This document shows, in pieces, positions 1-64,000 of a stretch of 64,000 bases of DNA. Below the pieces are notes generated by a model that made no database searches, was not told the DNA's origin, and saw only the letters and a program-made list of their open reading frames with translations. This DNA comes from Eutreptiella sp. 'Long Island Sound 2002'. Taxonomy: Eukaryota > Protista > Euglenida. The position numbers and the translations under genes were made by a program. Every line of letters begins with the position of its first letter. Positions within the stretch are counted from its first letter, which is position 1. Where the stretch lies: positions 172,980,001 through 173,044,000 of the forward strand of contig OZ038378.1 of the NCBI GenBank assembly GCA_964036045.1. The letters run 5' to 3'.

Positions 1-329
1 GGTGGAGACCCAATGGCGTGCTCCCATTGTCTGGTGACAAGCGGGGCAGGGGCGCTCGTCCCCGGCGAACCCCAGACCGTCCCGGCGCGCCATCGTGCGG
101 AGGTGTGCCCCCCATCGGATTAAGCCACGCTCGGTAACGGCGGCATAGACCCCCAGGGACTGGCGCTCCCCGTGCTCGGGGGCCTCCATATGAAGATCCC
201 AAAGACGGCGAGACGACGTCTCGACTAGACGGTCCAGGTTATGAACCTGGACGTCGTTGTGGGTGAAACAGACCTGGGGTGTTTGGAGCCCCCGGATCCA
301 CCCCACCTCGGGGCGGGCCCCGGAAGCCT

Positions 330-780
330 GCTTCTTGGCTTCCCCGTCGGCTACGTCCAACAGGGCGTCCAGGAAAGTGCCGACCCTGTGGGACTACAGG
401 TGCTGGGGCGCACTGAACCCCTCGGACAGAAAACCCCGGCACGCCCGCAGCAGGTCGTCCGACAGCGGGGAGGATCCGGGGTTGCGGGACTGGACGGCGT
501 CTATATAGCCCTTGCTGTCGTGGAAGGACCACTGCCGGCCTCGGGTGCCCCACACCACCCGGTGGGCGCCACGTGCCCGCAAAACCTCCCAGGCCACGTA
601 GAGTTCTGCCTGGTAGGACCCGTCTACGTGGACCGGGATGGGGATCCGGTAGATCCGGTGCCATCCTGTCGTGGGGTCCGCCACCACCGGCCCGCCCCCA
701 GCCGTGTGGTTGGGATACCAGGAGGCGTCCTGCACGAAAACCGCCTCTGCAGGTACGCTCTGCAGGGTGACCCCCTCGGA
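330..780 (-). pseudogene. RNase H domain of the retroelement
   Basis: VFVQDASW..GGG, SYQAELYVAWEVL, FHDSKGYI, HL*SHRVG..DVADGEAK. All four acidic catalytic positions are present. TAG at 394-396, after which the frame stays open to base 1. Confidence 0.9.
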
Positions 781-1399
781 GTGTACCTCCTGGGCCCACC
801 GCATGCAGCGGGGCCACGGGGGGAGGGACTTTGGTCCATGAAACCGCGACGGCCAACCCGCTCTGCGGGTGCTGGACCAGTCCCGATAACCGGCCGCCAG
901 AGCCGCGTGGCCGTCGTTTGCCTCGTCGATGGTCGTCGCCGCGCCCAGTGGGTGTTTGCTCACCTCCACGGCGTGGCTCCCCGGAGCGGGCCAGACCCGG
1001 ATTTCCATGAGCCACGTATAGCGCAGGAACCGGTCATGGTCCGTGGGGTGGCAATCACAGTCCGCCAGGCCCCGGAGTACGCAGGGCATGTCCGGGTGGA
1101 ACCGCCCGAGGGCGCACATATGCCCCCACCGGGCGGAAGCCCGGGTCAGAGGATTGGGGTGGTTCAACTGCCGGGCGTAGTTGAGCACAAACGTGGTCAA
1201 CACGTCCGGACCCAGAGGGCGAATGCCGGAGAGCCCCGCCTGCACGGGCCCGAGCAGGCGGTGCGCTGGCAGGCTTTCCCCCACAATCGCCCGGAGGGCG
1301 GAGATGGCGGGGTAGTCCGCGAGGTGCCATACCCGGACCGGGGGGGGCCGAACCCCGGCCTGGAAACGCGCCATGCTGCCCGCCTTCGGGTTGTACATG

Positions 1400-2440
1400 G
1401 CCGGGGGGTATTGCGCCCGCAAGGACTTGATGGGGATAACTGCGGAAGCACGCCGCGCCGCCATCTTGAACTTCCGGAAATCTTCCTTGTGATACGTATG
1501 TGGGAGGGCGTGGCGCCCCAGGGAGCGGATGTAATCCTTCTCCGTTGGCACGGGCAGCCGAACCCCGTTCATCAGAACCGAGGGAACCCCGTACCGTACG
1601 CGCTGCCCGTCCATCCAGGTCTGCAGGACGTGCATTTTCGACACGTCGGACCCCAGAGCCACCGCGTCTTCTGCGGCGGGGAGGGCTCTGGCGATGGCGG
1701 ACACATCCTCCGGGGAGCCCCCGAGCTAGACCGTATCGTCGGCCCAGGCCAGACTGTGCAAAAGGCCTGCTGGGGTGAGCACCCCGGGGTAGTTCCGGGA
1801 CACCATCTTCGCCCTTACCTCCCCCATAGGCGCGTAATCCAGCGGGGACAGAGGGCAGTCCTGTCCGGACCCTGCGTCGAACCACCCCTCGGCATGGTCG
1901 ACATCATCCGTGCCGCCCATGTCCAGGCGCATGTCCTCCACCAGGGAGCGGTGCAAGTGGCACAGCTCCGGGCCGTAACCCACCACCTGGTGTACAGAGT
2001 CCCGGGACACGTGGTCTGGGGAACCGAAAGCGTGTCGGACGTCGTCGAGGACGGGCCAGGCTTCGCCCCCGGAGCCCCAGCGGTACCAGAAAAAGTCGTG
2101 CAGTACCCTGAGGAAGTCCCATATGGACGTTCCCGGCCATAGGGCGAATTGGCTGGGGGGGAGGAACCCGTGCTCCCGAAGCCAGGGCTGCTCCTCCTCC
2201 TTTACCACCAGACCCACCACCTTGCGCAGAAGGACTAGGTTGGTGAGTGGGCGGTCATTGGCCCCAATGCCATGGGGAGGTTTCTTAGGGAGGAGGTGGA
2301 GGTCCCCGTGCGAAAGGGCCTCCAGGCGTTCCCCCCGCATGTAGCGGTTGACGACCTCGCATACAATGGCGAGACCGTCGTCGTCCATCTCCCGCAACAT
2401 CTAGTACTGCAACTGGTCGCGAGCCGGAGCCGTGTTGCCG
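1400..2440 (-). pseudogene. Reverse transcriptase domain (non-LTR type) with in-frame TAGs at 2401-2403 and 1726-1728
   Basis: TAPARDQLQY*ML, LLPKK..NDRPLTNL..RKV, SQFAL..GTS, VLDDVRHAFGSPDH, GSGQDCPLSPL, LAWADDTV*LGG, YIRSLG. ORFs 2401..2988, 1726..2400 and 394..1704 share one frame. Confidence 0.95.
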
Positions 2441-3114
2441 GTGCGTTGGAGTATGCGGCGGAGGTGGGGGACCGTAGCCGTGGGCAACCCCAGCGGCTGT
2501 GTGGGCGTGACCCAGCCCGTGAGGGCCCGGACGTCCCCCGGCGTCAGCTCCCTCAGCGTCTTCTGGTGTCGGTGACGCACCTGGTCCAGGGCCACCTTGG
2601 CCCTGGCACGCGGCGCCACGTCCACTTGAGCGCAGAACCGCGGTTGGACCGGCGGCGTGCGAGCGGGCCCGTACAGGTGGCGGAAAGCCCCACGGGATGG
2701 TCTGGCGAAGGGGGCCACCTCCGGGAGATGGGAGAGATACCGTTGCAAGTTCCCCACCTCCCAAGCTTCCGCCAGGTCCTGGCGGAGATCCAAACGCTCT
2801 TTGAGCGTGTCCAGTGACTCCCACCACCGTGGGCACCGCTTAGCGTGTGCCAGGAGCTGACGGTGGACCTGGTCCACACGCCCTGGGAGCTCCCCGAATT
2901 CACGAGGGGGGGCATGGGCCCTTTCCACCGCTCGTATGGTGGAGGCCAGGAAATACTCGTACAGGGCCGTCAAACTCGCGGGCCGCAAACCCTCCTCCCG
3001 GCGGCCGCTGACAAGGCCGCATGGTAGCTGCCCGTGACGCCCGGGTCACGTATCTGGAAATGCCTGGCACGCAGCCGCACCGGGGGTCTGTCTTCCGGGT
3101 CCTGGAAATCCCGG

Positions 3115-3790
3115 GCGTCCCACACCACCGGGCGGTGGTCAGAGGGGAAGGGGGAGGCCTCGTCCACCCACAGATGTCCCTCCTTTGGGGCAGGGCCTTG
3201 TAGCATGTGGTCAATCACCCCCACGCACCCCCGTCCGTCGGTCCACGTGGGCGCCTCGGCGGTGGGGTGATAGCGGACTAGGCCAGTGTCCTGGACAAAC
3301 TCCTCCCACAGGATGGTGAGGGCAGCCGGGGCCTGCCGGAAGCCTGTCGCCCATCCAGGGTTGGCGTTGAGATCCCCCATCATCAGGGTATACACCCCAC
3401 GACGGGGGGCCATGACGCCCAGGACCCATGCTAGGATGCTCCGCACCATGTCCAAGTCCTGGTCGGCCGGGAAATACACCACCACCGCCAGGATGTGTCC
3501 CCCCCGACAGTGGTATTCCAGGGCAACGCCGCGCTTGCTGGAGTGCATGTCCCGCCATACCTCCCGAAAGGTGGGATGCCACCGCACCAGCAACCCCACC
3601 CCGGCTGCCGGATGCGCCGCGGGGGTGAATGTGGCCCAGAACATGGCGTGGACCACCTTGAGGGCGGGCAACTTGCCCACTTCCTGTAGTCCCACCAAGT
3701 CCGGATAACCCCAACCGCGCAGACAAGACCCCAGGGACGGCATCTTACCCATTAGGCCTCTCCGGAGGTTCAGGGTGACAGCCCGAAGGC
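3115..3790 (-). pseudogene. AP endonuclease (EEP superfamily) domain of the retroelement
   Basis: Motifs VTLNLRRG, DLVGLQEV, GVGLLVR, VVYFP, MMGDLNA, TWT..VIDHML, SDHRPVVW in ORF 2970..4400. Confidence 0.95.
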
Positions 3791-4446
3791 CCCCGAGTCC
3801 GCGGTGGTCGCTGGCGGTGCCCCCAGAGAGGGTGTCAAGCGTCCCCCGGCCAGTGGGGCCCGCCGCGTGTTCCAACCGGCGGAGGACGGCTTGCCGGACC
3901 TTGGTGGGGAGCTCTAGCGCCGTGGAGCGCCGCAAATACCGCCCCAGTGCCCGCGCGTCGATGTTGGCCGCAACGTAGGCGGTGGAGCTGCTGGACGCAG
4001 CTTTGAACACCACCCGGCCGCGACTGTACGTGGACCTGGGTACCCACGTCACGGATCCCTCAGCCCCGGGCGGGTGGGTGACGCCCCCCCACCGCTGTAC
4101 ACCTGCACCGAGTGGCCGCCTGAGACTTGGTACACGGCCATGTGGGCCGCCCACTGCTGTAGGATGGTGGGAAGGCGCCAGTCTCCCTGAAAAAGAGACA
4201 CGTGCCCCAGCGCGGGGTGGAGGCCCGGTAAACACTCCAGCGTCGTGGCCACGTCCCGCACGCCGCACATGGCGCCAGAAACGCCGAATACAATTCCCCA
4301 CTGGGCAGAGTGGCGCCCCGGACACACAGAGTCCCGGGCCAGAAGCTTGAGCTGGCCGTGGGCCACGGCCCCCGGAGAGAACACGTCCCCGGCGTCCCAC
4401 CCCAGAGTGACTGGCGCGGGGAGGGGAAGTTCGTCTGGGACGCCCC

Positions 4447-7400
4447 TTACGGGCTGGGCCCCCACGCGGGGGGCGCCACCGGGTTCACCGGGCCGGGCGG
4501 GGCTGTGGCAGCGGCCGCTGGGACTGGTTCCCCGTACCAGGGCCCCGCGTACCCCGAGGGGGGCGCTGTCGCGTCCGCGGTCGGGGCCGGCGGCCCGTAT
4601 GGCTGGTGCTGATACGGCGCCTGTGGGACGCTCATCCCCTGCGGGGGCATGGCCGCCCCGTAGTGGGGCGCCCGGCCGTCCCCCGGGTAGCGGGGATCCA
4701 TGGGCGGCGCTCCCCAGCCGGCGGTGGTCGGAGGGCAGGCCACCACCGACTGATGCGGTGGAGCCATGGAGTGCATCTCCGGCCGAGGGTAGGGGGAGCG
4801 CTCCCCATAACTCGTGGGGGGGTCGCACGACCGGTAGTCCTGTCCCCAGCCGTCGTCCCGGGGGAGCCATTGTGGTGGCTGGCGAGGTTGCTCGCTCCGC
4901 GACGGCGCACGGTAATCGTAGCGCCCATCCCACGGGCCCCCCACCGACTGGGGAGTATGACGCGAGCCTCCTCGGCGGTAATCGTCCTCCGGTGAGGGGT
5001 ATCTGCCCCCTCGTCGCGGGGTGTAGTCTCCCTCCAACCGATGGGAGGCCCGCGGGGGGGACTAGGAGGGGGACCGGCGCCGTCTCCGACCCTCGTCCCC
5101 GGCCCCGTCCCGATCACGAGCCCGGATCAAGCCTTTGGGTCCTGCCATAAGGTCCCCACTACGCATCCGCTGGAGCACGGCATTGCTCTTTTCCACATGG
5201 TGGGCCCGCAGCAACCCACCGGAATACGGTTGTTTGTTGGCCTTGGCCCACTCGTAGGTGAACTGCTTGTCGGCGTCGCCTCCGCCCCCCTCCAAGGCGG
5301 AGGCAGCCTCGGGCCGCACGCCCACGAGTGCCCAACCCCCATCCTCCGTGTGGCATAGCTGCCCTTCGTCCTTGATATAGGACACACGGAAGTCCCCGAA
5401 GGCCTTCTTCAAGACCATGCCCAGCCGCCCCGGGGATAGGGGGTAGATGGCCTCCGGGGTGTCGCGCGGGTTGACGCGCCACCGGACCATGACGGCCACG
5501 GAGTACGTGTCGTAGTCCGAGCCGCCTTTGCCCCTGCCGGGGGATTTGCCGCTCCCTCCGGCCTGGTTGGCCCGGGACGCTGCCGCTACCTTGGCTGCCC
5601 CCTGAGAGTCAGGGGCCGGGGTTTGCGATCCGGAGGGCTCCGCCCGGCGGTCCCGGACAAACTCCCTGACCAGTTGGCCCAACTCGGGCCGCGTGGGCAG
5701 GAGCCTGCCCAGGGCCGTATACTGGGCCCGCAGGTTGCTTTGGGGGAACTCCGGGGGGAGGTCCAGCCTGGTAGCCAGGTGCAGATGAAGCTTCTGGGCC
5801 TCCCCCGTCTGCGAGTCCGGTGGTACCTCATTGAGGTACACCAAGAGGGCGCGGAGCTCGTCCCGCCCCGGTGTGGGGGTTGCCGCACCGGCCGCATCCG
5901 CGGCAGTGGGAGTGGTGTCCCCCCCGGAGCGGTTCCCGGGGGTGACCGCGACGACGGGCTTGCCGGCCGAGCGGACCGCCGGGGAGGTCTCTGGCCCTTC
6001 GTGCGGCGTTGGGGCCCTGCCCATCGGGCGGGTGTCCGCGGACAACCCCAGCAGTGGTCCCTGTCCCACAGCCTCCGTCGGGAAGTGCAGGACGGGCTGG
6101 ACCGGGACCCGCAACCGACGTGAGAGCTGCTCCAGGGACGGGGGGGGGGGTCCACCCGCAGGACCGCGGCGCAGACCAGGGTCGCACAGATCTCCCGGAA
6201 ATTCGGGTTCGCCGTGGAGGGCGGCCCGTACCCCGCGGGCACCCAGCCCCGCAGCGCCCGCTCCACCGCGGGCTGTGAGATGTGCTCGTCCCGAACAATC
6301 TGCACAGCCTCGAGGATGGCGGGGAGGTGCCGGCTGAGGCGCTCGTCCACTGCCCCCGCGACATCGCGTGCCGCCCGCTGGGCGTCGGCGAGCTGTCGGC
6401 GGAGGCTACTGCCCTCCTCCTCGAGGGACCTCGTGCGGGAACGCTGCCGCACCAGTTCCCCGCTGACCGTGGCGTGGTCACGCCGCATGGAGGCCAACTC
6501 CCCCTCGGAGCGATGCAGGTCCGCACGGACCCGCTGCAGCTCCTGCAGGCGGCGATCCTGCTCGGAGGACAGGGCCTGGCACGTGGCCTGGGCGTCTTCC
6601 AGGTCACGCTCCAGGTCCTGGAGACGGGACTCCCACAGAGGGGGACGGCGTCCCGCGTCCATGGGGGGGCGACCCCCTGCCCCCGTAGACTCCGGGTACC
6701 AACGTTCACCCGGGCTCCTGTCGGGTACGCCGTCCCGGTGGGGCACGCCCGCCGCGGTGACAGGTGGGCATAGGAGGCCAGTCCCGTCACCCAGAGACAC
6801 ATGCACCCCGGCTCTCCCGGGCGCGGGCGCTTGCGGAGTCGCAGGTACCGGGCTCGCGTGTGAGCCCCCGGCGGAGCCCCCGGAAAGGATCTCTAGAGTA
6901 TTAGAGATGGGCGGGGGAAACCCCGACTGGGCCGCGCGATGGGCAGCCACCAGTGCACAGCCCCCGTCGGACGGCGCACGCCGACTGTCGACTGCGTGGG
7001 TGGTGTGGCGGTCTGCCGGCATGGAGCCGCCCCCGAGACCCGAGCCAGCAGGGCCCGGGATCGCCAGCGGGGTGGGAGAGTCTTCCACATGCTCCCCTAC
7101 TGGGGATTCCGCGTCGAACTCATATATGGAGGTACCCCCAAATTTGATTTCGCGGCTGACCCCCGTCGGGTTGGAGGGGGATTCCCCCTCGGGGGTATGT
7201 GCCCCCCGAGGGACCGCGTCGCCCCCCGCGGAAGGGGCCGCGCCGGTTGTAGCCCCCGCACAGGGCTCAAGCAACCGCCAAGGGTCGGAGACCGTTGGAT
7301 ACACACCGTCCACGTTCACGTAAGGTTGCGTGGGGTCGTCATCCCTGGCTGCGTCCGCGTCCACAACCGGCGAGGCCCCAGCGCCCGCCGGGACGGGAAG

Positions 7401-8420
7401 GTCCGCGGCGGCTGCACCACCCCCGGTGCGGGAGGATACCCGTGTCCAGGACGCAGCGCTCAGAGGGGCTTCGGTGCCCCGGGAGGCAAGCAGCGCCAAA
7501 ACGGGGGCTGAGGCCCACGATGGCGTGATATCGCCTAGCAGCTCCCCCAGTGCCTCCACCGTGGTAATCGGTAGGGTGGAAGCCTCAAAGGCACCCCGGA
7601 GGACGTCCAGGGGCCAATCCCGGATTTCAGGCAACCCCTTCGGTAACGGGGTCACCGGTACCCCCGCGCTGGCGCCTCCCACTTGACGGGAGGCCCACAC
7701 CATTAGTCCTGCCCAAAGTTCGTTCCCCGTGCCGGAGATGTGAGGCAAGACCTCAGTGGGCCGTTTGGGCAGAGCCCAAAGGATTCGTACCTGGTCCTTG
7801 GCCCCCAAACGACCCCAATCAGCTTGACAGCCGGGGGAGAGAAAGGGAGCGATTGGACGTAACGCCGCGTTGGCTGTGCTGTGGTGCACCTGCGGTGCGC
7901 TGGCGGATTCGGCTAGGGCGTCATCCACCTTCAGGATCCGCGCCAAGCGCTTCCGCAGCCGCAGGGTGTCGAAAGGGGCGCACCCCGAGATGACCCAACG
8001 GGCTAGATCCAGATGACGGGGATGCATCGTACTCCCCAGGTACTCGACCAGAGGTCCCCCAGCCGCCACCATAAGGGGGACGTCCTGGGAGACGAAAGTT
8101 TGGGCGTCGTATGACCCAGTAACCGTGGCCGTGAGGCACAACCCCCGTGGAGTCAAGATAACCCCCATGGACGTAATGGCGGTGATCACCCCCACGCGCC
8201 GGGCCCAGCGAAGGGCGTCCGGCACCTCCTCTGGGCGCCCTCGGGCGACCTCCGGGAGGGAATCCGCGGCGGCCTGTAGCAGCGCCTTGTCGCTGGCCAC
8301 TGACCAGCTATCCCTCAGGCGGCCGTGCGCCGCCGAGGACCCCTGCCGGATGGCATCCAGCAATGGGGAGTCCCGGTAGTCGGGTTCTCCGGGAAAAGCC
8401 AGGTCGACAAGGCCACTCAT
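4447..8420 (-). pseudogene. Gag/ORF1-like 5' part of the retroelement coding region (unknown N-terminal domain, Pro/Ala linker, coiled coil, RRM-like domain, RS/Pro-rich region)
   Basis: ATG at 8420 (ORF 5586..8420). Frame change in the G11 run at 6140-6150 into ORF 5062..6114 (..LRVDPP-PSLEQLSRRLRVP..). In-frame TAG at 5062-5064, then ORF 4447..5037. Heptad-rich segment WESRLQDLERDLEDAQATCQALSSEQDRRLQELQRVRADL.. at ~6300-6640. Confidence 0.75.
5240..5510 (-). other. RRM-like domain followed by an Arg/Ser-rich tract
   Basis: YSVAVMV..LSPGRLGMVLKKAFGDFRVSYI..GWALVGVRPEAASAL..FTYEWAK resembles the RRM pattern (RNP1 GFAFVEF..EEA..A, terminal VEWAK). It is followed by RARDRD..RRRRRSPS*SPPR. Assigned by pattern only. 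Confidence 0.5.
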
Positions 8421-8499
8421 TTTGCGTTCTCTGTGTCCTGCAAAGACGGGGGTACCTCAGCACCCCGCACCCCTCCCTCCGCGATGGAGGGCGGCAGGA

Positions 8500-11190
8500 C
8501 AGAACGCACGTTGGGAGTGCCCTCTAAACCCCCACGGGGCGTCCCTATCCCTCCGCGGCCCCGGCAAAACCGGAGGGACCCGAGTGTGCCCGCCGCTATG
8601 TGGGTGGTGGACCTCTCCGTGTGCCCAAAAACCCCCACAGGGCGTCCCTATCCCTCCGCGGCCCAGGCAGGACCAGAGGAACTCGGGTGTAACCGCCGCT
8701 GTGTGGGGAGGGACCCCTCCGCGTGCTTTACTACCGCCCTTGCGGCGCCCCTATCCCTCCGCGGTCTAGGCAGGACCGGAGGGACTAGGGTGCGACCGCC
8801 GCTGTGTGGGGGAGGGACCCCTCCGTGTGCCCTCAAAACCCCCACGGGGCGTCCCTATCCCTGCGCGCCCCATGCAGGACCGGAGGGACTCGGGTGTTAC
8901 CGCCGCTGCGTGGAGGACGGACCTCACCGTGTGCCCCCAGACCCCCACGGGGCGTCCCTATCCCTCCGCGGCCCACGCAGGACCGGAGGGACTCGGGTGT
9001 AACCGCCGCTGTGTGGGGAGGGACCTCACCGTGTGCCCCCAAACCCCCACGGGGCGTCCCTGTCCCTCCGCGGCCCCGTCAGGACCGGAGGGACTCGGGT
9101 GTAACCGCCGCTGTGTGGGGGAGGGACCTCTCCGTGTGCCCCCAAACCCCCATGGGGCGTCCTTATCCCTCCGCGGCCCAGGCAGGACCGGAAGGACTCG
9201 GGTGTAACCGCCGCTGTGTGGGGAGGGACCTCTCCGTGTGCCTCCGAACCCCCACGGGGCGTCCCTATCCCTCCGCGGCCCAGGCAGAACCGGAGGGACT
9301 CCGGTGTAGCCGCCGCTGTGTGGGGGAGGGACCTCTCCGTGTGCCCCCAAACCCCCCCGGGGCGTCCCTATCCCTCCGCGGCCCAAGCAGGACCGGAGAG
9401 ACTCGGGTGTAACCGCCGCTGTGTGGGGAGGGACTCATTCGTGTGCCCCCAAACCCCCACGGGGCGTCCCTATCCCTCCGCGGCCCCGGCAGGACCGGAG
9501 GGACTCGGGTGTAACCGCCGCTGTGTGGGGAGAGACTTCCCCCGTGTGTCCCCAAACCCCCACGGGGCGTCCCTATCCCTCCGCGGGCCATGCAGGACCG
9601 GAGGGACTCGGGTGTAACCGCCGCTGTGTGGGGGAGGGAACTCTTCGTGTGCCCCCATACCCCCACGGGGCGTCCCTATCCCGCCGCGGCCCAGGCAGGA
9701 CCGGAGGGACTCGCGTGTAACCGCCGCTGTGTGGGGGAGGGACCTCCTCGTGTGCCCCCATACCCCCACGGGGCGTCCCTATCCCTCCGCGGCCCAGGCA
9801 GGACCGGAGGGACTCGGGTGTAACCGCCGCTGTGTGGGGGAGGGACCTCCTCGTGTGCCCCCGAACCCCCACGGGGCGTCCCTATCCCGCCGCGGCCCAG
9901 GCAGGACCGGAGGGACTCGGGTGTAACCGCCGCTGTGTGGGGAGAGACTTCCCCCGTGTGTCCCCAAACCCCCACGGGGCGTCCCTATCCCTCCGCGGCC
10001 CAGGCAGGACCGGAGGGACTCGGGTGTAACCGCCGCTGTGTGGGGGAGGGACCTCCTCGTGTCCCCCCAAACCCCCACGGGGCGTCCCTATCCCTCCGCG
10101 GCCCAGGCAGGACCGGAGGGACTCGGGTGTAACCGCCGCTGTGTGGGGAAGGGAACTCTTCGTGTGTCCTCAAACCCCCACGGGGCGCCCCTATCCCTCC
10201 GCGGCCTAGGCAGGACCGGAGGGACTCGGGTGTAACCGCCGCTGTGTGGGGAGAGACTTCCCCCGTGTGTCCCCAAACCCCCACGGGGCGTCCCTATCCC
10301 TCCGCGGCCCCGGCAGGACCGGAGGGACTCGGGTGTAACCGCCGCTGTGTGGGGAGGGACTCATTCGTGTGCCCCCATACCCCCACGGGGCGTCCCTATC
10401 CCTCCGCGGCCCAGGCAGGACCGGAGGGACTCGGCTGTAACCGCCGCTGTGTGGGGGAGGGACCTCTCCGTGCGCCCCCAAACCCCCACGGGGCGTCCCT
10501 ATCCCTCCGCGGCACAGGCAGGACCGGAGGGACTCGGCTGTAACCGCCGCTGTGTGGGGGAGGGACCTCTCCGTGTGCCCCCAAACCCCCACGGGGCGTC
10601 CCTATCCCTCCGCGGCCCCGTCAGGACCGGAGGGACTCGGGTGTAACTGCCGCTGTGTGGGGAAGGGAACTCTTCGTGTGTCCTCAAACCCCCACGGGGC
10701 GTCCCTATCCCTCCGCGGCCCAGGCAGGACCGGAGGGACTCGGGTGTAACCGCCGCTGTGTGGGGGGGGGGGACCTCTTCGTGTGCCCCCAAACCCCCAC
10801 GGGGCGTCCCTATCCCTCCGCGGCCCAGGCAGGACCGGAGGGACTCGGGTGTAACCGCCGCTGTGTGGGGGAGGGACCTGTCTGTGCGCCCCCAAACCCC
10901 CACGGGGCGTCCCTGTCCCTCCGCGGCCCAGGCAGGACCGGAGAGACTCGGGTGTAACCGCCGCTGTGTGGGGGAGGGACCTGTCTGTGCGCCCCCAAAC
11001 CCCCACGGGGCGCCCCTATCCCTCCGCGGCCCAGGCAGGACCGGAGAGACTCGGGTGTAACCGCCGCTGTGTGGGGGAGGGACCTCTCCGTGCGCCCCCA
11101 AACCCCCACGGGGCGTCCCTATCCCTCCGCGGCCCGGGCAGGACCGGAGGGACTCGGGTGTAACCGCCGCTGTGTGGGGGAGGAGCGTGT
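8500..11190. repeat. Tandem array of ~26 copies of a 103-bp monomer in the retroelement leader
   Basis: Core CCCCACGGGGCGTCCCTATCCCTCCGCGGCCCAGGCAGGACCGGAGGGACTCGGGTGTAACCGCCGCTGTGTGGGG recurs every ~103 bp (ORF-track starts 9470, 9573, 9676, 9779, 9882, 9985, 10088), with a short variable segment per unit. Confidence 0.97.
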
Positions 11191-12109
11191 CGTGTGCCCG
11201 CATTAATCCTTGGGGGTTACCCCCGACCCCTACGGGCCGACCCCGTCTCCGCGCGTCCCATGCGGGGCCGGGGGACCGGGGTGTCACAGACCCCGCGGGG
11301 GTTCGGGGGGTCGTGGTAACTATCAGTCCTTTTCTGTACTTGACAGAAACCAGGAGCCGCCCACGCGTAGCCCTTGCGGCCGCAGTGGGGGTCCCCCGGC
11401 GCCGTGGCCGGCTTGGGGGTTGGGGGGGGGGGTAGTCCTACCCCGTTCCTATCTCTTAGCAGCGGCAGGCAAGTAAGCAGGCAGTACCGGGGGTCATAAC
11501 CCCGGGGTAACAGTAGCAGGGACTCAACGTGAGTCCTCTTAACCAAGAACAACCCCAAATTCCGCCGGGGCTTAACTCCCGAACGAAACGGTATTTGGGG
11601 CCCCCGCGGGCCTTATAAGCCCGCGGAGTGTGCTGAGGCGTGGCTACCAGCACATAAAGTCTGGCTTGTCATACCCATTGTTGGGCTCGCCTCAGCACGG
11701 CCGGTCGAGTCCGGCTCTGGGGGGTGCGCACTAAACTGGCCCCGGGGGGGGGGCATTTACCCGTTAAGCATTAGTTATAGCAGTATGCACTATTTATTAC
11801 GTTAAGTTTTTACTCAGCGCTTGTTTTACCCCGCAGACATGCCCCTTCCAGTGGTGCGCTCACCTTTGGGGCTGCCTTTGGGGGGCCCGGGGCTTTTACC
11901 CGGACCTCCGGCCCTCCCTGGCTGTTGGCCGGAGGCGTACATTATACAATACTGCGGTTCTTTCAGTGACGTACATACATTACTTGATACATACACATCT
12001 GGGGCCTGGGGGGGATGGCACCCCCCCTTGGATCGACAAGAACGCGTCACCGGGGGGCCTCCCCTTAATTCACTCTTATCTCTTATCTCTGTGGTCGCCC
12101 TGCATGGCC

Positions 12110-12375
12110 GAGGCAGGGACGGGGGGGCCACCCCTTATTTCAGAACTGATTCGGATACAAAGGTCTTTCCACCCCACCTGGGCGGAGGACCAGGGACTGG
12201 GGGGCCACCCCTTATTTCAGAACGGAAGCGGATACAAAGGTCTTTCCACCCCACCTGGGCGGAGGACCAGGGACCGGGGGGCCACCCCTTATTTCAGAAC
12301 TGATTCGGCGTATCAAGGTCTTTCCACCCTGCATGGGCGGAGGACAGGGACCGGGGGGCCTCCCCTTATTTCAAT
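12110..12375. repeat. 77-bp tandem repeat (about 3.3 copies, with more degenerate copies to ~12495)
   Basis: CCACCCCTTATTTCAGAAC.. at 12128, 12205, 12282 and a variant at 12359. Confidence 0.9.
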
Positions 12376-12641
12376 ACAGCCATTCACGTACCGGACCGGG
12401 GGACCTCCCCTTATATCATTCCAAAACTCCACGCGTCGGTGCCTCTGCCCCGCACGGGCCAATGGCCAGGGACGGGGGGCCCCCCCTTGTTTCACAGCAC
12501 TTCCTGGGAAGCCAGACGCCGAGGCTGCAGGCAGGTGCCATTACCCCGGCGCAGTGAGCACCGTAGCGACAGGCGCTGGCCTTTACCTCCGCCCCGGCGC
12601 TGTCTCCCCTTTATTCCACCGCCTCTTCCTTCCGGTCCCGT

Positions 12642-13185
12642 CGGATAGGACGAGATCCCCACCCCATGATGCGCCTGTGCAGAACACAAGGAGCAGTGGG
12701 CCGGGGTAGGGGTGCGCACATGAGCCCTGGAGAGGGCTAGGTCACGGGGGGACCCGGGTTATTCCTGCATACCGCCACCCCCCGGTGGAGCCCGCCCTGT
12801 GCCATCGTGACTCTCCCCTGTCTCCCCTTTATTCCACCACCTCCCAGCTCCGGTCCAGGCATCCCGCCGGGTGCAGCAGGGCACGTGGCTGTGAGGCCTG
12901 ATGTCACGGTTGCCCCGCATTGCATCGCAGGGCAGGACCGGTAGCCCCCCGTGACATCAGGCCCCTGGCCGAAGGCCATAGTGGTTGTGCCCCAGGCCCG
13001 GACGGGCGTCGGATAGGACGATATCCCCACCCCATGATGTACCTGTGCAGAACACAAGGTGCAGTGGGTTGGGGTAGGGGAGCGCATACGAGCCCTGGAG
13101 GGGCTGGGTCACAGGGGGACCCGGGTTACTCCCGCATACCGCCACCCCCCGGTGGAGCCCGCCCTGTGCCATCGTGGCTCTCCCA
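12642..13185. repeat. Diverged ~175-bp direct duplication
   Basis: GGATAGGACGA.ATCCCCACCCCATGATG..CCGCCACCCCCCGGTGGAGCCCGCCCTGTGCCATCGTG.CTCTCCC at ~12642-12818 and ~13012-13185. Confidence 0.85.
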
Positions 13186-13260
13186 CGGTGGCCGGCGAGG
13201 GGTGGGGCGCGCGATCCCGCGCCCTGGCCGCCGCGGCTGGACCAGGGCACCCCCCAGATT

Positions 13261-13341
13261 GCGTGTTAGCCCGGGGGGGACCCCCCCCGGTTTCACCCCC
13301 ACACCACGGTGAGGCCACGCGCCCCTGGGCAGCTGTGGGGG
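13261..13341 (-). ncRNA. HDV-like self-cleaving ribozyme (predicted) at the 5' end of the retroelement
   Basis: Minus strand reads P1 CCCCCAC / J1/2 AGCUGCCCAGGGGC / P2 GCGUG / P3 GCC / L3 UCACCGU / P3' GGU / P1' GUGGGGG / UG (P1.1 with L3 CA) / AAA / P4 CCGGGGGGGG-UCCCCCCCGG / J4/2 GCUAA / P2' CACGC. All helices pair, in canonical HDV order. Confidence 0.85.
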
Positions 13342-13342
13342 T

Positions 13343-13388
13343 CACGCACGCACGCACGCACGCACACGCACGCACGCACGCACGCACA

Positions 13389-13450
<62 letters not shown>

Positions 13451-13520
13451 CACACACACACGCACGCACGCACGCACGCACGCACGCGCACACGCACGCA
13501 CGCGCACGCGCACACGCACA

Positions 13521-13556
<36 letters not shown>

Positions 13557-13570
13557 CACACGCACACACA

Positions 13571-13602
<32 letters not shown>

Positions 13603-13647
13603 CACGCACGCACGCACATACGCACGCACACACACACACACACGCAC

Positions 13648-13740
<93 letters not shown>

Positions 13741-13752
13741 CACACACACACA

Positions 13753-13784
<32 letters not shown>

Positions 13785-13792
13785 CACACACA
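13343..13792. repeat. Compound (CACG)n/(CA)n microsatellite, ~450 bp
   Basis: Directly visible. Confidence 0.99.
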
Positions 13793-14365
13793 ATGCTGGG
13801 CAAACCAACGCCCAGTGTGGTCGGGCACAGCAGGGCAAGCGACCACAGGACACACGTAGATGACACAAAGCGACCGAATCCCAGCACAGGCAAAAGCAGG
13901 GCAGGCACTGGTCGACAGTAGAATCTCGTCAGGCCGCTGACAGTCAAACAAAAGTCATAACCATCAGCGACTGGGTGCCTTTCTGTAGTAAACGGTTGAA
14001 GACGCTCCAGTGCTTACTGCCCGTGTTTGTACAGAGCAAAGGTACGCACTGCCTTTCGCAGCGCGGCACCAGTGTACGGTCAGGCTAAAGCATGCGCATG
14101 CCCGCACTCATGCCATTAAAGAGTGGAGCCAACTGCCCCCAAGGCGTACTGCGTGCCGGAGGCCTGTATGCACCATGCGCACAAGCATGTGTCATCTCAT
14201 CTCTTCACACCCGTAGGTGATGGCGTTTGGCATCCTCACATCACGTTCCGCCTACTGCACAAGGGCAGGGCCCTCAGATCCTAATGGTCACAATCAGCCT
14301 TGTGGTCTCGTAAAACTGTCTCACACCACCAGTCACTGGGCGGATGCACACGCACACGCACACGC

Positions 14366-14403
<38 letters not shown>

Positions 14404-15834
14404 CCCAGATGCACACCTCGACAAAAAAACAAATGCGCTAACCGTAAACACGAACCGGCAAACCTACTCCGCCTTTGATGGTTCAGCCCCCCCCCCCCCC
14501 TCTCCCCCCCGCCCCGCTGTCCTACCAGATGCCCCACCAGCAGCCCCGATGCTGCACTGCTCCGCATCAAATGCCAACAGTTTGGAGGGCAAACCTCGAA
14601 CAAATGCGGCACACGGGTCCATCTTTCCATACCATTATGGTTCGCTGTGGGACGCCAGATGCAGCGCGGCTAGGAGCCTGCCTAAACAATGCACTGGCCC
14701 ATCGATCATACGCAATGTACGCCAACTGTGACTTAGTTGAGTTGCGACATTTCAGCGACAACACTACTTGTGAGATTAGGGCTATGCCCGGAAGAGCAGG
14801 TCAACCCTTCAATAGAGGGTTCCAGCAGCCATTCGGTGGCATCGAGCCGATTGCGGTGCGAGCTGCACTGTGGAAAGGATCGGCGGACCACTGTTAAAAG
14901 AACCTCAAATAAAATCCAGACAAAAACACACCGAACACAAAATGTACACAAGATGACCAGCACCGAAAACGAAATTGGCAAAGATGGCCTTGTCCTTTTG
15001 ATACTTTTCCTTTGGTGGGGTTGGCGGGGTGGGGGGCGTATCCAACGGCAGCTTGCGTGTGATTCATCTCCAATCCGCCCACCAACGACGTCCCCTCACA
15101 AGACCACCATGTCTGGGCTATTCAGCACATGGGGTACCGAGGCCCCCAAAGAATACGGTACAGACGCGCACTGTATCTTGGACAAGCACGTCCTGAGAAT
15201 TGAGGGAAGAGGCGACGAAAAGGGCCCACGCCCTGCGCACGCGGTGCAAGTCCACCCTCATTGATACGAGACTCTGGGTTTTGAGACTTGTTGACGGTGA
15301 GAGAGGGGGGCTGAGGGTCTGAGGGTCGAAAGCGGCTGCGCAGGGGCCGCTAAGGGGAATGAAATGGCAGACCGTGTTGTACAGGGCCAAACAGGATCGC
15401 TTTCAGCGGGTCCCCAATGCCGCAGCAATGCCGCTCGGCAAAGGCTTGGTGCCGTCCTTCATCCCAAAAGAAAAACAAAATCGCCGGCCTCCGGCCTCCG
15501 GTACGCCTGGACCTCCACAGGGCCCCGACGGTCAGGAAGGGCTGTCGGTTACCCGCCAATCGGCGTCGGCTGACCGCCAACTGCCGTTGAGTAATCGCAA
15601 TCCTGCCACACGAACCCTCAGGCCGTCTCTGGAGGGGGGAAAAGAGGACATGCCTCATTCCGACAGAACATTGATGTGGAAGCGAGGCGGTCATGCAAAA
15701 AGGGTAAATGCAAGAAAACTCGAACAAATCATGGAAAGGATGGCGACAGGCAAAATCCCTTGGGCAAATGGGGGATTGTAGGGACGCGGTGGCCTCCGGA
15801 AGTGAACATGTGGCAAAGGAGTGTGAGTGGTCAC

Positions 15835-18800
15835 CTGCGAAGTCAGCGCTTTGAGAAAAGCGAACTGCACTAAAGAGACATCCTGGAACTCGTCGACCAG
15901 GACATATGAGTACAATTGACTGTAGTGGCGCTGCAGATCTGCGTGCGCCTGCAGCAGCTCTGTGCTCTGCGTGATGATGTCGGTAAAATCCAGCAGCCCG
16001 TGGGCCTTCAGTGCTTCTTGATATCTCGGGGCACACCAACGGACAAGCGCCTCCAAGCCCTCAGTGCCTGTCGACATCGTAAACTGGAGTGGGATTTGAT
16101 AAGGAGTGTTGATAGAGGGCGCAGGGGGATGAGAAAGGCAGAAATGCCGAAAACACGCAGCCCTCCCTCACCCCCCGCACCCTGCAATGCACACAACACA
16201 CCAAAACGGCCCAAACGGATCATGGGGTCGGGAAACGGGGGGGTGTCAAGTGTCTCGTCCGGAAGGGGCGAGGGGCAGGGAATGGGGTTGCAAGGAGTTG
16301 ACGACAACAGCACACGTGGCACACATGACATTTTTTCGGGATACAACGAACACAAGAATGTGTCTGGCTAAAGCTGCATCACACTCCCGGGTTTCACACC
16401 ACACACCGGAACAATACGATGGCTGAGTCACTGATGCTGATGCACACAAAGGGCAAGACAAAACTTAGGTCGGGAGCCCCCCCCCCCCACTGTTGCGCCG
16501 ACATGATGTCGGCGCACACGAACGGCGGTAAGATGCGGCTGTCCTACAACCACCCAGCCGGCGGCTTAGGGGGTAACCGACACCTGTTGGCCTCCAACCG
16601 CTGTCAGTCAGAGCCCATCTGAAGGGCCGCCCTGAACAAAAGGTGTAAAGACCGGACCAAGGGATCCGGCCTGAGCAGGTCCATTGCCCCCCCCGGGGTC
16701 CTTTTAAAGGGGGGATGGTCCAGCCCCCGCCCCCCCCCCCGTGTGGTGCTGAGTTTTAGAGGTGCGGAAGAAAATGTTTGGTCTCAACTGATTGGCACCG
16801 AAGGCGCCAGAGAAATTTTTGATTGGCCAAAGGCCCGGAAGCAAATCTGGCCCAACCTTTAAGGGGGAGTGGGTGGGTGGGTGGTGTCGGGCCTCCCCCC
16901 ACACCCCACACCCCAGTGGTGCCACTTGTTAAAAGGAGCCCTGCCCTCCCCCTCCCCCGCCCCCCTGCACGCAAGCCCGGAGGGGGTGGATTGGGAGATG
17001 GGCTAACTGAGGTCGGAACCCCGTGAAGTGGATATGGTTCCTTGTGGATGGCCCTTGAAATCCCCTCTCCGTCGGTGCACAACCCCTGACACCCCCTGTA
17101 TCAGGACACTTTTGCAGGGACGGAGGCACCCCAGCGAACAAAGCACAGGCCCTCGCACTACACACCGGCAAAATGCTGCGTGTTGGACCCCAGGCTCTCC
17201 TTCACACACATGATCGCCTGCAGGAGATCTTTGGGGCTGACGGAGCCATCCACGTCGTTGTCCTGCATGTACTGCCTCAGGAGCCCCTGCACCTGAACCG
17301 ATGGCACATGTACGGGAGACGGTTGGGAAGCAGCATCCATCAGTCCAAGGGGTTGGGGTGGGGGCGTGTCTGCCGTGCGTGCGTGCGGCAGACCTAACTG
17401 TACCACGTGAAAAGCACAGGACCAATGGGCCCAACAAGCTTCTTCGCGAAATGTGAGGTATACAAAGCCAGACCGATCCCTCACCTCTGAGATGGAGGAG
17501 TGCTACTGCTGTCGCCTGTGTTGTGTCCCTCTCGGCTCTATTCGGATTTTGCAGTGCAAATGCGGATCTGAGAGGGGGCTAATATATAGTGGGGGGCTTG
17601 CGCCCTCAAAAGCATAATTGCATGGGTGGGCGGGTTCTCAACTCCCTCCAGAGGAGGAGGCTGAAACACCCTCTGGCTGGATCCCCCCCCCCCCCAAAAG
17701 GGCCTCAATTGACAGGACCCCAAAAACGAACCTGAGAGCATCCAGACTTTCAATGAGGTGTCGCAGGGTTATGGGGATGGTAATGGTATGTGCCCTACGG
17801 TTTGGGAGTCCTTACGCCCCCCTGATGCTCCCCGTGTGTAGGGCCGGGGGCAGGGCGTTGCTTGAGCGGAGGGGGGAGGGGGGGAGGGGGTCCAGGGGAG
17901 GGGGGGAGGTGGTCTAGGGGGGGAAGCCCCCCCCCCCTCTGCCGGAATGAACCATATCGGCCAAGAATTGCAAAAATGCACCAAATTGACGCATTCAGTA
18001 TATACATTTGTCATAATGTCTGAACACAGGTAATCAAATCATCTTTTTGGGTCCATACATTGTGCCCTCACCTGAACACCACCAGGCAACACAAACAGGA
18101 AACGCACTGGAATGCTCATTGTTATCAAATTGTTTGCTGAAGATCAATCAGAGTTGGACTTGCATGAGCAAAAACTCATGCGGCATGCAGCGCACCTCGC
18201 GGTCTTGGCGTGCCATTACGGCTGCTTGTGTTACAAACTCATGCAGAGTTGCCATTGGAGTGTTCAGAAACAGTGTGGAACATGCTTTCTGTGCCACATT
18301 ATGCGCTTCTTGCCTTTTGTTCCCAATCCATCTATCTTGGAAACGAAAATAGAGGATCACTTTTACAATGTCGTCGCGTTTTACGCGGGGACACGGTTGG
18401 ACCGGGGTGCCGAAGAACGCACTTATGGGACGCTGGGACATGGTGTCTGCAAAAGAGGGAAGAAAGGATGCAGAGGAGTGACCAAAGAACCCTGCTATAA
18501 GTGCGCCGAAGGCGCGGGAGGAAAAAATTGGCCCAAACGAAAAAACGTTCCCAAAACCCTCATTCTCAGGTGAATTAGAGTGGAGGGGGGAGGGGGGGTG
18601 GGGATTTGATTTGATTTGATTTGATTTGATTTGATTTGAGGGCCGATCTTGAGGCTCACAGGCCGCCTGGGGGGCGCTCGATGGCTGTCCCGACGACTCT
18701 GCATATCGGCTGGCCATGCATGCAGTGCACACCCGGCCGCTTCCGCGGGGGGGGGGGGGGCAGGCCTGTCGCCGTGCCGCGGGCTGGGTGAGGAGGGGCA

Positions 18801-21800
18801 TCCCTCCCGGGGGGGGGGGAGGGGGGGGGCAGGCGGGGGGGAGGGAGGGGAGGCGGGGGGGGGGAGGCCTCGGTGGGGCACAGGGTGGAGGGCAGGTTCC
18901 CAGCCCCTGTGCGCTCGGGGCACCGGGCGGAGGGCACGTTCCCCGTCCGATGCGCTCTGGGCACAGGGCGGAGGGCAGGTTCCCTTCCCCTGTGCGCTCT
19001 GGGCACAGGGCGGAGGGCGGAGGGCAGATTCCCTGCCCATGTGCGCTCTGGGCACAGGGTGGAGGGCAGGTTCCCCTCCCCTGTGCGCTCTGGGCACAGG
19101 GCGGAGGGCAGGTTCCCTGCCCATGTGCGCTCTGGGCGCAGGGTGGAGGGCAGGTTCCCCTCCCCTGTGCGCTCTGGGCACAGGGCGGAGGGCGGAGGGC
19201 AGGTTCCCTGCCCATGTGCGCTCTGGGCACAGGGCGGAGGGCAGGTTCCCTTCCCCTGTGCGCTCTGGGCACAGGGCGGAGGGCGGAGGGCAGATTCCCT
19301 GCCCATGTGCGCTCTGGGCACAGGGTGGAGGGCAGGTTCCCCTCCCCTGTGCGCTCTGGGCACAGGGCGGAGGGCAGGTTCCCTGCCCATGTGCGCTCTG
19401 GGCGCAGGGTGGAGGGCAGGTTCCCCTCCCCTGTGCGCTCTGGGCACAGGGCGGAGGGCGGAGGGCAGGTTCCCTGCCCATGTGCGCTCTGGGCACAGGG
19501 CGGAGGGCAGGTGCCCCGCCCCTGTGCGCTCTGGGCACAGGGCGGAGGGCGGAGGGCAGGTTCCCTGCCCATGTGCGCTCGGGGCACAGGGCGGAGGGCG
19601 GGTTCCCCGCCCCAGTGCGCTCGGCGCACAGGGTGGAGGGCAGGTTCCCCACCCCTGTGCACTCGGCGCACAGGGCGGAGGGCAGGTTCCCCTCCGTTGT
19701 GCGCTCTGGGCACAGGGTGGAGGGCAGGTGCCCCACCCCTGTGCGCTCGGGGCACAGGGCGGAGGGCAAGTTCCCATCCCCTGTGCGCTCGGCGCACAGG
19801 GTGGGGGGCAGGTTCCCCTCCCTTGTGCGCTCTGGGCACAGGGCGGAGGGCGGAGGGCAGGTTCCCTGCCGATGTGAGGGGGGGTGGGGGTCTAGGGGAG
19901 GGAGGGAGGTGGTCCAAGGGGGAGGGGTCCCCCCCCTGCCGGAATGAAAATTAAAGCAACGCCCTGGGCCGGGGGTCATTGAGCTGGGACCCAGCACTAG
20001 GTTGACCCAGCCCTCTGTTAGGGGGCTTTGGTTGCAGCATCCCCCCCCCCCCCTATGTGTTCTTTCCCATGAGGTGTGGTGGTGTGTTGCCTCCTCCTTG
20101 TGCCCTAGTGCTGCCTTGGGCTGGTGCCGTCGTGGTACCGCTGGTACTGAGTGCTGTTGTAGCGGTTTGCGGTCCTTGCTGCCTCGGGGTGCCGCCATGG
20201 ACTGTTGTGGGCTACCTGCTCTGGTTCCTTGTGTCACTGTAGATGGCTGCCTGCAGCGGGTGCTGCTGCTGTAGGCTGCTGCCCCTCGTGGCTGTAGCGC
20301 TGTGAGTTAGTGCCTTAGGCGGTTGGTACCGTAGACTTTTGTCTGTGGAGGCCAGTGCTACTGTGGACGACCGCTTCCCTTGGTTGCTGCTACTAGTGGC
20401 TACTGCTTCCGGCGTTTGTTGTTGGTGTGGGCCACCGCCTCCAGCGGCTGCCACTGCCCTAGGCTACTGCCTCTGGTGGCTAAAACTGCCGGTGGCCACT
20501 ACCTGGTGTGGTTGCCACTACCAAGGCTTCCCCTGGGGCCAAGGGGGGGGAGGGTGTTGGAAGGGGAGGGGAACAATTACTTGGGGTCAGGGTAGGGCTC
20601 AGACCCTCACCAAGACAGATTGAATATTGGAATTGAGCTGGTGAGGACAGGAACTGCACAACATAAACCACATACTCCACACATAGGAAACCATGCCTTG
20701 GTCCCTGCCTTTGGCTGTGCCTGTATTAGTATCCCCACATGGTATCATGGACATGGCTGCAATATATTGCTGCATGTAGGATGTGTCAATATATGGGCCA
20801 AAAACTCGAAAAGCCAAATAGGCCAAAAATACTTGCATAGCATCCCAAATGGTCGATGTTCACTTTTCAAAAAATGCATTTATGAACCTAGTTGTGGTCC
20901 TAAAATGGTCAATTTTCAAGCCTTTTGGGGGGGGGGGGGGGGGCACTGGCTCAAAATGGGCTAAAACCACTTGATTGGACATCTTGAAGTAAAAGATCAT
21001 TTTTGAAGAAGTGTGTTTTTAACCCCCTTTTTGACCCCCTTTTGGTTCTGAGTTTGCTCATTTTCGACCTTTTCAAAAACCCTATGCCAAGCCGGGTCAA
21101 CACGGGCTCAAAACAGGGTGAGTGCACTTGCTTGGGCATCCCAATGGATATAGGATCACTTTTGGACCCTGTTTTGGTCCCCAAATGAGCCATTTTCAAG
21201 CCGTTGTGCATCTTTTGGGAGGCCAAAATAGGTCACCAAAGGCTCAAAATGGGCTAAAACCAGTTGTTTGAGCATGTCAAGTGGTCTACGAACACTTGTG
21301 GAACACATCATGTTAGACCACTTTTGACCCACGAATGACCCTTGATGCATGTGTGTCCACCATATGTTGCTGAAATGATACGATGGGGCCAAAAGCTTCT
21401 AAAAGGGCTTGAAAATGCCCCGAATCCATGTTGAAATGGACATTTTACAGCTGATTTTTCAAGTCCCACCCTCCTCCGCTGTGTTTGCCTGCCATCTATT
21501 GCATTGGGCACACTTCCACTCTGCCAAACCCTCCAATGCCCCATTGGCATCAGGTAGTGGTGCACTTGGAGCGTGCTAGGGTAGGCTTTGCGAGGACATT
21601 GGGGTAAACACGCGCACCGTGCGCACCATGCATCGCACGGCATGCGCACTGCGTGCTGTCTTTCGCATTCAGCTTTATGATTTCAGGGGTCTTTCAGATT
21701 GGCAGGGACACAGTGGCCTAAGGGGTAAACATACAACAACGGAGGCCTCCACTCTACCTCCCCACCAATCGCACGGTGGTTGTGGCTGCCCACACCCCTC

Positions 21801-24800
21801 TGCGACTTGGTCCGGTCCTTGCGCTTTTTCTCAACACCTCACCGGCCTTGCAGTGTTTGCCACTGATTAATGCACTACTGATGGTCCTACATTTCCTTGT
21901 TATCTCATGCCACTGCTTTATCTCCCAAAAAGTGTTCCGCATTCTGTGCAAGATGTGCAAGATGTCTCGTGCACATCGTGAAGGCTAGAAGGTGCAACGG
22001 GCAAGCATCAAACACAAATATGGACAAAAGCACGTGCACTGCGCACGCACCGTGCGTCGTGTTTCCCTCACTTTTGTGGTAGGCCAACGTTGATAAAAAT
22101 TTCCACCGGGCATCTTTACTGCCAGTGGAAATAATGGTCCCTGTCTTGAGCCCTTTCCCCCACCCACAACCAACCGCACAGCTTTGAGGGGTCCAATTGA
22201 CCCCCCCCCCCCCCCGAGTTGAAAACGCGCTGACCCCATTATCAATAATGATGCACGTTAATGTTTGGCAAAACACTCGTAGCCAACCAATGGTTTGGGA
22301 TAAACCGTTAAAATCCCTAGGGGCCCATCCGGACTGGTTCCACTGCAATCCACCAACAGTTCCAAAATATCATAACCCAGAATGATTGCCATGTCATGCT
22401 GACCATTTTGAGAGTTTTGTGTTGGCATAAAACATCGCCCCCCCCCCCCCAAAAAAAATTCAACAGACCAGTGCTTTTGGCACTTGTGGGCTTTATTGGG
22501 CAATCGATGTTCCGAAAGGAGGGTGAGGGGCATCCATGGACCGGGACTGGTGGTCCCTAAAGATGCAACCTCAGGCATATCTCTCAGGGACATTCAGTTT
22601 GTGCCAACGCGGAGGGGTTTGGCACTTTTTGGGAAGTTTTGCAAGTTTCGCTTCAATGTGTGGAAATAAGCACACATACCCCCTAATTTTGAGGGTGGGG
22701 AACTGAAACACGTTTTGGAAGGGTTTTAGATGGGTAGGGTGGATTTTAGGGCCTACCAAGGGTTGAAAGGGCTAAAAATGGGGCATGAAATCATCCTACC
22801 CAGGATGGGGCATGCCATCAGCCTAGGCCACTGAGGGACAAAATTGGAGATGTGAGCCATTGTTCACCCCTAAAGGTGACTTTGAATGATGGAAATGAGC
22901 AAAAAGGAAGGGGAATGTTTCCAATTTCCATCGCGTGGGGGGACTAAAGGGTAGGGATGGGGTATTTTTAGGGGTAAAATGGCTATTTTTAGCACTCGCG
23001 GTAGGATCTTATCAGCAGTAATGTGGTACCCCATGTTTTTTCATAAGTTTGCCCTCGTACAGCACACCCACTGTCACAACCTTCTCCGAAACATACTTTT
23101 TTGAGCCCCCCACCCAATGGGTTCCTTTTCCAGTGTTGGCCTGTTCTATGCTTTCTACCACCTCCCAACACACTCAAAAGTGATGGGTTGCACACTACAG
23201 CAATTGCCCCCCCCCCCCCCATGGGAAATGCGTCATTTGCATATCTCTCAGGGTTTGTGCCAACACGGAGGGTTTTCGGATGTCAGAGCCATTGTCGCCT
23301 CATTTGTGTCCACTGAGTATCTAGTAGGTAGGGGATGTTGGGAATATTCGAATAGCCCTTGAGTCGGGCTTTTCGGAGATGTATGGGCTGGGGAGGGGGG
23401 TCCGGAACCGTATGTTTTCGAAAATTGACTGTTACCATTGACGGTTTGAGTTTTTTGCCTGTTTCAATTAGGTTTCAGACATTCTTGCCCCCCCGTATCC
23501 CCACTACTGGGTGGGCTTTTGGGGGAGTTGAGGAACCCCTCCTCCCCTATTTTTGGGGCCCTCATTGTCATCGACCCAAAAGCAGAGAAACCACATTTGG
23601 CACCCAAAAGAAATCAAAGTGGGTTCACAGCAGTGCCAAACAGACTTGCAAGTAGCGTCCACCCGGTCAGACGTGATCACAAGGAAGTGGATCCTACTCA
23701 GTCTGACACGGGATGTTGCTTGTTCCTCTCGAGTTCGGGTTGCGGCAGCAGCAGATATCACTGAGAGCCACATGGTACGGGGCCGTCTCCGAATGAAACT
23801 CACTTCCCCAGCCAGGCACTGGTGTCTGGTGCCAAAACGTTAAATGTGCCAACGGGCTTCCGTTCAGTCCTGCACCGTGGTCTAGAAGGACATCCTGCAA
23901 GACTTGGACGTCCTTCAAGCCCCCCAAATAGCCCGCTCCACGTCAACAGCAGACCCCCCTTCCCCCGTTCACGGTGTGGGAAGGACTGAATGTGAAGCCT
24001 GGCAGGGGAGTAGACTGGTGCCATTGTGGGCAGTGGGGCTGACATTCCACTGCCATGCACAAAAGCGCCCCCCACAAGTGTGTGGGTCAATATACTCCGT
24101 ATAATAATATGCATCGCACTTCTCAGACGCTTTTGACAACACAACCCACGCACATTTTCTTTTTCCTCACAATCATTTGGCGTTGCAGTGCTGGGGGGCA
24201 TCAGTGGTTGCCCAAACATGTGAAGCCACATGGTCCCATTGACCGAAGAGTGAGCACTGAATACAAAACCGCATAAGATGCACCAAAAATGCTCGCACTT
24301 TAGTACAACTCATCAGCACCGCCATGTGGTGATCAGGGAGACCGGGGGGAATGGGGGGAGACGATTTGATCGGTCCGCACCCGGCGGAATAACGCGCCTT
24401 TATGGACCCCCAACCGGGGTCCCCTCAAGGGGAGGCGGCAGGGAAGTAGGGTCTGGTGTTGCTGTGGCAGGATCTGCCAGTAGTACTAGGGGAGGAGAGC
24501 GTGCAGCATTTGGAATGCTGATGCTCCGGTGTACACGCACATACCAATTGGTTCTGTTTACTTGCAGTGATCAGGTGCAACTTGCCTTCAATGCCCAACC
24601 GGCATCCGTGATCCGATAAAATGCGATAACAGATGCTGTGGATCGTGCCTATGGGAACGAGACGGCAGTGAATCAAACGCGACTGCCCAACTGTCCCCCA
24701 CCAAAACAGTGGCCAAGCAGCGACGGGAAATGAATGACCACTGTCGCCATCTGCCGTGTTGCAAGTCAACACGTTTGCCGCGCTGCCACCCTCCCTCCCT

Positions 24801-27800
24801 CCTCCCACGCTTGTGGGCTGAGCGACATTTGAGTCGTCCAACGGTGCCCACAAATATTTATTTGAGGGGCCCTGGGCGTCATCCCGACCCTTTGCTTGCA
24901 CCAGCGCCACAGCCCCCATTTCCATGTGCGGCGGGCAAGCTTCGGCCTTGTCTGAGCTACGGGAGGCGTAGGGGCCCCAAACCCTTGTCTTATGTGGTTG
25001 CCGCAAAGTTGGTACCGAAATACAGTACGTCCCCAATGAATACGGTTCCTACGCCCGCTGCAGCTTGGACAAAGATGGCGGATAGTCATAGCGCGCGCCG
25101 GATCACTATGCTCCGCGCGCAGAGCAGGCATACCCTTGCAAACGGGGCTGGAGGCAAGGAGAAGCTGAAGCCACAACGATCACCGTGCGGGCCAGACCGG
25201 GCGCTGCAAGCGCAGGAGCACTGGCACACAAGGCAACGCGCAAATCGCGCGTACACACCGACGGTGATGCCCTCTGTCAGCAGCGTGTCCAGCCGCTGTT
25301 GCATCTCCTTGGCGGCCTTTTTGGTGAAGGTGACGAGCAGGACGTGCTGCGCCGGGATTTGCCATTCCGGCCCCAAATAGTGTTGAACTCTGCAGAACAA
25401 AACAGCGAAGTGACAGTGCCCGAGGCACTTCGTGGGGGAAGAACAGTGATCTGAGACGCCCCCGAAAAAGTGATTTCGGAAGATATTAAGTGGCAGTACT
25501 TTGGCCGGTCAGGTGGTCACTTGATAATTAACGGTGCAACGTGGCTCCAGGCAATAGCTCAAGACGGTAACTCACCGGTTCCGCTGGCAACTCTCACTCA
25601 CTCACTCACTCGCTCACTCACTCACTCACTCACTCACACACACACACACACACTCTCTCTCTCTCTGTCTCTCTGTCTCTCTCTCTCTTTCTGGCTCTCA
25701 TACGTGCTGTATACAGCGCGTATGGCACACGCGCTCATATTATCTGCTCCACTGTGCCCCACATGGCACGGGGCGTCTCATTACCAGACCAGGTCTGATG
25801 CATTTGGCTGCCAGTACTCATTGCTCTCGCGCCTCCTGCCACCTCCTCCAACTGTTCCCTTGATGCATTCCTGGCTGTGCCTTCACACTCCTAACCCCAC
25901 GCTTCTCTGCATTCGCCACTGCGTCGGTGCGATGTGACCGGCGGATTTGGGGGCACACATCTTGTGCCACTCGGTGTTCTCTCGCAACAGCGCCTTCTCT
26001 GGGGCGCGCAGTGCCGCAGCGACACCTCGTGTGGCAGGGGCGGTGGGTGTCACCAACTCCACCGAGGCCCCTTTGTGCCAGAAATGTCCGTCGAGGGGGC
26101 ACTAAATGCCGGGACCCATCGCAAGGGGCGTGAGGCACAACGGGGCAGCCGCCACACCTGGCGCACAACGTGTGGGTCTTCCCACTGCCCGGGCCTGCGA
26201 GGATCAGCAGCGGCTGATGAGGATCAACTGCGACGCACTCCTTCTGAGACTCGTCTAGCGATAGCCGCATTTTGCATGTGGCACAAAGGGACCTGAGCGG
26301 CAAAGAGGTACAACGCCCCACCCAAGTGCTGACCTACAGGCAATCGGTGGGGGGCCGGGATGGGACGGGGGTGTGTCCGCCGCCACCAGAGGATTGATGC
26401 TGTCTGAAGCACCCACCATCACACTGACAGTTTGGCTCCTTCTCAGGGAATTGCAGGCTTCTCCGCACAGAAGCGGGATGCCTGTCTTCCACGCTGCTGT
26501 ACCCGCTCGCTGCTTTCATGAAGCGCTGTGTGCCCACAAACTGAGTCCTGCATTGCTAGAGCATTGGATGAAGTCCCATGCCCCCATGCCTACCACCCAT
26601 CCCCCCTTGTCTAAGATACGGCCAATTACTATAATTTTCACTGAACACCCGAAGGCTTTCTTTCAGCATCATGAGACAGTGGATAGCCCGTCTGAAATGT
26701 GTGCCATTCGTGCAGGCAGAAATGGTTGGAATGACAAGGTCTCAGCTGCAGGAGCATAAAGCATTGCCTCTGGACGGACGGGAATACACAGAAGCGTCAA
26801 TTCCTCACCCTACGTGCGGGGATGATGCGTTTCCTTTCCATGCGAATTTTGTTTTTCAGGGATCTCGATTCGTTTCGAGAAGAGCTTCGTTTCTTTACGA
26901 CCAGAGTGCGAGAGTCGCTGATTTGGTGCAGCATTTTGGGGAATGGCATCGTTCCATGGCTTGATGAGAAGGCTTCAGTTGCCCTTTGATGGGCGTCTAC
27001 ACGTCGGAAGTTGGTGGCCTTTTGCGTCTGCTAGTGTGACCGACCACCCACCCCACACCCGCACCCACACCCACCTCCAAGGCGGTGGGGGGGCGGGCGC
27101 CCCCAGCCAGGGGAGTAATCCGGTCGGGCGGGCGGGGTATCGCTCCTTTTGGTTGTGCCGCACAGAACCACAGTACAGTTCCAGCACATTGTTGGAAACG
27201 AGTCGTTCAATCTTACCCCATGCCTCTGCACACGCCTGTGCCCGTGCCTGTGCTTGAACCTACTGATCTTATCGAATCGGCGAAGTTTGGGGAAATGGCC
27301 ACAACGTCGGTGCATTTTGTGGATTGAAGTAAAAAGACCCACTTTCATCAACGTGAGAAATCGCTGTCCTATGTTTGCCCATTTCCAGCACCAACATCAC
27401 CAATGGGGCTCCACCCGGTTCCGTACGCCAGGTGGTGAATGTCTACAGAGGTCCTGCTGGTGGCAGGGGCCTTGGGCCAACGTGCACGGTGTGCACACAG
27501 CAATTACCGCGCACCTTCGTGCGCCTGGGCACATACTCAATGCAAAAGGCAACGCCCCACACTCCAGCACCATGGGCCCCAATCCGTCACCATCATGATG
27601 CAAAAACTGCAGCATTCAACCGTTGCCAGCGATGCAAACTATGCACAACAGGCCACACACGTCAGAGTGCCGCGGATAAAAAGTAAAATCGACATCGGAG
27701 TGCAGACCAGCGCCTCAAACGGTGCACAAGACATCAGTCATCAGCACCAGTCGTGCAGCTCCAGGGAAACGTCCGTATGGAAAGGCAGTGGTAAGGCAAA

Positions 27801-28817
27801 GGGCGACAAGTGGGTCAGGTCTAACAGGGGTGCATGGCAAGGGTAACGGCGGCAGCAGGCGAAGTTGGCTATGCTGTGCGGGCTGCACAGGGAGCCTCAG
27901 TCCTACAAAGTGGAACTTGTTGGCCCTCTTGTCGTCACCGCCTCGTAAACACCCCTGCACAGGAGCTTAGCAACGCTCTCCCCCGCCGCACACACACAGG
28001 GCATGCGAAAAAGTAGTTCTCCAGCCGGGAATCGAACCCCTGAATGCTGCCCCCTTCACTACCCAGCTGCTGCTGACGATAGCAGCTGTGCAAGAGTCAT
28101 GGGGTCAGTAGGTGCGGTCCTGCGACCCCCATGCGCTGTCGAATGCAAGAAAAGTAACCCGCTCCCCAGGTCATCTGTGGGGACGCTAACATACCGATCA
28201 ATCCAAACCTCCCGCTGTGCGCAACACAGCGTCCCCCCTCCACTTCCATCCCCCCTCCAATGCAAAATGACCCAATGAACCACATAGTCCCTCACAGCGC
28301 TTCGCACGGTTTTTCTGTGTATTGGAAAGCAGTGTACTCGTCCGATCACAAGCCCGTTCCAGGACGTGCCACTTGCTTCTGTGGCGACGGGTCAGGGAAG
28401 CCGCTGGGTGTGAGTGTGGGTGTTGAGGGGGGGGGGGGGGGTTGCGTTGGGTTGGACCAAGGCCTCCCCTGGTCGTCTGGGCCCCCGATCGGCGCTCGCG
28501 TACCTGCGCGACTCGACTGGGCTCGGCGAATCCCGGCTGTCCGGGCACAACGCCTGCCCGACCGCCGACAGCCCCCAAACCCGCTGTGGCACTCGCAAGA
28601 GGGAGACACTGCTGTGCCTGTGTGTGTGGAGTGCGTGATGCTGCGGGGAGGCGGACATCAGGCACACGTCGTTGCTGCCTTGTGGGTAGGGGGATTGTGT
28701 GTTTGCCTGGTGCTCCGGGCCCCGGTGGGGGGGGGGGGGGGGGGCAGGGGAGCCTTACACTGCGCCCCCCGGGGGAGACCTGGGCCCGGGCACGCCACCT
28801 CCGGGTCTCAGGGACAT
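15835..28817 (-). CDS. UvrD/PcrA/Srs2-type superfamily-1 DNA helicase, 5' portion (multi-exon)
   Basis: Phase-consistent GT-AG exons: 26292-26158 (LDESQKECV..LLILAGPGSGKTHTLCAR, Q motif + Walker A), 25389-25259 (VLLVTFTKKAAKEMQQRL, motif Ia), 24648-24545 (GTIHSICYRIL), 17292-17166, 16067-15835 (LLDFTDII..YVLVDEFQDVS, Walker B). Upstream exons 28817-28799, 28553-28504 and ~28174, ~27954 are tentative. Motifs III-VI were not found in the window. Confidence 0.88.
16696..16950. mobile_element. Short interspersed repeat with imperfect terminal inverted repeats (MITE-like); related copy at ~61562-61829
   Basis: Ends GGGGTCCTTTTAA..TTAAAAGGAGCCCTG. Internal GTGGTGCTGAGTTTTAGAGG..GGCGCCAGAGAAATTTTTGATTGGCC is shared with the 61.6-61.8 kb copy. 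No clear TSD. Confidence 0.6.
18870..19870. repeat. 42-bp (variant 49-bp) GC-rich minisatellite, ~23 copies
   Basis: Unit TGTGCGCTCTGGGCACAGGG(C/T)GGAGGGCAGGTTCCC.T/GCCC with starts at 19041, 19083, 19125. The 49-bp variant duplicates GCGGAGG. Confidence 0.95.
20750..22950. repeat. AT-richer probable interspersed-repeat block in a helicase intron
   Basis: Composition shift, internally recurring motifs (GGCTCAAAATGGGCTAAAACCA at ~20950 and ~21240), no coherent ORF. Family not identified. Confidence 0.4.
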
Positions 28818-30857
28818 GCTGCAAAGCCCCCCCACGACCTGCGGGCACGGGGATGGCTGAGGCACAGCGCACGATTGAGCAGGACCCACACCTCCGGATT
28901 GCCAGTCGGCACAGGTGATGCTGCCGCGCGGCCGGGCCCTCACGCGCGCGGCGAAGCGCCTCGGGCGATTGGAGGGGACCCGGGCCACGCAAAGCACTGC
29001 CCTTCCCCAGGACCGACCCAGGCGAGGCGCCCGGGGTGCGGTGCGACTGCCCGTGTGAGCGGGGGGGAGGGCACACCACCCGAGGGACTGTTCCGGTGTG
29101 GCGTGGAGGGGGGGGGGTGGCAACCTGAAGGCGGTGGGGGGTGGGGGGGGGGGTCAATAGAGTGCCGTGAAAGAAATTGTGGACCATTTTGTAGCGTGTG
29201 CGACGACTGTAGCATTCAGAAACGGACAGTTCTGCAACACATAACGCTCCAAAATGCGCAGTGAACCCCTCCGCCCAGAGGCCGTTTAGAGAGTTCGTGG
29301 GAAGAAGTGTGGGGCGTCCACATAACTTCCGCTTCCCCGAGTAGATGACAGTGCGTCCCTTCTTTCTACAATCTGAACTCCGGCGTCCCGGTGGACTACT
29401 GCCATTTTGAGAGGCTGGGCCTGACTGACAAGAGTCTCGGACTTCTTAGCCCCACCGTTGCAGCTGCGTCTCGCATTCCCATCGCCGCCGCGCCGTCATC
29501 TCTCAACATCTGGCGCACCAGGGAAAGGCTCAACAGTGCGAGACCGTCCCCAGCAGTCGCCAAGCGACGTAGTCACTGCCGCCCTTACTCCGCCGGGATC
29601 CAGGCCGTTGTGGTGCACCCTGACGGCCGGGATGCCCAGGCCTGGACACCCCGAGCCTCTTCCTGCGCGTGATACTGCACCTTCGCCCTGCCCTACTCTC
29701 TTCGCGTGGTTCATTTTATGTTCTCCACGTCGCGTGTCTGCAGTCCACAGCGGATCTGGCGGCTTGCTGCCCGTTCCTGTGACGGCCGGACTCATTGCTT
29801 ACCCGTGCGGTCTCTGTTGTGGCATTATGGGACGCCGCAGCAGGAAATTCGGATATCTCCATCGCATGCCACGCAGTAATACTTGCCACCTTTACATCCC
29901 ACGTGTGCCGAGAAGATGATATCCAGTTCACTCAGTAGGACCCCCCCACCCCCGGTGCATAAGAGGGGGGACAAGCACCCCTTCTCCACAAGTAGGTACT
30001 GCCCGATGCCTTCTCCAATCCCCCATTGGTGCTCGGTGGCGGACACCAATGGCAAATCTGCCCTCCTAGATTTGGCGGTGTACACGCTGTGCGCTGCGCT
30101 TCTGAACACCCCTGCAGCATTGCCCTGCTACTGCACTGGTTCCGGGGGCTGCACGTCGACTGACTTTTATCTTTCAGTAATGAGTGTTTTCTGTACATAA
30201 GAAAATCCAGCGCACATTGGCTTTGCTTGTGTTGGGTTGGCCCAACCCACCTTCTCCACCCCGCCTTTCCTGAGGCAGATCTGTGGGCCCGAGTGTGATG
30301 GATCCAAAGTCAGCTCTGAGATTGCAGGGAGGCGGGGGTGCCATGCGCCGAGCAGTCATGGGTTGCAGAGTCGTAGCAAACACGACCATGCAACGAAGTA
30401 GCCCCACTGTAGGCCTTGTGTTCAGACTCACCCTGTTCACGAACTGCCTGGCAAGAGCTACCCGCCCTACCCTTTGAGAAATACCCGTCTGCGAGCGACG
30501 GTATCCCCAACCCCCCCGGCCTCGGGGGGAAACACAAGGGACCTGGGACACGAAACAAGACATGCAAACATGAGGGGGTATGATCCACAGAATGTATAGA
30601 ATTGTTTGTTGGGATGTGTGTACACGTCTACTGAGAGACGGGCACTGTGTGCCATGTTTTCTGGCGCGACTACTTGACTTTGGGGTACTGGCACAGGTCC
30701 GCCCACAGTACGCCAACGAAGGGGTGTACTGTGAGTCTTGTGTAACAATTTGCAAATTCTGCATCAAATCAATGCCAAACTTCTCAAATTCTGCATAAAT
30801 CGCCTTCGTGTGAAACAAAATGCGCAATGCGCCCCCCACCCCCACCCCCCCCGCATC

Positions 30858-33800
30858 TCAGCCCTCCCGGTCGGACGGACGTCCGGACCAGTGCCGGGGA
30901 TTGGCCGGGCAGCCGGGGGGCTCCAGAAGATGTGCCTGCCACGCCTCGTCCCCTGCAGGCAAGTTCTGGTGGCACAGCGGGCAGCGCTGCTGCCCCGGGC
31001 CCGGGGGCGGCGCGCACCCCGTCTGCATGTGGGCCTCGTAGGTCCCCGCCATCAGGGGATCGCCGCAGCGGTCGCAGCGCCGCACGTCGTCCTGCCGGCC
31101 GCAGTCGCCGTCCTGCAAGTGCTCCGGGAGCTGCAGGATCTCCACCACCTGCACACGTGCACAGGGGCTTGGGAGGGACACAGGGGCATGAGGGGCACGG
31201 CGCGGCTCTGAGGGCACTGAGAAACAGAGGCCTGGTGGCATACTGGGAGGGAACATTGTGTTGCTGGGTGCCGGGGAAGTGTGCCAGGGAAAATTCCGTT
31301 GGGGGGGGGGGGGATTCGCCACCCTTGCCATTCCCAAAGCTCCCGACTGCCTCACACACAGCCGAACGTGCAAACCCAGGCTCCGTTCAGAGGCAGACAG
31401 ATTTGCAAATCAAACGGCCACTGAACGCAGCATTACTGCACAACATCTGAAAGAAGCTGCTGTTCCAAACACTTGCCCAAAAACTATGGACCCGCGGGGT
31501 CATGGACACCCCAGCGCCCGGGACGGTGCATTCCTGCTTATGCGCCACCCGGGGCTCGATCCAGGGATCCCTGATTCAGGGATCATTGGTACGACAGCTG
31601 GGCCACCTGACCTCGTTATTGGGGCCTGGAGACACTGGGACGATGGGAGTTACAGGGGCACTGAGGGATATGGGCGTAGAAGGGTCCTGGGGCTTGGGCC
31701 ATCGGAATTCAAAGGCACGGGGGCAAAGGGGTGCTGAGGGAAGAGAGATGGGGGCGAGGGGAAGCGGGGGGATAGGAAGGATAGGGGGGGGGGGTGAGGA
31801 GACGAGGGGTCTATACCTGCCCACAGGCGCACTCCATCAGCATCGGGCAGTCTCCAGCCCAATGCAACTCCATGTCCTCTTCGCTGCAGCCGGGGAACCG
31901 TCGGAGGCAGAACTGGCACTCCTCTGGGTCGATCTCCACTGGGTCGTCCGGCACGGGGTGCTCGTTCGGTACAGCGTAGCCCTGCATGGGCGCAGCACAC
32001 AGTCAAAGCACACAGCGGGGCTGCAGCAGAAATGCCGTTTGGCTGGGGAAGTGCGTTTCGTGAGGAAGCACCCCCGTACCATGTGCCACTCAGTAATCCC
32101 GCTGCTGTCGCACATGGAACACAGCAGAAATGAGCTGCGCCCGGAGTCTTACTGAGCGGGGCCAGCCAGGGATGCTTTGGGGCGGGGTGGGGGTGGGAGT
32201 CTAGACTAAAGGGTTTGGGTTCCAAAAAACATCCCCTGAATTTTTTTCTTGTATAAGTTTGATTCCCCCCCTGAGGACTTTCTTTTGGGCCCTGGGGGGC
32301 GTGTTGGAACGGAGGGAGGGGGAACGGGGGCATCCCTGTAGAATTATTGGGTTCTAAGGCGTCACTGGGCCCAACCCCTTTTGCTCACGGGCTGCCCTTG
32401 CAGACGCTAGTGGCCAGCCCAGACTGCTGCCCTAGAGCCATGAAGTTCTGATGTCTGCCACCGATGGCATACTTTGGGAGGTGACGGCGGCCTTCCAAAG
32501 TATGCCATCGCGAGATACTGCAGCACAGTGTACCGTTATACCGAGGAGAGCCCAGTGAAATCAGAGAGAAGAACCCAGAGCGAGACTGCACCCACAGCAC
32601 ATAGATCGGGACTGCTCTTGGGGCACATAGAGTGGGACTTCCCCCGGGGCACGACTGCCGCAGGGCACAATGAAAAGCAGCAGCAGCTGTAGCACAACGC
32701 AGTAGAGTTGTCCACAAAGCAATGATGCACCACCACTGCCCCTTAGATCAACAGGCATGGGGACTTGACAGCGGGCTCCTCGTCCGGCCAAGAGATCACC
32801 CCCACCTCCACTTCCTCTCACGTAAGCACCAGGGGGATTCAGGGAAAACGACAGTCAGATGGGGATTCCGTGCTTGAGCACGTCATCTTGCACACTTGCC
32901 CACGAAAAGCGCGGTGAAGGCCACGCTCAGAGGGGGTCGTGGTGCTTAGGAAAGGCCATGCTAGCGCAAAGACGGGTGGTAGGCAGGGCTCACCTTAATG
33001 CAAAAACAAAAATATAAACAGCAAGGCTACAAGCCTCCGATATGCTTGGACCGCAACAAAGCGCCAGCCGACGAGTAACTAACATCGGTCACCGGCAAGC
33101 GCCAACTGCTGTCGGTAAAGGTTCCTGTCAACAAACACCTCTAGCCCTCGGGCAGAAGTGCAAGCATCCGCACTAACCACCATCGAACTCACCAACTCAC
33201 CGGAGCAGGCTTTTGGAGTCTGGAAAAGTGTGGAAAATGGGGGGGGGGGGGGGAACTGGGTTGGAAATGGCGCAAAATGGGGGGGATTGGGGGGGGGCTG
33301 AAAGTGAGAAAAATGGGGGGGAATGGGGAACCATCAACAGATCAGGATGGAACGTGCAGAAACGAGTTCTAGAGTAGGTGACAAAGGTGGAAAATGGGAG
33401 CAAATGGGAGAGAAATGGGAGAAAAATGGGAGAAAAAAGGAGAAAATACCCGTGTGTCACATTCCCATTCCCCCCATTTTTCAAGGGGTCAAAGACCTTT
33501 CCGCAATTCCCTTTGTAAAAATCAAGACACTGCAACCACCGACGGAGACATTGAAAATTTCTACACGCACCGACACACATTGCCACAACGGCTATTGCAA
33601 TTGGTTGTTAGTTCCTAAAAGACATACCTGGGCGTAGGGCAGAAGCGGAGGGGTAGTACCGATGAAGGCACACATAATGCCGCACATGCACACATCGTAC
33701 CTCTGCCTAGTGGGCTAGTTGTGCCACCAAGGCACATTTTCCCAAAGCCCTCGTGCAACACTGGTGTCCACCAATGCACACCAGCAGGCCTTGAAGTCGT

Positions 33801-36800
33801 ACATTTCGTGGGACAATTGATTTTTCTAGCGTGGGGGGAGGGGCGTTCGAGCCTATGTTTCTTCTCATGCAGCCCCTAGCCTTCACACGGGCTCCCATGA
33901 CCAAGGCTTGCTCACCCACCAACAGGGCTTGTCAAGGGGATCCGGTTTCGCGCATGCTTGCGTGCTGCTGCTCGCTTGGTACTGCTTGCTGCTTGCTTGC
34001 TAAAACTGGTAGGTCCACCCTCGACACTAAAGAGGGTTACAAAATCAAGACTGGGTCCACCGGCACGGTGACCCCAACCCAAACCTAACCCATTCTAACC
34101 CTAGGGGCATGATTTGAACTCATATATGGGCAAAAATCACAACTAGTGGTTGTGGTGCTTTGTATTTTGCCCAATTTTTGGTGGATGATACCTATGAGTG
34201 TGAGGGACAATCACACAAATTTATAGCAAGAAACTCCTTGGAGGCGGCCAGAAACAAGGCCGCAAGCAGCGGACCCGGTTTTCAAAAACTATCCAGATAT
34301 GTTTCCGTCAAGCCAGTTTCACACCCCACGCTCAGTGCAGTCCCGCCTACCCCCCCCCCCCCCCCAACTAAAGCTCAATTAAAAGCCAAGCGACAGATGG
34401 AGCGCAAACTCAGTTCCCTGATGAGACTGAATGCACACTTGGACGATTTGGCCAGCCAAGGCTATGTGCTGGTGTTTACTGACGGCTCATCGGAGCATTT
34501 CTCCTCCATTGGCTGGGTGGGTGGTTATGGTATATATTCGGATGTGGGAGTTGAGGTTTCCTGTTTTGTGCCTGTCAATACGAAGCAGACCACAAATTCT
34601 GTCGATCTCTTGGCAGCGGCCACTGCGCTAAACCTTCATGCAGACTATGATAAGGTGGCTTGTGTGCGGATTCCGCATATGTACTTTTGGGGGCAAACAG
34701 GGCGGCTAGGCGATGGAAAGTCAACGGGTGGAAAGGGTCATCAGGCCCAGTGTCAAAAATACCCTTATCGTGGGATTTGCTCAATTATTTGAATAACACT
34801 TTGTAGGAATTGAAGTGGGTCAAAATCCCGTCCCATGTAATGTCATCGGTAACGAGCAGGCGAACACCCTGGCAAACCAGGGCAGGGCGAACAATCCGTT
34901 GTATCCGGCGAAGAACACACCCCATGGGCGCCAATTGCACCCCTCCTGTACCCCTGCACGCACAGACAAAAGGCCCAAGGTCGGGACCCCAGGGGATTCT
35001 CCCATCAGGCCTCTCGTTCTGAATTTCAATGATCCTCCGAACATCCTGTGCATCACCCGCCGCCGCCTGAGGCTGAATCGCACCCCGTTTTGAGCCTTGA
35101 CGACCTGGGTCTGGAGACCATGCCAGATGGTGTGATGGATATATATCCCCAGCACATTCGGTGCTGACCTTCCTGCAGACCCCTCCAGAAATCCACACCA
35201 GGCAGCCGTCCACCTCCTGCAGCGAGAAGGGTTGGTCGCCCGTATGTGTTGTTAGAGTTGTTTTCCGCACCGATCAGTGCCAGAGGGAACAATAAGCGAC
35301 GGGCGCGAAGCCTATCCACCTCTTGTAGCGACAGGGACACGCCCTAATGCCCAGCTCCTACCAGGGATCACCTGTTGGCTGTTGCTCCACGTGTGCCTTA
35401 TGGCTTTGTTTCCAGGTCCGGATTTTTTCAGCCTACTGCAGGTCATACACAGGGCTTGCCGGGATGGTGGGCAAACGAAAGTGTACCTTTGCACTGTGTG
35501 TTTATGAAGTGTCTCTAGAACTCATTGAACATTGGCTGGAGTTGCCTTGGCGGGGGATCCAGTATCTGTTACCGACCATGATTGAGCCTGGGAGGGGCCT
35601 TCCTAAAAAAAGGCACCGACCTGTGTCTTAGAACGAAGAAGCACCTGCACAGGGCTGGGGCTTGTCCGCACGGTGTGCATGGGCTCTGGCGCTGGGGCTG
35701 GGGCTGGGGCTGGGGCTGAGGCGCGGTCTGGGACGGGGCGGCCGGGGGCAGGCGGGTTGTTCCTGAGGTGCTCTGCCGCCTCCTGAATGGAGGTCTGGGC
35801 GTTGGCCTTGAGGTTCTCGACATGGGGCTTCATGGCCTTGGGCTGCCGAAGCTGAGCCTCCGCCGCGAGTAGGATGGCGGCCTGGCGCACGTCGACGTTG
35901 GGGCTGTCCAGGGCTGGCACAACCTTGCGGGTCATGATGGCGTCCACCCCCAGTGAACCCTTGAGACTGAAAGTGCGCACCAGCTGCGCGGTGAACCCGA
36001 GCTTGGCGATCACCCGGCGGGGGTTGTTGGCGTTCTGTTTTGATTTGCGGGCGTCCTGTGGGAGGGCATGGGTATCGGAGTTGTGGTAGATTCTGGGGTG
36101 CAGATGCGCTGGTGAGTGTAGACAAAGTGAGGGAGGGGAAGCGGAAGGGCGTGTGGCTGGGTGATGGGGAAAGACAGGGGCTGTGCTGGGAAGGACGAAG
36201 GGGAAAGCACTGCGCAGGTGAGAGAGCTGGATGGGTAGGTGGGTTGAGAGGAGGGAGGGTGTGGCAGTAAGGAAAACAGAGACATGAGGGAGGGAGGGAG
36301 CAAGGGCGGACAGAGAGGGAGGGAGGGCGGGAGCTAGGGTGTGAGGTATGTAGTTGGTCACCCAGCTGGAGTATCCAGTAAGGTTTACAACCTTTTCTAA
36401 GGTCTGGGCCGGATGTACGCTTTCTGGCAGCAACAATCTGTTTCTGGGCCTCATGGTTACATGGCAACCCTACCCTACTTAGCAAGTGCATAGTGTGCTG
36501 TTCCATGGTGCCAATGGGGCATTGAAGGGTGTTGATGCTGCCAGTAGCCCTTTTGCTGCAGCAGCATTTGGGCGGCAGCTCGCTGCAGCCAACCCCCGCC
36601 CTGTTACCAATTGAGGGGCTATAGGGGTGCTTACCCCTAGCCGGGAGCGGGGGGGGGCTGGAGAGGAAGACAAATGACCCTACCCCTAGCCAGGAGGGAG
36701 GGAGGAAGGGGCGGACACCCCTACCCTACAACAAGTAACGGTGCCCCTTGGCTGAAGGAGGGGTAGGGTGGACCATCACCGACAGATAACCCTTGAACCC

Positions 36801-39800
36801 TTGAACCAGGAGGGACCCGATAAACCCTACCCATAGTCAGGAAGGGGGGGGGGGCGGCTAGAAATGGAGCAAGGATCGCAATTGGCAGGCTTTGGAAAAG
36901 ACGGAAGGTGAGATGTAGGAAGGAGATTGCCCAAGGGCCTCCTCCATAAAGTTTCTGCTTGTCCCTTAGAAAGTGAAAAACCAAAGGTCCAGAACACGAA
37001 TGACAGTGTCCGCGCGAGTCCATAGATCTGGCCGGTCCTGATAGTGACTGATTGCCTCACTATGCATCTGCAGGATCCAATTCATTTGGAATCAGTAAAT
37101 ACCGAAAAGAAAGTAGACACTAGGAAATTGTGAGCATGGCTGGTGCTTCCCTCCATCTACAGCAGGATGGCACCTCGTGTGTGGCAGCAACGGTCCAAAC
37201 CATCCTTGGGGGCCACCCCGGCGGGGGCAGCCGCTAACTCAGTACTAACAGGCCCGACCAGGCTTCAGTTCTGAAATCGTGAGGGGGAAGGGTTTCCGAT
37301 CTCCCTCCTGGCTAAGCAGGAGGGCTTCGCGGTTTCCCTTCCCCTTCCTCCTTCCGGTGAGCACTTGCCCCACGCTCCTTCGGGCCGGTTGTACAGATGC
37401 TAGGGGTGGGCTGGGGTTGGCCCATCGTGCAGGTGCGGCGGGATCCGCACATCAAACGTCTGCCATTGATTGGCATATGGCCATACTATGGGGAATACAC
37501 CCAAACCCGTCCACTAGGAGGGAGACGAATAAAACCCTACCCCTAACGAGGAGGGAGACCGGCAACCCCACCCCCAGCCAGGAGTAGGGGGGGGGGGGGC
37601 AGATAACCCTCCCCCTAGATGGGAGGGAGGCTGGAAGGGACAGGTACCCCTACCCTGCGGCGAGTAACGGTGCCCCTTGGCCACTGCAGGGGGGGTGGGG
37701 TTACTTGAGAGGGTCCTTTAACACCAAAAGAACTGTTGCAGCCTTTGCTCCGGTGGTAGGGATGGGGTTAGTGGCCGCATCCGCAATGTGGACCCAGGGA
37801 CAGTTTGGACCACTACCGCCACGCACGTGGCATTGCCATCATGATGTAGATGGAGGAAAGCCCCAACCATGCTCACAGCTTTCTAGTGTATATTTTTTTT
37901 CTCTCGGCATATACTAGTTTCAAATGAATGGCATTCCAGAGATGATCAGTGAGGCAGCTGATCGTTGTCGAGGCTAGCTAGGTCTATGGACGTGCTTGGA
38001 CACCGTCATGCCTTCTATGTCCATATTTTGGGACTTTCCGTTTTCGTGTTCCAAGAGACACCCAAAACCAACTTTATGGAGGCCTGTGGGCCATCTCCTT
38101 CCTTGTTATATCTCACGTTCCATCTTTTCCAAAGCATGCCACTAGGGGGCCATGCTCCTTTTTCAGCCCCTCCCACCCCCAGCTAGGCGTAAGGTTACTT
38201 GTGTCCCTCTCGGTTAGGGGTAGTGTTATCCGCCGGTGATGGTCCACCCTCTCTCTGCTACTCAGGGTACAGGTACCTTTCCTCCCTCCCTCCCTTCTCG
38301 GGGTAGGATTATCTGTCTCCCTCCCCACTCCCGGCTCAGGGAAGGGTTGCCGGTCTCCCTCCTTATTCGGAGTAGGGTTGCTCCCAAGGAGGGGGTTGCT
38401 GGTGACCCTCCTGGCTCAGCAAGATGCTTTCCAGTTTCCCTCCCCCTTCCTCCTCCCAGTGAACATTAGCCCCACGTTCCTTGGGGCGGGTCTTACACGC
38501 CGGGGATGGGCCGCGTGTGGCCCACCGTGTGGGTGCGGCAAAAAAGTGTACACCACCCAGTGCTCCCAAGTGCGGAAAGCGAAAGCCGCAGCAGCCCTCT
38601 ACTGCTGGTCTATGCGCGGCTGATGGGGGCGTGTGTGCTACATGGGGCACACTAAGGGCAGGGGTTCGACCAGTAGGAGGGGGCAGGGTTAAAGGGAGTA
38701 AGGGCTGTTGTTGGAGCAAGGGGTGTATGTGGGTGGTGTGTGTCCGCAAGGGTGCAGCAAAAAAGTGTGTGGCACCCAGTGCTCCGAAGTGCCCTTCCGC
38801 CTCAGCACCAGGGCCTTGACTGGGCTTAAGTTCTGAAACCGAATAAGTTGCATTATATATGTATTCCCCATAGTATGACCATATGCCAACAAATGGCGGA
38901 AATTTGGTGCTTGGGCTGGGCAGCCCCCACAGTTGCGCTGCTCCCTTGCGGACGGACACACAACACCCGCATACACCCCTTGCTCCAACCACAGCCCTTC
39001 CTCTTTTTCACCCTGCCCCTTCCCACCAGCCAAACCCCCTGCCCCTCTTGTGCCCCATGTGGCAGACACGCCCCCAACAGCTGTGCACCCACCAAGGGGG
39101 TCCCTCAGGGGGTCCTTCTGCGAGACCCTTCATAGAGATCCTTCAGCGAGTTTCTACACGGGGTAGTCCTACATGGTGGTCCTTCCAGGGGGTCCTTCAG
39201 AGTTCTTTCAGGGGCATCCTTCATGGGGATTCTTGAGAGTGGTCCTTCACAGGTCCTTAAAGGGGGCCCTTGACCCACGGTCCATTGCACCTGCGGGCGA
39301 CCTTGGAGCTTGTTTCCCAGCCCCCCCCCCCCACATACACCTCTAATTAGGTTCCAAAGGCCAGGCCCACCAAAAGTATCGCAGGATATCTGAAACCTTC
39401 TTCAAAAATGGGGAGGCCGGGTTTTCGTTTCCGGGGGGGGGTCGATAGAGCCCTCCGGCCGGACCCCCCCCTCCCCCAAAAAGGGCTCAATTGACAGGAC
39501 CCCCAAAATCCTACCGAGTCTGACCCCCAGGCCTTGGAGGTGACCCAGACCCAAAAATCGGCAAATAAGAAAATGGGATTTTTGGAATCAGCGCGTCGAG
39601 GGGGTTCAGAAAAGTCATCATTTGCCATATATTTGGTGAAAAAAATCGACCAATTTTAGTGCTCAAAATTTTTTTCGGCGCCTTTGGCGCCAGACTTCAT
39701 AATGACTGATTAATGGTGCCTGTCAATTGAGCCCTTTTCCCGAACCCCCCCCCCCCAGTTTTGGGGGGCTCTATTGACCGCCCCCCCCGGAAATGAAAAC

Positions 39801-42800
39801 CCGGCATGCCATGTGTTTTGAAACAAAATTCAGGCAAATCTTGTTCAGCCCCCAATTTTTGTTTCAAAAATCTATTCTGAACCAATGCTGGAAAAAAACA
39901 AGTCCGACCTTTCAAGCATGTTTTCAAGACCCCCCTGGCCACCCATTACTTTACATCGGTTCGAAGGGCCCCCCCTCCCTGGAGTTGCAAGAGGGATTTT
40001 TCAAGAAATCCTTCACAGGGCTCTTTTTTGGGAAGTCCTTTGAGGGGTCGTTCACAATGGCCATTCAAGGGGGTCCTCAAGTAGGGTCCTTTATTGGGGT
40101 CCTTCAAGGGATCCTTCAAGTGGGCCTTTTAGGGAGGTCGTTCATGGGAATTCTTTAGGCTTTAGGCTTGAGGCGTCACTCAGGGGGTCCTTCCCGGTGG
40201 TCTATCAAGGCAATCTCGTAGAGGGGTGCTTTAGCAGGGTCCTTAGGGGGGTCTGGAAATGGGGTCTTTGAGGGGGGTCCCTATGGAGCTGCTTCAACTG
40301 GTGTACAACATGTTCCCTTCCCCACCAGCTTGGTCCTAAATAAATCTTGATTAGGTGGAGAGCAGACTTGCCACTGGTTCCAGCAGCGCCAGTGAGTCTT
40401 GCTCGGGATCAGCGGTGCGCCATGTGCTACTCAGTAGTACCTGCCCCTGGCACACGCAGAACTCAGTACAAAACAGCTGCATCCAGCGCACAACTCAGTG
40501 GGATCTGGCTCCTTGAAATCATTGTCTGAGGTGGTAGATGCAAGACTGCGTGCAGGCAGGGGGGTTGGGGGTGGGGCAAATGCTGGGAGGTACCGGGGTC
40601 AAGAGGGAGGAATCGCGACCTCGTCATCGAACAGATGGTGCACAACCAGCTCGAAGCACTGGGTGCTGCGATGCGCCATATCCAGCAAAACGCTTTGTGT
40701 CTGCTCGCGCATCCGCTGGATGTTGTCCGCCGCCTTTGCCATGAGGGCGGGCATAAGAGGAGCAAGGAGGGACTGCAAACCCTCGGGAGGCAAAACCTGC
40801 ACGAGGATGCAGCACAAATTGATGGATAGCCTGCACCTCTTTGCTGTCCACAGAGAGGCACATCGACACAGATCACAGGCCCTCAGGTCGGCACCGAGGG
40901 CACAGGGCACAGCCACAGGGAGACAGAGAAGAACGTGCGCAGGCGAATCCGCAGCACAAAAACACGGTTTCCAGGAGTGCCACGGGCGCTCGAATGGCAA
41001 TGTGTGTACAATGACGTGTTGGTGCTGACCTATGACAGTCGTTGTGGAAGCATCTGCTCCCAAATGTCGGTGTCTGTGAGCCCAAGAACGTCTGCGCACG
41101 GCCGAACAGCGAGAGAAGAAAGAAGAGCAACGGACAGGAGATAGTGTGCACGCGCGGCTCAGGCGTAATTCCATTCGTCCCCTCGTACAGCCCAGCGCCG
41201 AGCAGTTTTGTTACACAATAGCACCTGCAGCACGGTCTTGAGGAGCGCAAGGCAGGAGAAGTACACGGCGAGGTTGGGATCCCCAAGGCCGCAGCCCTTG
41301 AGGGTCAGGTACTGGCAGCAGACCCCGCCAGCGTGCGCCGCAGCGACGCCGAGCTCCTGCCCGGCCTGCAGCCGCTGCGCCAAAGCCTTGATGCAGGGCT
41401 CCCGCAGGCCCTTCTCCTTCCCGAGAAGACACATGGCGCAATATTCCCCGAACGCCGCTGCCAGCGGCGCCGCCTTCGATGTCTCGTCTGCCGCCAAAGG
41501 AGTGGCCTGTCGGAAGCAGAGCACAGGTATGTCTTGTTCTGTTTTATTGTGTACTAAACGCTTTGGCCAGAGTCGTATTGGTCCCCTCCCGAAGATTACC
41601 CACCTTCTCTCGTGTGCTGCAGCCCTGCCCTCTGTTTACGTCGTTTTCCCCCGTCTGTGCCCCGTGCTGTCAGTGCTCTGTGGCATGGCCAAAGAAAACA
41701 AAACAAACTGCCATCTGGCCTTCTCCACAACTTTTCAATTCTCTTCATGCAGTGACAGTGTGGGAAGACAGTTGGCCTTGAAACAGCACATCCTACTCAT
41801 TCACTCATGTGTTCAGAGCTGTACGGTTTCAACTTCGCACCTTGCACAGGCCATGCACTGCTCCACATTTTGCACATTGGATGCCGATCAGATCATTCGG
41901 CGGTGTTCTGACATGCGAAAATTCCTCTGGGGGCTCCTTGTTGAGGAATGCAGCACGCTACTGACACTTCATAGCTCGCAGGATGTGAAATGCTCTCTTT
42001 GCCACACCTACCGGTCACATGAACGTATAGCACATCACTTTATTCTACACCACTCAGCCTTCCGGCTGTCAAACAGACACACCACCCAGGCTGCTGAAGT
42101 GGTGCAACACGCACACCAGGGCATACGTGCACCCGGCGAGGCATTCAGGAAAATGAGACAACTATGTTTCATCTGCCTGCGATGTGCACAAAACATGCAC
42201 AGAACTGTTACATTAGGCGGCAGGATTTCCTATGGCCGCAGTGGGGATCTCCCAGATCACTCATTCCGTTAACGGGGAGTGTACAGTTGGTGCCACTGAG
42301 GGTGATACCCCTTGGAGCCACCTTTGGTCCTTTTCCTGTCGACCTCCACGTCTCTCGCCGCACTGCATTTCTGCCATGGTCGCTGAGGCTTGAATACAGG
42401 GTGGGGTCATGCAGGTGTAGGCATGAGCACAGAGAGAGGGGGCGGGTAGAAGTGGAGACTGGCCATGTGTATGAGCACGAGCGGGGCGCGGGCGCGGGAG
42501 GTGACCCCCCATTGGCATATGCAAGAGCGTCAACACACAATACAATTGGAGTCGCATGGACCACCATCCTCGAGAAACATGGCCATCCCTCTGCCTGTCC
42601 GCACCCCGTGCCCCCCGGCCAGTTTCACAGTCCTCGCACTGCGGCAATGGCACTTGGTGCGACAAACAACGGAGTGTTATCGAGTGTGATGATCCACCGT
42701 GTCCGTCGCTGTACTTTGATGGGTCAAACTGTGTCGCTATTTCAGTCAAGTGCTGCAAAAAATTTAGAAAAGGGGGAAAGGGGGACTCTGTTCCACAAAA

Positions 42801-45800
42801 GTTACGCAACAAAATGCGTAGAGCAGAAGTTCGGAGACATGAACAATCCAAAATGTTTTGCTGAGGCAGCGCCCAGAATCCTTCGGGCCAACTTCAGAGC
42901 CCTTCGGTCACGGAGATGGAGGTGCAAGAGGAGACACAACACTTGCCACTCAACACAGGACTGTCTGTCGTAGGGGCATGGCCACGGGCAGGGGCAGGGG
43001 CAGAGCATGGGGACGTTCACGCACAGGGGCATAGACATCAGGGTCTCGGGGGCACGGGCACGGGCAGAGGCACACGGGCGAAGGCACAGACCAAAACATG
43101 GGCAAAGGCATTGTGCACCTGCAGGCCCTTGGCATTGAACTCCTGAATGCTGTGGAACAGCTCCTGGGCCCACGGCGGCAGCCCTGCGGTGTCGTACGCC
43201 TCCGTGGGGCCACCGCCGTTCGGCACGGCCCCGGCCCCGGCCCCGGCCCCAAGGCCCATACTCGCGAACGCGCCCTTCGGGACCTCGGTGCTGAACGCCA
43301 CCCGCGAGGCCCCTTTCGAATTGAAGGGGTCGGGGTCCGCCATCGGGTCGTAACCGGGAGTGAACCGCCCCACCGCGACCGGGCTTTGTGCACCCCCCGG
43401 TGCTGCGTCCGGCGCCGCCTCACCGCTGAGCTCTCTCCGCCCTCCCTCTGCTACGTCTGCCAATGTCTCCGGTGCGTAGCCATTGTTTGGCTCCGCTGGG
43501 GGTGGCGGGGGTGCACTCGCGACTGGGCTCTGGAAGCGGGGCGCAAGGTGCGGGGGCTGAAAGGACGGCACGGGGGTGTCGCCGACCATGTGTTCAGGCG
43601 CACTGGCAACCACCTGTACAATACAAGGAGAACCATTCCACACCTTTCTCGGGGAAGATGTGGCCTTTCGTGGACGTGACCGTGCACGACAAAGCACGCG
43701 ACACTATGCCCCGCCCCCCTCTGAAGAGTGCGGGGTGAGGCGAGTCCCTCTCCGCGTTGCGGAGGTGCGGGTGCGGCAGCCAGGGTGGCCAGGGTGGCCC
43801 TCCCCCGTGAGGCGTCGGTCGCGGTTCCATGCCCAGCCCCCCTCCCTTTTGAGGTGCGGGTGGGGGCTACAGCCAATGGTCCGTAAACGGAGGAGATGAC
43901 GCTGTATGAATACTCTCTGGTGGCGTCCAGCAGTCAGAAAGTAACACCCCGAGGCCCGCTCGGTGGTGGGGCAATCACACAGAGTAGTGCAAGCGAGGGC
44001 TTTGCTTAGTCTCGGTTTAGGTGCGGAAGAGCGGTATGGCAATGCAGGGGCGGCAGAACTGGGGGGAGGGGGGGGGGGGCACGCCGACCCAGTCGAGACC
44101 CGAAGCCCAAGCCCAAGCCAAAGCCATCATCATCATCATCGTCACCATCGTCATCGTCGTCTGCGGCAGCAGCATCATTACCAGCATTGTCACTTTGTTG
44201 CCTCGGGGTTGCTGCTCTAATTGCTGCCGTGGTTGGTTCGGCCTGATTTCCATCGTCACAAGGCACTGGCCAGGGATGGACAACAATGGAGGCCCAAGAG
44301 GGGGTACCCTGGATGCACACCCCCTTCCCATGAAGGGTTCCCGTTGCCCCTTCCACGGGGAAACCACACAGCAGCAAGCTGCAAGCAAGCACAAGCAAAT
44401 TGGCATGAAGTGGTTCAAAATCCTACCCCAGCGTGCGAGCTCAGGTTCGGCCTCAGTTTTGGTGGATGATGTTGAACGGCTCCGATTTTGAGCAAAAACC
44501 CGTCAGTGCCCACCGGCTACGGGTCTTGCACGTGAAGGTGGTGGATTCCAAAAGTGTCCAAAATGGCGAATAAAACTGTAGTTTCTGATTTTGGGGGGGA
44601 TGGAAGAGGCTTTTGGCGGGTGATATATGCGTTCAAAGCTTCATAAGCGATGAACAACTTTCCTCATTGTTGGCATATTGTATACCCAGCTGCGCCCCCT
44701 CCATGAGTTGTTATGTAGCTCAAGCGGCCTACAAAGGCCGTTGAAATGATCCAAAATGCCCAACACTTCAACCTTTGACCACATTGGATGGCTTTGAACA
44801 TTCTGCATGTCCTGCATGACCCCCCTTAGGGATGAATGGGGATGAAAGGAGTAGTGGTAGGCCACTTGCACAACACACGCCCTTTCCCACACAGCCTTGG
44901 CCTTTGACTCCCAAACTCCTCCGCAGTATACATTGCATGCGCCGTTGCCGGACACTGCTCCAACGCACACCTGTGGGCTCTGGGCACCGAGGGGAAAGGC
45001 CGGCCCTTGCGGTGGCGGAGCCCCACCGTTCCCGAAGAGGCCGGACCCACCACCGGCGCCAGGGTGTGCCGCAAAATCACCGCTGAACTGCATCTGCCCG
45101 CCGGACGGGTGCGGTGCAAAGTTGCCGCTCGCAAAATTCCCTGCCTCGGGCCCTTCCGGGGGCGGCTGGCCACGGAACGGCATGGGGGAGGCGACCGGCA
45201 GCAGAGGCTGAGGGGGGTCGATGTTGCGCAGGCGGTCGATCTCGCGCTTCAGATTTCTCGCGCCGTCATAGTCCTCGGCGGCCACCGCCTGCATCTTTAG
45301 CGCCTCGAGCTCCTTAATGCGTGTCGCGTGCTCCTTCAGCTCTGCAATGCGCTGTTTGCACAACTTGGCAGCCTCGTAGTCCTCGTCCTCAACGGCCTTG
45401 TTCTTGCAGATTGCGAGCTGCCGCAGCTTCTCCCACGTCAACGCATCAAACTGGCCCTCGTCCGCCTGCAGCTCCCGCTGGACCTGCACCGGTACGCGTA
45501 TTGCAAATCGAATCCATCATTGTGTTGGTGTTGTTCTTGTTTGCTGGTGCTGGTGTTGCTGCTGCTGTTGCTGTTGTGGCTGTTTTTGATGTGCTGCTGC
45601 TGTTGTGACTGTCATTGTGGTCGTTGTTGCTGTGACGGTTGTTGTGGCTGTTGCTGTGGTGTCTCTCATTGAATACTCTCATTGAATGGCCCAGAGCTCC
45701 CCTGTCGCTGAGGTTCCTCCTCCAGACCTCCCCTTCTGCGCGACATTGCGTCTGCTGAACACGATGGGCCCCCCGACCGCTCCACTCGGTCTTCCTGTTC

Positions 45801-48727
45801 CCTAATGCCCCTTCTTCGCTCCTTCCTTTCGCTCGTGGCAATCTGGCGTCCGTTCCGCCACGCCCTTGGGGGGGCCAAATTTCGGTTGCGTCGTGGCTGT
45901 GTATGCCTGCTGAGCACTGGTTGCACTGGTTGCCGAACTGCTGTCTGCTGCAGCTGCGATTAGACGAGGCCGGAACGGGGTCTGTTGTTCATGGCCGGGA
46001 GTGGTGGGCCTCAATCCGGTCTGCTGTAACCGGCGTCTCAGATGATGGTCGGCGTTCATACAGAGCTGTGAAACGCACTGCGTCCGTGACTGATCAGGAC
46101 AAATAATGTTAACCGACACTGCACTGCGGAAGGGCGCACTCACCAGCACCGGTCACCAACGGTGGTCCACCCGGTCATTGACAGGACTTGGAAATGACTG
46201 CCGCCGCGGTGGCGACCAACACATCGAACGCAATTTGGTGGACCGGCGGCTGGTCAGTCACCGCCGGTCTTGCGGGCGGTCTTGACTACGAAAACATTCC
46301 TGTGTCGACTACGGACCGCCCTGGCCCCGGTCAACCTCCCCTCCCACACACACACACGACGCGCGCGCGGCCCACCAAGTGCTTCCCCACACGCCGGACG
46401 GACCTGCGCCTCCAGCCCCGGTGGCCGGATCTCTCGCAGCGGCACCTGGTCGACCACCGGCGACGGGCCCGCACCGGAGCCCAGCACACTGATCGCGATC
46501 AGGCCGACCTGATTGTAGCGGTTGTACGGGCACGGGTGGCACGGGTGCACCAGCAGCTTCAAGTAGACCGCGTGTGCCGAGATGTCCACCGTCTTCAGCT
46601 CCCGGGCGCGGTAGTTACTCTGCTGGTTAGACTGCAGCGTGATGTGCCCCAGCCGCTTGAACGAGCAAATCTGTCGTGCGGATGTGAGAGACTGGGGCGT
46701 CGCACGGATGTGGCTGACGAGACACGAATGGGACATGGACGTGACATGGGTGCCGCCGATATGACGCGATGTGACACGGACACGACACTGAAACGACAGC
46801 GACAACATCCTGCTGTGGCACTGGGACCTGATCGGACACGGCACTTGTTGAGCTCCGGACCTGCCCTGGTGGAGTGGTTGGCCACATGCCCGTCAATGAT
46901 CCTCCTCCTCCTCCTCCTCCCCTCCCTCCCCTACACTGCATGTGCCTCACCCCATTTGTATGTCTACATGCCTAGAGATTACCAATCTTTCCTCACCAAT
47001 GCCCCCGCTTGAAGTAAGCCTAGTGGCCAGTGTGGTGCTTCATGTTCTAGATGCCTGGCGTCTGCATGTGTATGGGTGCCTTTGTGTGCCGCCCTCCATC
47101 GTGGCTGATGAAGCAGCCTGTGGTACCGGAACCCATGTCCTGGATCCACGGGTTGTCCTGATTTATGACCGACCGCCACATTCCGTGCTTCTGGCCCTAA
47201 TCTGGCACGTGCACTGCTATGTTGTGGACAGTGCGCGCGTTCATGACAGCGAACATCGTGCGCACTGTTACCCTTGAACCAGGAGAACTTGAACTCCAGC
47301 CGTGGTTAATCTTGAGTCGCACGCATGCTTCTTTGTGCGTGTCCTGCATATGTCCAAATGACCGACCCGAGAGCCTTTCAGCCCTACTCTACCCTTGCCC
47401 CCCCCCCTACTCGACCCCACCTCAGCCTCCCCTACGCTACCGCACCCTACCGCACCCCACCTTTCCCTCCCCCGACCCCCATGTGGCTTTGCCAGGACCT
47501 TTTGGGCCGACAACAAGAACATGCGTCGCCCAGCCCTGGCCATGTAAGCACATACACACAGCTCACCTGTGCGCACCAAAATCTCTGTCCCACACACATC
47601 GACATCATCAGATGTGCTACTAGACAAAGACGCTTGTGTTCGTGTCATCCAACATCCTCTGTCCTCTGTAGTGTCTTTTGAAGAATGCACCACAGCACCT
47701 CCTGCGAGGACGTATGCCGGACCCCGGATCCACATCCGGAACGTATCAGGGCCAGGCTGTTGCCTTTTTCACCGATCGCACCCCTGTCCGCCGTGTTCCC
47801 TCGAGTCTACAACTTTGGCTTCCCAGCGGTTCGGCCCTCCTGCTTCTTGTGTTGTGGTGGAGACACTGTATCATATTGTATCATAAAGGCGCAGGATGTC
47901 CGCGGACCTCTTGAACACCTGGACCCTTACCGTTGTGTATGCGCCAATGAATGATTGGTGGCACCAGCTCTGCACAGCGGTCGTGCTGCAAATGTCTTCA
48001 ATTGTCACCTACTCCTACAGCTGCTGCGACGAAGCTTGTGCGGCCACCAACATTTGTGCCCATCCAAACTTGTCTCGTAGCATCTGGGTACACTGTAGGC
48101 CTTCAATGCTTCTTGTACTCCCATAGCACTCTGACAAGTGGATGTGCAAATGTGGCCCCTGTAGATAATGTGGTCGAGGCCCGCCACGTGCAACGGCAGC
48201 AGTGAAAGAGACATCTCGGGGAAGCATCAGCATCCAAGAGAATCAGAAGACTGCCCATCACCAAAGGGATGTCGTCTGCTGTCATTTTTGCCTGATTGTG
48301 GTTGTTCTTGTGCCAGCCTTACCCCACCGTACCCCACCCTGGCCCAGCCCAGCCTATCCGAAGCCTGGCCTGCCCTACCCCACTGCGCCTGCACCCGGTT
48401 CACTTTCCTTCCGAGCCACACCTCGTAGCGGCCAGAACTTGTCGCTGGTGCATCTGACGAGGCGGCCTCCCCAATCCACACATCGATCTTCTTGGGGATC
48501 TTACACTCATGCGCCAGCAGCTGAATCTGTTGGATGTGCACTTCCCCCGTGAACGCCAGCCCAAGCTCCAGGGGCCACGTGACGTACTCCGGCGGCATGC
48601 GCGGCGACTGCCAGCCCTTGCTGTCCGCGGTGTGCAACGCCAGCCGCGTTGCGGGGTAGTTCTCGTCTTGCGCGGAGCAGCTGCAGACGCTGAATGGCAA
48701 CGAGACCTTCATGTCATTGGCGGACAT
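30858..48727 (-). CDS. CEP104: Centrosomal/ciliary-tip protein CEP104 orthologue (jelly-roll N-terminus, coiled coil, TOG domain, C-terminal zinc fingers)
   Basis: Phase-0 GT-AG exons: 48727-48422 (LPFSVCSCSAQDENYPATRL..GWQSPR..IQQIQLLAHECKIPKKIDVWIG), 46670-~46404 (FKRLGHITL..RARELKTV..YNRYNQVGLIAISVLG), 45483-44971 (KNKAVEDEDYEAAK..KMQAVAAEDYDGA), 43613-43119, 41506-41225, 40796-40620 and 36055-35645 (TOG), 31981-31817 (CQFC..MELHWAGDCPMLMECACGQ), 31148-30858 (VVEILQLPEHL..CDRC..RCPLCHQNLPAGDEAWQAHLLEPPGCPANPR*). Matches the motif order I recall for CEP104; minor extra exons are possible. Confidence 0.92.
34160..35100 (+). pseudogene. Decayed RNase H1-like coding remnant (probably TE-derived), antisense inside a CEP104 intron
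   Basis: VLVFTDGSS..GGYGIY..QTTNSVDLLAA / (frameshift) CADSAYV..RWKVNGWKG..TL*ELKWVKIPSHV / (frameshift) VIGNEQANTLANQG. Confidence 0.8.
36690..38330. repeat. Diverged long inverted repeat (foldback) region
   Basis: 36885-37030 (GGCAGGCTTTGGAAAAGA..CCTCCATAAAGTT..GTCCATAGA) is the approximate reverse complement of 37980-38140 (TCTATGGAC..AACTTTATGGAGG..TTTTCCAAAGCATGCC). Confidence 0.6.
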
Positions 48728-51700
48728 CGATGTGCCGCTCGGCCGCGGCGGACGGCGCGGCTTACATTCAACAGCAGCTGAGGAGGCGCGGAATCAACCG
48801 AATACCGACCCGGACAAGGGCGGCCCGCCCCCTGTCCCCCTGCCAGACATGTGTGGGTGTGGGAATCTGCCGCCCACATTCACCACAAATAGTAAACATC
48901 GGACAAACTCTCCAACACACGCCCTGCCTCCCCATTTTGTGCATGTAGCTTGCTTCAGCACCATGGCTGAAAGGCCATGCCAGGCATCAGTTGATCAGCC
49001 CCTTTTTCTGTTTACACCAGCAACCATGTCGAAAACCTGCTCCCGCAAGCACTGCCAAAGTTAACAAAAACTACAATCAAACCAGGATCATGTGCATAAA
49101 AGTGCGTAAGTGCGACAGTGAAGTGGTTCTTGCGAGTTTGGGTTCTATTTCAGCAACATTGGCCGAGAATCACATCAAAACAGTTGGAATTAGGCAGCAG
49201 TCGCAAGCAGAATGTTGCCATGAATGGAAGCAAATGAAGGCCCTGGTCATGGTGAAAGCTACTGAGGTTCTGCGGGCTGGACCAGCAGATGGTGTGAAAG
49301 CGCCCAACCAGAAGTTCCCACAACATCTACCAACAGCGATAACTCTACCAACGCATCTGCACCTCCAAATGTACCGTATGTAGACATTTATGGTACCTAG
49401 AGTGAAATCTGTGGAGCTTAGCATCAGCCAAGTTCCATTGCGCTTCACGCTGTGCACATCGCTAAACATGTGAAGAATACATGCAGAGGACCGGAAACAT
49501 GGGAGGTCATTGTGAATGGTCACAGATTGAAAAACAAAATGGAATGAGAAATTTTGAATTTTCGGGCTGCAGAGAATGAAAAACTGCTGAAGCAATTAGT
49601 GCCCGAGTCCTTTGGGACCCCCACCCTGCGCCCATGTGGCACTCAGTGCCCAAATAGTTAAAAAATACATAAAGAGGGCCTTAAAATGCGTAACACGGAA
49701 CGTATGTTGTGAGTGGTCCTAATATCAAAAAAAACAGCCTCAGGCCAAAACTCACTTTCACACCAAAACAACGTCAAAATAGGTCCACTCTAGTCCATTG
49801 CAGACACAAAGGGCAAGGTGGCTTTTGGAAGAAGCCCAGATTCAGCATCTCTTATCTCGTGATCATCCATCATCACCAACATTCGCCCAAAACGGTGCAA
49901 AACAGCCCAAAACGGCGCTAGTAAGGGCCAACAGGCACCAATAGGCGGGCCTAGCTGGTGCTACGTAGCTCCCATGGGTCAATGCGTACTCCCATTGCCA
50001 CCAAATGATGACCCAAACCTGGACCAAGGGTCGCCAGAAAAGGTCGATTTTCAGCCAACCCATGCCAGCCTGAAAACGGCTAAGTCCTCACCGGCGAGAC
50101 CCCATAGTGGGGCCGATCTTGGCTACCTGGAGATAGAATCTGGGACCGGCCATTGGATAGGGGGTCCATATAGAAGAAAGCGCTCTCTGGGACCCAGAAT
50201 CAGATTGAAACACAGTGAAAGCTACAGGCCAATCAAGTTTTGACCCTCCCGCCCTGCCAAAAAAGCGGCACCCAAGTGTCATTGGGGAAATTTTTGTCTC
50301 CAAAAATGATGATTCGACAAGGCGTTGAACATCCAATATCACACATTGGGTATGCTAGGCAAATACCCCCAGAAAGGGGGGTATACATGGCACTCACGCT
50401 TGATCTAACAACCCTCTTCCAGGTGACTTGCATGCGATGCCCCACCCTGTAAAATGCGTTGCAAGTGCGGGGGAGGACACTGGGCAGAGAGAACACTCGG
50501 CCTCCTTCAAGAGGACACGGGGCTGCACTCTTGTACTTAATGCACGGGGGGGGCGACCCCTCGGTCCTGGACGCCAACTACCCCCCCAACTAACTGTTGG
50601 CCGAAGGCCCCTGGGGGGGGGGGGGGGGGGGGCTTGGAGGGGGGGGTCTAGGAGGGGCGCCGGGGGGGCGGTTCCCGGGGTTCCCGTGGGGGGGGGGGGT
50701 GTCGGGCACCTCCGAACAGTTGGGTATGCGGCCTCTCTCTCTCTCGGGGGTCCCCAACAAGGGGAACAAAATCGGAAGTCAAAACCTACGCCGGGGGTCA
50801 CCCTGATGCACCACGCAACAAAGCGTGGATTCAAAGATTGTCCCGGTTTCCTCAATAGCACCGGACGGTTGGGGCCCAAAAGAGGGCGGAAATGCTACAT
50901 CACCCCTGCATTCTCGGGGGTCCCCAACAAAGGGAACAAAATCGGAAGTCAAAACCTACGCCGGGGGTCACCATGATGCCCCTAGGGGCCCCTAGTATCT
51001 CAAAGTATGGGTCTCTAGTACGGCCAGACGCCCAAATAGCCACCGCTATAGAGCGGGGGGGCAGAATCAGAATTGGCCCACTTGTGGGCAAGGTGGCTAC
51101 ATAACCCCTGCCGCCTAGGGGATCCCCAACGCCTCAGAGCGGGGGGCAGAATCAGAAAAGGGCCCACAAGTGGGCAAGGTGGCTACATAACCCCATTGGG
51201 CGCCTTCGGCGCCCGTTGGCTCCTTGGGCTCATACCTTTGACAACTAACTGTCGGCCGGAGGCCCCTTGGGGGGGGGGGGGGGGTAGTTGGCGTCCTAGG
51301 ACCCGCGGAGTCGCCCCCCCCGGGACTTAATGTTATGGGGGGCATAGTTGTTGCTTGGCACCAGCGTATGAAGTCGTTCTACCTTATGGGATATGGGATA
51401 TTTGAATTTTTCGCAATTGTCGCACAGTTACACCCATTTCCACCATGTCGCGCCCTTTCTAGGTGGAAATTAGGCTTCGTATATAGAAGGGGGGGGGGCA
51501 TCCTAACGCCTGCGCACCCAAGATGACCCGCACCAACCGAAGCTGGCACCCACCCAGACCTCAGCCCCGCCTCTTGCATACGTGGGTCTGGCCATACATT
51601 TGAAAAATTGTTGTCGGCGCTCTCCCGGGTGTGGCATCCCAGCCCACTGTATCCGTTTCTTCACTTGGCTTTGGAAAATTTTGCTGGTTGGCTCAACTGA

Positions 51701-53654
51701 TGTTGGGTACTGTTCCTGCTCGCTGCTGCCACTACAGCTGCTGCTGAGTGTGGGCTAAATGTTGGCTCAAATGTTTGACGCACAGCTCCTGGTCTCAAGA
51801 AACAACACAATACCTCGGGTGTTTGCCAAGGGCGAGTCCACACCACTGCTTTTGCTACTTTTGGAATTGTTTTGACTGTTGTTGTTGCTAGGGGCACCGT
51901 TTGTGATGCTGCTGCTACTTGGCTTCCACTTGTTTGGCTTGGGAAAATTGAGGGGACACATGATCCACGCCTTCTCCCACTGTACACGACAACCACTCTT
52001 CAAGTGCTCACACATTGGGAATAGTAGCCCGAAAACCACAACCAACCATCCTCCAACAACGAGGTCATGTATGCATGCCACAGGGGGGGGAAACAGCAAC
52101 CAAAAGAGAACGCACAACTTCATCGTGACCCAACCACATGCCAGGCTTCACCTCAGACCCCAAGCAATGAGCCGAAAATCCACCCACTGCCACCCTATCC
52201 ACTTCCCCTTCACCCTGCCCAGGCCCGGGCCTTTGCCCGATCCAGCACAGGCAGCAAATACCTGCCAGCGCAAGTGTAGACAGGTGCCAAGCATAGTGTG
52301 GGCAAGTATTGACAGGTTTTGGGGGGCCCATGTATTGTACATTCAAGAGCTGCCAAAATGTCAGGCACTGTTGCAGACATGCGTGAATGCAAAGCATTCA
52401 ATGGAGGCAGGCCCCTTGGGAGGAGGCGTCGAGCACTAACACTTATTTCACGTCCAGACTTCACAAAAAAGCCCAGAGGTGCCCCTTTTGCAGCCTAGAT
52501 ATCTCAAAGCTGGTGACGTTTACCGCTTTTTTACGATGTGCTCAATGCGACCGGAGGGGGGGTGGGGCTTAGGCAAGCGGCGAAGCCCCGTCCCAGGGGG
52601 CGCGGCCCTTTGCCGTTCGACGGTGCATTTTTGGCAGGCGAAAAAACTTGGAAAAATGTACCCTTGCTGTTAGGGTGCAAGGCTGCACTGGTCAAGAGGG
52701 AGTTCTGGACAACAAAGTAGACCAGCGGGCATTGGCAGGATCACATGTGGCCGCACACCCGCCACCACAAAAAGTCAAAAAGTGCACACACACACGGACT
52801 CCAGATCCACGCGGGACGAGGAACGGCTCAGTACACTGGGTCATCGGGACATCTGCCCTCTTGGCTCTGGACCTCCAATACGCAGCACCGACAGACCCTT
52901 GGCGATACCTCCAGAAGCTGGAACACACCTGTGCAAACGCAGCAACTTGTTTGCCTGCCTTTTGTCTTCAGCCTCAATCACAATACCAAGTTTCGGTACG
53001 GGCAGGCACGCCGTTGCACTCCCGTTGCACTCGATTACTTTCCCGATACGCTCCGGTACGTGCCCGCTCTCCCCTTCCACTCCGTGTTTGTGTGCTCGAT
53101 GAGGTTAGACGAGCCCCAGAGGTCATGGTGCGGATATCTAGAAGCCAAGGCTTGCTGTGTGGCCCTGGAGGCCCACCCACGGTAGGCCCAGGTTACATGC
53201 AAATCTTCCTTGCGAAAAAAATTCCTACAGGGGGTGCTAGTTTTTTTTTTTTCGGGGGGTCCCCCTGGAGGAGGGGGGAGGGTACGAAAAAAATTCGCGC
53301 AAATTTTTTTCCACCCCCCCCCCCCCCCTGGGTAGGCCTGGGGCGGATTCAGTCTGTTGTAGCACCACGGCCACCATTCCACCCAGCGCCCCACAGCCAC
53401 CCCACCCTGATCCTCTGCAGTCACCTGCCCCTCCACGTCCAACACCGCGGCCCCCCACCAAAGCCAGCCCCCACCCCCGGACATGTCGAAGGGAGTTCCA
53501 CTGAGGACATCCCGCTCTCCCACTTCCACTTGCGAGTGAACAGGACGTTTCCAAAAAAAAAAAACGTCCGAGCGTCTCCCATTTTTCGTTCAGACACGCA
53601 AACCTCTTGTCCTTCGGACGAAATCACGCGGCACAATCTTCGATCTGCTACTCA

Positions 53655-56600
53655 TCAAGACACCTCCACAACCCCCGTCAACGTCAGAGGCCTGCGGAAC
53701 TGCACCGCAAGAAACGTTCCCGACCGGACTTGAGCGTTGATGGCCTTCTTCCGCTTCTTGTTACTGAGGCCGCCGCCCGCACTTGCCGCGTCTGGTGAGC
53801 CAGCGCCCTCTGGAGGGCCCTCAGGATCCCGCTCGTCCTCGTGCCCCGCAATCCCCTGCGGTGCTGCCCCATGCCCCCCGCGCTCCTCCATCACCGCGTC
53901 CTCCCCTGCGCACCACAGGCTCGGCCCACTGCTCTCGCACACTGCCCCTTCCGCGTCGACGAGCCGCAGCGTCGGGTCCGCTGCCGCCGGCCTGTGCTCC
54001 GCGAGCCCCATCCCCGTCCCCTCCGCGGCCTCCGTTGCAGCGGGCGGTGCGTATACCTGCGGCGCTAGCATCGCGCTGCTGGTGGGGGCAGGGCACTGCT
54101 GCCGCTGCCGGCGGAGCCTCTTGGCCCTGAACTCATCGCTACCGGACTGGTCGTTCCAAATCGAAAGCAACCTGCGGTCATAGACAATGGGAATGCTTCC
54201 TGCGCGCCGCAGGCCCGCAGGGTAAGGGCAATTAGCCGTGGGGTAATTAGCACCCAATTAATTTTCCTCAATTTTGGGTGAAAAAAGTAGGTCAAACGGG
54301 CAAAATGAAGAGGCACAACACTCAAAATGGACAAAAATGTTGCGATAAACACTCCGCATTCAAAAATGCGTTCACAAAAGAAACAATTTCCCATGTTCCA
54401 TGATAATTGCCCAAATTGTGCGCCGCAGGTGCCGCAGGATTAGCGTTCCCAATGCCCCCGCACTTCCCCTCCCTCCCGAAGCCTACACTCCGGTGCCTTC
54501 GCCAGCATGCCCCTGTACCTTTGCATGTCATCCCCCTACTCCACGTGCATCCCCCTGCTGCGTCCCCGGACCCATACATCCCGGCCATTCTTCTCAACAC
54601 TGGTTTCATTCCATTCAAACAAGATTCAGGTGCTCCTTAACACCTCGTCATCTGAAGGGCGTGAAGCAATGTCCGTGAACAGCCGTTTGGCCCCGCGAAC
54701 GTTCCGTTGGCCCAACAAAATCTTCCTCAGCGGAGCGCTGAGACAAAAGAAGAAAAATACTCTGCACTTAACAGAAACTTCGTGCGAATAACTTGAGCCC
54801 CTGTCCCAGATCTCAAAGCCGCCACCTGGGCCCCGGTTTCCAAAACGGGAAGGTGCGCAGTCCCCACCACCGTTTCCAAGGGCATTCAAGATCGCTACAC
54901 ACGGTGGGGTGTGCTCAGCTGGAGTGAAGAGACTAGCACCGGGGATGGGACGCACACTATGACCAGCCTTCATGCGTGGTAGGAAATGCGCACGTTCGGT
55001 CCGATAGCCACGGGGTGTCAAATGCTGCAGCAGGCACACACAAACACACATGAGCACACACACACGGACGCACACACGCCTCGACACACACAAACACACA
55101 CACACGATGAGAACCGCAAAGAAGAACACACACAGACAAACACACAGGGAGAGAGAGGGAGGGAGGGAGGGAGGGAGGGAGAGAGAGAGACCGAAACACA
55201 GATATTGCCGCGATTCGTGACACGGTGGACACGGTTCAAGTCAGTGAACAATAACAAAAAGGGACGTACAACAGCGATGCCTTGGAAGAAGACTGCTGTG
55301 GGGGGGGGGGGGGGGGGGGCGACAGTTGCCAAATTGACGTCGACGTTGGGTCACAAAAGGCCGCAATTGTGCATTTGAATTCGAATTTGAATTTGAATTT
55401 GAATTTGAGTTCGATTCGAAGTCCTCTACTACAGCGGCTGCACTGTGACTTACGGCAGTTTTTCAGTTGTTGGTGGTGAGCCGAAGGCGGTCGGTGCTTC
55501 CAAAGATCCCCCCCCCAACACGTCCGCATACCGATCAATATCCCTCCGCATGCTCTTGCAATACACCGCCTTCGTCTTCTCCTCAGTCCCGAGCGTTACG
55601 TGAAGACTGCCCTGCAGCTCCTCATGCCCTGCACTGAGGCACTGCTCCCCAGGCGCCGCGCCGCGCTCCGAGTCCGCCACATCCATCGCAGCAGCGTCCG
55701 CGCGGGTGATGGCCGACACCTCCCAACATAGCCCTCGGGAGTCGCACAGCAACCGCTGCACCTGCACCTCCACACGCGCCCCCACCCACCCCTCGTTCCA
55801 GACCCGCTGCAGCAGCGCCTGATCCGCCTGCGGCAGCTGCGCTATCCCCACAGCCTGCGGCGCAGACAGCAACGTGACGTGCAGGTCCGACAGGTAGCGG
55901 TCCGTGTTCCAGAACCGGCAGAGATTCGCGTGCAGGGGGTCCTTCCCAGTGTCAGTGGCGCACGTTGGAGTAGGGGCCCCAGGGCTGCCTCCAGGATCCG
56001 GGAGGAGAGGCACGGAGGCATTGGCAGCAGAGAGGCCCGGGGTTTCGGCAGTAGTTGCTGCGCAGGGGTGTGTGACTGAGGGCGGTGCGGGGATGTAGGG
56101 GAGGAGGCGGAGGTCGCAGGTCTGCAACCAGTTCATGAACCACTTCGTGTTACCCTCGCACTTCTCAATCTCAATGCCATTTGCGGTCGTTCTGGGACTG
56201 GAGGCTGCAATTGTGGGGCAAAGACATGTGGTGGATCAGAGGCACAAGCGCCGGAAATATGAGAAAATACGGGCGGGATGAGGGTGCTTGCGGGCAGGCA
56301 GGGACAGTTCAGAGCGGGGAGACAGGGACCGTGCCACAGCCTCACGCTATCTACTCTGCTTTCGGCCGCATTGCTGCATTCGGTTGAGGTGAGGTGAGGT
56401 GAGGTGTAGTGAGGTGAGGTGAGGCGAGGTGAGGTGAGGTGAGGTGAGGCGAGGCGAGGCGAGCGAGGCGAGGCGAGGTGAGGTGAGGTGAGGTGGGGTG
56501 TGGTTCGGTGAGGTGTGGTGTGGTGTGGTGAGATGAGGTGAGGTGTGGTGAGGTGAGGCGAGGCGAGGCGAGGCGAGGCGAGGCGAGGCGAGGCGAGGCT

Positions 56601-59600
56601 GCCCGGAGGATCTCCAGAATCCTGCATAACCGTATCCTCCATCCTCCGCAGCAGCCCATCGGGTTCGCAGGATTCTGGACACCCTCACGCCGAGGACGGT
56701 GCGTTCCTGCGTGTGCCCTGCAGGGGTTCGACTCGGGTACCTCTGGTTCAGGCATGGTCTGCTGCGACGGCTAAGCCACATGACCTCATCGTGCTCTGAT
56801 CGAAACTGCCGCTGCTCAGTTCCTCACTGCTGCCGTCCAGTGTCTTCTGCTGTAGTCTGTTCACCCCCCACCCCACCCCCCCCATGCCCGTTCCCCCGTT
56901 CTGAGAACGCGGGGCGTATTAAAACGACCCCCTCTCGCCGTGTGAAATCGTGCCCCCCCCCCCCCGTCAAAGCCCACGCCCCCCCTCGTCCAAACGTGAT
57001 ACGACAGGCACCAGGTGCGCCTCGTGTGCGGTGCAAGTGCCCCCCTCCAGCGCTGCATACCACCGCCGCAGACGAACTCGCAGACGGCCGCCAGCGAGAG
57101 CTCGGCCCATGACGCCCACTCGGCGTCCGTGGGGCGCACTGTCACAGCGCGACGGCCTTTTGTGCTGCTGAGGGCACACTCTGGCACGCGCAGCTGCAGC
57201 TCTGCGAACAGCGCGGCCTCGGCCCGGGCCTTGCGATGCACGAAGTCGTCGGCAGAGCACAGCCCCCGCACCGGCGGGGCCCTGGGGGACAACAGCGATG
57301 GGCCACAGCATGTGCTTCATGTGAGGCGCATGTTGGAGACTTTTGCGGAGGGGTGGGTGAACCGTGAAAACGCGTTGGAGGAGTTGGGTGGCGATTTGGG
57401 GAGGGGAACGTTGCAACACTGTGAGTGAGGGTAGGGATCAGGGTGCCCCATTCCCCTGCACCAGGACGCAGGTATGGGGGTATCATAATCGCCAAAAGAA
57501 CGGATTGTTGCCGGTTGTCAAGAACTTTTGGCTGTTTCCGACAAATGTAATACGACGGAATTCTATGCGGTTCACGATTGTAACGAACCTTTAGGATCGG
57601 AATACAAGCCCCTCTTCGATGTATTCGACGATGCTACTTCGGAGCACAGTGTCACAGGACTTCCCCGGTGCTTGACTGGCCTGGCATTGCCACTGCGCCC
57701 GCTGGCTGCATTGTGTAGGGCCTCCAGTGCTCGCGGAAGGCACACGAAGTGACTGACAGCAGCCCAACCGCTGAGAACGCGTCACAGACCAGCCGATGTT
57801 GACGCCACCTTGTCACCAAAGCCACACTAACCCCCTACCACTGCCCCCAGCCCTGCGCTGTCCAGTGCCCCGGGAGCCCACAACCCATACAGACCTCGGG
57901 GGCACTGCAAGCCCCAATTCGGGGGCCGGGACGGAAGCCGGTGGACACATGGACTGCGCGACGTACTGCGCCAACTGCTCTGGCAGGTCCCGCAGAGGTC
58001 TGAAGGGATCGACGTTGACGAGCTCCGCCCTCTGAACGGGCGCCACCCCCAAAAGGGAGGCGAGTTCCTGTGCAATGCGGAGGTCACGATGGGGCCGCCA
58101 GCATTGATGGACGGAGCTGTCCCCGTTGCCGCACCTGATCAGGGGTGCATTAGAAGGGAAGGGACCTCAGAGGCGGCCCCGGAAGCGTGTCGATGGGCGG
58201 TTGGAGGAGGTTGCCAAAGCGGTTGGGGGACGGTAACCGTCGGTTACAAATGCAATTGAAGCTGGCACTTGCCGTCAGGGAGACAGTGGCTGGGCGCCCT
58301 GGAGGCGCGGGGGGGGGGGTTACCCCCCCCCCTTCCAATGCATCCCAGCACCTGATCCTGCTTTCCTGCCTCCCTCTGTGGCCCTGCTGCCGCCTGCACT
58401 GACATGCCACAGAGCAGCAGAGACCTGCAAGGGCCGGGTGTCTGCTGTTTCCATCGAGGACAAGGAGACATCCCGGATGGCCTTTCGTTGTTTGGCTGCA
58501 CCAGTTTTTAGCGCGAACGGGAGGAGGGAGGCGGTTGACGGGGTCTGAGGGGCTGTCGCACAAAAGCTTGTTTGCTTCCGTGTGGTACGGGTCTAAGGAG
58601 GAGGAGGAGGAGGACGGCAACAACGCCAACCCGGGCGGGACCCCGTTTGCGGCGCCTCAGCATCGGGTTTCCCCGGGACAGTCGTGGTAAAACGACACAG
58701 ACCTTGGGCCACAGGACTGAGATGTATAGCCCACTACCTACCCCAGGGTACGAGAGGTTGAGGCCTGAGAGGTACGAGCAGGTGGGGACAGAGGGAGACA
58801 GGGAGGGAGGTGGCCTGAAGGGGGTCTGTGGGCACCGGCCGGGTGGGTACCGCGTAGCACACGCCTGAATGGGGGATGGCTCCTCGTTGACAAACCATCA
58901 TTGGAGTACCGGCCTGGCTCCAGACCTTCGCGCACCCATGAACACACACCTCCGGAGAGGGGTACCGCATGGAGCGGTCGATGGCCCGCAGTGCACTCGG
59001 GGCCGCGGCGCCGCTCAATGTGGGGTGGTCCTTCCGCTGGGCCACCCGGTCCACGAGCCTCTGGAGCTCCGTCTGTCCCAATGCGGACGCTGCGGCCCAG
59101 GCGCCAGCGGCAGTTTGCAACGCAAAGGGCCGCGGGGAGCGATGCCCCAGTGCCGTCTGCAGGAGCCCAGAGACCCATCCGGAGGCCCTCGACAGGAGGC
59201 CTAAGGGCGTGGGTGGGGACGGGAGCGGGGGGGTGATGGCGCACGGGAGTGAGGGATGACAGGTCCGTCTGAAGGGAATGGGGCACAGGTCGTGAGGGGC
59301 ACGAGGGACACGAATATGCGCGAAGAGAGAGGGAGGGGGGGAGGGGGGGGGCAGGGACAGACCTTTTGTGAGGACGACAGGAGAGTCCCCAGGCCATGGC
59401 AGGACACGGACCTTTGGCAGGTCAGGCGGTGTGGGTGGGGCCTGCAGCCACTCACTGTGCAGACCAAAGGTGTTGTGTCCCGACGCACTGGGCTCCTGCT
59501 CCAGCCCCCCTTTCCTCCTCCTGCCTCCTCCTCCCCCTCTGGCCTCGTGGCCGGGTACAAGACCAGCCCCACACACCCGGTGTAGTTGCCATGCTGCCCA

Positions 59601-60585
59601 CGTCCATGTGGCATCGTCCTGCGCACCGATTCTCTGAACACACACTCCTGTGCCCATCCCTGTCACACTGCAGGGCCCTGTGCCGTACTCAGTCCCCCCG
59701 CACACACCCGTGCACCCTGTCTCCTTCGCACACGAGTGCCCTGCCCCTTCCCCCCCTCTCCTGAGGCCCCATGTACGAGCGCCCCTTTGCCTGCGTGGCG
59801 TGTGGTGTGCTCATGGGGTGCTCTTGGAATGCCCATCGCCACTCAGAGGGGGAGCAGGATGCTTGAAGGAGCCCTGAACGGCTCACGCCAGTCCCAAGGG
59901 GGGGGGGGGTCTGCCTAAAGTTGCCAGCCAGAATCTGACGGGTCACGTGCTCCACCGCACAAGAGCCTAAATCTCATGGGCAAGCATGCGCAGTCCCCCG
60001 GAAAATTTTCCGGTGCTGCGACATGCTGCGGCATGCTTCTACCTGCACATGTGTACTTAGGCATCTGTGGGAACCTGAACTCGCAAACAAGAGACAACAT
60101 GCACCACGCTGTTGAGCCAAATTAATCACTTTCACCATCTGGTCGTTCAAAATAGCCCCTTTTGGAAATCAACCATGTCGCACAAAGGTTGCAGTAAATC
60201 TTTCCAGGCCGACCCTGTCCCGAAGCATCAGTCAATCTCAAATGTTCACCGATACCCTCACCAACAGCCCACTGCAAGCAATCGCTGGTGCTTCTGGTTG
60301 TCTCCTTGCTCCGCTTGGTCCCATCTGATGGTGTGGTGTTGATAGTGGTGTTGGCTCAATCATGACAAGACAAATCATAGAGAACTGGGGAGACATGGGT
60401 CAGACAGAACAGAGCAGACGGAGCAGACAGACAATTGTCGATCACCATAAACAAAGCAAAATTTTTGGTGGTGCGGCATGCTGCGGCTGCACATGCTTGC
60501 TCATGGGCCAGCTAAGCCAACAGGGACCCCGAATTGAAGAAGCCCAGGCGGTCGGGACAGTAAGCAAGCAGTGGGCGCAGGGGAC

Positions 60586-60651
<66 letters not shown>

Positions 60652-62382
60652 GCGGGAGGGAGGGGGGGGACTACGGATGGATTGTGTAAGCTTGCGGGGC
60701 AGCAGCACCCTTGGACATAGACACTGCGGCTCAAGTGCAATACTGCCGAGAGGGGGGTTCATGACCGCGTCAGACACTGCGCTCTGCTTGTTTTTTGCTG
60801 CTGCCCCCCTTCCGTTCCCCAACCCCCTCTCCCTCGCTCGCTCACGTACGTGGCTGTGCGGGCGGAGCACCCACAGCCGCCATTCACTCCCCCACCCCTC
60901 GATACAGCAGCACACGATTCACTGGCCGTACGTCTCTACGTCACGACCTGGTGCCGGTTCAGACGGCGGGTTGGGGTGGAACTGCAGCAGCAGCACGCGG
61001 CCGGGCTTGCAGGCGGCCACCCACTCCCGCCGCCCCGGCGCCGAGGCATTGACCGCGTCCAGCACCACAACGCACGGGGCCGTGGCCTGCGCTGCGACGG
61101 TCTTGAGGCGGCTGCGGACCACGAAATGCAGGTCCTTTTGCAAATCCCGCGTGGCTCTGCAGTTGGGGGACAGGGCGGTGCGCCGCTGGAGCTGCTGCGA
61201 GAGGGAGGCCTGGATGTCGTCGCGTGAAACGTACACGACCTGCAGCGTCTCGGCGAGGATGGCGGCCAACCTGAACGATGTCCACGGGGACTTGCGTGGT
61301 CGCGGCCCCGACCGAGAACCCGACCAAAGCTTGTGAAAGTGCGTGTGTGTGGGGGGGGGGGGGCGCCACTGTTCAGAGCCCCAACCCCCCGGCCACTTTC
61401 ATCCACATCCACAAGCCACTTTCATCGACGTGTTTAGGAGATAGTGAGTGAGACCCTGTGTTCCGAAAGTAGCTGTTATTTGAGGAGCTGACCCATACGC
61501 AAGAGGCCACCAAGCACAAGTGACCGGGCCGCTATTCATCATGGGAAAGGGGGCTGCCCTTGGGGGCTCCTTTTAAGGGGGGGGGGGGGGTAGGGGGGGG
61601 GTCTACCCCCCGCCCGCCCCCCCCCGGTGGTGCTGAGTTTTTAGAGGCGCCAAAGGCGCCGAAGAAATTTCTTGGCCTAAACTAATTGGCGCCGAAGGCG
61701 CCAGAGAAAATTTTTGATTGACCGAAGGCCCGGAGAAAATTTTGGGCCAATTACTTAAGGGGGGGTGGGGTGGTGGTGAGGGGACCCCCCCCCCACCCCC
61801 AGTGGTGCTGAATTGCTAAAAGAAACCCTGGGTTGGGGGTGGGGTTTAAGAGGGTTGAAGGTGTTCAATGTGTCACCGGGCTGCACTTTGGCACATGCCC
61901 ACAACCCCCATACTTTTTCCATCCTTCTTCTGCACTCAGACAGGACAACAAGAGAGACAACTTTCCTGCCCTGGGAGCCCCTCTTCACCCCCACCCCAAC
62001 CCTCCGACACACAGTTTCACTTTTCCACCAGCCGCATCCCGGTGCACGACGCAGCGTCCGCATCCGCACGTGTGGATGGGTGGCGTGGAACTGCTTTGCG
62101 ATTCCGTGCGCGTGGATGCGGCGCGCGCCGTGCGTGTGAACGGGGGGCGTGTAGATGCGGTGCGATGCACACGCGCGCTCGCGCAGCCGCACACCTCTGC
62201 AGCAACGTGGTCTTCCCGGTGCCTGGGAGCCCCACCGGCAGAACGAGCCAGTGCTTATCAGAGGGGACTGCGGGGGCGTCATGGATTTGCAGATGGCGGT
62301 GCAGTTTGCTGAGGCTCTCGTTCCCCAGGGCGCGTTCGAAGGCAGACAGCCATTTGCAGATGTTGCCATCGAACTCTTGGAT
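53655..62382 (-). CDS. Trl1-like RNA end-healing enzyme: polynucleotide kinase + 2H cyclic phosphodiesterase (5' part, possibly a ligase domain, continues upstream)
   Basis: Phase-consistent exons: 62382-62195 (LVLPVGLPGTGKTTL), 61270-60948 (YVSRDDI..VVLDAVNASAPGRREW), 59200-58950 (RVAQRKDHPTL), 58067-57895, 57281-57064, 56204-55532 (DLHVTLLS..SLHVTLGTEEKTKAVYC, two HxT motifs), 54171-~53655 (low-complexity tail; 3' end uncertain). Confidence 0.8.
56385..56600. repeat. (GAGGT/GAGGC)n pentanucleotide microsatellite
   Basis: Directly visible. Confidence 0.97.
58140..58348. mobile_element. hAT-like non-autonomous element (MITE), 209 bp, with 8-bp TSD
   Basis: TIRs CAGGGGTGCATTAGAAGGG / CCCTTCCAATGCATCCCAG, flanked by CACCTGAT at 58132-58139 and 58349-58356. 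Confidence 0.8.
60588..60650. repeat. (GT)n microsatellite
   Basis: Directly visible. Confidence 0.98.
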
Positions 62383-63171
62383 CTGAGCCCAAAACAAACG
62401 GAGCAGCAGGAGCAGGAGGAGGAGGAGGATACAGGCGGATTCCGCTGCAGATGAGACATGCGGCCCAGCCAAACCCATTCACGCGCCCGAGCTGAATTCT
62501 GTAGATTCCCTCCGATTCCATTGCCAGACAACAACCGATTTCGTGAACACGTCGCAGGCTCTTTGAGGGCGAACTCCTCCCGTTGATGTTGCAGAACCGA
62601 AAGCACGTGACTGAGGCACTGCACAATCTGAGGTGGGTACAGTGGTCTCCACACGCCAGCGTGGGTAGCCCTCACAACATGCATCACAAAGGGGTCCCTG
62701 AGCACGCATGGATGCTGAATGACTGGACTGCAATTGGAGAGTAAATGCACAACACCAACAAACCACCCCACAGCCTGGCACTCGTGTACAAACACGGTCG
62801 GAAACTTGTCGGTGCAACGCAGCAGGGGTACTCCTGGCTGGACAGGAAGGATGTCCCCCAAGCTACGCAACGCGCTTGGGCCTTGGGGCCAGAAGGGCAA
62901 GAAAGCACAGTTCAGCAAACGGATCCGCCTCCAGAAGTATGTAAAAAAATGCTGAGTCGAAGGGCCACTCGCCGACCAGGGATTTGCTTAACCACGAAGG
63001 GGGTGGGGGGGGGGGTCGTCAAAAGCCCCTCTCGCAACCAGCCACCCACCCAAAAGCCGAAGAAATTTCCCATGGGGGGGAAAGGAATTTTGAATGGAGA
63101 GCGAAAAATGCAGGCCCTTTTTAGGTGCACAAACTTTTGTTTGCCCTCGGCCAAACGCTAAGCATATCCCT

Positions 63172-63545
63172 GTCGCCGACACGCCAGCGCACGACTGGGC
63201 GTGTTATCATCCCTCGGGTCTACCCACGGCCTCTGGTTCCGCTTTCGGGCGGTGTGGACCTTCGGCTGCAATTCTGGCGCCGATCAAATTGTTCCTGTTT
63301 GCCCGGAACTCGATCCCAGGATCTTGGCGACAGGAGCCGGGCATGAAAACCACTCAACCCGCCGCAGTCTCTCTTGCTTGGGGGCGATGCAGGGCATCAA
63401 TCCTCTGTCCGAGGACCAGTCGCCGACACGCCAGCGCACGACTGGGGGTCGTTCCAACCGCGTCAAAGACCTCGAGGATTCGAACCCACGACCTGTGGGC
63501 AGGGCTCGATCCTGGGGCCTTGGCTGTGGGACCAGCTGGAGTCTC
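63172..63545 (-). repeat. Possible tRNA-derived SINE-like element with an internal 28-bp direct repeat
   Basis: Minus strand AGGTCGTGGGTTCGAATCC (B-box/T-arm) at ~63477-63495. GTCGCCGACACGCCAGCGCACGACTGGG at 63172-63199 and 63419-63446. No full cloverleaf. Confidence 0.35.
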
Positions 63546-63673
63546 TTTGGTGGGTGACCGATGGCTGTTGGAAGGTGACCAACGGATCTGTTTTCAGCGG
63601 GTGGGGCGGGCGTGGGGGTTGGCAGTGGGAACGGGACCAAGGAGACGTTGAGTGGCGTTGCTAAGCAAAATGG

Positions 63674-63950
<277 letters not shown>

Positions 63951-64000
63951 TTGTTATGACCAAAACAGAAGTTCAAAAGAGAGAAACTCTTACTCCAGAA

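Follow-up and report, generated by a model that had tools for sequence, protein, structure and literature searches.

A probable HDV-like self-cleaving ribozyme at the 5' end of a 15-kb APE-type LINE in a Euglena-like alga

Gene content and organization of the element

The window (i.e. the whole 64-kb stretch of DNA that was analysed) carries on its minus strand a LINE copy of which ~1.6 kb lies beyond the window start. The element is organized in the order candidate ribozyme, repeat-rich 5' UTR (~5 kb in total), ORF1, endonuclease–reverse transcriptase (RT)–RNase H-like–CCHC region and (TCC)n tail, and its G+C content is 65–71% along its length (Table 1). A complete copy on another contig (locus L087) measures 14,975 bp, and alignments between copies extend from one base ahead of the ribozyme as far as a shared 3' end. 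The L087 copy has a 9-bp target-site duplication (TTGAAGTCT) on both sides, the duplication at locus L085 is AACA, and each of the seven 3' ends observed carries a (TCC)n tail.

Table 1. Features of the LINE copy and its candidate ribozyme in the window (5' and 3' refer to the strand given)
Feature	Position	Strand	Remarks
RT and RNase H-like region	1..2988	-	extends past the window start; stops at 2401-2403 and 1726-1728
APE-type endonuclease frame	2970..4400	-	domain at residues 232-422; PF03372, E 7e-9
ORF1-like frame	5586..8420	-	944 aa; coiled-coil stretch; relatives on other contigs
Tandem array in 5' UTR	8517..11183	-	25.9 units of 103 nt
5' UTR, non-array part	11184..13260	-	~180-bp block twice; three 77-bp units (12114-12373)
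P2, 3' strand (CACGC)	13261..13265	-	5-bp P2 forms the outer pseudoknot with the segment before P3
J4/2 (GCUAA)	13266..13270	-	putative catalytic C at 13269; C-N-R-A context, directly before P2 3' strand
P4 hairpin	13271..13290	-	G run and C run, 8 bp, 4-nt loop; run lengths differ between copies
UG of P1.1	13294..13295	-	pairs with A and C of L3 (13310, 13311): A32-U47, C31-G48
P1, 3' strand (GUGGGGG)	13296..13302	-	G40-G46; partner of 13341-13335
P3	13303..13315	-	3 bp, GCC (13315-13313)/GGU (13305-13303), closing L3
L3 (UCACCGU)	13306..13312	-	7 nt; U at position 1, G at position 6
P2, 5' strand (GCGUG)	13316..13320	-	pairs with CACGC
J1/2	13321..13334	-	14 nt, an unusual length; environmental relatives have 2-3 nt
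P1, 5' strand (CCCCCAC)	13335..13341	-	C1-C7; cleavage predicted 5' of 13341, which is LINE base 1
(CACG)n/(CA)n microsatellite	13343..13789	.	directly upstream of the element

The ORF1-like protein reaches 1,175 aa among the copies. The RT region of the window copy (2400-397, minus strand) is 97–98% identical to the intact L087 frame, and its two in-frame stops indicate that this copy is dead as a LINE, with the candidate ribozyme intact. In the 1,393-aa frame we find RT motifs (i.e. RPLTN, DDVRHAFGS, GQGCPLSP and WADD), an RNase H-like D-E-D pattern and a CCHC motif. Pfam did not recognise an RT in this frame; its RT relatives include proteins at the RVT_1 cut-off. A profile of the RT family matches the solved structures of R2 (2e-18) and human L1 ORF2p (1e-10), and in a protein atlas the RT falls among clusters with RVT_1 and RNase_H. 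At L087:13579-19512 the endonuclease and RT frames are in phase with one stop between them, so that the ancestral ORF2 was probably a single protein of ~2,000 residues. Judged from its predicted proteins, the element is an APE-type non-LTR retrotransposon with a divergent RT.

The repeats of the non-array 5' UTR include a ~180-bp block that occurs twice on the minus strand (13184-13007 and 12817-12639), with a core, CACGATGGCACAGGGCGGGCTCCACCGGGGGGTGGCGGTATGC, that is almost invariant in ten copies. This core is as conserved as that of the ribozyme and may function as a promoter or bind protein. We also looked for a second ribozyme where the 5' UTR has an internal ~368-bp duplication; the duplicated part proved to be the ~180-bp block only, and the ribozyme is single. 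The 5' UTR also contains a hairpin (12897-12963, core 12902-12956) with perfect 15-bp arms (GGCCTGATGTCACGG ... CCGTGACATCAGGCC), whose central ~55 bases have a word depth several times that of their surroundings in organism A. Dozens of contigs end at 12902 and 12956, so that the hairpin piece must also exist solo or within another, more abundant repeat.

Related LINEs and host

A related LINE family is represented at loci L095 and L096 by RTs with 34–36% identity to that of the window family, and one of its protein clusters has 385 members. Both loci contain a long tandem array of ~94-nt units ahead of the ORFs (L095:1-3300 and L096:18202-21299), and kilobase-scale 5' UTR repeats thus appear to characterise this LINE group. 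We find no HDV-like motif in the sequences of L095 and L096, which probably exclude the 5' ends; L095 starts inside its array.

Chlorophyll a/b-binding protein genes, one with a product of 1,519 residues, lie beside the related LINE at L096:23260-24908. Light-harvesting polyprotein precursors are known from Euglena; the gene at L096 agrees with them and supports the view that the host is probably a euglenid. The preliminary description had placed the element in a non-trypanosomatid host, which is correct; the implied phylogenetic distance is smaller than that wording suggests, as euglenids are the sister group of kinetoplastids.

The HDV-like fold

All parts of the HDV-like nested double pseudoknot are found on the minus strand from 13341 to 13261 (81 nt; ribozyme position i is 13342 minus the coordinate). 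P1 consists of seven Watson–Crick pairs without mismatch, and J1/4 is AAA. The preliminary description had claimed every element of this fold on the minus strand, a P1.1 altered relative to HDV (CA...UG in place of CC...GG) and a P1 that starts with a C-G pair; each of these details was located, the opening pair being 13341/13296.

The first pair of P3 (position 13315) is G.U in the window copy and A-U in all nine other copies. The G at 13315 also differs from nearly all contigs of four public runs, in which the family base is A.

The best nested minimum-free-energy structure of the segment differs from the ribozyme fold, with a z-score of -1.85; nested folding without pseudoknots is uninformative for an HDV-like fold. 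Competing structures are possible through the 14-nt J1/2 and the G/C homopolymers of P4.

Rarity of the fold and recognition by independent models

We searched both strands of the window with a generic descriptor consisting of (i) a 7-bp P1, a J1/2 of 0–30 nt, a 5-bp P2, a 3-bp P3 and an L3 of the form U...CG.; and (ii) a 2-bp P1.1 in which one or both pairs are G-C, a P4 of 4 bp or longer, C-N-R-A and then the P2 3' strand. The candidate is the single match. Block-wise dinucleotide shuffles, which keep the local dinucleotide content, gave 18 matches in 15 of 2,400 replicates, i.e. 0.0075 per window, a figure that is somewhat favourable because the descriptor was composed after the candidate had been seen. 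Spread over 128,000 start positions, this rate corresponds to an expectation of ~6e-8 for a chance fold starting exactly at base 1 of the element. When real sequence of related contigs was scanned (272.6 kb, or 545 kb over both strands), the descriptor matched copies of the same LINE only. A relaxed descriptor, which allowed many G.U pairs and no P4, was dropped after GT microsatellites had flooded its output.

Rfam searches of the window returned no HDV family, either at the gathering score or at E<10. For the consensus-like L087 copy at E<10, the best match is RF00094 (HDV_ribozyme) with 16.2 bits, below its gathering score of 50, and RF02682 gives a consensus-like copy of the family 11.1 bits, below its gathering score of 44. 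Rfam models cannot score pseudoknots, and the 14-nt J1/2 is penalised by them. We also built a covariance model (R1) from 17 environmental sequences of four unrelated families (see below), with no member of the window family among them. Model R1 has one match in the window, which is the candidate (17.4 bits, E ~0.025), and gives consensus-like copies up to 22.1 bits; it puts the P1 5' strand in the wrong place owing to the long J1/2. The HDV-like fold claimed at the outset is thus statistically unusual against shuffles and is recognised by a covariance model of other families.

The 5' boundary and conservation among copies

The ORF1-like protein has 16 relatives with 77–94% identity on long contigs of one ENA assembly, and we examined ten of these loci with 10-kb flanks (L085–L094). 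The ribozyme is present at nine of them; none was found in the 10-kb upstream flank of L094. In all nine, similarity to the window begins at ribozyme base 1, and the DNA upstream of the element is unrelated between copies (i.e. the window copy and the nine others). A LINE of more than 13 kb with its 5' end at the ribozyme had been proposed, together with a check that other copies begin at the same base; the ten copies start at the first P1 nucleotide, the nine others at the same C as the window copy, and the length of the complete copy agrees with the proposal.

GT-rich microsatellites host six of the ten copies (the window copy and five of the nine others), and the (CACG)n/(CA)n microsatellite next to the window copy is probably its insertion target. 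The base preceding C1 is A in seven of the ten copies and G, T or C in the rest, a variation that places it outside the element. At L087, this A sits between the target-site duplication and the element and looks added.

Public runs mapped on the region indicate that the LINE family is extremely abundant. One DNA contig ceases to match at 13341, and three contigs under another organism label have loose ends at 13341. One contig of an RNA run crosses the cut site into a different flank (loose end at 13343) and represents either uncleaved RNA or DNA in the library; the run was kept as contigs, in which RNA ends are not visible.

Variability over the ten copies amounts to 1.5% of cells at ribozyme positions 22–48, 4% at bases 82–200 and 12% at bases 201–330. 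A block of the 5' UTR at about bases 170–210, without a ribozyme fold, is equally conserved. Two changes within helices preserve pairing, namely A/G at position 27 (13315, A-U to G.U) and C to U in P2 of L086 (giving G.U). Disruptive single changes occur in five of the nine other copies (L085, L088, L089, L091 and L093), and the strict descriptor is passed by four of the nine in addition to the window copy. We found no true double compensatory change among the ten copies, which is attributable to their youth, as they differ from the window by 3–15% over the first ~350 bases.

Locus L085 has another HDV-like candidate (L085:4617-4700), 1.9 kb upstream of the LINE copy and directly after a (CCAAAA)n repeat. 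It occurs once in the sequences examined, with P1 CCTCCAC/GTGGAGG, the sequence ACC-TTGACGT-GGT followed by CA, and a weak P2. Its CA would make a P1.1 that departs from the main family in each of its two pairs.

Environmental families with the same core

We scanned metagenome contigs with the pattern CCTCAMCGTGGTG-N6-TG-N15-35-GCTAA, in which the P1 5' strand, P2 and P4 are left free. The scan yielded 84 loci, ~50 of which have fully complementary P1 and P2 helices and represent at least four unrelated families with quite different helices (P1 of CCTGATC/GATCAGG; CCCGCTC/GAGCGGG or CCCACTC/GAGTGGG; GTCCTGC/GCAGGGT; and CCCTGGC/GCCAGGG). Examples among L002–L084 are L007:4380-4462 and L021:1132-1203. 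Most of the remaining loci are chance matches (e.g. apparent plastocyanin gene ends).

In 17 environmental sequences, P1 and P2 are 100% paired and both sides change in 13 of the 15 pairs, values that none of 500 shuffles equalled. These sequences were chosen for their pairing, so that the weight lies on the compensatory changes and not on the percentage paired. Covariation was counted on the environmental families only, since MAFFT misplaces the P1 5' strand of the window family with its long J1/2. The U-A and G-C pairs of P1.1 occur in 17 of 17 sequences, their bases being fixed by the search pattern, and the first pair of P1 is C-G in 16 of 17.

Two of the families are close to RF02682 (HDV-F-prausnitzii): family B passes the gathering score (53.8 bits) and family A is just under it (41 bits). 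Family A occurs on very AT-rich (21–29% G+C), eukaryote-like contigs and often adjoins (GT)n. Family B comes from metagenome contigs, and its L021 copy, which follows the 3' end of an 18S rRNA gene at a distance of ~500 nt, passes the RF02682 gathering score. No RT was seen within 4 kb of the environmental-family loci. As far as these contigs indicate by sequence, the core ACC-UCAMCGU-GGU...GCUAA is the mark of a widespread HDV-like subclass in uncultured eukaryotes.

Interpretation and alternative explanations

Our preferred explanation of the segment from 13341 to 13261, to which we give a probability of about 0.8, is that a Euglena-like alga harbours a ~15-kb APE-type LINE whose first 81 nt are a self-cleaving ribozyme of the HDV-like type. 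From the fold, its rarity, the boundary in ten copies, the conserved core and the coding capacity of the element, we infer catalysis and a role in 5' processing. In the proposed sequence of events, the LINE would be transcribed from its own 5' region or within a longer host transcript, and the nascent RNA would fold into the nested double pseudoknot. The C of J4/2 would then catalyse a break 5' of C1, giving a unit-length RNA with a 5'-OH; a comparable release of element RNA from an upstream transcript is described for R2 and L1Tc (PMC4035085). Target-primed reverse transcription, frequently at GT/CA microsatellites, may then use the unit-length RNA as its template.

Two other accounts deny that the fold itself matters. 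One is that it arose by chance in a G+C-rich sequence with G and C runs. At 65–71% G+C helices arise easily, the energy of the nested fold is unexceptional (z -1.85) and Rfam does not call it; such a coincidence is nevertheless very hard to credit, because only 0.0075 matches are expected per window, 545 kb of related real DNA contains none except the element copies, and in ten copies the fold and the element start at the very same base, with a core that is invariant between them. Somewhat less improbable, although still unlikely, is the view that the first 81 nt are kept as an internal promoter or 5' terminal recognition element with a dead or irrelevant fold, the shared 5' end being a fixed transcription start. 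A fixed start site would equally predict a common 5' end in ten copies, and the neighbouring 5' UTR blocks without a ribozyme fold (about bases 170–210) are as conserved. The Pr77 sequence of L1Tc is moreover described as both a promoter and a ribozyme (PMC3383444, PMC1874656). A promoter, however, has no need for 7, 5, 3, 2 and 8 pairs in the HDV arrangement together with GCUAA; this arrangement is rare by chance and is detected by a model of other ribozyme families. The promoter and ribozyme roles are also compatible with each other.

A further alternative concerns descent: the ribozyme could be a specific homologue of Pr77/L1TcRz, with both ribozyme and LINE inherited from an element of the ancestor that euglenids and kinetoplastids share. 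A probable euglenid host, indicated by the light-harvesting polyprotein gene next to the related LINE, makes common descent with L1Tc/ingi plausible, and the element combines an APE domain with an RT and an RNase H-like region, in the same order as L1Tc/ingi elements. The two ribozymes share 17 of 22 bases, identical P3 and GCUAA, a C1-G pair and a 32-nt spacing. Against this, no fewer than four unrelated environmental families, those of AT-rich eukaryotes among them, have the core too, and some match RF02682, a family named after a bacterial ribozyme; such a core may thus be widespread or have arisen by convergence. P1, P2, P4 and J1/2 have nothing in common with Pr77, and the RT relatives (all unnamed ENA or Logan proteins) include no named L1Tc or ingi protein. 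We regard specific homology as doubtful, and slightly more doubtful still the wider proposal that the element is a euglenid member of the lineage leading to L1Tc/ingi, with a Pr77/HDV-like hallmark that predates the euglenid–kinetoplastid split. If this proposal were true, the hallmark would have been kept for several hundred million years, during which the element would have expanded to 15 kb and become a specialist of microsatellites.

Under the preferred reading, i.e. a self-cleaving ribozyme at the 5' end of the LINE, the novelty lies in the host group: HDV-like ribozymes at LINE 5' ends are already known (R2, RTE-type and trypanosomatid L1Tc/ingi elements), and euglenids would be a new host group for them. 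In our literature searches, no paper dealt with HDV-like ribozymes of Euglena. For the annotation of a repeat-rich genome it is helpful that the 5' end of this very abundant 15-kb LINE family is placed to the base, and the finding opens the question of whether the Pr77 hallmark predates trypanosomatids. Copies that are co-oriented in host introns could also cut host pre-mRNAs.

Comparison with known LINE ribozymes and HDV-like families

The published Pr77 (oligonucleotide in PMC1874656, primers in PMC3185411) reads CCCUGGC-UCAGCCGGCC-ACC-UCAACGU-GGU-GCCAGGG-UC-(23 nt)-GCUAA-GCGCC... and agrees with what the preliminary description had stated for L1Tc, namely a C1-G pair and an L3 like UCAACGU (PMC1874656). 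In the stretch of 22 bases that runs from P3 through P1.1, Pr77 and the family consensus agree at 17; apart from this stretch and GCUAA, the two are unalignable. Common to both are P3 (ACC/GGU in the consensus), GCUAA as J4/2, C1-G as first pair, the U-A pair of P1.1 and a spacing of 32 nt between the P3 3' strand and GCUAA, and their L3 sequences are one base apart (UCAMCGU). Like Pr77, the candidate occupies the first ~80 nt of an APE-type LINE in a host of the Euglenozoa, and its predicted cut precedes base +1. R2 and L1Tc carry 5'-terminal HDV-like ribozymes that cleave immediately before base +1 (PMC4035085, PMC3185411).

By contrast, the P1, P2 and P4 sequences are unrelated to those of Pr77, and J1/2 is 14 nt here and 3 nt in L1Tc. 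P1.1 has two pairs here, one being described for L1Tc, and P2 is here a simple 5-bp helix. Unlike L1Tc, the element is ~15 kb long, with kilobases of tandem repeats in its 5' UTR, mainly GT/CA microsatellites as targets and a (TCC)n end. The term 'Pr77-like' used in the preliminary description is therefore true as to resemblance, but the resemblance is not specific: at least four unrelated environmental families, some matching HDV-F-prausnitzii, have the same core, and the core alone does not show kinship with L1Tc.

HDV-like ribozymes at the 5' ends of RTE-type LINEs were reportedly described by Ruminski et al. in 2011. R2 (PMC3774820) and RTE-type LINEs likewise have an HDV-like fold at the non-LTR 5' junction, where it frees the element RNA from a co-transcript. 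R2 is specific to a site in 28S rDNA and uses a restriction-like endonuclease, whereas the element described here has an APE endonuclease and an RNase H-like region. Compared with R2 and RTE elements, it also prefers microsatellites and is several times longer.

RF02682 and environmental families A–D share the core ACC-UCAMCGU-GGU...UG...GCUAA with the window family, and C-G is the usual first pair of P1 among them. The window ribozyme differs from them in its long J1/2 and in having neither a spacer base between P2 and P3 nor a GA after CUAA.
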